Assembly (NCBI GenBank): GCA_030425195.1
Contig: JAUIAV010000025.1
Span: 2,877 to 66,876, forward strand
From: Gammaproteobacteria bacterium
GTDB lineage: Bacteria > Pseudomonadota > Gammaproteobacteria > Pseudomonadales > Azotimanducaceae
Length of the DNA stretch: 64,000 nt
Reading direction: 5' to 3'
The translations under genes were made by a program, and so were the position numbers. This document shows, one piece after another, positions 1 through 64,000 of the stretch. Within the stretch, counting starts at the first letter, position 1; every line of letters begins with the position of its first letter. Under the pieces are notes generated by a model. It was not told the DNA's origin. It ran no database searches and saw only the letters and a program-made list of their open reading frames with translations.

Positions 1-711
1 AATGAGGCCATTCTCAACCGGGCCGAAGCACGCTTCGGCGTGGAACCGGCGTACGTGGTCGCCATCCTGGGTGTGGAAACCCGATATGGACGCATCACCG
101 GCAGCTATCGGGTGCTGGACGCGCTGACCACGCTCGCATTCGACTATCCGCCCCGTGCGGACTTCTTCCGCAGGGAGCTCACCGAATATCTGCTGCTGGC
201 TCGCGAAGAGGCGGAGGATCCGACCACGTTCACGGGATCCTACGCCGGCGCCATGGGTTACGGTCAGTTCATACCGTCGAGCTACCGGGCCTATGCCGTG
301 GATTTCGACGACGACGGCAGCCGCGACATCTGGGCCAACGAGTCGGATGCCATCGGCAGCGTGGCGAACTACTTCAGCCGGCACGGCTGGAAGCCCGGTG
401 AACGGGTTGCGGTGCCGGTGACGCTGGCCGACGGCTCGGCGGACGCCGTGGCCAACGAATCTCTGAACCTGAAGCGTACGGTAGGCGAGCTCACCGGAAT
501 GGGCGTCGTCGCTCCGGATCTGGATCCCGCAGCGCCAGCGAATCTCTATCGCATGATGCAGGAAGACGGCCCTGAGTACTGGCTCGGCCTCAACAACTTC
601 TACGTCATCACCCGGTACAACAGAAGCCGTCTGTATGCGCTGGCCGTGCACGAGCTCAGCCAGGCCATCGCAGCTGCCCGGGAAGCCGGTGCAGCAGGGG
701 CGGCAGAGTGA
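1..711 (+). CDS. mltB: Lytic murein transglycosylase B, 5'-truncated by the window edge
   Basis: The frame is open from base 1. It has the GVETRYGR catalytic-Glu region and MltB-like sequence throughout. Its stop overlaps the rlpA GTG start (GTGA at 708-711). Confidence 0.85.
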   Translation, partial: NEAILNRAEARFGVEPAYVVAILGVETRYGRITGSYRVLDALTTLAFDYPPRADFFRRELTEYLLLAREEAEDPTTFTGSYAGAMGYGQFIPSSYRAYAVDFDDDGSRDIWANESDAIGSVANYFSRHGWKPGERVAVPVTLADGSADAVANESLNLKRTVGELTGMGVVAPDLDPAAPANLYRMMQEDGPEYWLGLNNFYVITRYNRSRLYALAVHELSQAIAAAREAGAAGAAE

Positions 712-1463
712 AGGCCGGCCTGCTGCTCGCGGTATCCGCCGGCCTGCTGCTCGCAGGCTGTCAGTCCAGCCCGTCGGCACGCAAGCACGAGGAGCAGGAC
801 GGCCCGCCGCTGGTGGAGCCTGCGGGTCTCGCCCACCTGCCGGATCCGGAGATCCGCCACGAACGACCCACCAAACGCGGCAACCCCAGCAGTTACACGG
901 TGCTGGGTAAGACTTATTACGTCATGAACTCGGCCGCCGGATATGACGCGGTGGGTAACGCCTCGTGGTACGGCCGGAAGTTTCACGGGCGCCTGACTTC
1001 GTCGGGCGAGCCTTTCGACATGTACGAGCTCACCGCCGCACACCGCACCCTGCCGATTCCGGCCTACGCGAGAGTGACCAATCTGGACAACGGCCGGACC
1101 ACGATCGTGCGGATCAACGACCGCGGTCCTTTTCACGACAACCGCATCATCGATCTGTCCTACGCGGCGGCGGTGAAGCTCGGCTTTGCCGCCATCGGCA
1201 CCGCCCGTGTCAGGGTGGAGGTGATGGAGCCCGGTAATCGCTACGTGCTCCAGGCAGGCGCATTCTCGGATCTGAACCGGGCGGATCGTCTGAAGGCCGC
1301 GCTCGGTGAGCTTACGGGCGAGCCGACCTATGTGGTCAAGGTGTCGGGTGAGTCCCTGTACCGGGTCCGGCTCGGGCCGATTCGAGGACGGGGCGAGGCC
1401 GAACGGCTGCAGGGTCTCATCCATGCTGCAGACTTCGGCTCCGCGCTGATACTGCCGCACTGA
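708..1463 (+). CDS. rlpA: Septal ring lytic transglycosylase RlpA (DPBB + SPOR lipoprotein)
   Basis: Lipobox LLLAGC. DPBB core ASWYGRKFHGRLTSSGEPFD..AAHRTLP..ARVTNLDNGR..VRINDRGPF. C-terminal SPOR-like region (YVLQAGAFS...YRVRLGP). Confidence 0.9.
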   Translation: MKAGLLLAVSAGLLLAGCQSSPSARKHEEQDGPPLVEPAGLAHLPDPEIRHERPTKRGNPSSYTVLGKTYYVMNSAAGYDAVGNASWYGRKFHGRLTSSGEPFDMYELTAAHRTLPIPAYARVTNLDNGRTTIVRINDRGPFHDNRIIDLSYAAAVKLGFAAIGTARVRVEVMEPGNRYVLQAGAFSDLNRADRLKAALGELTGEPTYVVKVSGESLYRVRLGPIRGRGEAERLQGLIHAADFGSALILPH

Positions 1464-1550
1464 TCGGCCCCCGCAGCCGCGAGGGCCGTTTTCCGGGCCG
1501 GTCGGGGGTTGGTGTAAACTTCGCCGACCCCCCAAGATCGAGGCCCCCCA

Positions 1551-2774
1551 ATGCAGCAGCTTTTTGCATTCTCGATGCCGCGAGCCCTGCCCGGATCTGC
1601 GGTGATTCTGATCAGCGCCTGTCTGACCGTGGCGGCGCTGCTGAGCACGCCGCACGCGCGGGCGGCGGACAAGCCCATCATTCCTCCACCTCCGCAGGTG
1701 GCCGCAAGCTCCTATCTGCTGATGGACGCGGATACCCGGGAAGTCCTGGTGGAGCACAATTCCAATGAGCCCCTGCCGCCGGCAAGCCTGACCAAGATCA
1801 TGACCGCCTATCTGGCCGCCATAGAGCTGGAAGCCGGCCGCATCCGGCTCACGGATCAGGTTCCCATCAGCGTCAAGGCCTGGCGTGCGCCGGGGTCACG
1901 GATGTTCGTCCGGGAAGGCACCCGGGTAGGTCTCGAAGATCTGCTGAAAGGGATCATAATCCAGTCCGGCAACGATGCGAGCGTTGCCGTGGCCGAGCAC
2001 ATTGCCGGCAGCGAGGATGCGTTTGCCAGCATGATGAATCAGCAGGCTGCCGTGCTCGGCATGCACTCGAGCCATTTCGCCAACGCAACGGGACTGCCGT
2101 CGGATGGACATCAGTCTTCGGCCTGGGACCTGGCGCTGCTGACGGTCGACCTGATCAACCGGTTTCCGGAGCACTACGCTTTCTACTCGGAGCGCTCCTT
2201 CACCTATAACGACATCGAGCAGCCGAACCGGAACCGTCTCCTGTGGCGCGACCGGACCGTCGACGGCGTCAAGACCGGTCATACCGAGGAAGCCGGCTAC
2301 TGCCTGGTGGCTTCCGCCCTGCGCGGCAACATGCGGCTGATCTCCGTGGTGATGGGGACGGACAGCGAAGAGGCGCGGATGCGGGAGAGCCAGAAGCTGC
2401 TCTCCTATGGCTTCCGTTATTTCGAAACTCAGAAGCTCTACGATGCGGATGTGCCGTTGAAGACTGCACGGATCTACTACGGTGAGCAGGAGGAGCTGCC
2501 CATGGGTGTGGCCGAATCGGTTTCACTGACCATTCCCCGCGGCTCTTACGAGGATCTGGCACCGGCACTCGTCGTGCCGAACACCCTCGAAGCGCCGGTG
2601 CGCACCGGCGACGAAGTAGGTGAGATCGTGCTCAGCCTTTATGGCGAGGAGGTCTATCGTGCACCTCTGGTCGCGCTCGAGGAAGTGGCCGAAGCGGGCG
2701 TGTTCTCCCGTCTGTCCGACTGGATCAGCCTCTTCTTCGCCGACCTGCTCGGCTCGGGCGACGGGGAAAGCTGA
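1551..2774 (+). CDS. dacA: D-alanyl-D-alanine carboxypeptidase (PBP5/6 class)
   Basis: Signal peptide plus SxxK (SLTK), SxN (SGND) and KTG (KTGHT) motifs. Sits in the conserved rlpA-dacA-ybeD-lipB context. Confidence 0.9.
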   Translation: MQQLFAFSMPRALPGSAVILISACLTVAALLSTPHARAADKPIIPPPPQVAASSYLLMDADTREVLVEHNSNEPLPPASLTKIMTAYLAAIELEAGRIRLTDQVPISVKAWRAPGSRMFVREGTRVGLEDLLKGIIIQSGNDASVAVAEHIAGSEDAFASMMNQQAAVLGMHSSHFANATGLPSDGHQSSAWDLALLTVDLINRFPEHYAFYSERSFTYNDIEQPNRNRLLWRDRTVDGVKTGHTEEAGYCLVASALRGNMRLISVVMGTDSEEARMRESQKLLSYGFRYFETQKLYDADVPLKTARIYYGEQEELPMGVAESVSLTIPRGSYEDLAPALVVPNTLEAPVRTGDEVGEIVLSLYGEEVYRAPLVALEEVAEAGVFSRLSDWISLFFADLLGSGDGES

Positions 2775-2786
2775 GCGGACTGCGGC

Positions 2787-3053
2787 GTGGACGAGAAACC
2801 CGTCATCGAGTTCCCGGTGGAAGCGTATCCGATCAAGGTGATCGGTTCGGCGGGTGAGGAGTTCGCCAGTCACGTGGCTGCCATCGTCCGGATGCACGAT
2901 CAGGCGTTCGAAGCCGAACGGGTGGTGGAACGGCCGAGCAGCAGGGGCAACTACGTCTCCCTGCGGCTGTCCATCCGGGCTACCTCCGAGGCGCAGCTGA
3001 AGGCGCTGCACCGGGATCTGATGGCGCATCCTCTGGTCAAGCTGGTGCTCTGA
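2787..3053 (+). CDS. ybeD: YbeD/DUF493 family protein
   Basis: 88 aa with an [13 protein letters not shown] start typical of YbeD. Located between dacA and lipB. Its stop overlaps the lipB ATG (TGATG). Confidence 0.8.
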
Positions 3054-3709
3054 TGAGCACGCCCGCAGTGATCGTCCGGGATCTGGGCCGCACCCCTTAC
3101 GAGCCCGTCTTTGCCGACATGCGCGCGTTCACGGATGCCAGAGGGGCGGATACCCCCGACGAGATCTGGTTGACCGAGCACCATCCGGTCTTCACCCAGG
3201 GCCAGGCGGGCAGGGCAGAACACCTGCTCATGCCCGGTGACATACCGGTGGTTCAGTCGGACCGGGGTGGCCAGGTGACCTATCACGGTCCGGGCCAGAT
3301 CACGGGCTATCTGCTCTTCGACCTGCGTCGGCTGGGGGTGTCCGTGCGCGGCCTGGTCAGCGGCATCGAGCAGGCCATGATCGATACCCTGGCCGGATAC
3401 GGTATCGGTGCCGCGGCCCGTTCGGACGCCCCGGGTGTCTACGTGAACGGTGCCAAGATCGGCTCACTCGGTCTGCGGGTCCGTCGCGGTTGCAGCTACC
3501 ACGGGCTGGCGCTGAACGTGAACATGGATCTGGAGCCGTTTACCCGGATCAATCCGTGCGGCCTCACGGACACTCCGGTCACGCAGATCGTCGATCTGGG
3601 CGGTCCCGGCGATCTCGATCAGGTGCGTTCGGATCTCCTGGCCAGTCTGGCGCAGTCCTTCGGCGTCAGTCCCCGCAGACCGGACAGTTCGGATCCTTCG
3701 GCAGCCTGA
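3053..3709 (+). CDS. lipB: Octanoyltransferase LipB
   Basis: [12 protein letters not shown] motif, the GAKIGSLG lysine region and an NPCG cysteine. The last ~14 codons overlap the convergent moeB 3' end. Confidence 0.9.
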
Positions 3710-4415
3710 GACGCCGCCACTCCATACGCTTCCCGTCGAAGTAGAGCACGTAGCCGGTCAGCGTCTCGCCGACCCCGGTGATCAGCTTGATGGTCTCCAT
3801 GGCCTGACAGGTGCCGATCACCCCCACCAGAGGTGCGATCACACCGTTCTCCGAGCAGTTCAGCGCGCCGTCGTCGCCTTCGGCATACAGACATCGGTAA
3901 CAGGGTGATTCCGGATCTCTTGCATCGAACAGTGCGACCTGGCCCTCCCAGCGAATGGCCGCCGCGGAAACCAGCGGTACCCGGGTGCGCACACAGGCCC
4001 GGTTCAGCTCGAATCGGACCTCGAAGTTATCCGTAGCGTCGACCACCACCGTGGACCGGGACACGGCCTGCTCGAGAAGATCACCCTCGAGTCTGTGCGG
4101 AATGCGCTCCAGAGTGATGTCCGGATTGATGCCTGCCAGCGTGTCTGCGGCGGAGTCCACCTTGAGACGTCCGATGCCTGCCTGGCTGTGCACGATCTGA
4201 CGCTGGAGGTTCGAAAGATCCACCCTGTCATGGTCACAGAGGATCAGGCGACCCACCCCCGCCGTCGCGAGATAGAGGGCCGCCGGGGAACCGAGTCCGC
4301 CCAGGCCGACGATGAGCACGGTGGCCTCGAGCAGCTTTTCCTGCCCGGCTACGTCCACCTCCGGCAGCATGATCTGGCGGCTGTAGCGCAGCAGCTGTTC
4401 GTCGTTCATGTCCAT
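3666..4415 (-). CDS. moeB: Molybdopterin-synthase adenylyltransferase MoeB (ThiF/E1-like)
   Basis: [18 protein letters not shown], a GLGGLGSP nucleotide loop, and CYRC / CPVCG zinc cysteines. The start is trimmed to the MDMNDEQ ATG at 4415; the track ORF extends to 4499. Confidence 0.85.
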
Positions 4416-4444
4416 GCGATTCGATCGGATCCGGTTGTGCGGCC

Positions 4445-5245
4445 TCAGTTGCGTCGGCCCAGGGTGACCCGCGGCTGTCCGCCCGGGTCTGTGCGACACT
4501 CTATCGCCTCGAAGCCTGCTGCGGCAAAAGCCGACGCTGCCTGAGCGGACTGATCGAATCCGTGTTCCACCAGCAGCCAGCCGCCGCCTGCGAGAAAGTC
4601 CGGCGAACGGGCGATGATGCGCTTCAGATCGTCCATCCCATCCGGCCCGCTGACAAGGGCCCCGACGGGCTCGTATCTGAGCGCAGGCAGGTGGGGATAG
4701 CCTTCGGCCACGTAAGGTGGATTGGCGACGATGACGTCGAAAAGACCACTCACGCTGGAAAACCAGTCGCTATGCAGAAACCTGACCGGCGCTTTCAGCC
4801 GCTCCGCGTTACCGGCGGCGACTGCGAGGGCCCGGGGACTTCTGTCCGCGGCGAGCACTTCGAATTCGCCGGCTCTAGCCAGCGCGATGGCGATGGCGCC
4901 GCTGCCGGTGCCGAGGTCGAGGATGCGGCAGCCGGACGTCGCCCGTTCCAGTGCGGCTTCCACCAGGGTTTCGGTTTCCGGCCGGGGCACGAGCACGTCG
5001 GGCGTAATCGAGAGATCGAAATCCCAGAAACTCCATTCCCCGAGAACGTAGGCCAGCGGCTCGCCGGATCGGAGTCTGGTCACGTCTGCCGTCAGCGTCT
5101 CCGTCATCTCCGGTGTCAGCGGGATGTCCCGATTCAGCATCAGCCCGGCCCGATCCGTACCCAATCGGTGGCAGAGGAGAAAGTGCAGGTCCGATTCCGG
5201 CAGCCCGCGCTGTCCTGCGAGCCAGCCGGACAGGGTGGTGCTCAC
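4445..5245 (-). CDS. prmC: Release factor glutamine N5-methyltransferase PrmC (HemK)
   Basis: NPPY motif and a [13 protein letters not shown]-binding loop. The GTG start overlaps the prfA stop (GTGA at 5242-5245). The longer 370-aa track ORF is a read-through into prfA. Confidence 0.9.
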
Positions 5246-6336
5246 TGAGCTTCCCCGAGAGATTTCAGTTTGTCGGCCTGATCTTCCTGGATCAGCGGCT
5301 GCACCACGTGATCGAGGTCGCCTTCGATCACCTCGTCGAGCTTGTAGAGTGTGAGGTTGATGCGGTGATCCGTCACCCGGCTCTGGGGGAAGTTGTAGGT
5401 TCGGATGCGCTCCGATCGGTCGCCGGAGCCGACCAGTGACTTCCGGGTCTCGGCCTGCTCGGCCTGCTGCTCGGACTGGGCCATGTCCAGCAGTTTGGCC
5501 TGAAGGAGCGACAGCGCCCGTGCCCGGTTCTTGTGCTGGGAACGTTCGTCCTGACACTCCACCACGATGCCGGTGGGCAGGTGCGTGAGGCGGATGGCGG
5601 AGTCCGTCTTGTTCACGTGCTGACCGCCGGCGCCGGATGCCCGGAAGGTATCTTCTCTCAGATCCTTCTTGTCGATTTCGATTGAATTGATTTCGTCCAC
5701 CTCCGGCATCACGGCCACCGTGCAGGCGCTCGTGTGGATGCGGCCCTGGGACTCCGTTTCCGGTACCCGCTGGACCCGATGGGCCCCGGACTCGAATTTC
5801 AGCTGGGAGTACACGTCCTGTCCGGAGATCCTGGAGATGATTTCCTTGAAGCCACCGTGCTCGCCGGGTTTTTCGTTCAGCACCTCCAGCTGCCAGCCTT
5901 TCCGCTCCGCGAACTTCGAGTACATGCGGAACAGGTCGCCGGAGAAGATGGCGGCCTCGTCGCCGCCGGTACCGGCACGGATTTCCAGAAAAACGTTGGC
6001 ACCGTCGTTGGGGTCCCGGGGCAGCAGGAGTTTCTTGAGCGCCGTTTCCGTGTCCTCGAGTTCCGAATCGAGCCGCTGTGCGTCTTCTTCGGCGAGCGCG
6101 CGCATGTCCGGGTCCTCGTCTTCGGCCAGCGCCTTCGCGTCCTCGAGCTCGCCGGTCAGTGACTCGTAGCGCCTGAAGCAGGCGATCACCGGCTCGATTT
6201 CAGCGAACTCCTTGGACAGCGCGGTGAACTGATCACGATTGCCCATCACCTCCGGGTCCGCGAGGAGGGCGGCGACCTCGTCATAACGGTCGGTCAGACC
6301 CGACAGCTTGGCCGTCATGGAATCCGATAGGCTCAT
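5242..6336 (-). CDS. prfA: Peptide chain release factor 1
   Basis: [11 protein letters not shown] (GGQ) motif, RF1-type sequence, and the hemA-prfA-prmC order. Confidence 0.97.
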
Positions 6337-6342
6337 GAAACG

Positions 6343-7596
6343 TCAGTCCAGGTGATACAGGGTTTTCAGGTACTCGAGCAGATCGGCACGCCCGTCGGCT
6401 GCCGCGTTGCGGATGGCCGTGGTGGGCGGATGGATGAGCTTGTTGGTGAGACCGCGGCTGAAGCGTTCCAGGATCGCCTGCGGTTCACCGCCGCGACCGA
6501 GTTCCTTCAGCGCCTTCTCCAGCTCGGCCTGCTGGATGCGTTCGGCGTTGTCCCGGAACTGGCGCAGCATGGCCTGTCCATGATGGGCGCGGCGTTCCCG
6601 GAGGTAGTGATCTGCGCCGTCGGTAACCATGGATTCCGCATTCTCGGCTGCCTCGCGCCGGGACCGGACGTTTTCCTCGATGATCTGCGTCAGATCGTCG
6701 ATGGTGTACAGATAAACGTCCGGCAGCTCGGCGGCTTCAGGTTCCACGTCCCTGGGAACGGCGATGTCGACCACGAATATGGGCTTATGGCGGCGCTGCT
6801 TGATCGCTGCCTCCAGAGCGCCCTTGCCGACCACGGGCAGCGAGCTGCCCGTGGACGCGATCACGATGTCGTATTCGTGCAGGTGGGCGGCCACGTCCGT
6901 GAGCTGCATGGGCACCGCGTCGAATCTTGCCGCCAGGCTCTCCGCGTTGGTGAGGGTCCGGTTGGCGATGGCCATCCCGGCCACGCCGAACTCCGCCAGG
7001 TGCTCGGCCACCCGCTGAATCGTATCGCCGGCGCCGAGCAGCAGGGCGCGTGTGTCTTTCAGGTCGGTGAAAATCTGCTGCGCCAGGCTGACGGCGGCGT
7101 AGGCCACCGAAACCGGATTCCGGCCGATGTCCGTGTCCGTGCGCACCCGCTTGGCGGCAGACAGGGTGATCTGGGACAGCAGTGAAAGCTCCGGACCCAC
7201 CGTACCGGCAGTCCGGGCCAGATCGTAGGCGGACTTCACCTGGCCCATGATCTGGGGTTCACCGAGCACCTGTGAGTCCAGGCCGGAAGCGACCCGGATC
7301 AGATGACGGGCCGCGTCCTGGTCCCAGTGACTGTAGGCAACGGCTTCGATTTCCGCGGGTGCGATCGCCCGCTCATCCGCCAGCCACTCCACCACGTTCC
7401 GCTCCCGGTTCGGATCCATGGAGAGGTAGAGCTCGGTTCTGTTGCAGGTGGAGATGATGGCGGCCTCCGAGACGCTGGGAATGCTGCGCGTGGCGGCCAG
7501 CAAAGCGTCTCCCAGGGTTTCCTCGGGAAAAGCGATCCGCTCCCGGAATTCCACGGGTGCCGTGCGGTAGCTGACGCCGTATGCCAATATCGCCAT
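6343..7596 (-). CDS. hemA: Glutamyl-tRNA reductase
   Basis: N-terminus MAILAYGVSYRTAPVEFRE, active-site STCNRTE, and an NADPH-binding GAGDT region. Confidence 0.95.
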   Translation of the reverse strand: MAILAYGVSYRTAPVEFRERIAFPEETLGDALLAATRSIPSVSEAAIISTCNRTELYLSMDPNRERNVVEWLADERAIAPAEIEAVAYSHWDQDAARHLIRVASGLDSQVLGEPQIMGQVKSAYDLARTAGTVGPELSLLSQITLSAAKRVRTDTDIGRNPVSVAYAAVSLAQQIFTDLKDTRALLLGAGDTIQRVAEHLAEFGVAGMAIANRTLTNAESLAARFDAVPMQLTDVAAHLHEYDIVIASTGSSLPVVGKGALEAAIKQRRHKPIFVVDIAVPRDVEPEAAELPDVYLYTIDDLTQIIEENVRSRREAAENAESMVTDGADHYLRERRAHHGQAMLRQFRDNAERIQQAELEKALKELGRGGEPQAILERFSRGLTNKLIHPPTTAIRNAAADGRADLLEYLKTLYHLD

Positions 7597-7717
7597 TTCC
7601 AGAACTTCGAAAAACCTGAATGCACGCTCCGCTGAGCGGCTCTGCTCGGAACGCGCATTCTATCGCAAGTGACGATCCGGCGGACTTGTATAACTTACTA
7701 TTTTTAAAGGTGTTTCC

Positions 7718-8308
7718 GTGAAGGTGATTCCCCGGTTGGCCTGTTGGCGGCGGCTGACCGGGGCGATGCTGATCGCGGCGCCGCTCCTGATCGCCGGCTG
7801 CGCGGGACTGCCCGGCATGCCGGAGTCGCCGGAGACCTTCGTGCTCACGGGCAAGGTCGGGGTCCGGGAAGCCCGGGAAAGCTTCAGCGCCAATCTGCTC
7901 TGGCATCAGAAAGGGGAGGCCTTCGACATCGACCTGTGGGGTCCGCTGGGCCAGGGTCGGGTGAAACTCGTTAAAAAAGGTGACGGAATAGAGCTGCGCT
8001 CGGACCAGGGGGTACTCGCGGCCGGCGAGGCGGATGCCGTCATGCGCGAGCATCTCGGCTGGAGCCTGCCCGTGGACGTGCTGCCCGCCTGGGTGCAGGG
8101 AACGCCCTATGCGGGAGAGCCGGCCGAGGCGGTGGTCCGGGATGCCGATGGCCGCCTCACAGGCTTCTCGCAGCTTGGCTGGGCGGTGGTGCTCGAGCGA
8201 TACCAGGCCATTCAGGATGGGGCTTCTGCCCGGGATCTGCCCACCCGGATCACGGCCACCCGGGAAGGTGCCAGGGTTCGCCTGGTGGTTTCCGAATGGC
8301 GGCTCTGA
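7718..8308 (+). CDS. lolB: Outer-membrane lipoprotein insertion protein LolB
   Basis: GTG start and lipobox LIAGC. About 190 aa, divergent from hemA as in E. coli and Pseudomonas, with the F.A.L.W...G.F.IDL.GPLGQ pattern. Confidence 0.8.
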   Translation: MKVIPRLACWRRLTGAMLIAAPLLIAGCAGLPGMPESPETFVLTGKVGVREARESFSANLLWHQKGEAFDIDLWGPLGQGRVKLVKKGDGIELRSDQGVLAAGEADAVMREHLGWSLPVDVLPAWVQGTPYAGEPAEAVVRDADGRLTGFSQLGWAVVLERYQAIQDGASARDLPTRITATREGARVRLVVSEWRL

Positions 8309-8381
8309 CCCGAAGGCTTCCTGGCCCATTAACCCTTTGATTTCGTGGCTTTTCGGCCCAATGTCCGCCCGGGATGCTGGT

Positions 8382-8410
8382 TTGACAGCAACGGGGCGCG
8401 TGCGCAAAAT
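8382..8410 (+). promoter_or_regulatory. Putative sigma70 promoter for tRNA-Gln
   Basis: TTGACA (8382-8387), a 17-nt spacer, then CAAAAT (8405-8410), about 40 nt upstream of the tRNA 5' end. A GCCCGGG-tga-CCCGGGC hairpin (8423-8439) lies in the leader. Confidence 0.4.
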
Positions 8411-8449
8411 AGCGCCCCCTTCGCCCGGGTGACCCGGGCGATTGACGTC

Positions 8450-8524
8450 TGGGGTGTCGCCAAGTGGTAAGGCAGCGGGTTTTGATCCCGCCATGCGCAG
8501 GTTCGAATCCTGCCACCCCAGCCA
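8450..8524 (+). tRNA. tRNA-Gln (anticodon UUG)
   Basis: 75 nt. Acceptor TGGGGTG/CACCCCA plus a GCCA 3' end. Anticodon arm GCGGG-TTTTGAT-CCCGC. T-arm GGTTCGAATCC. Near-identical architecture to E. coli glnU. Confidence 0.95.
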
Positions 8525-8589
8525 TATGACCGCCTGCGACTGAAGATCGCGGCACCCAACACGACCCGACTCACAACGACGAGATTACC

Positions 8590-9534
8590 GTGTCCGACCT
8601 GATGCTCTTCAGCGGCAGCGCCAATCGCGCGCTGGCCGCCAGCGTGGCGGCCGAGCTCAAGATCGAGCTGGGGGATGCGACCGTGGGGCGCTTCAGCGAC
8701 GGCGAGGTAAACGTGGAGATCCACGAGAACGTGCGCGGTCACGACGTATTTCTGCTCCAGTCCACCTGCGCGCCCACCAACGACAATCTGATGGAGCTCA
8801 TGATCATGGCGGATGCGATCCGCCGGGCATCGGCCACCCGGGTGACGGCAGTGATCCCCTACTTCGGCTATGCCCGGCAGGACCGACGGCCCCGCTCGGC
8901 TCGGGTATCGATCAGCGCCAAGGTGGTGGCCGACATGCTGGGCAGCGTCGGCATTGACCGGATGCTCACCGTCGATCTCCACGCAGATCAGATCCAGGGC
9001 TTCTTCAACATGCCCGTGGACAACGTCTATGCCTCGCCCGTGCTGGTGGATCACATGGTTTCCGCCGGCTACGAGAAACCGATCATCGTGTCTCCCGATG
9101 TGGGCGGTGTGGTCCGGGCCCGGGCCATCGCCAAGCAGGCGAATGATCTGGATCTGGCCATCATCGACAAGCGCCGTCCCCAGGCGAATGAAACCCGGGT
9201 GATGAACGTGATCGGTGACGTGAGCGGTAAGACCTGCGTGCTGGTGGATGACATCGTCGATACCGCCGGCACGCTGTGCACGGCGGCCGAGGCCCTCAAG
9301 GACGAAGGCGCGCTGGCCGTGTATGCCTACATCACCCACCCGGTACTGTCCGGCAGAGCCATCGAGCGGATAGCCGGCTCCACCATGGACGGCATGTACG
9401 TGACAGACACCATTCCGCTTTCAGAGGACGGCCAGGCCTGCGACAAGATCGTTCAGGTGAGCCTGTCTGCGGTACTCGCTGAGTCCATACGCCGGGTGAG
9501 CAACGAGGAATCCATCAGCGAGATGTTCAGGTAG
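8590..9534 (+). CDS. prs: Ribose-phosphate pyrophosphokinase (PRPP synthetase), canonical
   Basis: [32 protein letters not shown] and [10 protein letters not shown] motifs. The GTG at 8590 may be replaced by the ATG at 8602. Confidence 0.95.
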
Positions 9535-9645
9535 AACGGCTCGTGGATGAAAGAGGATCGATGCCTGGTCGCGAGCATCGGTTAACAGGTGACGACGGCG
9601 CGGTGATCGCCGCCCATCGTCGGTAAATGAAACTGAGGAACAGTT

Positions 9646-10335
9646 ATGTCTCAGAAAATTGAAGTCAACGCAGAGCTGCGTACGGACGTGGGGAAAGGTG
9701 CGAGCCGCCGCCTGCGCCGGTCGGGTGACAAAGTGCCCGGCATCATCTATGGCGCCGAGGATGACCCGGTCAACCTGACGCTGAACGCCAACGATCTGAA
9801 CAAGGCGATGCAGAGTGAAGCCTTCTTCTCTCAGATCCTCGACGTGAAGTTCGACGGCAAGAGCCAGCAGGCGGTACTTCGGGATCTGCAGCGGAATCCT
9901 GCAACGGAGCGGGTGCTGCACGTGGATTTCCTCCGCGTCAGTGCCAACAAGCCGATTCAGGTGAGCGTGCCGCTGCACTTCGTCAACGAAGACAAGTGCA
10001 AGGGTGTGCGCATGGGCGGCGGAACCATCGCTCACACCATGAACGAGGTGGAGATCAGCTGTCTGCCCAGACATCTGCCCGAGTACCTCGAGGTGTACAT
10101 GGCCGAGCTCGATGTGGGTGAGATCATTCACCTCTCTGACCTGGCTCTGCCGGAAGGCGTCACCATCATCGCTCTCAGCCATGACGACGACCGTGCCGTG
10201 GTCAGCGTTCAGGCACCGCGCGTGGAGACCGAAGAGGAAGAGGAAGTCCTGGAAGCGGCTGCCGAAGGCGAAGCCGGGGCGGACAGCGAGGAAGCACCTG
10301 CGGGCGGCGACGAGGAAGCGTCCGACGAGGACTGA
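9646..10335 (+). CDS. rplY: 50S ribosomal protein L25 / general stress protein Ctc
   Basis: Long Ctc-type L25 with an acidic C-terminal tail, GAGGAA RBS, and a position between prs and pth. Confidence 0.9.
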   Translation: MSQKIEVNAELRTDVGKGASRRLRRSGDKVPGIIYGAEDDPVNLTLNANDLNKAMQSEAFFSQILDVKFDGKSQQAVLRDLQRNPATERVLHVDFLRVSANKPIQVSVPLHFVNEDKCKGVRMGGGTIAHTMNEVEISCLPRHLPEYLEVYMAELDVGEIIHLSDLALPEGVTIIALSHDDDRAVVSVQAPRVETEEEEEVLEAAAEGEAGADSEEAPAGGDEEASDED

Positions 10336-10365
10336 TCCTCAGGGCCTGGCCCTTCGGGAGTGCAC

Positions 10366-10971
10366 ATGGCGATCCGTCTGATAGCGGGCCTGGGGAATCC
10401 GGGTCCGCGCTACGCGGACACCCGGCACAACGCAGGTGCCTGGTTCGTGGACAGGCTTGCCCGGCGTTTCGGCATCCCGCTGTCCCCGGAAGCGAAGTTC
10501 AAAGGCGATCTGGGCCGGGGCGACGTGCTGGGCCGGGAGCTCAGGCTCCTGCTGCCGCAGACGTTCATGAATCTTTCCGGCGAGTCCGTCGGACCTCTGG
10601 CGCACTTCTACCGGATCACGCCGGAAGAGATCCTGATCGCCTACGACGAGATGGCCTTCGAACCCGGTGTTCTGCGGTTGAAGACCGGAGGTGGTGCCAA
10701 TGGCCACAACGGTATCAGGAGCGTTATCGAGAGTCTGGGCAATGCTCAGGGCTTCCACCGGCTCCGGATCGGCGTCGGGCATCCGGGCGACCGTGACCGC
10801 GTTACCCCTTACCTCACTTCCGTGACTACGCCGGCGGACGAGCGGCGGCAGATCGAGGATGCCTTCGAGCTGCCGGAAGGAGTGCTGGGCGATCTGCTCG
10901 ACGGAAAATTTCAGAAAGTGATGAACTGGCTCCACGCACCCGGATCGGACAAGTCCGACCCGGTCGGCTGA
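10366..10971 (+). CDS. pth: Peptidyl-tRNA hydrolase
   Basis: [25 protein letters not shown]-terminus. The ATG at 10366 has a GGGAG RBS; the track start at 10360 is a GTG two codons upstream. Confidence 0.93.
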
Positions 10972-10993
10972 GCCGGACTGCGGAGAAACGTTA

Positions 10994-12085
10994 GTGGGAT
11001 TCAACTGCGGCATCGTCGGCCTGCCCAACGTGGGTAAGTCGACGCTCTTCAACGCCCTGACCAGGGCCGGTATCGATGCGGAGAACTTTCCCTTCTGCAC
11101 CATCGATCCCAACACGGGTGTGGTACCGGTGCCCGACCCGCGTCTGGACGAGGTAGCGGCACTGGCGCATTCCAAGGAAGTGGTGCCAACAGCCATGGAG
11201 TTCGTGGACATTGCCGGGCTGGTGGCAGGTGCCTCGAAGGGTGAAGGGCTGGGCAATCAGTTCCTCGCGCACATCCGCGAAACCCATGCGATTGCGCATG
11301 TGGTGCGATGCTTCGAGGATGAAAACGTCATTCACGTCTCCGGCAAAATCTCACCCATCGACGACATCGAGATCATCAATACCGAGCTCGCCCTTGCCGA
11401 CATGGAAACCGTGGACAAGGTACTCGACCGTACCCGCCGGGTGGCCAATGCCGGAGACAAGGATGCGAAGGCGCTCATGGAGATTCTCCAGGTCGTCGCC
11501 GACGGCCTGGCCGAAGGCCGACCCGTTCGGGCGCTGGGTCTGGCGCCGGAGCAACTCGCCCGGCTCCGGGAATACCACCTGATCACCGCCAAGCCGGTAC
11601 TTTACATCGCCAACGTGGCCGAAGACGGTTTCGAGAACAATCCCCTGCTGGATGCGGTGGTGGAACTCGCCGCTTCTGAGGGATCCGAGGTGGTGCCCAT
11701 CTGCAACAAGATCGAGGCAGAGATCTCCGAGCTCGATGACGAGGACCGGGCGGAGTTTCTCGAGTCCCTGGGTATCGAGGAGCCGGGGCTGAATCGGGTG
11801 ATCCGGGCAGGCTACAGACTGCTGGGTCTGCACCACTATTTCACCGCCGGGCCGAAAGAAGCCCGGGCCTGGACCATCCCCATCGGCACCAGGGCGCCAC
11901 AGGCCGCGGGCGTGATTCACACGGATTTCGAGAAGGGCTTCATCCGTGCCGAGGTGATCGGTTTCGACGACTACATCGCCTGCAAAGGCGAGCAGGGCGC
12001 GAAGGACGCCGGCAAGTGGCGGCTCGAGGGCAAGGACTACGTGGTCCAGGATGGAGATGTGATCCTGTTCCGCTTCAATGTCTAG
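10994..12085 (+). CDS. ychF: Redox-regulated ribosome-binding ATPase YchF
   Basis: [23 protein letters not shown]-loop, 363 aa, C-terminal TGS-like domain, GTG start with a GGAGA RBS. Confidence 0.95.
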
Positions 12086-12187
12086 AAAAAACCGTTCGGG
12101 ATTGGCGGAAACACTGCGATCTGACGTTATAGGGAATAGGGCCGCATCAATCCGGTTGCGGCGGGAAACGCGGAATGGAGCCGGGCC

Positions 12188-12769
12188 ATGACTCAGTCAA
12201 TGCGAGCGATCGTCGTTTTTTTTCTCTCTACTGCCCTGTGGGGGTGTGACTCCGGGCCGCCAGCCCCGGCGGCGGGTGGCGTACCGTCAGTACGGTCTGT
12301 GGACGGAGTCATCGAGGGCACGCTCGATGGCGAGCCCCGGAAATGGCATATCACCAGCGGCGAGCTGAATGGTGAGCAGACGAGCCAGAGTTCGTGGGAC
12401 AGCTATGGGGGCGTGAATCAGATCACGCTGTTCGGCCACACCAGTCCGGACACGCTCATCTCCGGCGAGGAAGCGCTCGTCATCACCATCACCACTTCCA
12501 GTCTGGATGCGACCGCTGAGGTGTTCGATGCCGAGGTGGCGTATCTGTCCGGCGGCATGATGCAGGGATACGGTTCTAACGAAGAGGGCGGATTCGTGCG
12601 GCTGGTGACCGATTCGCTCCGCAGCGAGGGGGAATCGCTGCAGCTGTCCGGACACTTCGAAGCCCGCATGTCGTTCCGGGCGCTGGGATCCTCCGATGAT
12701 GCGCCGGATCGGCAGACGCGCTCGATCACAGGTGGCCGGTTCGAGGCGAGCGTCCGGAAAGGCGACTAG
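12188..12769 (+). CDS. Hypothetical lipoprotein
   Basis: Signal peptide with lipobox ALWGC. No family recognised. GC3-rich coding pattern. Confidence 0.6.
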   Translation: MTQSMRAIVVFFLSTALWGCDSGPPAPAAGGVPSVRSVDGVIEGTLDGEPRKWHITSGELNGEQTSQSSWDSYGGVNQITLFGHTSPDTLISGEEALVITITTSSLDATAEVFDAEVAYLSGGMMQGYGSNEEGGFVRLVTDSLRSEGESLQLSGHFEARMSFRALGSSDDAPDRQTRSITGGRFEASVRKGD

Positions 12770-13299
12770 ATCCGGCGCTCGAAGAACTCGCTCACCAGAA
12801 TCCGGCTGCCTCTCCCGGCCTGTCCCTGACGGCCTAGCGATTGCCAGAGGCACACCCGGCCTATGCGCCGGGTGGCCAGCTCGATCAGGGGTACAGGCGC
12901 AGTGCCGCGCACCCACGCCGGATCTTCGAACAGCAGCTGCGCCAGCGGCCGGCTTCCAAGCCGCCGGATCACCTCCAGAGCCGGATCGTCAAGCCGGCTC
13001 ACCGTGCGCGCCGAAAGTACCGGTCTCCCGGCCACGGTCAGCACCACTTCCCTGGCATAGCATCGGCTGTCCTTCAGACCCAGCAGACGCTGCTCCCAGG
13101 GCGCCAGCCGACTGGGACCTTCGTGACCGGGGCTGACCCGGGGCAGCTCTCCGAACGCTTCCCCGAGGGCATGGGTCATGGAGTCCGTGAGCCGGATCCA
13201 CTTGTCATAGGGCGCGGTCAGTGCCGTCGTAACGGGCAGCGGCCGGACAGAGAATGGGTCGATGGCGTTGCTACGCAAGCCGCTGGAGGCGTTTGACAT
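12766..13299 (-). CDS. ubiC: Chorismate pyruvate-lyase (UbiC family), tentative
   Basis: About 177 aa with a UbiC-like pattern (REV.L...GRPV..ART; LGSRPLAQLLF; ILVSEFF). No ubiA is adjacent. Its stop overlaps the convergent lipoprotein stop (CTAG). Confidence 0.6.
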   Translation of the reverse strand: MSNASSGLRSNAIDPFSVRPLPVTTALTAPYDKWIRLTDSMTHALGEAFGELPRVSPGHEGPSRLAPWEQRLLGLKDSRCYAREVVLTVAGRPVLSARTVSRLDDPALEVIRRLGSRPLAQLLFEDPAWVRGTAPVPLIELATRRIGRVCLWQSLGRQGQAGRGSRILVSEFFERRI

Positions 13300-13374
13300 C
13301 TCGGGGAGGGTGCCGGAAAATCGCGCCCCCTGAAAAAGGGCGCCACTTTATAGCCAGACGCCCTGACGGACAAT

Positions 13375-13451
13375 GGCTACGTAGCTCAGCTGGTTAGAGC
13401 ACAGCATTCATAATGCTGGGGTCGTTGGTTCAAGTCCAACCGTAGCTACCA
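13375..13451 (+). tRNA. tRNA-Met (anticodon CAU, elongator type)
   Basis: 77 nt. GGCTACGTAGCTCAGCTGGTTAGAGCAC..., anticodon arm CAGCA-TTCATAA-TGCTG, CCA end. Closely resembles E. coli metT. A lysidine-modified tRNA-Ile2 cannot be fully excluded. Confidence 0.9.
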
Positions 13452-13465
13452 TATTCCGGTGATGA

Positions 13466-13487
13466 GGGCCTCACGGACGCGAGGCCC
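13466..13487. terminator. Hairpin between the convergent tRNA-Met and the small-protein operon
   Basis: GGGCCTC-acggacgc-GAGGCCC, a 7-bp perfect stem. There is no clear U-tract on either strand. Confidence 0.35.
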
Positions 13488-13496
13488 ATCGACAGA

Positions 13497-13817
13497 TCAG
13501 CTGAACAGCTTGCCTGCCAGAGCACCCAATCCACCAGGCGTGAATTCGGCGACCTTCGGACCGATGACCTTGAGCACCTGTTCGATGACCTCCGGGGTCA
13601 GCCCCAGCTGTCCGGCCAGTGCGCCTACATCGACTTTCGACAGAAACCCGTCGAGATCGAGCCCTCCGAGCAGATCGGTGAGGTCGAAGCCGTCGCCGCC
13701 GCCGAGCTGCGCTCCGAGCATCGCACCCAGATCCGGAATCTTGTCTTCCGGCACCCCGGCCGCCTGAATCGAGTCGATCAGTCCTGGCGCGTTCTTGAGC
13801 AGATCCATTACATCCAT
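13497..13817 (-). CDS. Hypothetical small G/L/D-rich protein
   Basis: 106 aa with a strong GGGAGG RBS 8 nt upstream. It starts 14 nt after the yegP stop, so it is probably co-transcribed. No family confidently recognised. Confidence 0.6.
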   Translation of the reverse strand: MDVMDLLKNAPGLIDSIQAAGVPEDKIPDLGAMLGAQLGGGDGFDLTDLLGGLDLDGFLSKVDVGALAGQLGLTPEVIEQVLKVIGPKVAEFTPGGLGALAGKLFS

Positions 13818-13831
13818 GGCGTTTGCCTCCC

Positions 13832-14164
13832 TCAGGTCTGATCGTCCGTTGCGGCATCTGCCGCATTCTCGGCGACCGACTTCATGCCGTTTTCACAGGC
13901 ATCCTTCGAGCTGTACATGCCGCTCTGACCGATCACCTGATGATTGGCGGCCTTCAGTACGAAGTACGGGCTGCCGTTCTTGGCCTCCTTCACCTCGTAT
14001 CGTGCGGGGTCACCCGCGTTCTTCTTCACGCTCTCGATGCCGTTCAGCACACCGTCCCTGGCCTTATAGCCTTCACCGGTCAGAATCGTTTCCCCATTTC
14101 CCGCTTTGAGGCGAAACCGGAATTCACCGGCATTGTCTTTGTAGATTTCGAATTTACCTGCCAT
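13832..14164 (-). CDS. yegP: YegP family protein (tandem DUF1508)
   Basis: MAGKFEIYKDNAGEFRFRLKAGNGE...FVLKAANHQVIGQSGMY gives two DUF1508 repeats. AAGGAGGA RBS. The track ORF (to 14380) is trimmed to the ATG at 14164. Confidence 0.85.
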   Translation of the reverse strand: MAGKFEIYKDNAGEFRFRLKAGNGETILTGEGYKARDGVLNGIESVKKNAGDPARYEVKEAKNGSPYFVLKAANHQVIGQSGMYSSKDACENGMKSVAENAADAATDDQT

Positions 14165-14419
14165 TTTTATCCTCCTTGGTTGGCGACTCCATCTCAACAG
14201 GCTTGGCAGCAGAGAGCAATCCGTATTGCTCCGGATAGCTGCGATCTGCTCTATTCTTAAGGCGGTAACGCCGAAGGCTCGGCATATTGAACACTGTGCG
14301 GCCCGCGGTCCCATAGCCACCCGGAGTGAAATCCACCCCTGTTGCCTAAGGACATCTGCGGATATCCGTGCTTCTGTCAAAGGTGTCTAGTGACCAGTTC
14401 AACGGACTCGGAGGGAAAC

Positions 14420-14965
14420 GTGATCAGATTTGTATCGGTGCCGGTCATCCTGCTGATCTCAGGTGTTGGCATCAGTTTGAACGCGCAGAGCGCATCTCTG
14501 GCTTCAACCATGGACGTGTACGTGTTTCCGGCCAAAGGCCAGGAATCGTCACAACAATCTCAGGATGAAGCGGCGTGCTACGACTGGGCGGTGGACAACG
14601 CCGGTGTGGATCCTTTCGATCTCTCGAAGCAATCCGAAGCGGACCAGCAGCAGGCCCAGGCGGAACAGGAAGCGGCGAAAGGTGCCGGTCGCGGCTCAGG
14701 TGCTCGCGGTGCGCTCGGCGGCGCGGCCGCTGGCGCTCTGATCGGCGAGATCGCCGATGATGACGCAGGCGAAGGCGCTGCCTGGGGTGCTGCGGTCGGT
14801 GCCATCCACGGTCGCCGGCAGGGACGACGGGCCGAGGCCCAGGCTCAGCAGCAGGCGACTGCTCAGGCTTCCCAGCGTGAACAGGTGACGGCGGAACAGC
14901 TTTCGAACTTCAAGAAAGCCTTCTCGGTGTGCCTCGAAGCCAAAGACTACATGGTGAAATACTGA
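14420..14965 (+). CDS. Secreted glycine-zipper / Q,A-rich protein, hypothetical
   Basis: GTG start with a GGAGGG RBS and a signal peptide (VPVILLISGVGISLNAQS). Contains the glycine-zipper stretch GALGGAAAGALIG...GAAWGAAVGAIHG. Confidence 0.55.
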   Translation: MIRFVSVPVILLISGVGISLNAQSASLASTMDVYVFPAKGQESSQQSQDEAACYDWAVDNAGVDPFDLSKQSEADQQQAQAEQEAAKGAGRGSGARGALGGAAAGALIGEIADDDAGEGAAWGAAVGAIHGRRQGRRAEAQAQQQATAQASQREQVTAEQLSNFKKAFSVCLEAKDYMVKY

Positions 14966-15393
14966 TGAACAGAGATAACCGCGTGTTCGGAAGATTCTGG
15001 ACGATCACGGCGCTCCTGATCGCAACAGGTATGGCTTCAGCGGAGGATCTTACGGGCGTTGACGAATTCATCTGTGCCGCCGGCCAGGCTCAGATCTGTG
15101 TGGAAGCAGATACCTGCTATGCCACCACTGCCTGGGAACTCTCCATGCCGGAATTCGTCGTGATCGATACCGGAAAACGCACCGTGTCGACAACGCGCGC
15201 CAGTGGGCTGAACCGATCCAGCAGCTTCAGCTCCCGCGAACGGACGGACGATCTGATCTTTCTCCAGGGTATGGAGAACGGGAGAGCGTTCAGCTTCGTG
15301 ATCCACGAGGCAACTGGCCGGCTGACGGCCACCATCGCCCGGGACGGTGCGGTGGTAACCGTGTTCGGTTCCTGTACTGATACCAAGCTCTGA
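14965..15393 (+). CDS. Secreted hypothetical protein
   Basis: The ATG overlaps the previous stop (TGATG). Signal peptide FWTITALLIATGMASA and four Cys. No family recognised. Confidence 0.55.
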   Translation: MNRDNRVFGRFWTITALLIATGMASAEDLTGVDEFICAAGQAQICVEADTCYATTAWELSMPEFVVIDTGKRTVSTTRASGLNRSSSFSSRERTDDLIFLQGMENGRAFSFVIHEATGRLTATIARDGAVVTVFGSCTDTKL

Positions 15394-15421
15394 TCGGACA
15401 CCGGCTCCGATCAGGCATCAC

Positions 15422-17851
15422 ATGGAAAACTTCATGCCAAACCGATCTTCGTTCCTGAACACCTGCTCTCTCGGTCTGATACTGGCCGTCTGCCCGCTGT
15501 CAGCTGCGGCTGCAGAGCCCGACCGCACACATCTGCCGGTGGCGGAGCCCGAACGCCCCGTCTACACGGAGCTGGATGCCCGCAATGCCAGTCCTCCTCC
15601 GCGGTTCGAGGTCACTGCTCCGGATGATGCGCCTAACGTGGTCATCTTTCTGATCGACGATGTCGGCTTCGGCGCGGCTGACACCTTCGGCGGGCCGATT
15701 GCGACCCCGACTCTGAGCGACCTCGCGCAAGGGGGCGTCAGTTTCAACAACTTCCACACCACAGCACTCTGCTCGCCGACCCGGAATGCGCTCAAGACGG
15801 GCCGCAATCATCATACCGCGGAGACGGGTTCGATCATGGAAACGGCCACGGCCTTCCCGGGCAACACCGGGCGGCTGCCCAACAGCGTGGCGCCGCTGGC
15901 CGAGATGCTGCGACTCAACGGATTCAGCACGGGAGCCTTTGGCAAATGGCACGAGACGGCGCCCTGGGAGGCGAGCATCTCCGGTCCCATGGATCGCTGG
16001 CCGACCCACCAGGGATTCGACAAGTTCTACGGATTCATCGGCGGTGAAACGAACCAGTGGGCGCCGTTCATCTACGATGGTGTGCACCAGGTCGAGCTGC
16101 CTGAGGATCCCGACTATCACTTTCTCACGGACATGACCGACCAGGCGGTCTCCTGGATCAAGTACCAGCAGGCATTGACACCGGACCGGCCCTTCTTCGT
16201 CTACTTCGCGCCCGGTGCGACGCACGCGCCGCACCACGTGCCGAAAGACCGGATCGCCCGTTGGAAAGGGCGTTTCGATCAGGGATGGGATGCCATTCGC
16301 GAGGAGACGCTTGCCAGGCAGATCGAGCTCGGCGTGGTACCGGAAGGCACGAAGCTCGCCGGTAAGCCGGAAGCGATCAAGGACTGGGATGCCCTGTCGG
16401 ACGACGAGCGCCGTCTTTTCGCCCGCCAGGCAGAGGTGTTCGCGGCGTTTCTAGAGATGACCGACCACGAGATCGGACGGGTCGTGCAGGCCATCGAAGA
16501 GACCGGTGACATGGAAAATACGCTCATCTTCTACGTTCTGGGTGACAACGGCACCTCGGCGGAAGGCGGCATGAACGGCATGTTCAACGAGATGACCTAT
16601 TTCAATGGCGTGCAGGAACAGGTGAGTGATCTGCTCGGCCTTCTCGACAAGTGGGGTGGTCCGGAAACCTATCCGCACATGGCAGCAGGCTGGGCGGTGG
16701 CACTCAATGCGCCGTTCATGTGGACGAAACAGGTGGCATCGAACTATGGCGGCACGCGTAATCCGATGGTCGTGCACTGGCCTGCGGGTATCGCGTCCAA
16801 AGACGCAATTCGCAGCCAGTTCCACCATGTGATCGATGTGGCGCCCACCATTCTCGAGGCGGCCGGGCTTCCGGAGCCGAAGTCGGTCAACGGCACACCT
16901 CAGGTACCCATGGAAGGGGTCAGTATGATCTACGCCTTTGACGAGGCAGATGCTGCTGACCGGCACACGACCCAGTATTTCGAGATGTTCGGGAACCGCG
17001 CGATCTATCACGAAGGCTGGCTGGCCGGCACCATCCACAAAGCCCCGTGGGAGCCGAAGCCCAGGCGTCCGCTGCAGGAAGACGTCTGGGAACTCTACGA
17101 TACGCGTTCAGACTTCAGTCTGGCGAATGATCTCGCAGCGGACCATCCCGACAGGCTGGCCGAACTGCAGGCGGTTTTCATGACGGAGGCTGAGAAGTAC
17201 CACGTGCTGCCGATCGACGATCGCACCGTCGTCCGTGTCAACCCGGCACTCGCAGGCCGGCCCGACCTCATGGGTGGGCGCACGTCGCTGACCCTCGCCG
17301 AAGGCATGACGGGCATGTCGGAGAACGTTTTTCTCAACATCAAGAACAAATCGAAGACGATCACTGCGGAAGTCGAGATCCCCGAAGGGGGCGGTCAGGG
17401 AACGATCATCGCCCAGGGTGGCCGTTTTGGAGGCTGGACCCTCTATGTCGACGAGGGCGTCCCCGGCTATCACTACAACTTCCTCGGGCTCGAGCACTTC
17501 ACGATCGAAGCGGCGAGGCCGATCAAATCCGGTCGTGCGACGCTCCGTTTCGAGTTCAGTTACGACGGTGGCGGGCTCGGCAAAGGTGGCACTGGAACGC
17601 TGTACGTCGATGGCAAAGAGGTGGGACAGGGTCGCATCGGACGCACCCAGCCCGCCATCTTCTCCGCCGACGAGACTGCCGACGTGGGTATCGACCTGGC
17701 AACACCCGTGTATGAACCTGTCGGCTCGGAAGCAGGATCCCGATTCAACGGAGAGGTGTCGAAGATCACGATCGAGGTGCACGAGGCCGATGTGGCGGCG
17801 GACGCCTCCGTCGTGAAGTCGCTCCAGCAGGTGGCTCGGGCTACGGAATGA
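15422..17851 (+). CDS. Arylsulfatase (Cys-type, large form with C-terminal beta domain)
   Basis: Signal peptide, FLIDDVGFG, the C-x-P-x-R formylglycine motif ALCSPTRNALKTGRNHH, and the GKWH and GDNG motifs. Confidence 0.9.
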   Translation: MENFMPNRSSFLNTCSLGLILAVCPLSAAAAEPDRTHLPVAEPERPVYTELDARNASPPPRFEVTAPDDAPNVVIFLIDDVGFGAADTFGGPIATPTLSDLAQGGVSFNNFHTTALCSPTRNALKTGRNHHTAETGSIMETATAFPGNTGRLPNSVAPLAEMLRLNGFSTGAFGKWHETAPWEASISGPMDRWPTHQGFDKFYGFIGGETNQWAPFIYDGVHQVELPEDPDYHFLTDMTDQAVSWIKYQQALTPDRPFFVYFAPGATHAPHHVPKDRIARWKGRFDQGWDAIREETLARQIELGVVPEGTKLAGKPEAIKDWDALSDDERRLFARQAEVFAAFLEMTDHEIGRVVQAIEETGDMENTLIFYVLGDNGTSAEGGMNGMFNEMTYFNGVQEQVSDLLGLLDKWGGPETYPHMAAGWAVALNAPFMWTKQVASNYGGTRNPMVVHWPAGIASKDAIRSQFHHVIDVAPTILEAAGLPEPKSVNGTPQVPMEGVSMIYAFDEADAADRHTTQYFEMFGNRAIYHEGWLAGTIHKAPWEPKPRRPLQEDVWELYDTRSDFSLANDLAADHPDRLAELQAVFMTEAEKYHVLPIDDRTVVRVNPALAGRPDLMGGRTSLTLAEGMTGMSENVFLNIKNKSKTITAEVEIPEGGGQGTIIAQGGRFGGWTLYVDEGVPGYHYNFLGLEHFTIEAARPIKSGRATLRFEFSYDGGGLGKGGTGTLYVDGKEVGQGRIGRTQPAIFSADETADVGIDLATPVYEPVGSEAGSRFNGEVSKITIEVHEADVAADASVVKSLQQVARATE

Positions 17852-17882
17852 GCTCAGCCCCGCGGACCGGTCGGAAGGCCGG

Positions 17883-19046
17883 TCAGAGCCTTGAGGCGTT
17901 GGCCGGTACGCCCAGATAGAGCTTGCCCACGGTTTCGAGAATGTCCGGACCCACCATGATGTGCTGGGTGGCCACATGCACGTCGCGGAAATGCCGCTGC
18001 AGGCGGGAGCTGGAGTACACGGAGGTCCCGCCTGCCAGGGTGTACATGGCATCCACGGTCTTCACGCTCGCCTCGACGGCGTGATTGGTGGCCAGACGCA
18101 GATCCCGGCGCAGCTCCATGGGTACGCGCTCGCTCGCAGCCGCCCGTGACCAGGCCGCGTCGATGGCCGCATAGTAGAAAGCCCGCGCGCTGCGCAGGGA
18201 GGCCTCGGCTCTGGCGACCTCGAGCTGAGTGTGTGCTTTCTCCGCCATGGTTCTGGAGTTGCCGACCCGTTTCTTTGCACCCGCCAGGGCGACCAGCTCG
18301 TCGATTGAGGCCCGGGCGATCCCCAAGGAAACGGCGGCGATGCCGAGTGCCAGAAGGGTGAAGTTGGGAAACTGATACAGTGGCCGGTCCGGATTCTGCG
18401 GATTCAGAAAGGCCACGGCCCGCTCTTCCGGCACGAACACGTCCGTGACCTGAAAGTCCGTGCTGCCTGTCCCCTTGAGGCCCGAGACGTGCCAGGTATC
18501 CAGGAATTCCACCTCATCAGCGGCGAACATCATCATGTGCGCGCGGGGGTTGCCCGAGTCGTCGAGCATGAGTTCGCCGTTCTCCGTCAGCATGCTGCCG
18601 CCGAGCACCCACTGAGCGTTCTCCGTACCCGAACCCCACTGCCAGCGCCCGTTGACCACGAAGCCGCCATCGGTCCGCTCGGCCCGGCCATTGGGCGCAA
18701 AGACGCCGGCGATCAGGGTTTCCGGACTGCTGAAGACGGCCCTGGCCGTGGCTTCCGGGATCAGCGCCAGCGTGGTGCCGCTTGTTGCGCCGATGAACGA
18801 CACCCAGCCACAGGAAGCCTCGCCCCGGGCCAGGGCCTCGAAGACCCGGCTGCCCACGGCAGGCGCCACTTCCAGGCCGCCGTATGCCTCGGGTACGAAC
18901 AGGCGGTAGAAGCCGGCTTTCGCCATCTCGTCCGAGATCTCCCGAGGCACCCGCCGGGCGGCTTCGATCTCGTCACTTCTGGCGGCGAACGCTTCCGACA
19001 GACGCTCTGCGTCTTCTATGAGCCGTGCTTCTGCTCCCATGGTCAC
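17883..19046 (-). CDS. Acyl-CoA dehydrogenase-fold protein (resembles flavin-dependent monooxygenase/hydroxylase subgroup)
   Basis: ACAD N-terminal, middle and C-terminal organisation (FYRLFVPEAYGG..., GRWQWGSG). The last helix region lacks an obvious catalytic Glu context. Confidence 0.75.
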   Translation of the reverse strand: MTMGAEARLIEDAERLSEAFAARSDEIEAARRVPREISDEMAKAGFYRLFVPEAYGGLEVAPAVGSRVFEALARGEASCGWVSFIGATSGTTLALIPEATARAVFSSPETLIAGVFAPNGRAERTDGGFVVNGRWQWGSGTENAQWVLGGSMLTENGELMLDDSGNPRAHMMMFAADEVEFLDTWHVSGLKGTGSTDFQVTDVFVPEERAVAFLNPQNPDRPLYQFPNFTLLALGIAAVSLGIARASIDELVALAGAKKRVGNSRTMAEKAHTQLEVARAEASLRSARAFYYAAIDAAWSRAAASERVPMELRRDLRLATNHAVEASVKTVDAMYTLAGGTSVYSSSRLQRHFRDVHVATQHIMVGPDILETVGKLYLGVPANASRL

Positions 19047-20222
19047 CTATCCTGCCAGCCGCAGCCGGTTGGCTATGTTGTTGCGTTGCATGTTGGATGA
19101 GCCGCCGACGATGGGCATGCCGAGCAGATCGCGCACGTTCCGCTCCATGTCGAAAGCGTCCGACAGTCCGTAGGCGCCGAGCACCCGCTGGCAGCTGAGG
19201 GCGATCTCAACGGCCGTCTCGCCGATAAAAAGCTTCGCCATGGACGATTCCACGCTGCAGGGTCTGCGTTCGTTGGCGAGCCAGGCCGCATGGTAAAGCA
19301 GGTGCCGGCAGGCCTGCAGCCGGGTCTTGGCATCCACCAGCGCGTGGCGGACGGCCTGGTGCTGGCCGATGGGCGCGTCGAACTGTTCCCGTTCACCGGC
19401 GTAACGCCAGGCTTCCTCCACGCAGGCCCGGGCAAAGCCCAGCGCGCAGGCGGAGATTTCGAGCTTCTCCACCTCGAGTGCTTCTCCAGCCAGCACTTCC
19501 CAGCCCCGGTTCCACATATCCGGCCCCCCGAGAATGTTCTCCGCGGGCACGCTCACGTCGTCGAAACTGACGTCCGAGGAAGCGGTGTAACGCAGGTTCG
19601 AATGTTCGATGGGCGTGACGGAGACGCCCTGCGCATCCGGCGGGATCAGCACGAAGCTGAGATTGCGGTAACGGCGGGCTTCCGCATCGGAATTGACCAG
19701 ACAGATGATGTAGTCGGCGAAGTCGGCGCCCGTGCACCAGCGTTTCGAGCCGTTGATCACCACCCGGCTGCCATCTTCCGTCAGCCTGGCTTTGGTTTTC
19801 ACGCTGGCGAGATCGCCGCCGATGTCCGGCTCCGAAAGACCGTAGGCGAAGCGCAACTCACCCCGGGCGATCTTCGGCAGCATGTCAGCTTTCTGTGCTT
19901 CAGATCCGTTCTCCGAGAGATTGACGCCGCCATAGAAGGCGGCGTGGATGAACGGTCCTGCGGCAAAGCTCCCGGCCTGGCAGAGCTCCTCGATGGCAGC
20001 GATGGCGGCCACCAGGTCACGGCCCTGGCCGCCATAGGCTTCGTCGATGGTCAGACCGCAGATGCCCAGCGCGGCAACCTTCGGCCAGAGATCCGCAGGA
20101 AAGTGATGCGCCCGGTCCCACTCCCGGACGCGGTCCGGTGGCATCTCCCTGGCCACGAAGCTGCGCAGGCTGTCGCGCAGGAGCCGGACGTGCTCCGGCT
20201 CGTCCGTGTAGGTCCAGCTCAT
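19047..20222 (-). CDS. Acyl-CoA dehydrogenase
   Basis: Typical ACAD sequence (GLTIDEAYGGQG, YGLSEPDIGGD, KRWCTGA, GGSSNMQRNNIA). The start overlaps the upstream stop (ATGA). Confidence 0.9.
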   Translation of the reverse strand: MSWTYTDEPEHVRLLRDSLRSFVAREMPPDRVREWDRAHHFPADLWPKVAALGICGLTIDEAYGGQGRDLVAAIAAIEELCQAGSFAAGPFIHAAFYGGVNLSENGSEAQKADMLPKIARGELRFAYGLSEPDIGGDLASVKTKARLTEDGSRVVINGSKRWCTGADFADYIICLVNSDAEARRYRNLSFVLIPPDAQGVSVTPIEHSNLRYTASSDVSFDDVSVPAENILGGPDMWNRGWEVLAGEALEVEKLEISACALGFARACVEEAWRYAGEREQFDAPIGQHQAVRHALVDAKTRLQACRHLLYHAAWLANERRPCSVESSMAKLFIGETAVEIALSCQRVLGAYGLSDAFDMERNVRDLLGMPIVGGSSNMQRNNIANRLRLAG

Positions 20223-20893
20223 GAGCGCTTATTACCGAAGGTGTCCTCGAACACCAGGGACTTCGTGGACCGGCGGCGGATGGGGCCATGGCCTCTGCCA
20301 ACCGGATAGCCGAGCGGGATGGCAGCCGCGGTGCCCCAGGGTTCGGGGATCTCCAGCAGTTCTCTCACTTCGGGCTCGCAGATGCACAGCAGGGTGGTGA
20401 GCACACAACCGAGGCCTTCGGCGCGGGCGGCCAGCAGGAGATTCTGAACGGCGGTGTAGACGGAGCCGCCGCCCACGACCGAGACCCGGTCCAGTCTGAT
20501 GTCCGTGATGGCCATCATCTTCGGGTTGAAGCAGAAGATGGCGATGGCGGGGGCCTCATGAAAGTGCTCGGCCAGATAGTTGCCGGCGTTGAGGTTGCGC
20601 TGTTCCTGAGCCTTATCCGCCTCCGGCAGTCCCTCCACATTGGCCTGGTAGCCTTTGGCGAAGACGGCCCACTGCTCTGCGTAGAGCTCACCCAGGCGGG
20701 CTTTCTTCGCCGGATCCCGGACCAGGACGATGCGCCAGGGTTGAGCGTTTCCGCCGGTGGGTGCCCAGGCCGCTGCCTGCAGTACCCGATCGAGCACATC
20801 CTCGGGAATCGGGTCCGACTTCAGCCGGCGAACAGCCCGGAGAGTGCTCATGGCTTCACTCAGGCTCATGTCGGTGGTCTTCGGCTCGGGCAT
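20219..20893 (-). CDS. Nitroreductase family protein
   Basis: RAVRRLKSDPIPEDVL..AAAWAPTGGNAQPW motif, about 224 aa. Confidence 0.85.
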   Translation of the reverse strand: MPEPKTTDMSLSEAMSTLRAVRRLKSDPIPEDVLDRVLQAAAWAPTGGNAQPWRIVLVRDPAKKARLGELYAEQWAVFAKGYQANVEGLPEADKAQEQRNLNAGNYLAEHFHEAPAIAIFCFNPKMMAITDIRLDRVSVVGGGSVYTAVQNLLLAARAEGLGCVLTTLLCICEPEVRELLEIPEPWGTAAAIPLGYPVGRGHGPIRRRSTKSLVFEDTFGNKRS

Positions 20894-20894
20894 G

Positions 20895-21692
20895 TCAGAC
20901 TCCTTTGAACTCGGGTTTCCGTTTTTCTTTCAGCGCCGACAGTGCTTCGGCATGGTCTGCAGATCTGAACGTGACGATCTCGAGTGCGGTGGCATGGTCG
21001 AACGCCAGGTTCAGATTGTTCTTCACCAGCTTGTTTACCGCTGCCTTGGTGTACTGGATGGCCAGCGGCGCACCGGCGGCCAGACGCCGGGCAAATGCGA
21101 GCGCTTCCTCCGCCAGGGCTTCGTTCTCGGCCACGAAATTCACCAGCCCGATCCGATGGGCTTCCTCTGCCGTGACCGGATCGCCGGTGAGCAGATACTG
21201 CTTGGCCAGCGCCGGTCCCGCTGCCATGGGCCATATCACCGTGCCGCCGTCGCCGGCGACGATGCCGACCCGCACGTGCGGATCCAGAATCACCGCGCTT
21301 CGGGCCATGAATATGGTGTCACAGAGGAGTGCGATGGAGGCGCCGAGTCCGGCGGCCGCACCGTTCAGGGCGCAGACGATGGGCAGCTCCACGTCCAGCA
21401 TGTCCCAGATGAGCTGCTTCGCATCACGGCGGAGGTGCTCGAGCGTCTTCGGATCCTGGAGGGTGGGAAACCAGTCGAAATCCCCGCCTGCGCTGAAGGC
21501 GCGGCCGGATCCGGTGAGCAGCACGGCCCGGGCGCCATCTTCCTGCTTCAGCTCCCGGAAGAGGCGGGTGAACTCCTCGTGCAGAACGCCGTCCACGGCG
21601 TTCATGTCGCTGTCCGGGTGATCGATGGTGATCTTCAGCACCGCACCGTCCAGGTACTCGAAGCGGAGCGTGCGGTAGTCGTCGTTGTTCAT
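20895..21692 (-). CDS. Enoyl-CoA hydratase/isomerase (crotonase)
   Basis: Crotonase fold: AFSAGGDF, ALNGAAAGLGASIAL, GDP.TAEEA.RIGLVN. Confidence 0.9.
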   Translation of the reverse strand: MNNDDYRTLRFEYLDGAVLKITIDHPDSDMNAVDGVLHEEFTRLFRELKQEDGARAVLLTGSGRAFSAGGDFDWFPTLQDPKTLEHLRRDAKQLIWDMLDVELPIVCALNGAAAGLGASIALLCDTIFMARSAVILDPHVRVGIVAGDGGTVIWPMAAGPALAKQYLLTGDPVTAEEAHRIGLVNFVAENEALAEEALAFARRLAAGAPLAIQYTKAAVNKLVKNNLNLAFDHATALEIVTFRSADHAEALSALKEKRKPEFKGV

Positions 21693-21736
21693 GGCTGACT
21701 GTCCCCCCTGGCTGGCACTTGGACCGCGACCTGGAT

Positions 21737-22930
21737 CTAGAAGAGTTCTTCCTGCTTCAGGGATCTGAGCTGGTCACTCGAGTAGATCTTGCGGATGAAG
21801 CGGGGGTTCTTCGATGACATCTCGATCTGGTACAGGCCTTCGTCCGGCTGATGTGGCAGGTTGAGAATCCCGCAGAGATTTCTGGCCAGCCACTTCTCGA
21901 TCTTGAGGACCACCATCTTTTTTCTGAGCCGGCCCTGCTCATCCCGGTTCTGGATGGTGGGCAGGGTATTCAGGGTGAGAATCTCGTCGATGGCCGTGCT
22001 CGCCATCTTTTCCCGGCCCTCGTCGCTGGCGTAGAAGTGGCTGACCGCGAACACCATGCGTCCGGGATGGATGGCTTTCAGAAACTGGCAGGATTTCACC
22101 ACCGTGGAGCCCGTGCGGACCATGTCGTCGAACAGCACCACGTCGTGGCCGTCGATCTCTTCGAAGGTGGATTCGCTTTCGTCGTGCAGCTTGATCTGCA
22201 CGTCCCGTTCGCCGGAGCGTTCCTTGTCGAGCAGGATGAACTTGGCCCTGGGGAGACCGAGCTGACGGAACATCTCCTTCACGAAATCCCGTGCGCCCTT
22301 GTCCGGCGCGCACAGCGCCAGGCCTTCGCCTTCCGCCCCGTAGTTCACCAGATTCGAGTGGCGCAGGTAGTCCACGTAGATCTCGTACGGGATGAGATTG
22401 TAGAACTGGCCGCCGAAGACCTGGCCGAACATGGTCTGCACGGAGTGTGAGTGATTGTGCACGGTCAGCACGCTGTCCACACCGGCGAGCTTGAGCATTT
22501 CCGCGTACAGCTTGGCCGTGTACGGCTGGCCGTCGAACTTCTTCATGTCCTCCGCGGTGCGCTCGAACTGGGTTTCGCCGAGTTCCGGTCTGGGTCCCCG
22601 GTCCTGGGCACTGTAGAAGAGGTCGGGTTCCACCAGCATCACGTGGGCGGCGCCGTTCTCCTTGGCGGCCCTCGCAATCAGCAGGTTGCGCATGGCGAGA
22701 TTCTGTCGGCTCACCACCCGGCTGGAGGTGCTGACGATGATCACGCGCATGCCTGTGAGCTTGGTGCCGATACGGCTGAAATCCTCCTCGTCGGAGATGA
22801 AGCGGGGGCAGAACTCGGAGTTCGCGAACGTCTTCATGCTGATGAGGTCGGCGATGTCTTCTGTCTGGCCGACAGAGAAAGCCACATCGATGGCGAACGG
22901 ATCGTCTGACGAATTGCCGACGACGATCAC
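21737..22930 (-). CDS. Divergent ribose-phosphate pyrophosphokinase-like (Prs/PRTase family) protein
   Basis: Two-domain Prs-like layout: a Prs N-domain-like region (IIVSTSS..NLAMRNLLIARAAKENGAAHVMLVEPDLFYSAQDRG), HNHSHSVQ in place of [15 protein letters not shown] in place of DKRRPRA, and a type-I PRTase loop VVLFDDMVRTGST. The start is uncertain: GTG 22930, GTG 22954 or ATG 23107. The last would overlap the divergent neighbour's start. Confidence 0.7.
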   Translation of the reverse strand: MIVVGNSSDDPFAIDVAFSVGQTEDIADLISMKTFANSEFCPRFISDEEDFSRIGTKLTGMRVIIVSTSSRVVSRQNLAMRNLLIARAAKENGAAHVMLVEPDLFYSAQDRGPRPELGETQFERTAEDMKKFDGQPYTAKLYAEMLKLAGVDSVLTVHNHSHSVQTMFGQVFGGQFYNLIPYEIYVDYLRHSNLVNYGAEGEGLALCAPDKGARDFVKEMFRQLGLPRAKFILLDKERSGERDVQIKLHDESESTFEEIDGHDVVLFDDMVRTGSTVVKSCQFLKAIHPGRMVFAVSHFYASDEGREKMASTAIDEILTLNTLPTIQNRDEQGRLRKKMVVLKIEKWLARNLCGILNLPHQPDEGLYQIEMSSKNPRFIRKIYSSDQLRSLKQEELF

Positions 22931-23097
22931 GTCGGACGGTTTGCTGTTTCCCACAGAAGTCTCATTAGTGGCGGGTGGTCCCGCTCTGGGGCTAATCCTA
23001 TTACTAAAGGGCTCCGTACTGAAGGGTTGCGGACCCGGATGGTCAGAAACCGGACCCGTGGGTAAGCTGAGCGCCGGATCAGACTCGGGGATCGGGT

Positions 23098-23685
23098 ATG
23101 GAGGCATTTCTTGCTCTGTTCGGAGTGGTCGCGCTCGCCTTCGCCTCCACCAATCTGGACAATCTGCTGCTCCTGGTGGGCTGGCAGCTCGGCGGTACCC
23201 TGTCCAGCGGACGCCTGTTCGCGGCGTATGCGCTGGGGATGCTGGGCGTGCTCGCCATCGCCGTGCTCGTCGGTCTGGTGGGCTATCTGTTTCCGCTCGG
23301 ATATCTCGGCTATCTGGGCGTCATTCCCATCCTGCTCGGGCTGCGTCTGATGATCGGGAACCTCCGGCGCGGCGTGGACGTTCCGCCGGCAGCGGTTGCC
23401 ACCACCGGGGGTGTGCTGGCCGTTGCTTCCACCCAGTTGTCGAACGGCATCGACACAGTCCTCGTTTTCTCCCCGCTGCTGGCGGACTCCCAGCTGATCT
23501 TCGATGCCGAGATCGCGGGTCTGTTCATCATTCTGTTCTGTCTCTGGTTCATGCTGGCGCGTGTTTTGAGCGGTCACGCAGGCCGGCTGCCCCTCATCCA
23601 GCGGATCAGCCACTGGCTGGCACCGCTGGTGATGATCGGCGTCGGTTTCTACATACTCGGCAATACGGCAACCGACGTGGTATGA
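23098..23685 (+). CDS. Small multi-pass membrane protein, CadD-like transporter family (tentative)
   Basis: 195 aa with about 5-6 TM segments. N-terminus FASTNLDNLLLLVGW resembles the CadD / cadmium-resistance transporter family. Confidence 0.5.
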   Translation: MEAFLALFGVVALAFASTNLDNLLLLVGWQLGGTLSSGRLFAAYALGMLGVLAIAVLVGLVGYLFPLGYLGYLGVIPILLGLRLMIGNLRRGVDVPPAAVATTGGVLAVASTQLSNGIDTVLVFSPLLADSQLIFDAEIAGLFIILFCLWFMLARVLSGHAGRLPLIQRISHWLAPLVMIGVGFYILGNTATDVV

Positions 23686-23721
23686 GATGGCGGCGCTGCC
23701 GGTGGCAGGAGGAAGCAGGTG

Positions 23722-24303
23722 ATGAAGGTTTACGGCGATCGCATTTCAGGCAACTGCCTGAAGGTTCAGTACACGGCGGACTATCTCGGTCTCGAATACG
23801 AATGGGTCGATACGGACATTCTGGCGGGAGAGTCCAGAACGCCCGGGTATCTGTCTCTCAATCCCGCCGGCCAGGTTCCCCTGCTGGTCCTCGACGACGG
23901 GCGGCCGCTTGCTCAGTCGAACGCCATCATCACCCATCTGGCCCGGGACAGCGTGCTGCTGCCGTCCGATCCCTATGACCGGGCCAAGGTGGATGAGTGG
24001 CTGTTCTGGGAACAGTACAGTCACGAGCCTTATGTTGCCGTCTGCCGCTTTGTCATGCTCTATCAGAAGAAGCCGGCGTCCGAGCGGGAGCCCTGGCGGG
24101 TGGAGCGTGGAGAGGGTGCTCTGGACCTCATGGAGCAGGCATTGAAAGGCCGTGACTGGTTCTCCGGCACACACCTCAGTGTGGCGGACATCGCTCTGCT
24201 GGCCTATACCCGGCTGGCCCACGAGGGCGGCTTCGATCTCGACACCAGACCGACGGTGCGTGGCTGGATAGCGCGCTCGGAAGACGCGCTGGGTATCGGC
24301 TAG
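23722..24303 (+). CDS. Glutathione S-transferase
   Basis: MKVYGDRISGNCLKV, NPAGQVPLLVLDDG..LAQSNAI, and a C-terminal GST helical domain. AGGAGGAAG RBS before the ATG at 23722. Confidence 0.9.
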   Translation: MKVYGDRISGNCLKVQYTADYLGLEYEWVDTDILAGESRTPGYLSLNPAGQVPLLVLDDGRPLAQSNAIITHLARDSVLLPSDPYDRAKVDEWLFWEQYSHEPYVAVCRFVMLYQKKPASEREPWRVERGEGALDLMEQALKGRDWFSGTHLSVADIALLAYTRLAHEGGFDLDTRPTVRGWIARSEDALGIG

Positions 24304-24872
24304 TCGCGCTCCACCTCTTCCCGGAAAGCCGCTTCCTCACGGGCGAAGGCTTCCGGATCACTGCAGTGTTCGAGGACGGCGTTCCGGGCGGCGCTGATGG
24401 CGCTGGTGCGGCTTTCGGCGTCCAGGTAGTCCCGGTCACCGCGATAGCTGTCGCCCCGCCAGGCGGTGCGGTAGCCTCCGGCTCCGTCCCTGTAGACGGG
24501 TAGCGCGGAATGCAGAACGGTCAGGCGGCGGCGTGCTTCCGCGCAGGGACCGATGTGCTCGATCGGCAGGATCTGCTGATCCTGATCATGGAAAGGATCG
24601 GATTCCCGGCTGCCGTCCGCGCTGACCAGCAGCGGTGCATCGTCATCCTCTTCGGGGGTCAGTGGAATGAGCTCCGACGGTACGCCGACGGGCTCGAAAT
24701 CCGTGTACTGGATCCGGCCTCCTGCATCGATCCAGCGATAGTAGGCGCGCGCGGGCCCCTCGGGCATCTCCGACCCGCTGAGCACGGGCGTCTCTCCGGC
24801 CGCGGCGTGAATCTGTCCGGCAAAGGCGAGCAGTGCGGTCGCCACCAGGGTGATTGCAGTTTTCATCATCAA
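24300..24872 (-). CDS. DUF4124 domain-containing secreted protein
   Basis: Signal peptide and a YRWIDAGGRIQYTDFEP motif typical of DUF4124. Confidence 0.7.
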   Translation of the reverse strand: MMMKTAITLVATALLAFAGQIHAAAGETPVLSGSEMPEGPARAYYRWIDAGGRIQYTDFEPVGVPSELIPLTPEEDDDAPLLVSADGSRESDPFHDQDQQILPIEHIGPCAEARRRLTVLHSALPVYRDGAGGYRTAWRGDSYRGDRDYLDAESRTSAISAARNAVLEHCSDPEAFAREEAAFREEVERD

Positions 24873-25066
24873 GTCAGTTAGCCCGATTCCTGCGGCAAAG
24901 GATAGCGGGGCCGTTTCAGAGAATCGTACGGATTTCGTGTGGAAATCGTGCCTCGCCCCCTGCCTCGCCGCCGGGCGACCGCTGGGGGTGAGTGGCTACT
25001 ATCGATGGATTTGCGGCCATCGGGAATTACGGTAAGTTGGCGCTCGTCATTCAGGGGAGACATGCC

Positions 25067-27040
25067 GTGCGGAACTCGAGGTGGCCGAGCTGGAATCCTG
25101 CCCTTCGTGCAATCCTGCTGATCGGTGCGCTCTCTACAGCCGGAACCGCCGCGTCCAGCGAGGCAGGCGGCGACGGGGAAACGGGGGTATCGGTGCCGGT
25201 GGCGCCCGCCACCGGCACGGTTCCGGATCTGGCGCATTTCCAGGCCTATCTGGATGGTGTCATGGCGGCTCAGTTCAGGGACTATGCGCTGGCGGGCATG
25301 ACGTTCGCGCTCGTTCGGGACGGCCGGCTCGCACTCTCACGGGGTTATGGGGTTTCCAGCCTGGAAACGGGTGAGCCCGTGGATCCGGCCTTGACGCTGT
25401 TCCGGCCCGGGAGTGTCTCCAAGCTCTTCACCTGGACCGCGGTGATGCAGCTGGTCGAGCAGGGGAGACTGGATCTGAATGCCCCCATCGGTACCTACGT
25501 GGATCAGTTCGAGATCCCCGAAGCGTTCGGTGTGCCGATGACGCTCACCCACGTGATGACGCATGCGCCGGGTCTCGAAGATGGGGCTGCCGGATTCCTG
25601 TTCGCGGACGAAGCCGACGATCTGGTACCGCTGGCGGAGTCGCTGGCCGCCCATGTACCCAGCCAGATCTGGGAGCCGGGCACCTTCTCCGCCTACAACA
25701 ACTGGGCGACGGCCCTTGCCGGTCTGGTGGTGGCGAATGTGTCCGGCATGCGTTTCGAGGACTACGTATCCGCGCACATTTTCGCACCGCTCGGCATGTC
25801 CCAGGCGACCTTCGATGAGCCGCTCCCGGCGCATCTGGCATCCCACATGGCGCAGGGATACATCGCCGAGCAGGGTGGCATCGAGCCCATGGGATTCGAG
25901 TTCATCAGGAACTTCGGCCCGGCCGGCGCGCTGTCCGCCTCTGCGGAGGACATGGCCCGGTTCATCGTCGCTCAGGTCACCGGAGGCGGACGCGGAACCG
26001 CCCGGATTCTTTCCCCCGAGACGACCGACCTGATGCACAGCCGCCTGTTTGCCCACGATGAGTCCGTGGCCGGAATGGCCCACGGCTTTTATGAGATCTT
26101 CCGTAACAATGTTCGCTTCATCGGGCATGGGGGCGACACCATCGCCTTTCACTCGGAGCTGGTCATCCACCCGGAAACCGGTTTCGGGCTCTTCGTTTCC
26201 TTCAACACCCCGGAGGGTGCGCGGGCACGGACTGCCGTCGTGGATGCGGTTCTGGACTACTTCTATCCCGGAGACGGCGGCGCAGAGCCCGCATTTCCGC
26301 CCAACCCCCTCCCGGGCAGTGTCGGGCGCATTGAAGAGGTGGCCGGTGCCTACCGGCTGAACCGCCGCTCGTTCACCAGGCTCGAAGGCATCATCGGCCT
26401 GGCCGGCGATCTGATCGTGACGCCAGGACCCGAGGGGCAGATCGTGGTGCCGGGCGAAGGCGTCGGCGGGCGGTTCATCGAGGTGGCGCCGTATCGGTTC
26501 CGGCTGCAGGGTCGACAGGAAACGCTGGTATTTCAGACCGATGAGGACGGCGCCGTGCAGCGGGCGCTGATCGGGTCCCTGCCCATCATGGTCGCTGAGC
26601 GTCTTCCATTCTGGGAGACGGCGGCGAACCATCAGCTGGTGATTGCCCTGGCCCTGATCTCGGCACTGTTTCTGCTGATCAACGCGGTCAGAAACCGGAG
26701 CGCCGGAACGCTCTCGGGTCTCGTGCATGCGGGACGCTGGAGCCAGGTGCTGGCCGCCGTATGCCTTTTCGCGTTCATCGGCGCGTTTGCCCTGGTGTTT
26801 GCGGATGCGGACATGAACAAGGTGATCTTCGATTTTCCGCCACCGGGGACCGGGATCGTGCTCTTCTTCCCGGTGCTCCTCGCCCTGGCCACTGTACTGA
26901 GCCTGGCAGCCCTGCCGGCCGTCTGGCGTTCATCGGCCTGCAGTTTCTGGCAGCGCCTGCGCTACACCTGGGTGAGCGTGATTTTCATGCTGCTGGTGTT
27001 AGTGCTCGCTTACTGGAACCTGTTGGGCTGGCGTTACTGA
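25067..27040 (+). CDS. Serine hydrolase (beta-lactamase/PBP fold) with a C-terminal 4-TM domain
   Basis: SxxK nucleophile motif (GSVSKLFT) and a class-C-like fold. Four hydrophobic helices fill the last ~130 aa. The GTG at 25067 has a GGGGAGA RBS; the track ORF begins at 24992. Confidence 0.8.
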   Translation: MRNSRWPSWNPALRAILLIGALSTAGTAASSEAGGDGETGVSVPVAPATGTVPDLAHFQAYLDGVMAAQFRDYALAGMTFALVRDGRLALSRGYGVSSLETGEPVDPALTLFRPGSVSKLFTWTAVMQLVEQGRLDLNAPIGTYVDQFEIPEAFGVPMTLTHVMTHAPGLEDGAAGFLFADEADDLVPLAESLAAHVPSQIWEPGTFSAYNNWATALAGLVVANVSGMRFEDYVSAHIFAPLGMSQATFDEPLPAHLASHMAQGYIAEQGGIEPMGFEFIRNFGPAGALSASAEDMARFIVAQVTGGGRGTARILSPETTDLMHSRLFAHDESVAGMAHGFYEIFRNNVRFIGHGGDTIAFHSELVIHPETGFGLFVSFNTPEGARARTAVVDAVLDYFYPGDGGAEPAFPPNPLPGSVGRIEEVAGAYRLNRRSFTRLEGIIGLAGDLIVTPGPEGQIVVPGEGVGGRFIEVAPYRFRLQGRQETLVFQTDEDGAVQRALIGSLPIMVAERLPFWETAANHQLVIALALISALFLLINAVRNRSAGTLSGLVHAGRWSQVLAAVCLFAFIGAFALVFADADMNKVIFDFPPPGTGIVLFFPVLLALATVLSLAALPAVWRSSACSFWQRLRYTWVSVIFMLLVLVLAYWNLLGWRY

Positions 27041-27085
27041 AGTCGAATCCGGGGCTGGATCCGGGAGTCGGGGGTCCGGGATCGG

Positions 27086-27114
27086 TTGCAAATTCTGTCC
27101 ATTGGCCCTATATA
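27086..27114 (+). promoter_or_regulatory. Putative sigma70 promoter of the BI-1/YccA gene
   Basis: TTGCAA (27086-27091), a 17-nt spacer, then TATATA (27109-27114), 40 nt upstream of the ATG. Confidence 0.45.
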
Positions 27115-27153
27115 ACCCAGTAATTCACTTGGAATTAGAGGCAATCTGAAGCT

Positions 27154-27852
27154 ATGGCTGATCGTCCTGCGGTAGAGCAAGTTCAGGAGCGAATTCATCC
27201 GGCGCCGTCCGCTGCCCGACCGGGCGCGGGTGGTGCCGTCGAAATCAACAGAGTGCTGCGCAACACGTATCTGCTGCTCGGCATGACGCTCGCTTTCAGC
27301 GCAGCCATGGCCGCGTTCGCCATGGCCATCAATGCGCCCTATCTGGGTCTGTGGACGCTGCTCGGCTGGGCCGGCCTGCTGTTCCTGGTCTACAAGACGG
27401 CCAACAGTGCCTGGGGCATCGCTTCCGTGTTCGCGTTCACCGGCTTCCTCGGGTTCACCATCGGCCCGGTGATCAGCATGTTCATGGCCCTGCCGAACGG
27501 TGCCGGGATCGTGACCATGGCGCTCGGCAGCACGGCGGCCGCTTTCGTCGGTCTGTCCGCTGTGGCGCTGGTGACCAAGAAAGACTTCAGTTTCATGTCG
27601 AGCTTCCTCACGGTGGGCGTGCTGCTGGTGTTTGCGGTGGTGATGCTGAGCTGGTTCATGGATCTCAGCGCCTTCTACGGCGCCATCGGCGGTGCCGTGG
27701 TTCTGCTCATGAGCGGCATGATTCTCTGGCAGACCAGCGAGATCATCCACGGCGGTGAGACCAACTACATTCTGGCCACCACCTCTCTCTACATGTCGCT
27801 CTGGAACATGTTCCAGTGGCTGCTCATCCTGTTCGGCATGGGCGACGACTGA
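27154..27852 (+). CDS. yccA: Bax inhibitor-1 / YccA family membrane protein (FtsH modulator family)
   Basis: NRVLRNTYLLLGMTLAFSA followed by seven TM segments. C-terminal LYMSLWNMFQWLL typical of the BI-1 family. Confidence 0.85.
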   Translation: MADRPAVEQVQERIHPAPSAARPGAGGAVEINRVLRNTYLLLGMTLAFSAAMAAFAMAINAPYLGLWTLLGWAGLLFLVYKTANSAWGIASVFAFTGFLGFTIGPVISMFMALPNGAGIVTMALGSTAAAFVGLSAVALVTKKDFSFMSSFLTVGVLLVFAVVMLSWFMDLSAFYGAIGGAVVLLMSGMILWQTSEIIHGGETNYILATTSLYMSLWNMFQWLLILFGMGDD

Positions 27853-27878
27853 CGGATCCGGACGACCGGTTCGACCTG

Positions 27879-27907
27879 AAGCCCGCCTCCTGCGGGCTTT
27901 TTATTAT
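27879..27907 (+). terminator. Rho-independent terminator after yccA
   Basis: AAGCCCGC-ctcct-GCGGGCTT stem followed by TTTATTAT. The stop codon of the convergent cbbO/norD-like gene lies inside the T-tract. Confidence 0.75.
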
Positions 27908-29907
27908 CGCCCGCTCAACGTCTGATAGACCGCGGAGAGCTTCTCGGGCAGGTCTTCGATCTCGTCGATGATCAGGTAGCGATGCGGTGGACACATGCGT
28001 TTGAGATAGTCGTTTCCGGACTTGTCCACCGTCACGCAGAAGACCTCGACCCCTTTGCTCTGAGCCTCCGTCAGCGCCCTGGCCGTGTCCTGCAGGCCGT
28101 ATTCGTGATCGCCCCGTTCCGGACCGTAATCTGAATCCTGGGGAAAGCCGTCGGACAGGATGATGAGAATCTTCATGGCATTGCCGCTGCTCACCAGCTT
28201 GGTTGCCGCGTGCCGTATGGCCGGACCCATGCGGGTGCTGCGACGTGGTTTCATGCTGGCGATGGCATCCAGTGTCCGCTGCGTAAACGGCTCGTTCGGT
28301 TCCTTGGCCACGTAGAACTCCACACAATCGCGCCCGTATCCCGAGAAACCGTAGATGCCGTAGCTGTCGCCGAGCCGCTCCAGGGCCGCGGACATCACCA
28401 GCATGGACTCCCGCTGCACGTCGATGATCCGCCGGCGGTCTTCCGGAGATGCCAGATCGAGGCTGAAGTCATCGTCGTAGGGGTCCCGGAGGTTGACGTC
28501 CATGCCGTCCGGCATAGGCGGAGGCGGTTCGGGCGGCTCTATGGGGTCGTCCGTCGAGGCGGACAGGTCCACCAGAAACGCGGCGCAGACGTCCCGGTGC
28601 ACGCGGTCCTTACGGGAATAGACCCGTTCGTCCGGACTGATACCGGCCCGCACGTCCTGGCGGGCATCCATCAGCGCGTTGAAGTCCAGCTCATCGCCGT
28701 CGGCCACCCGCTTCACCCGCTGATAGCCGAGCGGCTTGATCTGTTCGAGCTGATGCATCACCGACGCCGCATGCTGCTGGATGACGCGTTTCAGCTCCGC
28801 GGGATCCGATTTGCCGTCGCTCTCGAGCCGCTCTTCAAACAGACGGCACCAGTGCCGGAGATAGCGGCGCTCGAGGTAGTTCCATTCGTCGTAGCGGTAG
28901 CTCCGGGTACCCGGCGTGACGGTGCCGAGGGCATCCCTGACACTGGAACGCTCCATGTCCAGCCTGCGTTTCAGGTTGTCCCGTTCGTCTGACAGCGCCC
29001 GTATGGCCACGTTCTCGTCTCTGAGCGTCGCATTTTCCAGTGACTCTGCAGAGGCGGCGTCCACCTCGGATTCCTCCAGCAGCTCCAGGAAGAGCGTCTG
29101 GTCGATCTGATCCAGGGATTCCTCCCAGTCCTCCATGCGCGCTTCACGCTGCATCCACTCGAGGGCATCGTCTTCGGCGGCGACGGCCAGCTCGGCCATC
29201 TGCTCCGGAAAGGCGTCCGGTGGCGGCAGAAGGGGCAGGCAGCCCAGATAGAGTTCGAGCGCCAGTTCTGCCGCGTCGTAGACGTCCGCCCGGTCGGTGT
29301 CGAGGTGCTCGAGCGCATCCAGGGCGTCGGCTGCCAGGCCGGTCCCGTCGTCCACGGAGTCTCTGGGAGCGCCTTTCGCCACTGCCTCGATGGCATCGAT
29401 GAGATCCCAGACGTCGTCGACCTGCACGGTGCCGGAGAACCGGTACGTCCGGTAACGGTCGAGATGCCGGGCGAGACCCGGGTAGCGGCCGAGCAGCCGG
29501 TACGTGATCCGGGCTTCCTCGCAGGCGAGAAACAGACGTTTCAGGAGTCCGGGGTGCGGCACACGGCTGAAGAAGGCCGTGAAGTCGCTGGCTCTGAGCC
29601 GGACATCGGGTGTGGGCAGCTTCGACAGCGCTGGAATCCGCCCGCGGGCTTCCTCAAAGTCGAACCGGTAGGTACCGAACTCCTTCTGTCCGAGCTGCAG
29701 CATCACCAGGACCCGGTAGGCGGCCGGATCCGGGTAGTCCAGTTCGTCCGGTACGTAGACCGTGTCCACGGCCATGGCGGTCTGATCGTCTTCGAGACTG
29801 AACTGCCGCTGACCGAACTCGCTGACCGGTTTGATGTGGTAGTAGTGGCCGGCAATGCCCTCGGCGAAGAGGGTCAGCGCGGCCTCGACGTCGACGAGCG
29901 CTACCAC
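27904..29907 (-). CDS. CbbO/NorD-family VWA-domain adaptor protein
   Basis: 667 aa with a long helical N-region and a C-terminal VWA domain carrying MIDAS DxSxS (FLVDLSASTDD). Starts 10 nt downstream of the CbbQ/NorQ ATPase gene. GTG start. Confidence 0.85.
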   Translation of the reverse strand: MVALVDVEAALTLFAEGIAGHYYHIKPVSEFGQRQFSLEDDQTAMAVDTVYVPDELDYPDPAAYRVLVMLQLGQKEFGTYRFDFEEARGRIPALSKLPTPDVRLRASDFTAFFSRVPHPGLLKRLFLACEEARITYRLLGRYPGLARHLDRYRTYRFSGTVQVDDVWDLIDAIEAVAKGAPRDSVDDGTGLAADALDALEHLDTDRADVYDAAELALELYLGCLPLLPPPDAFPEQMAELAVAAEDDALEWMQREARMEDWEESLDQIDQTLFLELLEESEVDAASAESLENATLRDENVAIRALSDERDNLKRRLDMERSSVRDALGTVTPGTRSYRYDEWNYLERRYLRHWCRLFEERLESDGKSDPAELKRVIQQHAASVMHQLEQIKPLGYQRVKRVADGDELDFNALMDARQDVRAGISPDERVYSRKDRVHRDVCAAFLVDLSASTDDPIEPPEPPPPMPDGMDVNLRDPYDDDFSLDLASPEDRRRIIDVQRESMLVMSAALERLGDSYGIYGFSGYGRDCVEFYVAKEPNEPFTQRTLDAIASMKPRRSTRMGPAIRHAATKLVSSGNAMKILIILSDGFPQDSDYGPERGDHEYGLQDTARALTEAQSKGVEVFCVTVDKSGNDYLKRMCPPHRYLIIDEIEDLPEKLSAVYQTLSGR

Positions 29908-29917
29908 CGTGCCGGTC

Positions 29918-30772
29918 TCAGGGCAGGATGACGTCGACGATGTCGGCGATGGCCTGCTGCACGGCCTCGTCGTCGGAGACCGCGCTGATGATGCCGATTT
30001 CCGCGGCGCGGCGGGGCTCGATACCCTGCTGCATCAGGCTGCCGGCGTAGATCAGCAGGCGTGTGCTCACCCCTTCCTCGAAGCCGTGCTCGCGCAGATT
30101 CCGCACCTTGGCTCCGATCAGGGCCAGGCGCTCTGCGACCGGTCGCTCGACGCCGGATTCGTGCGCGATGATGGTCGCCTCCCGCCCCTCGTCCGGATAG
30201 TCGAACGTGAGGCTGACGAACCGCTGCCGCGTGCTCGGTTTCAGATCCTTGAGCACACTCTGGTAGCCGGGGTTGTAGGAAATCACGAGCAGGAAGTCCG
30301 GATGGGCGGCGAGGAGCTCACCGGTCTTGTCGATGGGCAGCAGGCGACGGTGGTCGGTCAGCGCATGGATGAGCACCGTGGTGTCCTTGCGTGCCTCGAC
30401 GATCTCGTCCAGGTAGCAGATGGCACCGTTGCGCACGGACTGGGTAAGTGGTCCATCCCGCCACACGGTATCGTCGCCCTGAAGCAGAAAACGGCCCACC
30501 ATGTCGGTGGCCGTGAGGTCTTCGTGGCAGGCGATGGTCATCAGCGGTACGTCGAGATCGCTCGCGCGCTGATCGCGATACAGGCGCCAGGCCATGTGTT
30601 CCACGAAACGGGTCTTGCCGCAGCCCGTTGGACCCTTCAGCAGCACGGGCAGCCGGGCATGGTAGGCGGCTTCGAACAGCGTCACCTCGTCGGCCAGGGC
30701 CAGGTAGTAGGGCTCTTCGCGCAGCTCGACCGGGTCTGCCCGGTGGCCGGATTCGTTCAATGCTGTGCTCAT
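29918..30772 (-). CDS. CbbQ/NirQ/NorQ-family MoxR AAA+ ATPase
   Basis: Walker [11 protein letters not shown] and Walker [11 protein letters not shown]. About 284 aa with typical CbbQ sequence (EEPYYL...VTLFEAAY). Confidence 0.92.
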
Positions 30773-31665
30773 GCGGGGGTGTAGATCTCGCTGCCTTTTC
30801 GATAGGTGAAGAAGTTTACGGCCGGGTTCCGGTTCACCAGGTTGCGACGGTACATGGGATGCGCGAGCGAACGGACCTCGTGCTCGATTTCCGCCAGGGT
30901 CTGACCGCTGTCAGGATCGACGATGCTCTGAAACCGGTACTGATGCGCGTCCGATTCCTCGCTGATCAGGGATCGCTCGTTCAGCCAGGCGTGTGGCCCG
31001 GAGAAATTGCTCACGTAGACGGCGATGTGGTGGCCGTCGTAGTCGGCGATGGGTTCATCCGTCTCCGCGAAGCGCATTTCCTGATTGCTGCTCATCTTCA
31101 CCCGGGCGACGCCGGCCGATGCGGTAGCCGGGCAGCCGATCACTTCGCGATAGAAGCGGGCGATGCCTTCGCTGGTATCCGGAGCCACCTGCATCTCCAC
31201 GTACGGCATCCCCAGGTCCATCAGAGGAAACACGCCGGGCGGATAGGCGCGGATCCGGTTACCCCAGGGGCAGGTGAGGGCGATATGGTCCGCCTGCTCT
31301 TCCCAGCCGAACGCCGTATCCGGCATCTGTCTGGCGATGAAGCCGAGTCGTTTCTTCAGCTCCTCGAGATCGGGCACCACCACGGCGATGTGCCCGCGGA
31401 ACACCTGGGCGTCCGCCTTCGGGAGATGAAACTGCTGTTCGCCCAGGTTCACCCACATGTTCAGAGTCCCGAAATCGATGTACGGGTCACGGGTGAAGCC
31501 GAGGCCGGTCACGTAGAACAGCGCTGCGATGCCCTGGTCCGGCACGGTCAGATTCACGTGCTCGAGCATGATGATGTTGCCCACGTCTTCCGTGGCCCGG
31601 TCGAACTCCGGTGCGGCTGCGCCGGTCTGCTCTGCCTTTTCTGTTTTTTGTGCCTGTTCTGCCAC
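30769..31665 (-). CDS. Two-module VOC (glyoxalase/extradiol dioxygenase-like) fold protein, function unknown
   Basis: Two beta-alpha-beta-beta-beta-like modules: [24 protein letters not shown]... and [23 protein letters not shown]...HHIAVYV. The stop overlaps the cbbQ-like start (ATGA at 30769-30772). Confidence 0.55.
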
Positions 31666-31777
31666 GTCCTGCCCCCTGTCCGCGTGCGCTCAACGACTTT
31701 AACCGCGCGGGCGGTGAGATGCGAGAAGGGCCAGCGACCCTGCGCTATAGTGAGCGTCGGTCACTTGTGGATGCGCT

Positions 31778-32887
31778 GTGATGACGGACGGCACTGATGC
31801 ACAATCCGATACGGATACCCTGCTGGATGCCACCACGGCGCTGATCCCGCCACTGCTGACGGCGCTGGATGCACTGGCGTATGCAGGGCGCCACCTGCAT
31901 CCGCCCGCGCTGGCCGAGCTGGTGCCGGGTGTGGCCAGGTTCCGGGAACCTCTGGCAGAAGGGCTGACGGCGTTCCAGGCCATCGACTGGCCCGAGCATC
32001 TGACCCGTTTCGCGGAGCATTCGGCGCGGGCGGGCGAAGAGGCGCTCAAGGCTTATGACGGCCTGGCGAACTGCCTGACCCAGAGTAATCCGGTCATGGG
32101 CGCTTACCGGGCCATGAGCTTCAGTACCCGGGCCGTGGAGGCTCTGTATCCCGTCTCATCCATGCTGCCGCCGGTGAGCCGTTTCTACCTTTCCGAAAAC
32201 CATCGCGGCGACGAGTCGCTGCAGGCTCGGCTTGCGGCGTCGGACGCGGGCCGGGACGGGGTGGGTGTGATGCACGCCGCCAATGAGGTCACGGAGCGGG
32301 GTGGATTTTCGCTCTATGTACCGGAGTACTACGATGGCGGCGAGGCCATGCCGCTCGTCGTGGCGTTACATGGGGGCAGCGGTCACGGGCGGAGCTTCCT
32401 CTGGAGCTGGCTGAGGGATGCCCGCAGCCGCGGGGTGATTCTGGCAAGCGCCACTTCCCGGGAAGGCACCTGGTCGCTGATGGGGCCGGATGTGGACAGC
32501 GCGGGTCTGGATGCCATCGTCCACCGGGTATCCGAACACTGGCGTGTGGATGAAGCGCGGGTGCTGCTGACCGGCATGTCCGACGGCGGCACCTTCTCCT
32601 ACCTCAGCGGTCTGCGCCCGGATGCCCCCTTTACCCACCTTGCACCCATTGCGGCAAGCTTCCACCCCATGCTGATCGAAGTTGCGGAAGCCGGGCGTCT
32701 CCAGGGACTGCCCGTCTACCTGACGCACGGCGCCCTGGACTGGATGTTCGACGTGGAGGTGGCGCGGGTCGCTCGGGAATCGCTGACCCGTGCGGGTGTG
32801 GATCTCACCTATCGGGAGATCGAGGACCTGTCTCACACCTACCCGCGCGAGGAAAACGACCGGATTCTCGACTGGCTGCTCGCCTGA
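31778..32887 (+). CDS. Alpha/beta-hydrolase (phospholipase/carboxylesterase-type) with an unknown ~170-aa N-terminal domain
   Basis: PLVVALHGGSGHG, nucleophile elbow GMSDGG, and a late HG..D.M region. The N-terminal half is unrecognised. The ATG at 31781 is an alternative start. Confidence 0.7.
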   Translation: MMTDGTDAQSDTDTLLDATTALIPPLLTALDALAYAGRHLHPPALAELVPGVARFREPLAEGLTAFQAIDWPEHLTRFAEHSARAGEEALKAYDGLANCLTQSNPVMGAYRAMSFSTRAVEALYPVSSMLPPVSRFYLSENHRGDESLQARLAASDAGRDGVGVMHAANEVTERGGFSLYVPEYYDGGEAMPLVVALHGGSGHGRSFLWSWLRDARSRGVILASATSREGTWSLMGPDVDSAGLDAIVHRVSEHWRVDEARVLLTGMSDGGTFSYLSGLRPDAPFTHLAPIAASFHPMLIEVAEAGRLQGLPVYLTHGALDWMFDVEVARVARESLTRAGVDLTYREIEDLSHTYPREENDRILDWLLA

Positions 32888-32912
32888 TGTGTCTGCTCCG
32901 CAGCAGGGGGTG

Positions 32913-33224
32913 TCAGCCCCGGCTGATGGGGAAAGGCACCTCGGTGGCCTCGTAGCACTTCAGGTCCATGCTGCGCGGCGCCGCTGCGGCCATGGCGGCG
33001 TTGAATGCCGCCATGTGCGGAGTCGCAAAATGCGCCTTCAGCGCCGCCTCGTCCTCCCAGCATTCCGTGATCCGGAGCCGGTTGGGATCCGAGAGCTCCA
33101 CGGCGAAGGTGTAGTCGTGACAGCCCGCTTCCTCACGGCTGGCCTTTTCCATGGTGGTGATGGCGTCCCGGACGGCGGCGATGTTGTCGGCCGTGGTGTC
33201 GATGCTGACAACGATGACGAGCAT
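32913..33224 (-). CDS. Antibiotic-biosynthesis-monooxygenase (ABM/YgiN-like) domain protein
   Basis: 103 aa with an ABM pattern (EAGCHDYTF..D.....I.E.W.DEAALKAHF.TPHM). Confidence 0.8.
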   Translation of the reverse strand: MLVIVVSIDTTADNIAAVRDAITTMEKASREEAGCHDYTFAVELSDPNRLRITECWEDEAALKAHFATPHMAAFNAAMAAAAPRSMDLKCYEATEVPFPISRG

Positions 33225-33262
33225 GATGCTGTTCTCCTCTGATTGCGTTCGGGCAGCGGCGG

Positions 33263-34267
33263 TCAGCCGGTTGCCGGTTGCCCTTCGGTGCCCTGCCAGA
33301 GTTCTTCCTGGCCGGACCCTGCGGAACGTCCGAACCAGCTCATGGCCTCCTGCACACGCTCCTGCACCGACATGAAGGGCGAATCGAGCGCTTCAACCTG
33401 GCGCAGTCGCGGCAGCAGGCCTTCATTGTTGGCGATCTGAATGGACAGCCCCGGCCGGGCGTTGAGCTCGAGCAGCAGCGGTCCCTGGTGTCGATCGATG
33501 ACGATGTCGCAGCCCAGATAGCCGAGACGGGTGGCTTCGTAGGAGCTGGCTGCCAGCCGCAGCAGCGAGGACCAGTTCGGTACCTGGATCCGGCTGAGAT
33601 CGGCGTTCGTGTCCGGGTGCTGCCGGACCAGCCGGTTGTGCTGCACGGCGGCGATCGCCTGCCCGGTGCCGATGTCCAGGCCGACGCCCACCGCTCCCTG
33701 GTGCAGGTTCGCTTTTCCATCCGACTCGCGGGTCGCCAGCCGCAGCATGCCCATGACGGGAAAACCCTGAAAGACGATCAGCCGGATGTCCGGTACCCCT
33801 TCGAAGCTCACGGCTTCGAAGGCATCCGTGGTTTCCACCAGGGATTCGATGATGGCGACATCCGGGCGGCCGCCGAGGGAATGCAGGCCGCTGATGGTGT
33901 TCGTGAGGTGCCGCTTGATTCCGGCGATGTCGACGATGCCACCGCTCGATTTCACATAGCCTTCCGGCCTGCGGCCGCGTATCACCAGAATGCCCTTGCC
34001 GCCGCTGCCCTGCGCAGGCTTGATGACGAAGCTGTTGAGGTGCTCGAGCAGCTCCGCGATGTCCTCGATCTCGTGCTGAGTGGAGATGGTATGCAGCAGC
34101 TCCGGAACTCTCAGACCCACCTTGCGGGCCATGAGCTTGGTCTTCAGCTTGTTGTCCACCAGCGGGTAGTTCGAGCGGTCGTTATAGCGGCTGATGTAGG
34201 CGACATTCCGCCGGTTCATGCCGAGCACACCGATCCGTCGAAGGCGCCAGGGGGATATCCAGTTCAT
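33263..34267 (-). CDS. Alpha-L-glutamate ligase-like (RimK-related ATP-grasp) protein
   Basis: GVLGMNRRNVAYI..., FVIKPAQGSGGKGILV, and DIRLIVF...LNARPGL ATP-grasp motifs. The ATG overlaps the upstream stop (ATGA 34264-34267). The track ORF (604 aa) is a read-through. Confidence 0.85.
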   Translation of the reverse strand: MNWISPWRLRRIGVLGMNRRNVAYISRYNDRSNYPLVDNKLKTKLMARKVGLRVPELLHTISTQHEIEDIAELLEHLNSFVIKPAQGSGGKGILVIRGRRPEGYVKSSGGIVDIAGIKRHLTNTISGLHSLGGRPDVAIIESLVETTDAFEAVSFEGVPDIRLIVFQGFPVMGMLRLATRESDGKANLHQGAVGVGLDIGTGQAIAAVQHNRLVRQHPDTNADLSRIQVPNWSSLLRLAASSYEATRLGYLGCDIVIDRHQGPLLLELNARPGLSIQIANNEGLLPRLRQVEALDSPFMSVQERVQEAMSWFGRSAGSGQEELWQGTEGQPATG

Positions 34268-35763
34268 CGGGGTTCGAAGCTCGCGAACCGGCGCAGCTCC
34301 AGCAACCGGTAGCCGGTGTAGCGGCCGATCACCATCACCAGCGCCAGGATGGCCAGGTGCAGCTCCGGAAAATTGAATGCCAGGTGCCGGACGAGCCCCA
34401 CGTCCATCAGCAGGAAGGCGAGGGTGGCCACCAGCAGGCTGCCTCCACCCTGAAGCAGGACTTCCTTCGGTCCTTCCTCCTCCCAGATGATGGACATCCG
34501 CTCGATGGTCCAGGCGAGGATGATCATGGGGAAGAAAGTGATGGTCAGGCCGCCGATGAGTCCGAGCTGGTAACTGACCACGCTGAACACCGAGATGATG
34601 CCGATCACCAGGATCACCAGCGTCGCGATCCGCGCCACCAGAAGCAGGTTCAGGCTGGAAAGGTACGAGCGGATCAGAAGACCGAAGGCCACCACCAGAA
34701 TGAAGCTGGCGAGCCCGGGCAGCAGATCCGTCTGGAGAAATGCCAGGGCGATGAGCACCGGCATGAAGGTGCCCGACGTGCGCACGCCCACCAGAATCCG
34801 CATGAAGACGACCACGAGCGCGCCAACGGGAAGCAGCATGATCAGCTTGAACATGCCCTGCTCGGCGATGGGGAGACTGTACAGAGAGAGCGCGAATCCG
34901 GGTTCCCGGGATTCCTCTGCCAGCTCCAGCATGGATCGGTCCTGACTGATCATCGAGAAGGTCACCCGGGAGCTGGTGCCGCCGATGACTTCGAATACGG
35001 CCGGTGTCTCGGTCTGCCAGAGCAGCAGTTTCTCCGAATCCGGGACGGGCCCGGTGGTGGGATGGTAGAGACGCCACCGGTCCCCCTGCCAGACCTGCAC
35101 GTGCTCCATCAGCGCCTGCCGGCGTCGACCATCCTCCAGCAGAAGCACCTGCACGGACCTGGCCGGAATGCCTGCGGTTGTCAGAAGCCTGGCCAGGAGC
35201 TCCGGATCGTCATAGCGGTCCTTGAGCAGGCTCATGTTCTGATCGGCCGGTGTGCTGGTCATCAGATTGACGAGCTGTACCGCCATGGAGTGTGCGTCGG
35301 CGGTGATCGGCAGCAGGGAATCGATCACCTGCCGGGCGGCAGTCAGGTACGGCTCGTCCCAGCGGGGCGGGATCAGAGCACCGGGCGGAATGGGTTCGAC
35401 GATCTGTGCCGGGTCTTCGACGACGGGCAGGCTGTAGAAAAGGGCCTGCTGACCTTCCGCGTGGCGTTTGGTCCAGTGAGCGCGCCGCTGCTCGGCGTTC
35501 CTGTCCACGTCGAATCCGAAGCCGGGCGCCGCACCGGTGCCTTCCAGGAGCCGGAAGCCGGTCTGCTCCGGCGGCAGGGTCAGAAAGATCTGCGTGGGGC
35601 CTCCGAGGGCCGTGTACTCAATCCGGGCCTCCACCTGCCAGACCGTCTGCTGCTCACCCGGCAGCAGCGGGATACGGTATTCCTGGTGGCGGAACCCGGC
35701 CGTGCCGACGCCCGCCGCGAAGAGCAGGAGCACGAGAAATAGGAACGGGCCTCGGTTTGTCAC
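34264..35763 (-). CDS. Transglutaminase-like periplasmic domain fused to a 7-TM domain (UUP1 / inactive transglutaminase family)
   Basis: An N-terminal TM, a soluble domain of about 280 aa, then about 7 hydrophobic helices (FKLIMLLPVG...). Sits between the protease and the ATP-grasp gene as in the known cassette. GTG start. Confidence 0.75.
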   Translation of the reverse strand: MTNRGPFLFLVLLLFAAGVGTAGFRHQEYRIPLLPGEQQTVWQVEARIEYTALGGPTQIFLTLPPEQTGFRLLEGTGAAPGFGFDVDRNAEQRRAHWTKRHAEGQQALFYSLPVVEDPAQIVEPIPPGALIPPRWDEPYLTAARQVIDSLLPITADAHSMAVQLVNLMTSTPADQNMSLLKDRYDDPELLARLLTTAGIPARSVQVLLLEDGRRRQALMEHVQVWQGDRWRLYHPTTGPVPDSEKLLLWQTETPAVFEVIGGTSSRVTFSMISQDRSMLELAEESREPGFALSLYSLPIAEQGMFKLIMLLPVGALVVVFMRILVGVRTSGTFMPVLIALAFLQTDLLPGLASFILVVAFGLLIRSYLSSLNLLLVARIATLVILVIGIISVFSVVSYQLGLIGGLTITFFPMIILAWTIERMSIIWEEEGPKEVLLQGGGSLLVATLAFLLMDVGLVRHLAFNFPELHLAILALVMVIGRYTGYRLLELRRFASFEPR

Positions 35764-35775
35764 GTATCGGGGGCG

Positions 35776-36567
35776 CTACGGCCCTTCAGGCGGTGAGTAA
35801 CGAGGCTGAATGAATTGTTTGCCGACGTCAACGAGGGTGACATCCGCCAGGAAGTTGCGGCCGAGAATCAGCTCGTTCTCCAGGTGTGACCGGTCGGCCA
35901 GCGTGAACTCGAAGGTGTCCTGTATCTCGCCGATCCGCACCCGCATTTCCACCACCGGGCGCCGGGAACCGCTGGGATCCGCCTGCTGAACGACCCGCAC
36001 GTGACGAAGAATCCGCTCCTCGACGGTGACGGAATCCTTTTCGTTGATCATCATGTCGAAGCGTACCCAGTCTTCACCGTCGCGTTCGAAGGGCACCAGA
36101 TTTTCCGCATGCAGCGAGCTGGAGGTGGCCCCCGTATCGATGCGGGCGACCACGGTCACACCGGGCGGCTCTATGTAGACGTACTCGAGTTCACCGACGA
36201 GCATCTTGTCGGCGCTCACGATCACACGGGCCACTTCCTCGCATTGAGCGACCGCCTCAGGCTCCGGGCAGCTGAGCTGCAGACTGTCCGGGAGCGTGCG
36301 GATCTGTTCGTCCAGATCGGCCAGTCGGGCATCGAGTGCTGCCCTGCCGGTCAGGTCACTGCTCTGGATCGCCGTCAGCGCCGCCTCGGAGCGGGACAGC
36401 TGTGTCGACAGTCCATCGATCTGGGCCGAAACATCGTCCAGCGTGGTCTGATCGGGGTCGAACTCCGTCTGCAGACAGCCGCCCAGGGCAATGCCCGCGA
36501 GGAGAATCGCGCAGAGTCTGACTAGCTTCGGCCTGTTGTCCGGCCGTATTCCCGGTGCAGTGTCCAT
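35776..36567 (-). CDS. Retropepsin-like 'ATP-dependent zinc protease' family (DUF785/RimB-like) lipoprotein with a coiled-coil N-region
   Basis: Lipobox ALGGC. C-terminal domain VARIDTGATSSSLHA...W.RF with a DTGA aspartic-protease signature, plus LILGRNFL. Confidence 0.8.
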   Translation of the reverse strand: MDTAPGIRPDNRPKLVRLCAILLAGIALGGCLQTEFDPDQTTLDDVSAQIDGLSTQLSRSEAALTAIQSSDLTGRAALDARLADLDEQIRTLPDSLQLSCPEPEAVAQCEEVARVIVSADKMLVGELEYVYIEPPGVTVVARIDTGATSSSLHAENLVPFERDGEDWVRFDMMINEKDSVTVEERILRHVRVVQQADPSGSRRPVVEMRVRIGEIQDTFEFTLADRSHLENELILGRNFLADVTLVDVGKQFIQPRYSPPEGP

Positions 36568-36632
36568 GTGCCCATCCCGTCAGGGGTGCGGCGTAGTCTA
36601 ACGGCCGGTGGCGGCGTGACAAGCTTTCGATG

Positions 36633-36648
36633 CTGTACATATATACAG
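36633..36648. promoter_or_regulatory. LexA (SOS) box overlapping a putative promoter
   Basis: tgCTGTacatatatACAGta is a perfect CTGT-N8-ACAG with an AT-rich core. It overlaps the -10 (TATATA 36640-36645) of GTGACA(36616-36621)-N18-TATATA, 37 nt upstream of the radical SAM ATG. Confidence 0.7.
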
Positions 36649-36685
36649 TATTGGGATAGCCTGAACGGCCGGAAAGGGATGACGG

Positions 36686-37840
36686 ATGAACGAAAACATG
36701 GAGGGTCGCCCTGGATTGAAAGGACGGACAGGACGGACAGGACGGACAGGACGGACAGGACGGACAGCAATCCCCCAGCAGCGCTCAGTGCACAAAGGCC
36801 GCGGTGCCGTGACCAACTCGGAGAGCCGCTTTCTCCCAACCCGCTCGATTCCCGTGTCCGATGGCTGGGATCTGGCGCCGGAAGAGGCCGGAAAGCCGGA
36901 GACCGTGCTTCTACCGGACAGAACCGTCCGACTCGTCACCAGGAACCGTTCGCCGGACATTCCCTTCGACCGGTCGATCAATCCCTACAAGGGCTGCGAG
37001 CACGGATGTGTCTACTGTTTTGCACGCCCGACCCACGCGTACCTGGACCTGTCGCCCGGTCTCGACTTCGAGACCCGGATCTTCTTCAAGACGGACGTCC
37101 GCAGACGGCTGGAGCAGGAGATCGGCGCGAAAGGCTACGAGTGCCACCCCATCGCGATGGGCACCAATACGGACCCCTATCAGCCGGCGGAACGCCAGCT
37201 CCGCATCACCCGGCGGATCCTCGAAGCACTGCTCGAGTGGCGGCATCCGGTGACCATCGTCACCAAGGGGCAGCTGATCCTGCGCGACCTGGATCTGCTG
37301 ACGGATCTGGCCAGGCTGGAACTGGTCCGGGTCAGCATCAGCGTGACGACGCTGGACAACGACCTGAAGACCAGACTGGAGCCACGTACCGCTTCGCCGG
37401 CTGCCAGGCTCAGAATGATCACGAAACTGAAAGAGGCGGGCGTGCCGGTGGGTGCCATGGTGGCTCCCGTGATCCCCTTTGTTAACGACGGGGAGCTCGA
37501 AGACATCGTGTCGGCCTGCGCGGGGGCGGGTGCGGGCTGGGCGGCGTACATCCTCCTGCGGCTCCCGAGCGAGGTCGCGCCCATCTTCCAGGCCTGGCTC
37601 GACGAGCACTATCCGCTGAAGGCATCTCGGGTGGAAAACGCCATCCGTGAGATGCGCGGCGGGGCCATGTACCGGTCCCGCTGGGGCCAGCGGATGCGCG
37701 GAACGGGGCCGATGGCCGATCTGATCGCCAGTCGGTTCCGGAATGCTTTGAAAGCCAGCGGCCTGGCTGATGCAGAGGCATCCAGACCGTTGCGGAGCGA
37801 CCTGTTCAGGCCGCCGGGCATGCAGGCAGAGCTCTTCTGA
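36686..37840 (+). CDS. PA0069-family radical SAM protein
   Basis: KGRGAVTNSESRF N-terminal signature and CEHGCVYC (CxxxCxxC) cluster motif, with conserved family sequence throughout. The start is uncertain: ATG 36686 or 36698, or GTG 36788 downstream of the repeat. Confidence 0.85.
   Translation: MNENMEGRPGLKGRTGRTGRTGRTGRTAIPQQRSVHKGRGAVTNSESRFLPTRSIPVSDGWDLAPEEAGKPETVLLPDRTVRLVTRNRSPDIPFDRSINPYKGCEHGCVYCFARPTHAYLDLSPGLDFETRIFFKTDVRRRLEQEIGAKGYECHPIAMGTNTDPYQPAERQLRITRRILEALLEWRHPVTIVTKGQLILRDLDLLTDLARLELVRVSISVTTLDNDLKTRLEPRTASPAARLRMITKLKEAGVPVGAMVAPVIPFVNDGELEDIVSACAGAGAGWAAYILLRLPSEVAPIFQAWLDEHYPLKASRVENAIREMRGGAMYRSRWGQRMRGTGPMADLIASRFRNALKASGLADAEASRPLRSDLFRPPGMQAELF
36722..36766. repeat. 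Perfect tandem repeat (GGACGGACA) x5
   Basis: Read directly: five contiguous identical 9-bp units. They are in frame with the radical SAM ORF (GRT x5) if translation begins at 36686 or 36698. Confidence 0.95.
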
Positions 37841-37877
37841 GCGCCGTTCCGATCAGGCTCTGCAAAGACACGGGCCC

Positions 37878-37906
37878 TTGACAAATGATCGCAACAAGCT
37901 TGTTAT
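37878..37906 (+). promoter_or_regulatory. Putative sigma70 promoter of the TonB-dependent receptor, with an embedded 12-bp palindrome
   Basis: TTGACA (37878-37883), a 17-nt spacer, then TGTTAT (37901-37906). The perfect palindrome AACAAGCTTGTT (37893-37904) spans the spacer and the -10. Confidence 0.5.
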
Positions 37907-37912
37907 GTCCGG

Positions 37913-37932
37913 GTTCGTTTGGGGAAACGAAC
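37913..37932 (+). promoter_or_regulatory. 5'-leader hairpin upstream of the TonB-dependent receptor
   Basis: GTTCGTTT-gggg-AAACGAAC, an 8-bp perfect stem, 12 nt upstream of the AGGAG RBS. Confidence 0.4.
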
Positions 37933-37957
37933 TAAAACATAAATCAGGAGAGAGACC

Positions 37958-40900
37958 ATGGACAATTCTGCCAGGCGAGCTGGCTTAGTTGTCTTATGCA
38001 GTATCTTGAGCGGGCCTGCGATTGCCCAGGAGGCAATCGAAGAGATCGTAGTTACCGGCTCCTACCTCAAGAAAGACAACTTTGACTCCTCTTCGCCACT
38101 GACCGTTATCGACAGCGAGGCCATCACGGCCAATGCCACACCCAATCTGGGTGAGTTGATGTCCCAGCAGACCTTCAACTACGGCAGCGACTTCCAGACC
38201 AACACTTACGCCGCCAGAGGACAGGGCGGAACCACCACCACGGCCAACCTGAGAGGACTCGGCGCCAGAGCGACGCTGAATCTGATCGACGGCAAGCGGT
38301 TGAATTTCGCGCCCAATACGGGTGCGGGATCCAATCTCAACAACGCCCTCCCGCAGATCGCCATCGAGCGCATCGACGTGCTGAAGGACGGCGCGTCCGC
38401 GATCTATGGTACGGATGCGGTGGCTGGTGTGGTGAATATCGTGACGAAGAAGAACTTCGATGGATTGAAGTTTTCCGTCTTCCACACCCAGGATAAGGAT
38501 AACGATTTCGATGAGAACCACCTGGAGGTCCTCTTCGGCACTGAAACAGGCTCGGGCCATTTCACGTTCGCGGCTTCCTACCGGGATCGCGGTGAGCTGA
38601 GACAGACGGACCGGCCGGAGTTTCTGCGTGAGGGCTTCGAACGTTCCGGGACCGGAAACCCCGGCGACTGGCTGGTCCCGAATCGGGATGCAACAGGTGC
38701 GCTCACGGGGGATGCCGCGCGGATGGCGGATCCAGGCTGCGGTGTGGACAACGGCCCCGGCGGTACGGATGTGGGCAGTCGATTCAACTGGCGGAGCGGC
38801 GATCGGAATCCGACCGGTACCAACTGCCGGCTGCACTTCGGGGAGTGGTGGAACTACATGAACCCGGTGAAGCAGACGGCGATCTGGTCGAATTTCTCCC
38901 ACGATTTCAACGAGAATCTGAGCAACGATTTCGACATTTTCTACACGCGTCTGGATACGGAAAGCCGCGGTTCCGCGCAGAATCCGGGTGGACGTACCGA
39001 AGAATTTCCCATCGTGCTGGGCGACCACCCCGGCAACCCGTTCCGGGCCATGGCCGATTCCAACGGGGACGACGTGCTGGAGCCGCTGTACGCGCAGGAT
39101 GTGAATGGCGATGGCATTCCGGATCGCGGGACGGCTGATGCCAATGGTGACGGGGTTCCCGACGTTCTGCTCACGGCCACCCCCTTCGATGCGGGTAGCG
39201 GCATTCCCTTCAACGAGGACGTGGACGTGGTGGCCCTGAGGATCTACGGCAAGCTGGGCACGCGGCCATCGGCACTCGACAGCGACGGCGCGAATACGGG
39301 TAACGCTACCTTCGATGAGAAGGATCTGCGGATCACCGATACGCTCACGTTTACGGTCCCCGATTCCAGCTGGGAAATCTCTCTGTCCGGTATTTACGAC
39401 CGGGTCGAGCGGGTGTTCAGACAGAAGAACACCAGCCAGTCGGCGCTGGTCGCCGGCCTGATGGGAGAGCTGAAGGCCAGCCCGGTGGACCCCACCACCA
39501 GCTACTGGAACCCCTTCTCCACGGTGGAGCTCAACTGCGTCGATCGCGTCTGCGCCAACACGGGCACCGCGAGCTTCGAGAACACACTGGACGTGATGAA
39601 CGCCGTCGATATCACCGCAAACGACGTGCTGGAAAGCATCTACCAGGACTACACCCTCATCGCGGTAGGTGATCTGTTCGAGTGGCAGGCAGGCACGGTG
39701 GGCATGGCGGTTGGCGCCCAGTACCGGAAGACCCGTTGGGATGTTGATCTGAATGAGGCCTACAACCGATGCGACTGGCACGAAGGCGGTTGTGGGTTCG
39801 ACTACCGTGCCAGCCAGAGTGTGAACTCGGCGTTCTTCGAACTGGCCATACCGCTGATGGACAGCGACTCGCTCGGCTATGCGGAAGTTCAGGTGGCCGG
39901 CCGCTACGAGGACTATGACGGCGGTATCGGCGGCGATTTCAATCCGAAGTTTGCCGGTCTCTGGCAGCCGACCGAATGGCTGTCGATCAGAGGATCGTGG
40001 AGCTCGGCGTTCATCGCGCCGTCACTCGAGGATCTGTACGAGCCGGAAGACTGTGGCCTGCAGACGGCCTCGGACCCGCTGACCGGTGACCTGTCTCAGT
40101 CCTTCCGGGTGGCCTGTGTAGCCGGAAACTCTGAACTCGAACCGGAAACGGCGGACGTCTGGAACGTCGGTTTCTCGCTGCAGCTGCTGGAGGGCGATCT
40201 GAATCTGGGCATGGATTACAGCTCGTTCGACTTCCAGGACCGGATTGCCGAAACCACCATGAATCAAGTGCTGAGCCGGGATTTCAACAACTTCGTTGCG
40301 GCGGGCAACACGCCGGGCGACGCAGCTGACATCGCGGCCTGGATTGCACCGGGCGGCGGCAGTGACCCGGCCATTCAGAGGGACACGACGGGTGTGCTTA
40401 CCCGGGTGACCACGTCCCTGCTGAATGCACAGGAGATGAAGCACAAGGCCTTCGATTTCTATGCGCGCTACAACCTGAACACCGACAGTATCGGTAGCTT
40501 CTTCCTCAATCTGGATGCGACTCTGGTTGACGAATACAGCTACGATCTCGGCTTCGGGATTCCGCCCGGCGACGGTGTGGGCAAGCAGAATGAAAGCGTT
40601 GCCGAAGTCCCGCCGATTCCGGAATGGCGGATCACGGGCACGGTGAACTGGTCGCTGCGCAATCATGCAGCCATGCTCCGGCTGCGATGGCTGGATGAGG
40701 TCGAGATCGACTTCAACTCCGGCGCGCTGCAGGCAGCTCAAGTCGCCACAAGAGGTTCGGTGATGAAGGACATGCTCTATACGGATCTGAGCTATTCCTA
40801 CACCTTCCCGAGCCTGTTCGGAGAAGGACGTCCGACGACGATCGAAGCAGGAGGACGGAATGTTTTCGACGAGTATCCGGATCCCATCCTGAATCTCGGT

Positions 40901-40969
40901 GGCATCGAAACCTTCCTGTACGACATTCGCGGTCGTATGTGGTACCTGCGGGTCACTCAGGAAATCTGA
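37958..40969 (+). CDS. TonB-dependent receptor
   Basis: Signal peptide, a plug domain (EEIVVTGSY, ERIDVLKDGASAIYGTDAVAGVVNIVT), and a long beta-barrel region. 1003 aa. Confidence 0.92.
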   Translation: MDNSARRAGLVVLCSILSGPAIAQEAIEEIVVTGSYLKKDNFDSSSPLTVIDSEAITANATPNLGELMSQQTFNYGSDFQTNTYAARGQGGTTTTANLRGLGARATLNLIDGKRLNFAPNTGAGSNLNNALPQIAIERIDVLKDGASAIYGTDAVAGVVNIVTKKNFDGLKFSVFHTQDKDNDFDENHLEVLFGTETGSGHFTFAASYRDRGELRQTDRPEFLREGFERSGTGNPGDWLVPNRDATGALTGDAARMADPGCGVDNGPGGTDVGSRFNWRSGDRNPTGTNCRLHFGEWWNYMNPVKQTAIWSNFSHDFNENLSNDFDIFYTRLDTESRGSAQNPGGRTEEFPIVLGDHPGNPFRAMADSNGDDVLEPLYAQDVNGDGIPDRGTADANGDGVPDVLLTATPFDAGSGIPFNEDVDVVALRIYGKLGTRPSALDSDGANTGNATFDEKDLRITDTLTFTVPDSSWEISLSGIYDRVERVFRQKNTSQSALVAGLMGELKASPVDPTTSYWNPFSTVELNCVDRVCANTGTASFENTLDVMNAVDITANDVLESIYQDYTLIAVGDLFEWQAGTVGMAVGAQYRKTRWDVDLNEAYNRCDWHEGGCGFDYRASQSVNSAFFELAIPLMDSDSLGYAEVQVAGRYEDYDGGIGGDFNPKFAGLWQPTEWLSIRGSWSSAFIAPSLEDLYEPEDCGLQTASDPLTGDLSQSFRVACVAGNSELEPETADVWNVGFSLQLLEGDLNLGMDYSSFDFQDRIAETTMNQVLSRDFNNFVAAGNTPGDAADIAAWIAPGGGSDPAIQRDTTGVLTRVTTSLLNAQEMKHKAFDFYARYNLNTDSIGSFFLNLDATLVDEYSYDLGFGIPPGDGVGKQNESVAEVPPIPEWRITGTVNWSLRNHAAMLRLRWLDEVEIDFNSGALQAAQVATRGSVMKDMLYTDLSYSYTFPSLFGEGRPTTIEAGGRNVFDEYPDPILNLGGIETFLYDIRGRMWYLRVTQEI

Positions 40970-40989
40970 AGCCATTCTGGAGCAATCAG

Positions 40990-41025
40990 GCCCCTGTCGG
41001 TTCAGACCGACAGGGGCTTTTCATT
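40990..41025 (+). terminator. Rho-independent terminator after the TonB-dependent receptor
   Basis: GCCCCTGTCGG-ttcaga-CCGACAGGGGC, an 11-bp perfect stem, followed by TTTTCATT. It lies between convergent genes. Confidence 0.85.
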
Positions 41026-41034
41026 GGCGCTCGG

Positions 41035-42441
41035 TCAGCCTCCCTGAAACCGTCTGCCGGCACGGAAGCGCAGGTAGAGCGCGATCCCAAGCACGGTCCA
41101 GACCGAGATCGTCACCCATTCATAGGGCCAGATGAGCGCTGATGGGCTGCCAGGCAGGTAAGCGCTGATCAGCGCCACCGCCAGGGCGATGGCACCATAG
41201 CCGACCAGTCTGGGATGGGAGACGGTGAACGGCCGCTCCATGTCCGGCTCCTTTCTCCGCAGGGCCAGAAAAGCGAACGGCACGAAGAGGTACGCCACGA
41301 TGGTGGCGAAGCCGCCCGCGTCGATCAGCCAGACGAGAACCGTTCTTCCGAACAGGGGTGCCACGCAGGACAGGGCGCCGATGGCGATGATGCCCACGTA
41401 CGGAGTGTGAAACTTCGGGTGCAGGCGGGCGAAAACAGCCGGCACCATGCCGGATTCGGCCAGCGCGAACAGCAGCCGGCTGCCGCCGATGACGAAGGCG
41501 TTCCAGCTGGTCAGGATGCCGGCCACCCCACCGAGCACCAGCAGCGCGCCCGCGCTCGGGTGGCCCCAGAGCGTGGCTGCGGCGTCTCCCGTTGCCATCT
41601 CGCTCGCGATCAGGTCCGACTGCGGCATGGACATGGCCACGCCGAAGCTGATCAGTCCGTACCAGAGCACGGCCAGAAAAACGGAAACCACCAGCAGAAG
41701 CCCGATCCTCGCGGGCGGTAGGTTGATCTCCTCCGCGGACTGGGGGATCACGTCGAATCCGACCAGCAGCGCCGGGACCATGATCAGCACGCTCAGAATG
41801 CCCGTCGCAGGTACCCCGATCCAGGGCCTGGCGTTGTCCACGCTGCCGAAGCTGACCGCACCGATCAGCAGCGCCACGCCGGCAATCATGATCATCGAGA
41901 AGGCGATCGTCTGGAACCAGGCCGCGGGTTTGATTCCGAGCACGTTGACGACGGTGATCACGAGGGAGGCCCCGGCGCCGATGAGCACGAAGCCGAGATC
42001 CACGTCGGAGCCCATGAAGGTCCAGAGCGTCCCGAGCCGGATGTTCGGGGTCAGGTATTCCATGGCCGTGGGCAGCGCCACCGCCTCGAACAGACAGACG
42101 TTCACATAGGCCAGCAGCAGCGCCCAGGTGCAGAAGAACGACCAGCCGGGGCCCAGTCCCCGGTGCGTATAGACGTGCTCGCCGCCCGCATGGGGCATGG
42201 CGGAGACCAGCTCGCTGTAGGTGAGGCCGATGAGGGCGATGGCCAGGCCCCCGGCGGCGAATGCGATCAGGGTGCCCACGGAGCCAGCTTCCTGCACCCA
42301 GAATCCGGTCATGAGCACCCAGCTCCAGCCGATCATGGCGCCGAAGGCGAGGGTGATCACCTCGCGGCTTTTGAGCACCTTCATGAAGCGCGCGGGGGAT
42401 TCGGGGCCTGTTCCGGGATCTGAGGCGTGGTGACGATTCAT
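41035..42441 (-). CDS. APC-family amino acid/polyamine permease
   Basis: 468 aa with about 12 TM segments and an N-terminal LTLAFGAMIGWSW-type APC signature. Confidence 0.88.
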   Translation of the reverse strand: MNRHHASDPGTGPESPARFMKVLKSREVITLAFGAMIGWSWVLMTGFWVQEAGSVGTLIAFAAGGLAIALIGLTYSELVSAMPHAGGEHVYTHRGLGPGWSFFCTWALLLAYVNVCLFEAVALPTAMEYLTPNIRLGTLWTFMGSDVDLGFVLIGAGASLVITVVNVLGIKPAAWFQTIAFSMIMIAGVALLIGAVSFGSVDNARPWIGVPATGILSVLIMVPALLVGFDVIPQSAEEINLPPARIGLLLVVSVFLAVLWYGLISFGVAMSMPQSDLIASEMATGDAAATLWGHPSAGALLVLGGVAGILTSWNAFVIGGSRLLFALAESGMVPAVFARLHPKFHTPYVGIIAIGALSCVAPLFGRTVLVWLIDAGGFATIVAYLFVPFAFLALRRKEPDMERPFTVSHPRLVGYGAIALAVALISAYLPGSPSALIWPYEWVTISVWTVLGIALYLRFRAGRRFQGG

Positions 42442-42506
42442 GCGGATAAGCTTGTTAAAATTGTTGTCTCACAAGCATAACGTAAGCGGCAGGTCCCGAA
42501 GGCCAT

Positions 42507-42767
42507 ATGCAGCAGTTCGATTTCCAGCACCGGCACAAGTCCTACTATCTGCGGATCACCGACGAGGGTACGCTCGAGCTCTACGTGGACGACTGTCTGC
42601 GCAAGGACCGCCCGAAGACAGGCCGTGAGCCCCAGTACGTGTGGACCAATGTGGAGCTGGAGTGGGAAGAGCACCACTACATCGAGGCGCGTTACTGGGC
42701 ATCCACCGGCCGGCTGCAGGTGACCATCAACGGCGAACCGGTCTTCGACGAGCCGGTCGCGGCCTGA
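42507..42767 (+). CDS. Hypothetical small protein
   Basis: 86-aa ORF with coding-like composition upstream of the aldehyde dehydrogenase. No family recognised. Confidence 0.45.
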   Translation: MQQFDFQHRHKSYYLRITDEGTLELYVDDCLRKDRPKTGREPQYVWTNVELEWEEHHYIEARYWASTGRLQVTINGEPVFDEPVAA

Positions 42768-42807
42768 TACTGACAACGATGAACGGGCAGGGCCCGGGAG
42801 GCACTCA

Positions 42808-44259
42808 ATGGCGGAAGCTACTCTGATACCCGAAACCAGTCGGGAAGACATGCTCGCGCTGCTCGAGCGGCAGCGGGCAAATTACCTGGCGGAAGGCGTG
42901 GTCAGCGCGGCAAAGCGCAGGGACCGGCTGGAGCGCGCCGTTTCTCTGCTCAAGATCCATCAGGACCGGCTGGTCACCGCCATGCGGGACGACTTCGGCC
43001 ATCGCAGCGAGCATCAGTCCCTGTTCACGGACATCGCCAGCTGCATCGGCCCGCTGCGCCACGCAGAGGCGAATCTGGAAAAGTGGATGAAGCCGGAGAA
43101 ACGCAAGGTCGGACCCTTTCCGCTCAACCTGCTCGGTGCCAGAGCCCGGGTGGAGTTTCAGCCGCTCGGCGTGGTGGGCGTGATCAGCCCCTGGAATTTC
43201 CCGGTGAATCTCACCTTCACGCCCCTGGCCGGCATTCTGGCTGCCGGTAACCGCTGCATGATCAAACCCTCCGAATTCACGCCGGCGACCTCCGAGGTGA
43301 TGGCCGAGATTTTTCCCACCGCCTTCGATGAGCTGGAAATCGCCGTCGTCACAGGCGGCCCGCAGACGGGTGCTGACTTCTCCGGACTGCCTTTCGACCA
43401 CCTCCTGTTCACGGGAGCGACCTCCATCGCCCGTCACGTGATGCGCGCGGCGTCCGAGAATCTGGTGCCGGTCACCCTGGAGCTCGGCGGCAAGTCGCCG
43501 GTAGTGGTGGGACGTTCTGCGGATGTGCAGAAGACGGCGGACGCCATCATGATGGGCAAGACCCTGAATGCCGGTCAGATCTGTCTGGCGCCGGACTACG
43601 TGTTCGTGCCGGAGGAGAAGGTGGATGACTTCGTCGAATCGGCCGCGCGCTCGGTGGAGAAGATGTATCCGACCCTGCTGGACAACCCGGACTACACCTC
43701 GGTGATCAACGAGCGGCACTACCAGCGTCTGAACGGCTATCTGGAAGAAGCCAGGGCCCGGGGTGCCAGGGTGGTGGAGGTGAATCCGGCCGGTGAGGAT
43801 TTCCGTCAGCAGCCGCATCACAAGATCCCGCCGACCCTGGTCATCGATCCGGACGAGGATCTGGGTCTGATGCAGGATGAGATCTTCGGCCCGGTGCTGC
43901 CCGTGAAGGGTTACAGGGACGTGAAGGAAACCATCGACTATGTGAATCACAAACCCCGCCCGCTCGGCCTCTACTACTTCGGCCAGGATCAGACCGAAGA
44001 GGAAACCGTGCTGACCCGCACCACCTCCGGCGGGGTGACGGTGAATGACGTGGTGATGCACGTGGCTCAGGAAGATCTTCCGTTCGGCGGCGTCGGTCCT
44101 TCCGGCATGGGTGCCTACCACGGACACGACGGCTTCAGAACCTTCAGCCATGCGAAGGCCATCTTCACGCAGTCGAAAATCAACGTGGCGGAGCTCGCCG
44201 GATTGAAACCGCCCTACGGCGAGAAAATGCTGAAGGCGGTCCGGGCTCAGATGAAGTGA
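42808..44259 (+). CDS. Aldehyde dehydrogenase, coniferyl-aldehyde/ALDH3-like class
   Basis: WNFPVNL, ELGGKSP, catalytic Cys in GQICLAPDY, and the EIFGPVL motif. Confidence 0.92.
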   Translation: MAEATLIPETSREDMLALLERQRANYLAEGVVSAAKRRDRLERAVSLLKIHQDRLVTAMRDDFGHRSEHQSLFTDIASCIGPLRHAEANLEKWMKPEKRKVGPFPLNLLGARARVEFQPLGVVGVISPWNFPVNLTFTPLAGILAAGNRCMIKPSEFTPATSEVMAEIFPTAFDELEIAVVTGGPQTGADFSGLPFDHLLFTGATSIARHVMRAASENLVPVTLELGGKSPVVVGRSADVQKTADAIMMGKTLNAGQICLAPDYVFVPEEKVDDFVESAARSVEKMYPTLLDNPDYTSVINERHYQRLNGYLEEARARGARVVEVNPAGEDFRQQPHHKIPPTLVIDPDEDLGLMQDEIFGPVLPVKGYRDVKETIDYVNHKPRPLGLYYFGQDQTEEETVLTRTTSGGVTVNDVVMHVAQEDLPFGGVGPSGMGAYHGHDGFRTFSHAKAIFTQSKINVAELAGLKPPYGEKMLKAVRAQMK

Positions 44260-45041
44260 TGAACGCGACAGCGGCACTGGAAACCCGCGCCTTCGAGCGG
44301 GACGGTTATCTCGTGGTCCGGGGCCTGTGTCCCGGATTCCTGCGGGAACGGCTGCTGTCTGCCGCCGCCGCACATCAGAATCCGGTCCTGGGTCCGGTTG
44401 AGTACGAGGCGGAAGTGGGCTATCCGGGCTCGCCGGCCAGCCGCTCGGACGAGGGCGGTAACACGCCGCGGCGTCTGCTCAATGCGTTCAGCCGGGACGC
44501 GGCCTTCAGGGACTGGGCCATCGGGCGGGAAGTCGGCGATCAGCTTCGTGCCATCTTCAGGGCGGAGGCCGGTCATGAAAACGTGCAGCTGTCCCAGTGC
44601 CATCACAACTGCCTGATGACCAAGTACCCGGGCTTCTCGAGCGCCACCCTCTGGCATCAGGACATCCGGTACTGGTCCTTCGACAGGCCGGAGCTGGTCT
44701 CCGTGTGGCTGGCGCTCGGTGAGGAGACGGAGAGGAATGGTGCGCTCAAGGTGATTCCAGGCAGCCACCGGCTCGAGCTGGATCGGGGCCGGCTGGATTC
44801 CGCCCTGTTTCTCCGAACGGATCTCGAAGATAACCAGGCGTTGCTGGATTCGGCACAGTCCGTGCCGCTGGGGCCGGGTGACGTGCTCTTCTTTCACTGC
44901 CGGCTCTTCCATGCAGCCGGCATGAACCTCACGGAGACGATCAAGCAGTCGCTGGTCTTCACCTACCACGCGGCGGACAATCGACCCATTCCGGAAACCC
45001 GCTCGGCCCAGCTGCCCAGCATCCCTCTCAGCGCGGAGTAA
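44256..45041 (+). CDS. Phytanoyl-CoA dioxygenase (PhyH) family Fe(II)/2OG oxygenase
   Basis: PhyH-like sequence (WHQDIRYW, VWLALGE, GSH). The start overlaps the ALDH stop; the ATG at 44259 is an alternative to the GTG at 44256. Confidence 0.85.
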   Translation: MMNATAALETRAFERDGYLVVRGLCPGFLRERLLSAAAAHQNPVLGPVEYEAEVGYPGSPASRSDEGGNTPRRLLNAFSRDAAFRDWAIGREVGDQLRAIFRAEAGHENVQLSQCHHNCLMTKYPGFSSATLWHQDIRYWSFDRPELVSVWLALGEETERNGALKVIPGSHRLELDRGRLDSALFLRTDLEDNQALLDSAQSVPLGPGDVLFFHCRLFHAAGMNLTETIKQSLVFTYHAADNRPIPETRSAQLPSIPLSAE

Positions 45042-45049
45042 CCGCACGC

Positions 45050-45667
45050 ATGGATGACGACTTCCGTTCCGCCATGAGCGACGTGGCGCCGCTCGGCGAG
45101 AAGGTGAAGAAGAAAGCCCGTCACGAGGAACAGCTGCGCGAGGCGAAGAAGGAAATGCCCCGGGCCGTCTCCCTCACCCAGCTCGAACGCCGATATGCCG
45201 CCCTCGGCATCGATCGGACTCCGAAGGTGGATCCCAATCCCCTGACGCTTGGCGACGTCCCCGCCCTAGAGCCCCGCGATGTGCTCGAGTGGAAGAAGGA
45301 TGGTGTGCAGCATCAGGTCTTCGCCCGTCTGAAGAACGGCCAGTACCCTATTGAGGGCTCGCTGGACCTGCACCGGCTGTCCGTCAGAGAGGCCCGGGAG
45401 GCGGTCCGCAAGTTTTTCCGTCTCGCCGAGGCGAAACGCTGGCGAACGGTCCTGATCGCGCACGGGCGCGGAGAACAGAGTGCCACACCGGCGCGCCTGA
45501 AGAGTTATGTGGTCCACTGGCTGGGTCAGATGCCGGACGTGATCGCTTATTCGAGTGCAGACCGCCGCCATGGCGGCACGGGTGCGGTGCTGGTGCTGGT
45601 GCGGAAATCGGCGGCTGCGAAAGAAGAAACCCGGGAAGCCTTCGGTCAGAAATCCGATCCGGACTGA
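45050..45667 (+). CDS. smrB: Smr-domain endonuclease SmrB
   Basis: C-terminal Smr domain LDLHRLSVREA...VLIAHGRG...LKSYVVHWL...GGTGAVLVLV. Length and layout match E. coli SmrB (YfcN). Confidence 0.8.
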   Translation: MDDDFRSAMSDVAPLGEKVKKKARHEEQLREAKKEMPRAVSLTQLERRYAALGIDRTPKVDPNPLTLGDVPALEPRDVLEWKKDGVQHQVFARLKNGQYPIEGSLDLHRLSVREAREAVRKFFRLAEAKRWRTVLIAHGRGEQSATPARLKSYVVHWLGQMPDVIAYSSADRRHGGTGAVLVLVRKSAAAKEETREAFGQKSDPD

Positions 45668-45682
45668 CCGGGCCGACGCGGG

Positions 45683-46798
45683 TCAGATCCGGCCTTTGTC
45701 GAGTTCGAGCGCACCTCTGGCCAGATTGAGCCGAAGAATGTCGCTGGCCCCCTCGGCCAGACGCAGCGACCGGACCTGACGGTACAGGGCCTCCAGCGGA
45801 TGCCCGACCACCAGAGCACCTCCCCCGACCAGCTGAATGGCCGTATCCACCGCTTCACCGACGAGCTCGGTGGTGAAAATCTTGGCGGCCATTCCCTCGT
45901 TGCGGATGTCCTCGCCGGAGTCCGCCAGTCGGGCGGTCCGGTAAACCATGCTCCTGGCAGCGTACGCTTTCATCCGGATGTCCGAGTAGCGCAGCCGCAC
46001 CCCTTCCTTGTCGCCCCTCGGCGTTCCCGACCGGTCGGGCTGCTTCAGATGTGTCACCAGGAAGGCATCCAGCCAGCGGAGCGTACCGACGGCGCTGGCG
46101 GCGAAGGCGAGGCGGGTATCCCCGATCTGCTGCAGCGCCCGTGGCATGCCTTCGCCCGGCTTGCCGATCATGTGGTGCGCGGGGACCTTCACGTCCCGGA
46201 ACTCGAAGGCGGCGTGATGGCTGCCGTCCAGTGAGCTGAACGTCCGCACCAGCTCCACGCCCGGGGCGTCCGTGTCGATCAGGATCATGGCGGGGCCCTT
46301 ACCGGGCACCTGAACCAGCGTGTTGATGAAGTCCGCGTCTGCGCCGCCGGTGACGTACGACTTCTGTCCGTTCACGATCCAGTGGTCGTCTTCGAGCACG
46401 GCGGCGGTAGGGCTTGGTGCGTCATCCGGCTCGGTGAAGCCGAATCCGCCGCGCATGCGGCCTTCCAGAAGCGGCGCCAGGTGGGTGGATCGGAGCTGTT
46501 CGGAAGCCCCACCGAGCACGCCGGGCCCCGGCCCGAACACGGCGCCGGCGTAGGGCGTGTTGAACGCACCCAGCTCGTCCCGGACGATGGTGAGCGCCAG
46601 CGCGCCCGACTCGGTGCCACCGAATGCCTTCGGCTGGGTCATGGCGAAGAAACCGGCCTCCTTGCTGGCTTCGATCACGCGCTGCCGGGCATTGCGGGGA
46701 TCCTCGCCGTTGTCGGCCAGCGGCAGAAGCACACCTTCTGCGAAGTCTCTGACGCGCCCGGCGAGAGCGCGTTCGGATTCGGTCAGCATTTCCGGCAT
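45683..46798 (-). CDS. Acyl-CoA dehydrogenase
   Basis: ACAD fold (FGFTEPD, W.VNGQKSYVTGG, GGGALVVGHPLE, LRLAEGASDI). Confidence 0.9.
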   Translation of the reverse strand: MPEMLTESERALAGRVRDFAEGVLLPLADNGEDPRNARQRVIEASKEAGFFAMTQPKAFGGTESGALALTIVRDELGAFNTPYAGAVFGPGPGVLGGASEQLRSTHLAPLLEGRMRGGFGFTEPDDAPSPTAAVLEDDHWIVNGQKSYVTGGADADFINTLVQVPGKGPAMILIDTDAPGVELVRTFSSLDGSHHAAFEFRDVKVPAHHMIGKPGEGMPRALQQIGDTRLAFAASAVGTLRWLDAFLVTHLKQPDRSGTPRGDKEGVRLRYSDIRMKAYAARSMVYRTARLADSGEDIRNEGMAAKIFTTELVGEAVDTAIQLVGGGALVVGHPLEALYRQVRSLRLAEGASDILRLNLARGALELDKGRI

Positions 46799-46820
46799 GG
46801 CGGTCGTCCTGTCGGCAGAT

Positions 46821-47198
46821 TCAGAAAGAAGGTGCCACCAGGATGACGACGATCAGCAGGATGGTCATCACCATGGCGGCGAACGCATACAGAATGAGAG
46901 ATTCCTTCCGCGCGGCACTGATCAGAAAGCGCTCCACGTCTTCCCGGGAACGGGCGGCGGTGGCGCTGGTCAGCCGGTAACGGGTGATGCCATCCGGCCG
47001 ACGCGGGAGTTTGACGAAGAGTTCCGGAGTCGCGTCCAGCCGCGCGCTCACTTCCTGAAAGCCGATGCCGGTGTAGCGGGCAATCTGCGTCGGATGCAGA
47101 CCGACACTCGGGTGATCCAGAAAGCACTGATAGATGCGGGCGAGCCGCCGCAGCTTGCCTCGGAACCGGAAGCGGATTGGGATGATGCCGAACATCAT
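46821..47198 (-). CDS. Hypothetical protein, putative wHTH-like N-domain with a C-terminal TM anchor
   Basis: 125 aa with C-terminal hydrophobic helix LILYAFAAMVMTILLIVVILV. No family recognised. Confidence 0.5.
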   Translation of the reverse strand: MMFGIIPIRFRFRGKLRRLARIYQCFLDHPSVGLHPTQIARYTGIGFQEVSARLDATPELFVKLPRRPDGITRYRLTSATAARSREDVERFLISAARKESLILYAFAAMVMTILLIVVILVAPSF

Positions 47199-47243
47199 GA
47201 TGGGGCGAGTCTAGCATGCCGTCGCCGCCCCGAGCCGGGTACC

Positions 47244-48248
47244 TCAACGTTCGGGGCGGCGGGCAATGAGCGCTGCCCGGACCGGTGCCGGATAGCCTTC
47301 CACCGTATGTGCCGGGTTTCGCGGATCCAGGGATTCGGCGAGCGACTCGAAGGTCATCCAGGGCGTGCTGCGCTGTTCGTCCGTGGTCGTCGGGGTGATG
47401 TCCACGGTCCGGACGTCCTCGAATCCCGCTTCGATCAGCCAGTCTGTGAGCGTCTCCACGCGGGGTACCACGTGTACGTTGCGCATGCGGGCATACCGGC
47501 CCCGGCCCGGGCTCTGACCCGGGGCGCTGGCCGGGTGCAGGTCGGTGCCATCGGTGACCACCAGCGATTCCAGGAGCACGCGGCCGCCGGGCCGGGTGCA
47601 CGCATGCAGGCCACGCACGTGCTCCAGGGGATCGGCGCGGTGATAGACGACGCCCATGCTCAGGACGAGATCGAAAGGATGTGCGGGCAGGATCTCGAAA
47701 GGAATCGGCAGAACCATGCTGGCACTCTGCACCGGGTTGGTGTTCGGCCCGCCGCTGCCCAGGAAGCGGCAGAGCGCCAGATGCTGTACGAAGAAGAGCA
47801 CCGTAGGATCCACGCCGAGCACTCCTTCCGCACCGGCGCCGAGCAGGCGCCAACCGAAGTAGCCGTTCCCGCAGCCTACATCGAGCACCTGCTGTCCGTT
47901 CAGATCTCCGAGAGCCGCCGCGATCCGATGCCACTTCCAGTCGGAGCGCCATTCCGTGTCCACATGGATGCCGAAAAGATCGAAAGGCCCTTTCCGCCAG
48001 GGCCGCAGTGCCTGGAGCGCGGCAGTCAGCGCGCTCCGCTCCAGCGCCGAGATGCGGCCCTCTGCCGCTACCGGGTCCGTCAGCGTTATTCGTTCCGCCG
48101 CCAGCTCAGGCAGCCCGGACAGCGCCTGCGTCCATCGGGGCAGGTCTCCGTGCCGGGCCACGCGACTGCGAGCCGCAGCGACGACGGTATGCCACTCGGG
48201 GACGTCGGCACAGACGGTCGGCCGGGCGATGGCATCGAGCGGGTTCAC
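47244..48248 (-). CDS. cmoB: tRNA U34 carboxymethyltransferase CmoB
   Basis: PWRKGPFDLFGIHVDTEWRSDWKW and VLDVGCGNGYF. The GTG start overlaps the cmoA stop (GTGA 48245-48248). Confidence 0.9.
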   Translation of the reverse strand: MNPLDAIARPTVCADVPEWHTVVAAARSRVARHGDLPRWTQALSGLPELAAERITLTDPVAAEGRISALERSALTAALQALRPWRKGPFDLFGIHVDTEWRSDWKWHRIAAALGDLNGQQVLDVGCGNGYFGWRLLGAGAEGVLGVDPTVLFFVQHLALCRFLGSGGPNTNPVQSASMVLPIPFEILPAHPFDLVLSMGVVYHRADPLEHVRGLHACTRPGGRVLLESLVVTDGTDLHPASAPGQSPGRGRYARMRNVHVVPRVETLTDWLIEAGFEDVRTVDITPTTTDEQRSTPWMTFESLAESLDPRNPAHTVEGYPAPVRAALIARRPER

Positions 48249-48979
48249 GGCGTGGCGATGAAGGAAGCCCAGTTCAGGCACTGGAACCAGACCTGCACCC
48301 GGCGGAATCCGGCAGCCTCGAGACGCGCCACGTGCGTCTCGAGGGTGTCCGGGATCATCACCTGTTCCAGGGCCGTGCGCTTCTGGCTGATCTCCAGCTC
48401 GGAATAGCCATTGGCCCGCTTGAAGTCCAGGTGTGCCTCGAAGTTGAAGGACTCCACCGCGGGATCGTCTGAGCGGACCTTCTCGGACAGGAGCAGCGCG
48501 CCGTTTTCCGCAATGGCCGCGTGGATCCCGCGGAGCACGTCGAGACGACTCTCCGGCGGAAGAAACTGCAGCACCCAGTTCATGGTCACGGCACCGGCAG
48601 GCTCGAAGTCCAGGTCCCGGATGTCCGCCTCGAGAAAGAGGATCCGGCGGTCGTGGATGGCGGCACGGGCCTGTTCCAGCATGGGAGCAGCATTGTCCAC
48701 GCCGACCACGACGGGATCTTCCAGGGTGACGTCCAGCGCATCCAGTGCCTTCAGAATCGAAAGGGAGGAAGCGCCCAGGGAGCAGCCGAGATCGTAGGCG
48801 CGGCTCACGCCGCTGTCCCGCATGGCCCGGGCCGCCAGCAGTCCCGTCATGGGCACCACCAGCTCGTAACCGGGCACGGAGCGTCTGATCATGTCCGGAA
48901 AGACGCCCGCCACGGTCTCGTCGAACACGAAGTCGACGATCTGAGGTTTCGGCTCGCTGAATACCTGGTCTCTGGTCAT
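48245..48979 (-). CDS. cmoA: Carboxy-S-adenosyl-L-methionine synthase CmoA
   Basis: DFVFDETVAGVFPDMIRRSVPGY and DLGCSLG, about 244 aa. Confidence 0.93.
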   Translation of the reverse strand: MTRDQVFSEPKPQIVDFVFDETVAGVFPDMIRRSVPGYELVVPMTGLLAARAMRDSGVSRAYDLGCSLGASSLSILKALDALDVTLEDPVVVGVDNAAPMLEQARAAIHDRRILFLEADIRDLDFEPAGAVTMNWVLQFLPPESRLDVLRGIHAAIAENGALLLSEKVRSDDPAVESFNFEAHLDFKRANGYSELEISQKRTALEQVMIPDTLETHVARLEAAGFRRVQVWFQCLNWASFIATP

Positions 48980-49043
48980 AACAATTCGCTCAAGCGTGCG
49001 TGATAGGCTCGGGGGTTCTTCTCCGTTAGCCTGATGTTCAGAG

Positions 49044-51125
49044 GTGGCTAGTACACAGATGTCCGAAGATCTTCACAACCCTGAGCTCTACATCAACCGG
49101 GAGCTGTCGCTGCTCGAGTTCAACCGGCGGGTGCTCGCCCAGTCACAGGACGAAGGCACGCCGCTGCTCGAGCGTCTGCGGTTTCTGTGTATCGCGAGCT
49201 CGGTGCTCGACGAATTCTTCGAGATCCGGGTCGCCGGTCTGAAGCAGCAGGAAGCCGTGGGTGCCAGCCAGCGGGGTCCGGACAACCTGTCTCCGTCGGA
49301 GCAGCTCAGGCGCATCAAGGCCACGGCCGATGGTCTGGTCGAAGCACAGTATCAGGTCCTGAACGAGGTGCTCATTCCCAAGCTCGATATCCAGGGGATC
49401 CGGATCCTGGATGAGGGGGACTGGAACGACAAGCAGAAGCAGTGGCTCAAACGCTACTTCAAGAAGGAACTGGCGCCCATCATGAGTCCGATCGCGCTGG
49501 ACCCGGCGCACCCCTTCCCGCAGCCGCTGAACAAGAGCCTCTGCTTCATCGTGGCCCTCGAGGGGCAGGACGCCTTCGGGCGGCAGATCGGCAGAGCCAT
49601 CGTCCAGGCGCCCAGGGCATTTCCCAGAGTCGTGCGGCTGCCGGATTCCTGCGCCACCTCCCCGTACGAGTTCGTGCTGCTCTCGTCGATCATCGAGTCC
49701 CACGTCTCCGGTCTTTTCCCGGGCATGAAGGCCACCGGCTGCTATCCGTTCCGGGTCACCCGCAACAGTGACCTGTTCGTGGACCTCGAGGAGGTGGACG
49801 ATCTGCTCCGGGCCCTCGAAGGTGAACTGTCATCCAGACGATACGGAGATGCAGTCCGTCTCGAGGTGGACGTGGACTGCCCGGACGATCTGGAAGCCTT
49901 TCTGCGCGCACAGTTCAGGCTCAATCAGGACGACGTCTATCGCTGCAACGGACCCGTGAACCTGATGCGGCTCGCGGCCATCCCGGATCTGGTCGACCGG
50001 CCGGAGCTCAAATACCCGGGGTTCACACCGCGGATTCCCGACCGGTTCCGACAGGCAGGCGATGCTTTCGAGGCCATCCGCGAAGGTGACATTCTCGTTC
50101 ACCACCCGTTCGACTCCTTCGCGCCGTTCATCGAGTTTCTCCGCCAGGCGGCAGCGGATCCCCAGGTACTGTCCATCCGTCAGACACTCTACCGGACGGG
50201 CCCGGATTCTGCGGTGGTGGAGGCGCTCACCCGGGCGGCAGCCAGCGGCAAGGAGGTGCTGGTGGTCATCGAGCTCCGGGCCCGTTTCGATGAGGAAGAC
50301 AACATCGAGCTTGCCAACCATCTACAGAGCGTCGGCGCTCAGGTGGTGTACGGGGTAGTGGGTCACAAGACCCACTCGAAGATGAGCATGGTGGTGCGGC
50401 GTGAAGGCCGTTCGCTGGTCCGCTACGTGCATCTGGGCACCGGAAACTACCACCAGCGCACCACACGCCTGTACACGGACTACGGTCTGTTCACCAGCGA
50501 CCCGGACATCGGCGAGGACGTGCAGCAGCTCTTCCAGCAGCTCACCTCCATGGGCAAGGCGGGCCGGCTGAAGAAGATGCTGCAGTCACCTTTCACGCTG
50601 CACAAGACCATGCTCGAGCTGATCGATCAGGAGGCACGCAATGCCGCCGGTGGCAGGACCGGGTATATCTTCGCGAAGATGAACTCTCTGGTTGAGCCGC
50701 AGGTCATCCAGGCACTCTACCGGGCCTCTCAGGCCGGGGTGAAGGTGGATCTGGTGGTGCGTGGCATCTGCGCGCTGCGTCCCGGCATCAAGGGCGTTTC
50801 CGGCAACATCCGGGTCCGCTCCATCATCGGCCGGTTTCTCGAGCACACGCGGGTGTTCCACTTCGAGAACGACGGCGATCCGAAGCTGTACCTGTCCAGC
50901 GCAGACTGGATGGGCCGGAACTTCTTCAATCGTGTGGAAACCTGTTTTCCCATAGAGGACCCCGCCATCCAGAAGCGGATTCTGGCCGAATGCCGCCTGT
51001 ATCTGACCGATAACTGTCAGGCCTGGCAGCTGGAATCGGACGGGCTCTACCAGCGGGTGCAGAGCACGGCTTCGGAACGCAGGAGCGCTCAGGAAACACT
51101 GCTGGAGGAGATAACGGGCGGTTGA
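49044..51125 (+). CDS. ppk: Polyphosphate kinase 1
   Basis: NPELYINRELSLLEFNRRVL N-terminus, HSKMSMVVR and other PPK1 motifs. 693 aa. The ATG at 49059 is an alternative start. Confidence 0.95.
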   Translation: MASTQMSEDLHNPELYINRELSLLEFNRRVLAQSQDEGTPLLERLRFLCIASSVLDEFFEIRVAGLKQQEAVGASQRGPDNLSPSEQLRRIKATADGLVEAQYQVLNEVLIPKLDIQGIRILDEGDWNDKQKQWLKRYFKKELAPIMSPIALDPAHPFPQPLNKSLCFIVALEGQDAFGRQIGRAIVQAPRAFPRVVRLPDSCATSPYEFVLLSSIIESHVSGLFPGMKATGCYPFRVTRNSDLFVDLEEVDDLLRALEGELSSRRYGDAVRLEVDVDCPDDLEAFLRAQFRLNQDDVYRCNGPVNLMRLAAIPDLVDRPELKYPGFTPRIPDRFRQAGDAFEAIREGDILVHHPFDSFAPFIEFLRQAAADPQVLSIRQTLYRTGPDSAVVEALTRAAASGKEVLVVIELRARFDEEDNIELANHLQSVGAQVVYGVVGHKTHSKMSMVVRREGRSLVRYVHLGTGNYHQRTTRLYTDYGLFTSDPDIGEDVQQLFQQLTSMGKAGRLKKMLQSPFTLHKTMLELIDQEARNAAGGRTGYIFAKMNSLVEPQVIQALYRASQAGVKVDLVVRGICALRPGIKGVSGNIRVRSIIGRFLEHTRVFHFENDGDPKLYLSSADWMGRNFFNRVETCFPIEDPAIQKRILAECRLYLTDNCQAWQLESDGLYQRVQSTASERRSAQETLLEEITGG

Positions 51126-51131
51126 CGGATT

Positions 51132-51150
51132 CCCCGGTGCAGAACCGGGG
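51132..51150. terminator. Short hairpin between convergent ppk and ppx
   Basis: CCCCGG-tgcagaa-CCGGGG, a 6-bp stem in a 27-nt gap, with no U-tract. Confidence 0.3.
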
Positions 51151-51152
51151 TG

Positions 51153-52670
51153 TCAGGCGACGACGGTGAGCGTGTGCTCGATGGCTTTGAGGTAGTTCGT
51201 TTCCTGGGCGAGGTCCAGCTGGGTGAGCGGATGCCGGGCCAGCCAGCCGTCCGGGAATTCGAGCTTGATCTGGTTTCCCCGCACCTTGAGGCCGACATGG
51301 GGCAGCACATCGCTGGTACGGCCCCGATGCAGGACGACTGACAGCCGCAGCAGAATCGCCAGCCGTTGCAGCCGGGTGGTCATGTCCGTTTCCTCCAGCG
51401 GAAACTTCCGCCGGTGTGCCCGCACGATGAGCGCCAGATGGTGCTGGTCGAGTCGTGAGAAGCCGGCCATATCCATGTTTTCCAGCAGGTAACCGCCGTG
51501 CTTGTGATACTGGCTGTGGGCGATGTCCATGCCGATTTCGTGCAGGTCGGCGGCCCAGCCGAGCAGGAGCTTGTCAGTGGGTTCGGTCAGTTTCCAGGAA
51601 CGGGCCGCCTGTGCCAGCAGCCCGATGGCCGTCTCCCGGACCCGGCGGGCGTGCGCGGATTCGATGTGGTAGCGCTCCGCCAGGCCGCGCACGGTGGTCT
51701 CGCGGGTATCCTGATCGTTCACCCGGCCGAGCAGATCGTAGATCAGACCCTCGCGCAGCGCGCCGCTCGTTGCCTGCATCTCCTCAATCCCGAGCGATTC
51801 GAAGATGCCGTACAGCACGCAGAGTCCGCCGGCGAATACCGGCGCCCGTTCGCCGGGCAGCCCGGACAGACTGATCCGATCGATCTGGCGCATGTCGATG
51901 AGCGCCTTCTTGATGGCCTTCAGTCCGTCCAGCGTGATGGTGGTGGTTTCCGGAGACATGGCGGTCAGGATGTCCTGCACGGCAAGAATGGTTCCGGAGG
52001 CGCCGATGGCAATGTCCCAGCCGGCGTCCCTGTACACCTGCTCGAGCGGTTCCAGCTCCTGACGCGCCAGGTTGATGGCGTCCTTGAACTGGGTGGCTCT
52101 GAGCTTGCCGTCCGCGAAACATCGCTGGGTCATGCCCACGCAACCCATGTAGAGACTCTCCATCACCTCTGCCCGGAACCGGCGTCCGAGAATCAGCTCG
52201 GTGCTGCCGCCGCCGATGTCCACCACCAGACGCCGGTCAGCGGTGTCCTCCAGCGCGTGTGAAACCCCCAGATAGATGAGCCGCGCCTCTTCGCGACCGG
52301 AGATGATCTCCACTTCCTTGCCGAGAATGCGCTCTGCTTCCTCGAGAAACGCTCGGGCGTTGGTGGCCCGGCGCAGGGTGTTGGTTCCGACCACCCGGAA
52401 ATCGTCCGGATCCAGTCCCCGGAGCCGCTGACTGAACCGGTCCAGACAGTCCAGCGCCCGCTGGACCACCTCGGCACTCAGCGTTTTGCTTTCGGAAAGC
52501 CCGTCGGCCAGGCGCACCATCTCCTTGATCCGGTCAACCACCTGCAGACGGCCGTTGGATTCCTGTGCGACAACCAGATGGAAGCTGTTGGATCCCAGAT
52601 CCAGCGCCGCCAGCTGACGTTCACTGCCGACGGAACTCCGGTCTCGGCTTATGGGGCTGGGTTCAGCCAT
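51153..52670 (-). CDS. ppx: Exopolyphosphatase (Ppx/GppA family)
   Basis: LAALDLGSNSFHLVV, DIGGGSTE, and a C-terminal HD-like domain. 505 aa. Confidence 0.93.
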   Translation of the reverse strand: MAEPSPISRDRSSVGSERQLAALDLGSNSFHLVVAQESNGRLQVVDRIKEMVRLADGLSESKTLSAEVVQRALDCLDRFSQRLRGLDPDDFRVVGTNTLRRATNARAFLEEAERILGKEVEIISGREEARLIYLGVSHALEDTADRRLVVDIGGGSTELILGRRFRAEVMESLYMGCVGMTQRCFADGKLRATQFKDAINLARQELEPLEQVYRDAGWDIAIGASGTILAVQDILTAMSPETTTITLDGLKAIKKALIDMRQIDRISLSGLPGERAPVFAGGLCVLYGIFESLGIEEMQATSGALREGLIYDLLGRVNDQDTRETTVRGLAERYHIESAHARRVRETAIGLLAQAARSWKLTEPTDKLLLGWAADLHEIGMDIAHSQYHKHGGYLLENMDMAGFSRLDQHHLALIVRAHRRKFPLEETDMTTRLQRLAILLRLSVVLHRGRTSDVLPHVGLKVRGNQIKLEFPDGWLARHPLTQLDLAQETNYLKAIEHTLTVVA

Positions 52671-52759
52671 TCAGGTGGGCATCACGCCGTGCGGCATGCC
52701 TTCGTAGCGCTCGACGATGGTCATTGTAGTTGCCGGGATCGTGCTGGCAACCTGCGGGA

Positions 52760-54697
52760 TCACCCTCCGTAGATGGACGGCGGCAGCGGACAGTCGAGGG
52801 CGGCGGCGATCCCCTGCAGCAGCGCACCTTCGGTTCCGGATACGTGCCCGTCGGCCATCGCCGCGGCGGCACAGGCCTTGATCAGACGCGGTTTGGCCAG
52901 CGGTTTGAGCAGCGACAGGGTGCGGATGGCTTCATTGAGACGGCTGAAGTTCGGGTCGTCCGTCGGATCGAAGCTCAGCTTTGCCCGGGTGAGTTCGAGG
53001 GCCCGCGCACCGGCATCGAAAGCAGCCTTCTGCCCGGCGACGTCCGCATGTCCGAACCTTGCCAGGGTGGAGAGCAGCACGGTGGTCGCATCCGTCACCT
53101 GATCGATCCGCCCGTAGCGGGGGCGGCTTCTTCGGGGTCCTTCGAAGTGCGGGCGCAGTTCCTTTACGAGCAGGCGGTGAAGTACCCATTCCGGCAGGCT
53201 GATCCGCCGGTCCATCTTGATCAGGGCCACCACATTGGCGCTGAATCTGTCGTACTGAGGCCTGGAGAGCGATTTCAGCGCCGGCATGGCCATGCCGACG
53301 AGCGTCAGGCGGTGGGGTGGGTCCGCGTCCCGGAGATGCTCGAAGACCCTGGCCGTATAGGCAGGAACCCCGCGCTCTGCCTGTGTCTGGAGATGCGTGA
53401 ACTGCCGTTCGCGCATCTCCTCGTCCTCGTCGAGCAGGATGGCGTAGATCAGACCCCGGGCGCCATAGGGATCGTGCGCCGCTTCCCGCAGGACCTCGTC
53501 CGTCGTGGCGATCAGTGTCTGTGCAGCGGTGAGACCTTCCGCATCCAGTGTGCCCACCGCGTCGGTTACGCCGGCGGCATCAGCGCCGGCCGGGCTGGCA
53601 GCCGGTGCCGGCCCGCTGAACCCGCTGACGAGTTCCGGCTGCTCACCGGTGGAAGTGACAGCGCCGGTGACCGCCGGATAGACGCCGTCCCAGCGGGGAT
53701 CTACGGCACGGATTCGCTTGTCCAGCGGAGGATGGGTGGCGGTGAGCCGGTTGAGGAAGAGCGTGCGCACCTGGCCGAAGAACATATGGCTGGCTTCTCC
53801 GGCGGCCGTGCTGCGGATCTCGCTGCCTTCCGTATAACCGCCGATCTTCTTGAGGGCGCCGGCGATGCCGTCGGGATTCCGGGTGAACTGCACGGACGCC
53901 GCATCTGCCAGGTATTCGCGCTGGCGGCTGACCGCGGCCTTGATCAGGTTGCCGAAAAAGGTCCCCGCGTAGCCGATCACGAGCAGACCAACGGCGAGCG
54001 CCAGGATCGGCAGGGCGCTGTTGTTGCCGCTGCTGCTGGAACGGCGGCCATGGCCCACACCGCGGAGAATCCCGTAGCCGACGATGCCGAGGAAGAGAAT
54101 GCCGTGGAGGGCCGCGATCAGCCGCAGGTTGATGCGGACGTCACCGTTCAGGATGTGACTGAACTCGTGAGCGATCACTCCCTGCAGTTCGTCCCGGTTG
54201 AGCAGATCGATGGTGCCCTGATTTACGCCGATGATGGCGTCGTCCGGGCCGAACCCGGCAGCAAAGGCATTGATGCTCTGCTCGGGAATCAGATACACCG
54301 GCGGCACGGGCATGCCGGAGGCGATGGCCATTTCCTCGACGATGTTGAGCAGCCGTCGTGTATTGCCTTCCGTTGCATCGTAAGTCAGCAGCCGCCCGCC
54401 CAGGGACTCGGCAATCGTTCTGCCGCCGCCGCGCACCATCAGGAATTTGTACAGACTTGCGACGCCGACCACGCCCAGCACGCCCAGGGTGATCAGTACC
54501 CAGGTTTCGGCGGGCAGGGCTGACAGCAGACGGGTGACGTTGAAAGGCTCGGGGCGGGCGTAGTTGCTCGTCCAGACGTAGACCAGGGCCACCAGAAGAT
54601 TGGTGAGAAGGATGAGGCTCGCCACCGCCGCAGCGAACAGCAGCCCGAGCCGGAAGGTCTTTTTCCGCGCGTCGTCCTGCGCCTGAAAGAAGTTCAT
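52760..54697 (-). CDS. M48-family zinc metallopeptidase with a long C-terminal extension ending in a TerB-like module
   Basis: N-terminal TMs and HEFSHILNGD (HExxH). The C-terminal ADGHVSGTEGALLQGIAAAL resembles a TerB/DjlA-N-type module. Starts 56 nt downstream of lemA. Confidence 0.85.
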   Translation of the reverse strand: MNFFQAQDDARKKTFRLGLLFAAAVASLILLTNLLVALVYVWTSNYARPEPFNVTRLLSALPAETWVLITLGVLGVVGVASLYKFLMVRGGGRTIAESLGGRLLTYDATEGNTRRLLNIVEEMAIASGMPVPPVYLIPEQSINAFAAGFGPDDAIIGVNQGTIDLLNRDELQGVIAHEFSHILNGDVRINLRLIAALHGILFLGIVGYGILRGVGHGRRSSSSGNNSALPILALAVGLLVIGYAGTFFGNLIKAAVSRQREYLADAASVQFTRNPDGIAGALKKIGGYTEGSEIRSTAAGEASHMFFGQVRTLFLNRLTATHPPLDKRIRAVDPRWDGVYPAVTGAVTSTGEQPELVSGFSGPAPAASPAGADAAGVTDAVGTLDAEGLTAAQTLIATTDEVLREAAHDPYGARGLIYAILLDEDEEMRERQFTHLQTQAERGVPAYTARVFEHLRDADPPHRLTLVGMAMPALKSLSRPQYDRFSANVVALIKMDRRISLPEWVLHRLLVKELRPHFEGPRRSRPRYGRIDQVTDATTVLLSTLARFGHADVAGQKAAFDAGARALELTRAKLSFDPTDDPNFSRLNEAIRTLSLLKPLAKPRLIKACAAAAMADGHVSGTEGALLQGIAAALDCPLPPSIYGG

Positions 54698-54753
54698 CCG
54701 TCACGCTTCCCTGGGTATGGAGCCGGCCGGAAGCGGCCGGCATCCGACCCGAT

Positions 54754-55347
54754 TCAGTTGAAGGAAACGCTGGGGGCTGCCTGCATGGCTTCCCGGTCTT
54801 CGTACTCCAGAAGCTCCGCGTTCTCGGAATGACCGAAGAAGCCGGCGAAGATCACGGGCGGGAAGGTCTGCTTGTAGGTGTTGTAGTCCGTGACCTGATC
54901 GTTGTAGGCCTGGCGCGCGAAAGCGACCTTGTTCTCCGTGCTGGTGAGCTCTTCAGAAAGCTGCATCATGTTCTGGTTCGCTTTCAGATCCGGATAAGCC
55001 TCCATGACCACCGAAAGCCTGCCCAGAGCGCCACCGAGCGCACCTTCGGCACTGGCCAGTTCCTTGATGGCCGAGGCATTGGCGGGATCGGCCGCTGCGG
55101 CCTGCAACCCGGCCATCGCCTGGTTCCGCGCAGCGATGACGGCTTCCAGGGTTTCCCGCTCGTGGCTCATGTAACCCTTGGCTGTCTCCACCAGATTGGG
55201 GATCAGATCGTAGCGGCGCTTGAGCTGAACCTCGATCTGAGAGAAGGCGTTCTTGAACCGGTTCTTCAGGGTAATCAGCTTGTTGTAGATGCTGACGACC
55301 CAGAAGCCGAGCACGGCGATGACGACGAGTACGATGATGGTTTCCAT
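54754..55347 (-). CDS. lemA: LemA family protein
   Basis: An N-terminal TM followed by YNKLITLKNRFKNAFSQIEVQLKRRYDLIPNLVE, the LemA signature. Confidence 0.9.
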   Translation of the reverse strand: METIIVLVVIAVLGFWVVSIYNKLITLKNRFKNAFSQIEVQLKRRYDLIPNLVETAKGYMSHERETLEAVIAARNQAMAGLQAAAADPANASAIKELASAEGALGGALGRLSVVMEAYPDLKANQNMMQLSEELTSTENKVAFARQAYNDQVTDYNTYKQTFPPVIFAGFFGHSENAELLEYEDREAMQAAPSVSFN

Positions 55348-55474
55348 GAATCCTCTTCCTCAGCAGAAAGGCACGTCCTGTTCCGATATGGAGTTTAGCG
55401 CATAAAAATCAAGGAGTTACAGAAAATCTCCAGGATTGGTTCACATTTCGAAGCAAGAAAATCCCGTCACGGCC

Positions 55475-56668
55475 TCAGTCGGGCAGACCCAGGACCCGCT
55501 TGGCGATCACATTCAGCTGCACTTCGCTGGTGCCGCCTTCGATCGAGTTCGCCTTGGACCGCAGCCATTGCCGGGTGGTGTTGAGCTCCCGGTCCGTGAA
55601 CCCGCCGCCGGACCAGCCGGCACCTCGGGTACCCATCACGTCGAGGAGCAGCTCGTATTTCCGTTTGTTCTGCTCCGTGCCGTAGTACTTGAACATGCTG
55701 GCGAGATTACCATCCGCCTTGCCGGCCTTGGCCTCCTCTCCGGCGCGTTGAAGCGTGTGCTGGAAGGCACGGTCGTTCATCCGGTGATCGGTCACCTGGG
55801 CGCGCAGCGAGGGGTCGGCAATCCGGCCGCCGTCTTCACCGGTGTATTCTTTCGCCACGTCTTCCAGATTCCGGCCGGAACCGCCGAGGGCGGAGATGCC
55901 GCCGATGCCGGAGACCATCTGGCGTTCGTGCTGCAGCAGACGCTTGGCGATGGTCCAGCCTTTATTGAGTTCTCCCACCAGCTGATCCTTGGGCACCTTC
56001 ACGTTGTCGAAGAACGTCTGGCAGAAGGGCGATGCACCGGATATGAGCTGAATGGGTGACGTGGAAACACCCTCGGATGCCATGTCGAAGAGGAGGAAGC
56101 TGATCCCTTCGTGCTTCGGCGCGTCGTTGTCCGTACGGACCAGGCAGAAGATCCAGTCCGCCTGATCGGCATAGGACGTCCAGATTTTCGATCCATTGAC
56201 CAGGTAGTAATCACCCTTGTCCTCGGCCTTCGTCTGCAGACCTGCCAGATCGGAGCCATAGCCCGGTTCGGAGTAACCCTGACACCAGCGGATCTCGCCC
56301 CGGCAGATCGGCGGCAGATAAGTGAGCTTCTGCTCGTGGGAGGCATATTCGAGCAGCGCCGGGCCGAGCATCCAGATTCCGAAGCTCTGCAGAGCCGGGC
56401 GCGCGTTGATGCGCCGCAGTTCCTGATCGAGCACCCGGTTCTCGTCGGCGTTGAGGCCGCCGCCGCCGTACTCCTTCGGCCAGGTAGGACAGGTCCAGCC
56501 GCGCCCGGCCATGCGCTCCAGCCAGACCCTGGAATCCGGGTTCACGAACGTCTCGTTGCGGCCGCCCCAGACCGTTTCCTCTTCGGCCATGGGCGTGCGC
56601 ATGGATTCGGGACAGTTGGCTTCGAGCCAGTCGCGGACCTCACCCCGGAAGCTGTCGAGATCTGACAT
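55475..56668 (-). CDS. Acyl-CoA dehydrogenase
   Basis: ACAD fold (WCQGYSEPGYGSD, YLVNGSKIWTS, IEGGTSEVQLNVIAKRVLGL). Confidence 0.9.
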   Translation of the reverse strand: MSDLDSFRGEVRDWLEANCPESMRTPMAEEETVWGGRNETFVNPDSRVWLERMAGRGWTCPTWPKEYGGGGLNADENRVLDQELRRINARPALQSFGIWMLGPALLEYASHEQKLTYLPPICRGEIRWCQGYSEPGYGSDLAGLQTKAEDKGDYYLVNGSKIWTSYADQADWIFCLVRTDNDAPKHEGISFLLFDMASEGVSTSPIQLISGASPFCQTFFDNVKVPKDQLVGELNKGWTIAKRLLQHERQMVSGIGGISALGGSGRNLEDVAKEYTGEDGGRIADPSLRAQVTDHRMNDRAFQHTLQRAGEEAKAGKADGNLASMFKYYGTEQNKRKYELLLDVMGTRGAGWSGGGFTDRELNTTRQWLRSKANSIEGGTSEVQLNVIAKRVLGLPD

Positions 56669-56776
56669 CAGTCACTCCTGGATTAACGGAAGCGCAGGAT
56701 TCTAATACAGGCCAGGTCGACTTGGTGAGGGTGGAGGGGGCACGTATAGTCCATGGGTTCACCAGGGAGATCGTTG

Positions 56777-57265
56777 ATGCCGGAAATCGACAGCCAGCTG
56801 TTCAGGAGCACCATGGGCCAGTTCTGCACAGGCGTGGTGGTAGCCACCGCCTGCCTCGACGGCGAACCGGTGGGCTTCGCTGCCCAGTCCTTCGTGTCCC
56901 TGTCTCTGGATCCGCCGCTGGTCGCGCTCTGTCCCGCGGCCACCAGCACCAGCTGGCCCAGGATCCGTGAAGCCGGCAGCTTCTGCATCAACATGCTCGC
57001 TTCGGATCAGCAGTCCGTCTGCGATGCGTTCGCCCGTTCCGGCGGCAACAAGTTCGAGGGGCTTTCCTGGACTGAAGCCGGTACCGGCTCACCGGTCCTC
57101 GAGGGGATTCTCGCCTATGTGGACTGCCGGCTCGAGGCGGAGCATGAAGCCGGCGATCACACGATCGCCATCGGCCGCGTGCAGACTCTGGAGGTGGTGA
57201 ACGGCGGCACGCCGCTGCTGTTCTTCCGGGGCGGCTACGGCAGCTTCGAGCCCATCACCGCCTGA
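56777..57265 (+). CDS. Flavin reductase (NAD(P)H:FMN oxidoreductase, RutF/HpaC-like)
   Basis: FRSTMGQFCTGVVVAT...SFVSLSLDPPLV pattern. The ATG at 56777 has an AGGGAGA RBS; the track ORF starts at 56753. Confidence 0.85.
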   Translation: MPEIDSQLFRSTMGQFCTGVVVATACLDGEPVGFAAQSFVSLSLDPPLVALCPAATSTSWPRIREAGSFCINMLASDQQSVCDAFARSGGNKFEGLSWTEAGTGSPVLEGILAYVDCRLEAEHEAGDHTIAIGRVQTLEVVNGGTPLLFFRGGYGSFEPITA

Positions 57266-57291
57266 ACCGGACCCTCGGCTTCCGGGCAGGA

Positions 57292-57972
57292 TCAGCTCAG
57301 ACCGCTGACCGGCAGCGCAGCGCCATGAATGGGGCTCGCGGCCTCCGATGCCAGGAAGGCCACCACCCGGGCCATGGCGCGGGGGGTCACCCAGGCATCG
57401 AAATCCGCATCCGGCATGTCCTCCCGGTTACGGGGGGTGTCGATGATGCTCGGCAGGATGCAGTTGACGTTGATCCCGTCGGACTTCAACTCTTCCGCCA
57501 TGGACTCGGTCAGGCGGATGACCACGCTCTTGGACGCGCTGTAGGCACCCATCCGGCCCATCCCTTTCTGGCCGGCACCGGCCCCGATGTTGATGATCCG
57601 GCCGCCTCGCCGTTCGAGCATGGAAGGCACCACGGCTCTCGCCATGTTCAGTACCGAGTGGGCGTTGAGGCCCATGAGAAAGTCCCAGGTCTCGGCGCTG
57701 GTCTCGTGAACGGCTTCGCCCATGGCGAAGCCGCCGGCGATGTTCGCGAGCACGTCGATGGGCCCGCATTCCTTTTCGATGGCGCTGACCGCCGCCTGGC
57801 AGGCAGCGGCATCCGTCAGATCCGGTGTCGCACTGAAATGGCCGTTGTCCAGCCTGATCACGTCGAGCTGGGCGACGGTCGCACCTGCGTCTGCAAAATG
57901 CTCGACCACGGCACGGCCGAGCGCACCGGCGGCGCCCGTGACCGTGACGACTTTTCCGGAAAACTCACCCAT
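57292..57972 (-). CDS. Short-chain dehydrogenase/reductase (SDR)
   Basis: TGAAGALG cofactor loop, NIAG, and catalytic YSASK. Confidence 0.9.
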   Translation of the reverse strand: MGEFSGKVVTVTGAAGALGRAVVEHFADAGATVAQLDVIRLDNGHFSATPDLTDAAACQAAVSAIEKECGPIDVLANIAGGFAMGEAVHETSAETWDFLMGLNAHSVLNMARAVVPSMLERRGGRIINIGAGAGQKGMGRMGAYSASKSVVIRLTESMAEELKSDGINVNCILPSIIDTPRNREDMPDADFDAWVTPRAMARVVAFLASEAASPIHGAALPVSGLS

Positions 57973-57984
57973 CGTCGGTTCTCC

Positions 57985-58863
57985 TCAGGCCAGCTCGGCC
58001 AGCGCTTCCAGCGCCTCCCAGTGCAGATCGCCGAACTGGCCGTTCGGATTCACCGGCTGGATGCAGACATGAGTGGCACCGGCGTCGAAGTGTTCCTGGA
58101 TTCTCGTCTTGATAGCGTCCACGCTGCCCCAGGCGAAGGTGGCGTCGATGAATCTGTCACTGCCGCCATTGTCCAGATCGGATTCATCGAGACCCATGCG
58201 CAGCCAGTTGTTGCGGTAGTTCGGAAGTCCCAGATAGATGCCGGCCACCGGCCGCGCCAGCTCGCGTGCTCTGGCCGGGTCCGCCTCGAGCACGACCTTC
58301 TGCTCCACGCAGAGCATCTTGTCCGGTCCCAGAATCTCCTTGGCCATGGCGGTGTGATCCGGCGAGACGAAATAGGGGTGCGCGCCGTCGGTCGCTTCCC
58401 GCGCCAGCTCAAGCATCTTCGGGCCGAGGGCGGCGATTACCGTTTTCGGAGTCTCGGCCGGCGGAATGCCCTGGTAGGGTGCGCTGGCCATGCCTTCGAG
58501 ATATCTGCGCATGGTGGCCACGGGCGGCCCGTAGTCGAGACCGCGCACGCCTTCCACCAGCGGCTTGTGGGAAACGCCGAGCCCCAGCAGGAAGCGGCCA
58601 CCGGATTGCTCATTCAGGGCGTTGTGGCCGGCAAGCGCCACGCCCGGCTCGCGGTGATAGATGTTGGCGATGCCGGTCGCCAGATTCAGGGTCTGGGTGT
58701 TGGCCAGCAGCCAGCTCGCATGGACGAGCGGATGGCGCCCGACGGTCTCCGGTATCCAGAGCGTCCCGTAGCCGAGGGACTCGATCCGCTTTGCGGCTTC
58801 TGCTGCGACGGGGGCCGGGAGCCCGTCGAAGAAATACCAGACTCCGAGTTTGCCGACGTTCAT
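57985..58863 (-). CDS. Luciferase-like monooxygenase (LLM) family oxidoreductase
   Basis: MNVGKLGVWYF...LGYGTLWIPE... LLM TIM-barrel sequence. The start is trimmed to the ATG at 58863; the track ORF runs to 58998. Confidence 0.85.
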   Translation of the reverse strand: MNVGKLGVWYFFDGLPAPVAAEAAKRIESLGYGTLWIPETVGRHPLVHASWLLANTQTLNLATGIANIYHREPGVALAGHNALNEQSGGRFLLGLGVSHKPLVEGVRGLDYGPPVATMRRYLEGMASAPYQGIPPAETPKTVIAALGPKMLELAREATDGAHPYFVSPDHTAMAKEILGPDKMLCVEQKVVLEADPARARELARPVAGIYLGLPNYRNNWLRMGLDESDLDNGGSDRFIDATFAWGSVDAIKTRIQEHFDAGATHVCIQPVNPNGQFGDLHWEALEALAELA

Positions 58864-58916
58864 GAATGTCTCTCCTTGCGTTGTGTGTTCGTTTTCGTGC
58901 CGGTCCCGCAGTTCGC

Positions 58917-59717
58917 TCAACGGGCGTTGAAACGACCCGCGCGTCGTTCGGCCACCGCCCGGATACCTTCCTGGGCATCTTCCGTCGCCCGCAGCCACTG
59001 CTGTTCCGAAAGCTCGTGTTCCGTGGCAGCGGCCACGGATTCGGCCAGACCCTGGCGCAGGGTTGCGCGGACGGAGGCGACGGCGAGCGGCGCGTTTTCA
59101 GCGATCTCCGCTGCCAGCTTCTGGGCCTCACTCCGGAGGTCCGCCTGATCCACCAGCACGTCGACCAGGCCCATGGCCAGGGCTTCCTCGCCGCTGACCC
59201 GGCGTCCCGTGAGCAGCATGAGGGAGGCCTGCTGTTCGCCGATCAGCCGGGGGAGGGTGACGGAGATACCGAAACCCTGATGGATACCGAGCTTCACGAA
59301 GTTGGCACCGAACCGTGCTTCGGGTGCTGCCACCCGGAAGTCGGGGACCAGGGACAGGCCCAGACCGCCTCCGATGGCCGCACCCTGAATGGCGCCGACG
59401 ATGGGGGTCCTGTTCGCGAACAGGCGCGCGGCTTCCCGATAGAGAATTCCGGTGGTGTTTCGGAAGCCTTCCTCGGTAAAATCGCCGCTCCCGGAGTCGT
59501 CATCCTTCCCTGAGCCGAAATTCGCCCCAGCGCAGAAGTGTTTTCCCTGCGAGGCCAGAACGATCGCCCTGCAGTTCGGATCTTCGTCTGCGGCATCGAA
59601 CGCGTCTGCGATCTGGCCGATCAGGCTGTGATCGAAGAAGTTCGCGGGCGGCCGCTGTATTTCGACCGTGGTGACGTAGTCGGTCTGTGTGACGGCGATA
59701 TCGGTGTAGTTCGTCAT
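58917..59717 (-). CDS. Enoyl-CoA hydratase/isomerase (crotonase)
   Basis: HFCAGANF, AIQGAAIGGGLGL, and GLVD motifs. Start at the ATG at 59717 (MTNYTD). Confidence 0.9.
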   Translation of the reverse strand: MTNYTDIAVTQTDYVTTVEIQRPPANFFDHSLIGQIADAFDAADEDPNCRAIVLASQGKHFCAGANFGSGKDDDSGSGDFTEEGFRNTTGILYREAARLFANRTPIVGAIQGAAIGGGLGLSLVPDFRVAAPEARFGANFVKLGIHQGFGISVTLPRLIGEQQASLMLLTGRRVSGEEALAMGLVDVLVDQADLRSEAQKLAAEIAENAPLAVASVRATLRQGLAESVAAATEHELSEQQWLRATEDAQEGIRAVAERRAGRFNAR

Positions 59718-59783
59718 CTGGCGGCCTCCCCCGGGCATGAAGAGCCGGGAATACTAGCAGCGAGCATGAGGTAGCGCACCAAG

Positions 59784-61247
59784 GTGCCGGACGAACGGAA
59801 GCCAGAATCCCCGAACGGATCCGCAGACGACGGCGTGTCGGCCGCGCTGCCGAGCCAGAAGGACGAGGCGGAGGCACAGGCGCTGCGCGCCGCGGGCGAT
59901 GGCGAACGCCCGGGCATCTGGCAGCTCGCGTTCCCCTCCATCCTCGGCAACCTCTCCTACACTGTGGTCGGCATGGTGCAGACCAAGTTCATCGGCGAGC
60001 TGGGCCCGCAGGCACTGGCAGCGGTGGGGGCAGGCCAGCGGGTCTTCTTCGCCATGCAGGCGGTGCTCATGGCGGTGAGCGCAGGGACCACGGCGCTGGT
60101 GGCACGGGCCTGGGGTGCGGGCGATTACGTGGAGGCGAGCCGGGTCACCATGGCCTCGCTGGTGCTGGCCGGGGCCATGTCCCTGGGCGTGACCGTGCTC
60201 GGCCTGTTCTTTGCGCCGCAGTTCGCCGGTGTTTTCGGGCTGGATCCGGAAACCCTGGCCATGGCAGCAGAGAACATCCGCTGGCTCTGTGTGTTCAATG
60301 TGGCGTTCGCCATGAACTTCATTCTCGCCGCGGCGCTCCGGGCTTCCGGGGACGCCTGGTCGCCGCTCTGGATCAGCGGCGCGGTGAACGTGATCAACAT
60401 ACCGCTGCTGTACCTGTTCGTGTTCGGTGCCTACGGCTTTCCCGCGATGGGGGTCGCCGGTGCGGCGGTCGCCGCCGGGATCGCCTTCAGCGTCGGCGGA
60501 CTGGTGCTGGTCGGCCTCTGGGTGAAGCAGAAGTTCCGGGTCAAGCACGTGGGCGGCGGATGGTGGCGGCGCGAGCGCCTCCGGCGTTTGCTCGACATCG
60601 GCTATCCGGCGGCTCTGGAGCAGGGTGTTTTCCAGCTCGGGTTTTTCGCCTTTCTCATGCTCATCGGCAATTTCTACGGCACGGAGGCCTTTGCGGCCTA
60701 CAACATCGGCGTGAACGTGCTGCAGATCTGCATGACCGTGGGATTCGGTTTCTCCATCGCCGGCTCGACCCTGGTCGGGCAGCACCTAGGCGCCAACGAT
60801 CCGGACGGGGCTGCCCGGAGCGGCTGGCGGTCCACCTGGCTGGCCATGATCGCCATGGGGTCCCTGGGTGCGGTCATCATGTACTACGCGCGGCCGCTGA
60901 GTCTGTTCTTCATCGGCGACGACCCGGTCACCGTGCAGCGCACGGTGGAGTTCATATACCTGCTGGGTGCCATGATGCCGCTGCTCGCCGTGGACTTCTC
61001 CATCGGCGGCAGCCTGCGCGGCGCCGGGGATACGCGCTTTCCGCTCATGGCCACCATGCTCAGCCTGATCGGCATGCGCTGCGGCCTCGCCGCGCTGGCC
61101 ACCTGGATGGGAATGCCGGTGGTTTGGGTTTACGCGGCGCTGGTGGGAGACTATCTGCTCAAGGCGACGATGCTCATCTGGCGCTTTCAACGGGGACGCT
61201 GGAAGACCGTCGTCCGGACGGAAGATCTGAATCTCAACGCCGACTGA
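59784..61247 (+). CDS. MATE family efflux transporter
   Basis: 12 TM segments with a NorM-like N-terminus (IWQLAFPSILGNLSYTVVGMVQTKFIGELGPQALAAVG). The GTG start is uncertain. Confidence 0.88.
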   Translation: MPDERKPESPNGSADDGVSAALPSQKDEAEAQALRAAGDGERPGIWQLAFPSILGNLSYTVVGMVQTKFIGELGPQALAAVGAGQRVFFAMQAVLMAVSAGTTALVARAWGAGDYVEASRVTMASLVLAGAMSLGVTVLGLFFAPQFAGVFGLDPETLAMAAENIRWLCVFNVAFAMNFILAAALRASGDAWSPLWISGAVNVINIPLLYLFVFGAYGFPAMGVAGAAVAAGIAFSVGGLVLVGLWVKQKFRVKHVGGGWWRRERLRRLLDIGYPAALEQGVFQLGFFAFLMLIGNFYGTEAFAAYNIGVNVLQICMTVGFGFSIAGSTLVGQHLGANDPDGAARSGWRSTWLAMIAMGSLGAVIMYYARPLSLFFIGDDPVTVQRTVEFIYLLGAMMPLLAVDFSIGGSLRGAGDTRFPLMATMLSLIGMRCGLAALATWMGMPVVWVYAALVGDYLLKATMLIWRFQRGRWKTVVRTEDLNLNAD

Positions 61248-61279
61248 GTGATCGCCGGCTCACTGAGCGGGAGGGCGCC

Positions 61280-62164
61280 GTGCCCGAACTGCCGGACCTC
61301 ACGGTCTACCTCGAACATATCGAACGCCGGTTGACGGGTGAACGGCTCGAGCACATCCGGCTGGCTTCACCGTTTCTCCTGCGCACCGTCACCCCCGCTG
61401 TGGAGGAGGTGTGTGGCCACAGGCTGGTCGGCACCCGGCGTCTCGGCAAGCAGATCGTGCTTGCCCTGGAAGACGACTACTACCTGGTCATCCATCTCAT
61501 GATCTCGGGCCGGCTGCAGTGGGGAGAGCCGGGTGCCCCGGTACCCCGTGGCCGCGGTCTGGCGGCCTTCGATTTCGAGTCCGGCGCTCTCATTTTCACC
61601 GAAGCAAGCAAGAAGAAGCGGGCTTCGCTGAAACTGGTTAAGGGGACGGGCGACCTGGCAGCGCTGGATCCGGGCGGGCTGGAAGTGCTCGATGCGGATC
61701 GATCGCAGTTCGCCGCCCGGATCCGCGATGCCAACCACACGCTGAAACGGGCGCTGACCGACCAGAAAGTCTTCGCCGGTATCGGCAACGCCTATTCGGA
61801 TGAGATTCTGCTGCGTGCCTGTCTCTCGCCGTTCAAGCGTCCGGTAAATCTGAGCGAAGAGGAAATGACACGGCTCCACTCGGCCTGTGTGGATGTGCTG
61901 CAGGAATGGATCGAGCGGCTGCGGCTGGAAGCGGGCGGGAAGTGGCCGAAGAAGGTGACGGCCTTTCATCCGGAGATGGCCGTGCACGGCAGGTACCGGG
62001 AACCCTGCCCCGTCTGCGGTGCTCCCGTGCAGCGGATCGTCTATGCCGAAAACGAAGCCAACTACTGTGCAAAGTGCCAGACCGGCGGGCGCCTGCTGGC
62101 AGACCGCTCCCTCTCCCGGCTTCTGAAGGACAACTGGCCGAAACGGCTCGAGGATCTGGAGTAG
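61280..62164 (+). CDS. Fpg/Nei-family DNA glycosylase/AP lyase
   Basis: GTG start with a GGGAGG RBS, giving an N-terminal (M)PELPDL catalytic Pro-Glu. H2TH region (IGNAYSDEILLRA) and a C-terminal CxxC-N16-CxxC zinc finger. The 534-aa track ORF is a read-through of the MATE gene in another frame. Confidence 0.85.
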   Translation: MPELPDLTVYLEHIERRLTGERLEHIRLASPFLLRTVTPAVEEVCGHRLVGTRRLGKQIVLALEDDYYLVIHLMISGRLQWGEPGAPVPRGRGLAAFDFESGALIFTEASKKKRASLKLVKGTGDLAALDPGGLEVLDADRSQFAARIRDANHTLKRALTDQKVFAGIGNAYSDEILLRACLSPFKRPVNLSEEEMTRLHSACVDVLQEWIERLRLEAGGKWPKKVTAFHPEMAVHGRYREPCPVCGAPVQRIVYAENEANYCAKCQTGGRLLADRSLSRLLKDNWPKRLEDLE

Positions 62165-62171
62165 CCGTCCC

Positions 62172-63245
62172 TCAGGCCGGGTTCCGGGACGTCCGTCGGA
62201 TGCCCGTGGAGGAAGCAGGGTTGTTGAAGCGGTCGGCTCCGACGCCTGTGCAGCGCCCGACCAGCGATTCAGGCAGCGAATCGGCAACGTCGTCGAGTGT
62301 CTGGAATCGGCCGTTCAGCTCCCGCCCGAAGACCACATAGGCCGCGCCGTACTCCCGGAGCTCTCTCAGCGCCTCGTCACGCATGGCAACACCGCCGTAG
62401 TAGCGGGGTTCGGCAATCCGGATCAGCGTGTCCAGACCGACGATGAAGGTGGCGTCCGGAAAGTGCCGGGCTTTCTCGATGAAGGTAGGCAGCCGGGTAA
62501 GCCACACGGGTCGGTCGAACTGGGAAAGGCGCCGCTCGATTTCGCGGTAGTCGAGAAACGGCTTGTCCACATTGGCCACCGACAGCTCGTAAGCGCCTTC
62601 CCGCCCCGTCAGTTCCTCGGCGATGGCCATCATCTGCCGGTGCCCGTCGTGCAAAGGATTGAAGGCACCAGGCAGCAGCAGCCGGCCGTCGTGGTCTTCC
62701 GTCGCCACCGCCAGCTCGTCGCCCAGAATCAGAGCCTGCCAGGCCGGTTTCCCGGCGGTGTGCCGGATGCTGATCGAGCCTTCGACCCCGGCGATCCTGA
62801 GCGCCGCTCCGATTTTCGCCCAGAGCGCTTCACAGAGCGCTTCCTCTTCCTCGGCCCGGTCACCGTCGAAGGTCCAGAAAGCCGTGAAGGTGTCCGTGGG
62901 CGTCTGGATGGCAGCGTGGGCGCGGTGCTCACCGCGCTTCGCCCGATCCGTCGCCAGGCTGGCCGTGCAGGCGAAGCCGAAGGGCTGGCTCGCACCCAGA
63001 CGCCGGGCGCTCTGAAAGGCGCTCATGGCCATGGCCCGGGCGGTGGCTTCCGAACAGGCCTGTTCCGGTGCCGCACCCAGCATCTCCGTCATGGCCGCAC
63101 CCGCGTACGGGATCCGCACATCCAGCACTGTTCTCGAGGCACCGGGCGTGGTGAGCATCTCGCTGATCAGCGACGTGCCGCCACCAGCCAGATGGAACAC
63201 GCCCTGCCAGGGCGATTCGTGCAGACGGCGGGCCCGGTCGGTCAT
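62172..63245 (-). CDS. Fusion protein: CinA/PncC-like domain + nucleotidyltransferase (NadD/NMNAT-like) domain
   Basis: The N-half resembles the CinA C-terminal (PncC) fold (LAGGGTSLISEML..PGASRTVL...IPY). The C-half has the GAFNPLHDGH (HxGH) and SSTGIR (ISSTxxR-like) motifs of the cytidylyltransferase-like superfamily. Confidence 0.7.
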   Translation of the reverse strand: MTDRARRLHESPWQGVFHLAGGGTSLISEMLTTPGASRTVLDVRIPYAGAAMTEMLGAAPEQACSEATARAMAMSAFQSARRLGASQPFGFACTASLATDRAKRGEHRAHAAIQTPTDTFTAFWTFDGDRAEEEEALCEALWAKIGAALRIAGVEGSISIRHTAGKPAWQALILGDELAVATEDHDGRLLLPGAFNPLHDGHRQMMAIAEELTGREGAYELSVANVDKPFLDYREIERRLSQFDRPVWLTRLPTFIEKARHFPDATFIVGLDTLIRIAEPRYYGGVAMRDEALRELREYGAAYVVFGRELNGRFQTLDDVADSLPESLVGRCTGVGADRFNNPASSTGIRRTSRNPA

Positions 63246-63253
63246 CCGGTGGC

Positions 63254-64000
63254 TCAGCCCGCCAGGAAGTTCTGGGTGAGGCTCAGAAACTCGTCCAGCT
63301 GGTCGTGATGCACCCAGTGGCCGGCACCGTCGATGTTCACCACCTGAACGTCCTGGAAGTGTTCCGCCCGTCCGTCCTTCGCCGGATCCGACGCCCAGGA
63401 CTCGCTGCCGCGAACGAGCAGAGTGGGACAGGAGATCCTGCGCCAGAGCTCGTGCTGGGCTTCGAAGGGCAGACCGATGGGGGAGAAGTTGCGCACGTAG
63501 TTGTCGAACTTCCAGCTGTAGGTGCCGTCCTCGTTCTGATTGCTGCCGTGGATGGTCAGATGGCGGGCCTGTGCTTCGGTGAGGTGGGGGTTTTCGGTCT
63601 GCATCCGTTCGTAGGCCTCCTCCAGCGACGGGTATCGCCGCGGCAGGCGGCCCGATGACTTGCGCAGATCCTGGACCCAGGTATCCAGCCGCTGCTGGAT
63701 GGGGACGTCGATCCGGCCCCTGATCATCTCGGGAGACGGGCCCATCCCTTCGATGACGATCAGTTTGGCCACCGTCTCCGGGTAGAGTCCCGCATACGTC
63801 AGGGAAACGCCGCCGCCCATGGAATGGGCGAGGATGGTGACCGGATTCATCTTCTTCTGATGAATCAGCTGGGCGATGTCATAGACGTAGTCCACATGGT
63901 TGTAACTCGATCCCACCGCCCACTGGCTGTCGCCGTGACCACGCAGATCCGGCGCGATGATGTGGTAGTCGTCACGCAGCGCCTCGGCTACCCAGTCCCA
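63254..64000 (-). CDS. Alpha/beta hydrolase, 5'-truncated by the window edge
   Basis: The frame stays open to base 64000 (…APDLRGHGDSQW…). Nucleophile elbow HSMGGG and a late GHWVHHD His region. It ends 8 nt before the next gene's start. Confidence 0.85.
   Translation of the reverse strand, partial: WDWVAEALRDDYHIIAPDLRGHGDSQWAVGSSYNHVDYVYDIAQLIHQKKMNPVTILAHSMGGGVSLTYAGLYPETVAKLIVIEGMGPSPEMIRGRIDVPIQQRLDTWVQDLRKSSGRLPRRYPSLEEAYERMQTENPHLTEAQARHLTIHGSNQNEDGTYSWKFDNYVRNFSPIGLPFEAQHELWRRISCPTLLVRGSESWASDPAKDGRAEHFQDVQVVNIDGAGHWVHHDQLDEFLSLTQNFLAG

Follow-up and report, generated by a model that had tools for sequence, protein, structure and literature searches.

A CbbQ/NorQ-type ATPase and its VWA partner in one operon with a predicted VOC-fold protein: a candidate client in uncultured gammaproteobacteria

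A three-gene operon and its neighbours

Open reading frame (ORF) analysis of the window (the whole 64,000-nucleotide stretch of DNA that was analysed) placed three co-directional minus-strand genes in a compact operon that begins with a VOC-like gene, continues with a gene for a CbbQ/NorQ-type ATPase (hereafter, Q) and ends with a gene for a NorD/CbbO-type VWA protein (hereafter, O). The operon and its borders comprise the following features:

27878..27900, no strand assigned: GC-rich hairpin (9 pairs, 6 of them G-C), a terminator-like site at the downstream end of the operon
27904-29907, minus strand: O, NorD/CbbO-type VWA gene, third in the operon; 667 aa, GTG start
29918-30772, minus strand: Q, CbbQ/NorQ-type MoxR AAA+ ATPase gene, second in the operon; 284 aa, its ATG overlapping the VOC stop codon
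30769-31665, minus strand: predicted VOC-fold gene, first in the operon, from ORF and translation; 298 aa, GTG start; the proposed client or partner
31666..31777, no strand assigned: divergent intergenic region between the VOC and esterase genes, taken from the sequence; 112 nt
31778..32887, plus strand: esterase of PHB-depolymerase / LC-Est1 type, divergent neighbour, with an N-terminal extension of ~175 aa

The VOC stop codon and the Q start codon share an ATGA at 30772-30769, and 10 nt lie between the Q stop (29918) and the O start (29907); the compact unit, the overlap and the spacing are as the first-pass annotation had described them. All three genes have a GC3 of 0.80-0.84, a signature of real genes, and both GTG starts are backed by the N-termini of homologues (MAE... 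in the VOC family alignment A1, MV..ALVDVE in the O alignment A3). The VOC gene has an AGGA 5 nt ahead of its GTG start. The operon promoter, which we infer rather than detect, presumably lies in the 112-nt region 31666..31777, where a promoter scan found no sigma-70 consensus. At the other end, the hairpin lies in the 51 nt that separate the stop of O from the convergent stop of a Bax1-I/YccA-like gene, with a T-run after its stem on the plus strand only. VOC-Q-O is a real, isolated operon, bounded on one side by a divergent gene and on the other by a convergent gene with a hairpin.

The divergent esterase resembles LC-Est1C (3wyd, 2.2e-18) and matches NCBIfam NF050058 at 1.7e-13, below that family's cut-off. 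The convergent Bax1-I gene is also conserved among related loci, as the esterase usually is. The statement that cbbL/cbbS, norCB and nir genes are absent from the 64 kb held for the 33 ORFs of the window that were scanned, a set that takes in all likely ORFs of at least 300 aa and covers genes of cbbS or norC size less than exhaustively: none carries a Rubisco, NorB, NirS or NirK domain. Nor, cbb and cox genes were likewise not found in these ORFs, nor in the gene tables of nine relatives' loci. When PADLOC defence models were searched, Q gave only a generic AAA match (9e-6, RtcR-like) and the VOC protein, O and the esterase gave nothing; with no defence-system model matched specifically, we set aside membership in an anti-phage MoxR/VWA conflict system.

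An intact ATPase and VWA pair beside a predicted VOC-fold protein

Judged by its sequence, Q is unambiguously assigned to the CbbQ/NorQ ATPases. It matches Pfam AAA_5 (1.3e-30) and CbbQ_C (1.3e-27), with an AAA_5 core followed by the CbbQ_C C-terminal domain, and its Walker A (GPTGCGKT, residues 46-53) and Walker B (ICYLDE, residues 118-123) are intact. Its matches in the PDB, over residues ~10-281, are the CbbQ chains 5c3c (CsoCbbQ, 1.7e-103) and 6l1q (AfCbbQ2, 1.2e-97) and the NorQ chain 9qh4 (2.5e-93). A clade-specific insertion of 9 aa (6-12 aa within the clade) lies at residues ~65-73. The gene for the VWA partner directly follows that of Q here (10 nt), as it does in all linked loci.

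From its N-terminus, O runs through a helical domain specific to the subfamily (~1-240), an acidic, helical linker (~245-330) and a pre-VWA segment resembling that of NorD (336-455), and ends in a VWA domain (Pfam VWA, 1.4e-7) whose MIDAS motif, DLSAST (447-452), aligns to DVSRST of NorD. The MIDAS residues D447, S449, S451, T558 and D586 are invariant in alignment A3. An AlphaFold2 (AF2) model of O (pLDDT 68.5) had the NorD VWA domain as its top Foldseek matches (E 2.8e-17, TM 0.72 normalised to the target). Similarity to NorD is confined to residues 324/336-666, with 336-664 aligning at 6.6e-38, and plasmid NorD/CbbO-type genes match only residues ~306-666 (tblastn, 257 genes). N-terminal of ~306-336, phmmer, a PDB search with the family profile and tblastn on the 257 plasmid genes all gave no match, the matched deposited NorD chains being 217-286 residues long against sequences of 638-646 aa and evidently lacking the N-terminal domain; no solved CbbO chain was matched in the PDB sequence searches with O. 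O retains the segment with which NorD engages its ATPase (PMC13036017). Its N-terminal half is unique to the subfamily among the sequences searched, and this uniqueness fits a different client. From their motifs and alignments, Q and O are thus assigned as a CbbQ/NorQ plus NorD/CbbO-type pair with ATPase and MIDAS motifs intact, in agreement with the earlier calls of a MoxR ATPase with Walker motifs and of a 667-aa protein with a C-terminal VWA MIDAS.

For the 298-aa protein, no Pfam or NCBIfam family reaches threshold. Because its Glyoxalase score (PF00903, 16.6 bits) is under the Pfam cut-off of 20.6, sequence alone does not establish the VOC call, and it is structure prediction that does so. 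The AF2 model (pLDDT 94.8) folds into two domains with four beta-alpha-beta-beta-beta modules, and Foldseek returned 285 PDB matches at E<=0.001, led by 1zsw, PcpA (4huz), 3oaj, GLOD4 and maize glyoxalase I (E 3e-11 to 3e-8); all 50 of the 50 matches listed are VOC-superfamily proteins. The protein is therefore modelled as adopting the VOC fold, as first proposed, albeit with four modules in two domains in place of the two modules then described. A putative metal site is formed by H36, H80 (Q78), H213 and E263. H36, H80, H213 and E263 are invariant or near-invariant across the VOC family (H80 and E263 invariant in alignment A1) and, judged by strand, would occupy metal-ligand positions of the VOC fold. 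H36 and H213 align, in a weak match (E 0.0024), to the first and third ligand motifs ('xHV' and 'HHI') of methylmalonyl-CoA epimerase.

Conservation of the linkage and alternative clients

VOC-Q-O is contiguous in 36 of the 38 non-redundant related loci that a search with the VOC protein gave at >=57.5% identity, and in 7/7 loci found from O alone. Identity among linked loci falls to ~57% for the VOC protein, 72% for Q, 46-54% for the C-terminal half of O and 36-41% for its N-terminal segment. Of the 14 junctions called in relatives, 13 measure between -8 and +40 nt, the exception being a Q-O gap of 266 nt in locus L113, and the trio is retained while the outer flanks vary and while the neighbouring esterase gene is lost (L113 and L114).

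The linked VOC proteins form one clade (monophyletic), consistent with a single origin of the linkage, and the evidence from recurrence is accordingly weaker than 'across taxa' implies: having arisen once, the linkage could be conserved through inheritance and not through selection for linkage. The VOC family is much larger than the linked clade, and nearly all members outside it are without Q/O. Among 74 loci with VOC homologues below 57.5% identity (46 of them with at least 1 kb of downstream sequence), Q adjoins the VOC gene in one only, a locus with a 57% identical VOC protein that was found via O. Within the clade, at least one VOC gene (L012, 68% identity) has no Q/O within 6 kb. No VOC residue tracks Q/O presence when linked and unlinked members are compared, the putative active-site residues being identical in both. 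The recurrent co-occurrence that the first-pass annotation had named as support is present inside this one clade.

These observations bear on the possibility, which we consider unlikely but take seriously, that Q/O acts in trans on a client elsewhere (cNOR, another haem-copper oxidase, Rubisco or a CO-dehydrogenase-type enzyme), having landed once beside a housekeeping VOC gene in an ancestor of the clade and been kept there vertically. The single origin would fit such a history, as would the synteny of the whole neighbourhood (esterase, ABM, GST, Bax1-I), the VOC homologues elsewhere that need no Q/O (and L012, with none nearby), the name 'NorD' that some sources give to O homologues, and the orphan CbbQ genes found with or without VWA partners in unrelated contexts (L100; a Miltoncostaea plasmid). 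However, the trio is contiguous in every O-seeded locus, with stops and starts that often overlap, while other neighbours have been inserted or lost; the N-terminal half of O has no detectable sequence similarity to NorD or to the plasmid NorD/CbbO-type sequences; and nor and cbb genes are missing from the nine relatives' gene tables. As a rule, moreover, known pairs of either type, Q/D or Q/O, are encoded alongside their client. In the norCBQDEF operon, NorQ and NorD are encoded with theirs (PMC9976466).

The esterase is a second candidate client. It is present in 29 of the 32 linked loci with enough upstream sequence and absent from unlinked VOC loci, and its distances co-vary with those of O; in the distance matrices, VOC-O co-variation is no stronger than VOC-esterase co-variation. 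Yet L113 and L114 retain VOC-Q-O without an esterase, which lies on the opposite strand and is often separated from the operon by additional inserted genes. We regard the esterase as a conserved divergent neighbour that is probably not an obligatory part, and its being the client of Q/O in place of the VOC protein as very improbable.

The VOC protein could instead work as the third subunit of a trio like those of the chelatases, as CobN does with CobS/CobT and BchH with BchI/BchD. In that role it would bind a small-molecule substrate or metal, and Q/O would use ATP to drive a reaction or a delivery to another target. Class I chelatases have a three-gene layout of AAA+, VWA and third protein, which the operon resembles. 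CobSTN provides the class I chelatase comparison (bioRxiv 10.64898/2026.07.21.739949). The VOC protein is also unusually rich in invariant His, Arg, Asn and Gln, which would suit an anionic ligand plus a metal. But in most lineages VOC homologues that share these conserved residues function without Q/O, so the chemistry does not in itself call for ATP coupling. The nearest relatives of Q are CbbQ and NorQ, with their protein-remodelling partners, and no similarity links the VOC protein to CobN or BchH. This arrangement strikes us as rather improbable.

Proposed client relationship and comparison with known systems

Two clients of CbbQ/NorQ-type ATPases and their VWA partners are well studied: Rubisco, from which inhibitors are released, and cNOR, into which iron is inserted. 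Many 'orphan' Q/O pairs are simply, and wrongly, annotated as NorQ/NorD. The presence of a Q/O pair in one operon with a VOC metal-enzyme-like protein across a clade of uncultured gammaproteobacteria suggests a new kind of client. Judged on operon structure alone, it is plausible that the VOC protein is the client of Q/O, a reading in which we place belief and doubt in equal measure. The operon, the predicted VOC fold, the metal-ligand positions and the contiguity within the clade favour this proposal of the first-pass annotation, while the single origin and the many VOC proteins without Q/O detract from it.

More specifically, we tentatively propose, with doubt slightly outweighing belief, that Q/O is dedicated to a soluble VOC-fold enzyme, whose metal centre it would mature or reactivate at the expense of ATP. 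The operon would then encode a soluble metalloenzyme of VOC fold and a remodelling machine of its own, of NorQD/CbbQO type. By analogy with NorQD, Q would assemble as an ATP-driven hexamer, and O would dock on it through the NorD-like pre-VWA segment and the VWA domain; NorD inserts a finger into the NorQ pore and touches NorQ with its C-terminus (PMC13036017). O would hold the client through its lineage-specific N-terminal domain/linker and its MIDAS site, and ATP hydrolysis would stretch the O linker and so open the VOC protein. A divalent metal (most likely, given the fold, Fe2+ or Mn2+) could then be loaded into the His/His/His/Glu site or, alternatively, an oxidised metal or tight inhibitor could be released. 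The physical interaction between the VOC protein and Q/O is an inference, as are the metal involved and whether the effect is one of insertion or of reactivation. Homologous enzymes that differ in their need for such a chaperone have a precedent: cNOR depends on NorQD, qNOR does without it, and the Thermus cNOR gene cluster is without norQD (PMC9976466, PMC12067857).

If the VOC protein is indeed the client, the CbbQ/NorQ-NorD/CbbO family would gain its first client class that is soluble and not Rubisco, and the unique N-terminal domain of O would be a client-recognition module. The VOC protein would also be a third, experimentally tractable client, soluble and of ~30 kDa as against a membrane oxidase or the 550-kDa Rubisco, and would give a first functional handle on a large unnamed VOC family (thousands of sequences, none with a relative in Pfam, NCBIfam or the PDB). 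Comparing orthologues that have the chaperone with those that lack it could, as with cNOR and qNOR, help to explain why some metal sites need an AAA+ machine. If the linkage is merely historical, the practical lesson would be that such 'NorD/NorQ' annotations in Pseudomonadales MAGs should not be taken for evidence of denitrification.

NorQ/NorD inserts the non-haem FeB iron into the cytochrome c-dependent NO reductase. Q is about as similar to NorQ (2.5e-93) as to CbbQ and conserves both cysteines of the NorQ regulatory disulfide (PMC13036017), and O shares the length and layout of NorD, its residues 336-664 aligning to the pre-VWA segment, MIDAS and C-terminus. The systems differ in that no norC/norB lies nearby among the scanned ORFs, the N-terminal half of O has no detectable sequence homology to NorD, Q carries its clade-specific insertion of 6-12 aa, and the putative client is a soluble VOC protein whereas that of NorQ/NorD is a membrane haem-copper oxidase. 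CbbQ/CbbO is the Rubisco activase of chemoautotrophs. Its resemblance to the present pair lies in the best PDB matches of Q (CsoCbbQ, 1.7e-103; AfCbbQ2, 1.2e-97), the Q-then-O order and the MIDAS-bearing VWA partner; in contrast, the scanned ORFs include no cbbL, cbbS, cbbM or carboxysome genes, and O (667 aa) matches plasmid NorD/CbbO-type genes over its C-terminal half only.

The two-domain VOC metalloenzymes (PcpA/LinE-type hydroquinone dioxygenases, the 'metalloproteins' 1zsw and 3oaj, GLOD4 and monomeric two-domain glyoxalase I) have the same four-module fold as that predicted here. The conserved His/His/Glu-type residues of the VOC protein lie on the first and last modules, which we take to be where PcpA places its iron ligands, although the 298-aa protein is just 10-13% identical to these enzymes (TM-score ~0.5), and we know of none among them with an AAA+/VWA partner. 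A helper encoded beside a VOC extradiol dioxygenase does exist in the XylT-type ferredoxins, which restore the active Fe(II) centre; the proteins are unrelated and the analogy is solely functional, electron transfer in that case being the counterpart of the ATP-driven remodelling proposed here.

The operon and its surroundings

The 298-aa VOC-fold protein (VOC), a 284-aa CbbQ/NorQ-type ATPase (Q), and a 667-aa NorD/CbbO-type VWA protein (O) are encoded by a self-contained operon, as indicated by the ATGA common to the VOC stop and the Q start, the 10-nt spacing between Q and O, and clear boundaries formed by a divergent esterase-like gene, a GC-rich hairpin, and a convergent Bax1-I/YccA-like gene. 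The ORFs, overlap, and gap are all as the first-pass annotation had described them for a compact unit of three co-directional minus-strand genes. Given the window G+C content of ~64%, codon-position G+C could be used to tell real genes from spurious ORFs.

Features of the operon and other window regions (window positions)
13375-13451: tRNA-Met, followed by ~2 kb in which G+C drops to 0.60 and all ORFs are small (13375-15420)
27154-27852, plus strand: Bax1-I/YccA-like gene, convergent with O
27878-27900: GC-rich hairpin in the 51-nt gap between O and the Bax1-I/YccA-like gene
27904-29907, minus strand: O gene, 667 aa, GTG start; passes the codon-position G+C test
29918-30772, minus strand: Q gene, 284 aa; passes the codon-position G+C test
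30769-31665, minus strand: VOC gene, 298 aa, GTG start; passes the codon-position G+C test
31778-32887, plus strand: esterase-like gene, divergent, 112-nt gap from the VOC gene
~33263-34267, minus strand: ATP-grasp gene, RimK/ATPgrasp_ST type
34264-35763, minus strand: inactive transglutaminase fused to 7TM helices
35776-36567, minus strand: RimB-like Zn protease

Two short terminator-like matches (5–6 pairs) fall on the coding strand within the operon genes, and the whole region holds four, against 1.7 expected by chance. The remaining genes of the window are housekeeping and catabolic. Pfam searches of 33 window ORFs, among them all likely ORFs of at least 300 aa, detected no Rubisco, NorB, NirS, or NirK, and within that scope the earlier claim that the 64 kb lack Rubisco, NO-reductase, and nir genes holds. 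Just upstream of the operon's neighbourhood, the last three genes listed form a cluster (33263-36567, minus strand) that is kept in many relatives; peptide-modification-type modules of this kind are known but little understood. The low-G+C segment after tRNA-Met, which may be an integration-site remnant, includes an ORF (13832-14380, minus strand) for what by eye is a tandem YegP/DUF1508-type protein.

The three proteins

Judged by its sequence, Q is a textbook CbbQ/NorQ ATPase: it carries AAA_5 and CbbQ_C domains (Pfam) and the Walker A and B motifs, as originally proposed, and its matches to CsoCbbQ, AfCbbQ2, and two NorQ structures have E-values of 1e-103 to 1e-90. Both cysteines that form an inhibitory P-loop disulfide in Paracoccus NorQ (PMC13036017) are kept in Q, a conserved pair that hints at redox gating as proposed for NorQ. 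An insertion of 6–12 residues after ‘WRLY’ occurs throughout Q's clade and is missing from the solved CbbQ and NorQ proteins.

O shares the length and the C-terminal half of NorD. With a family profile, residues 336–664 align to NorD (6.6e-38), a stretch that takes in the conserved GDELD segment, the DLSAST MIDAS motif, and the C-terminus. The AF2 model of O, moderate in quality (pLDDT 68.5), most resembles the NorD VWA domain (E 2.8e-17), followed by the midasin MIDAS domain. The initial description of O as a CbbO/NorD-type protein with a VWA MIDAS is borne out in its C-terminal half; the N-terminal ~335 residues, a helical domain with long acidic helices, have no PDB match by sequence. Across 257 plasmid records with NorD/CbbO-type genes, alignment to O was confined to residues ~306–666, and the NorD chains deposited and matched span 217–286 residues, evidently without the N-terminal domain, which limits structural comparison with that of O. 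Because the N-terminal domain and linker of NorD have been proposed to grip the client (PMC13036017), a subfamily-specific N-terminal half, as in O, would be expected if the client were a different one.

The VOC protein is not identifiable by sequence, with a sub-threshold Pfam Glyoxalase match, no NCBIfam family, and no sequence relative in the PDB. Its AlphaFold model, built from a 40-sequence alignment (pLDDT 94.8), has two-domain VOC proteins as Foldseek neighbours (1zsw, PcpA, 3oaj, GLOD4, and monomeric glyoxalase I), which bears out the predicted VOC fold, but it comprises four beta-alpha-beta-beta-beta modules rather than the two first counted. Across the whole family, H36, H80, H213, and E263 show little or no variation, as do Q78, N38, H262, R265, and H269; a weak profile match pairs H36 and H213 with the first and third metal-ligand motifs of methylmalonyl-CoA epimerase. 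The putative metal site is likely mononuclear and shared by the first and the last module. We consider it improbable that the VOC protein acts as a chelatase-like ‘third subunit’ of the Q/O pair. The family is large, with at least 7,997 matching database clusters; of the representatives clustered at 50% identity, 1,384 reach E<=1e-3 and 194 reach E<=1e-30. No copies of the VOC gene were found on plasmids.

Conservation of the gene order

Each of 115 loci gathered for comparison was searched with the proteins of the window. The closest genomes are MAGs that bear the labels Candidatus Azotimanducaceae, Pseudomonadales, or Gammaproteobacteria. The operon also occurs in the complete genomes OZ246983.1, OZ244128.1, OZ245934.1, OZ247498.1, OZ253946.1, and CP170489.1.

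Occurrence of Q and O beside VOC genes
VOC identity at least 57.5% (non-redundant): 38 loci; Q directly downstream in 36, and next O in each contig that extends that far
VOC identity below 57.5%: 74 loci, 46 with at least 1 kb downstream; Q directly downstream in 1 (L114, found through O)
O-seeded: 7 loci; Q directly downstream in 7/7; C-terminal half of O ~51–65% identical to the window's

All seven O-seeded loci have a VOC gene of 282–288 aa, then Q, then O, and whole-length O identity to the window's protein is 50–55% where listed. The exceptions at or above 57.5% VOC identity are L012 (68%) and L041 (60%). Called junctions in the relatives range from -8 to +40 nt, with a single called gap of 266 nt. 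The co-occurrence that the first-pass annotation named as support is present in close relatives (36/38) and O-seeded loci (7/7), within one clade, which holds all linked VOC proteins in a neighbour-joining tree; among the more distant loci it is found in 1/74. Outer flanks differ among loci (SSF transporter and aldehyde dehydrogenase, methylamine dehydrogenase, P450, or aldo-keto reductase genes), and the convergent Bax1-I gene is nearly always close by, sometimes with one to three genes between it and O. The trio itself keeps its order where the genes around it are rearranged.

The esterase gene accompanies 29 of 32 linked loci and is missing from L113 and L114, which argues against the esterase as the Q/O client, a reading we regard as very improbable. 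Mirror-tree co-variation gave no discrimination (VOC distances against O, 0.82–0.85; against the esterase, 0.85), and the partial VOC–O and VOC–esterase correlations, controlled for Bax1-I, were likewise equal.

None of the VOC residues follows the presence of Q/O. Position 150 comes closest, being Asp in 92% of linked and ~2% of unlinked proteins, but it breaks down in deep branches; Asp150 was rejected as a MIDAS docking residue, since linked proteins from those branches have H, S, A, T, or Y there and the Q/O-less L012 keeps Asp. D150 is a sub-clade marker.

Several individual loci deserve mention. The L012 VOC gene (5911-6849; genome JALZVT01) has all sub-clade marker residues, with Q, O, esterase, and Bax1-I all absent within 6 kb on either side; the gene may have moved, may be one of two copies, or may have lost its chaperone genes recently. 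The whole gammaproteobacterial block between ABM and Bax1-I, both included, is present at 54–76% identity on a contig binned as Verrucomicrobiota (L023, JBNMMV010000005.1, labelled Limisphaerales); a binning error seems a better account of this than transfer. At L100, a CbbQ gene lies 3.4 kb from a VOC homologue (53% identical); being on the opposite strand and without a VWA partner, it was treated as probably coincidental. This stand-alone gene (6826-7722, minus strand), 64% identical to Q and with a short form of the clade insertion, is flanked by cysS (cysteinyl-tRNA synthetase) and a threonine-aldolase-type/beta-eliminating-lyase gene. Neighbours of unlinked VOC homologues are heterogeneous and gave no functional hint. 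One apparently marine sub-clade without Q/O (L042, L044, L046, L047, and L051–L053) has a fixed, unrelated upstream cluster of four to five genes, by eye including a membrane protein resembling MotA/ExbB and two coiled-coil proteins that carry a MIDAS-like motif, ‘LLDSSASM’, and a small methyltransferase-like gene (also by eye) after the VOC gene.

The proposed client of Q and O

We favour the operon reading, in which the VOC protein is the dedicated client of Q and O, because gene order is lost around the trio and not within it and because O has a private N-terminal half; we hold this proposal to be evenly poised between right and wrong. The pattern is that expected of a three-gene operon under selection across several family-level lineages, and equally of a single ancestral juxtaposition in a well-syntenic region. 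Against over-reading it stand the apparently single origin of the linkage in the sequence tree, the orthologues with identical catalytic residues that do without Q/O, the lack of a VOC residue that follows the pair, and the in-clade L012 gene. That the client is instead encoded elsewhere in the genome is unlikely, though a good deal less so than the esterase reading. The absence of Q/O from most VOC homologues is not itself a refutation, because qNOR matures without NorQD and norQD is missing from the Thermus cNOR gene cluster, whereas Paracoccus cNOR requires NorQD (PMC9976466, PMC12067857). PADLOC was negative for these genes, and a defence-system reading was set aside. We found no paper linking a NorQ/NorD or CbbQ/O pair with a glyoxalase/VOC protein, and no physiological information under the family name Azotimanducaceae.

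By analogy with the NorQD cryo-EM model (PMC13036017), Q hexamers would bind O via its conserved pre-VWA segment and the VWA C-terminus, and O would grip the VOC protein both with its N-terminal domain/linker and with its MIDAS site. ATP-driven rotation would then stretch the acidic O linker and open the VOC cup, so that a metal ion could enter, or a site gone dead through oxidation or inhibition could be reset.

A Miltoncostaea oceani plasmid (L116, NZ_CP064358.1, 4190-7900) encodes a CbbQ-family ATPase, then a 362-aa protein that matches nothing in Pfam, and a 548-aa VWA protein that is the best plasmid match to the C-terminal half of O (34.8%), near acetolactate synthase, thiolase, and acetoacetate-decarboxylase genes and with no Rubisco or NOR nearby. 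This arrangement suggests further unassigned clients of the CbbQ/NorQ chaperone family. In the window, the families of both Q and O are known, and their arrangement varies an established theme; what is new is the putative client class together with the N-terminal domain of O.
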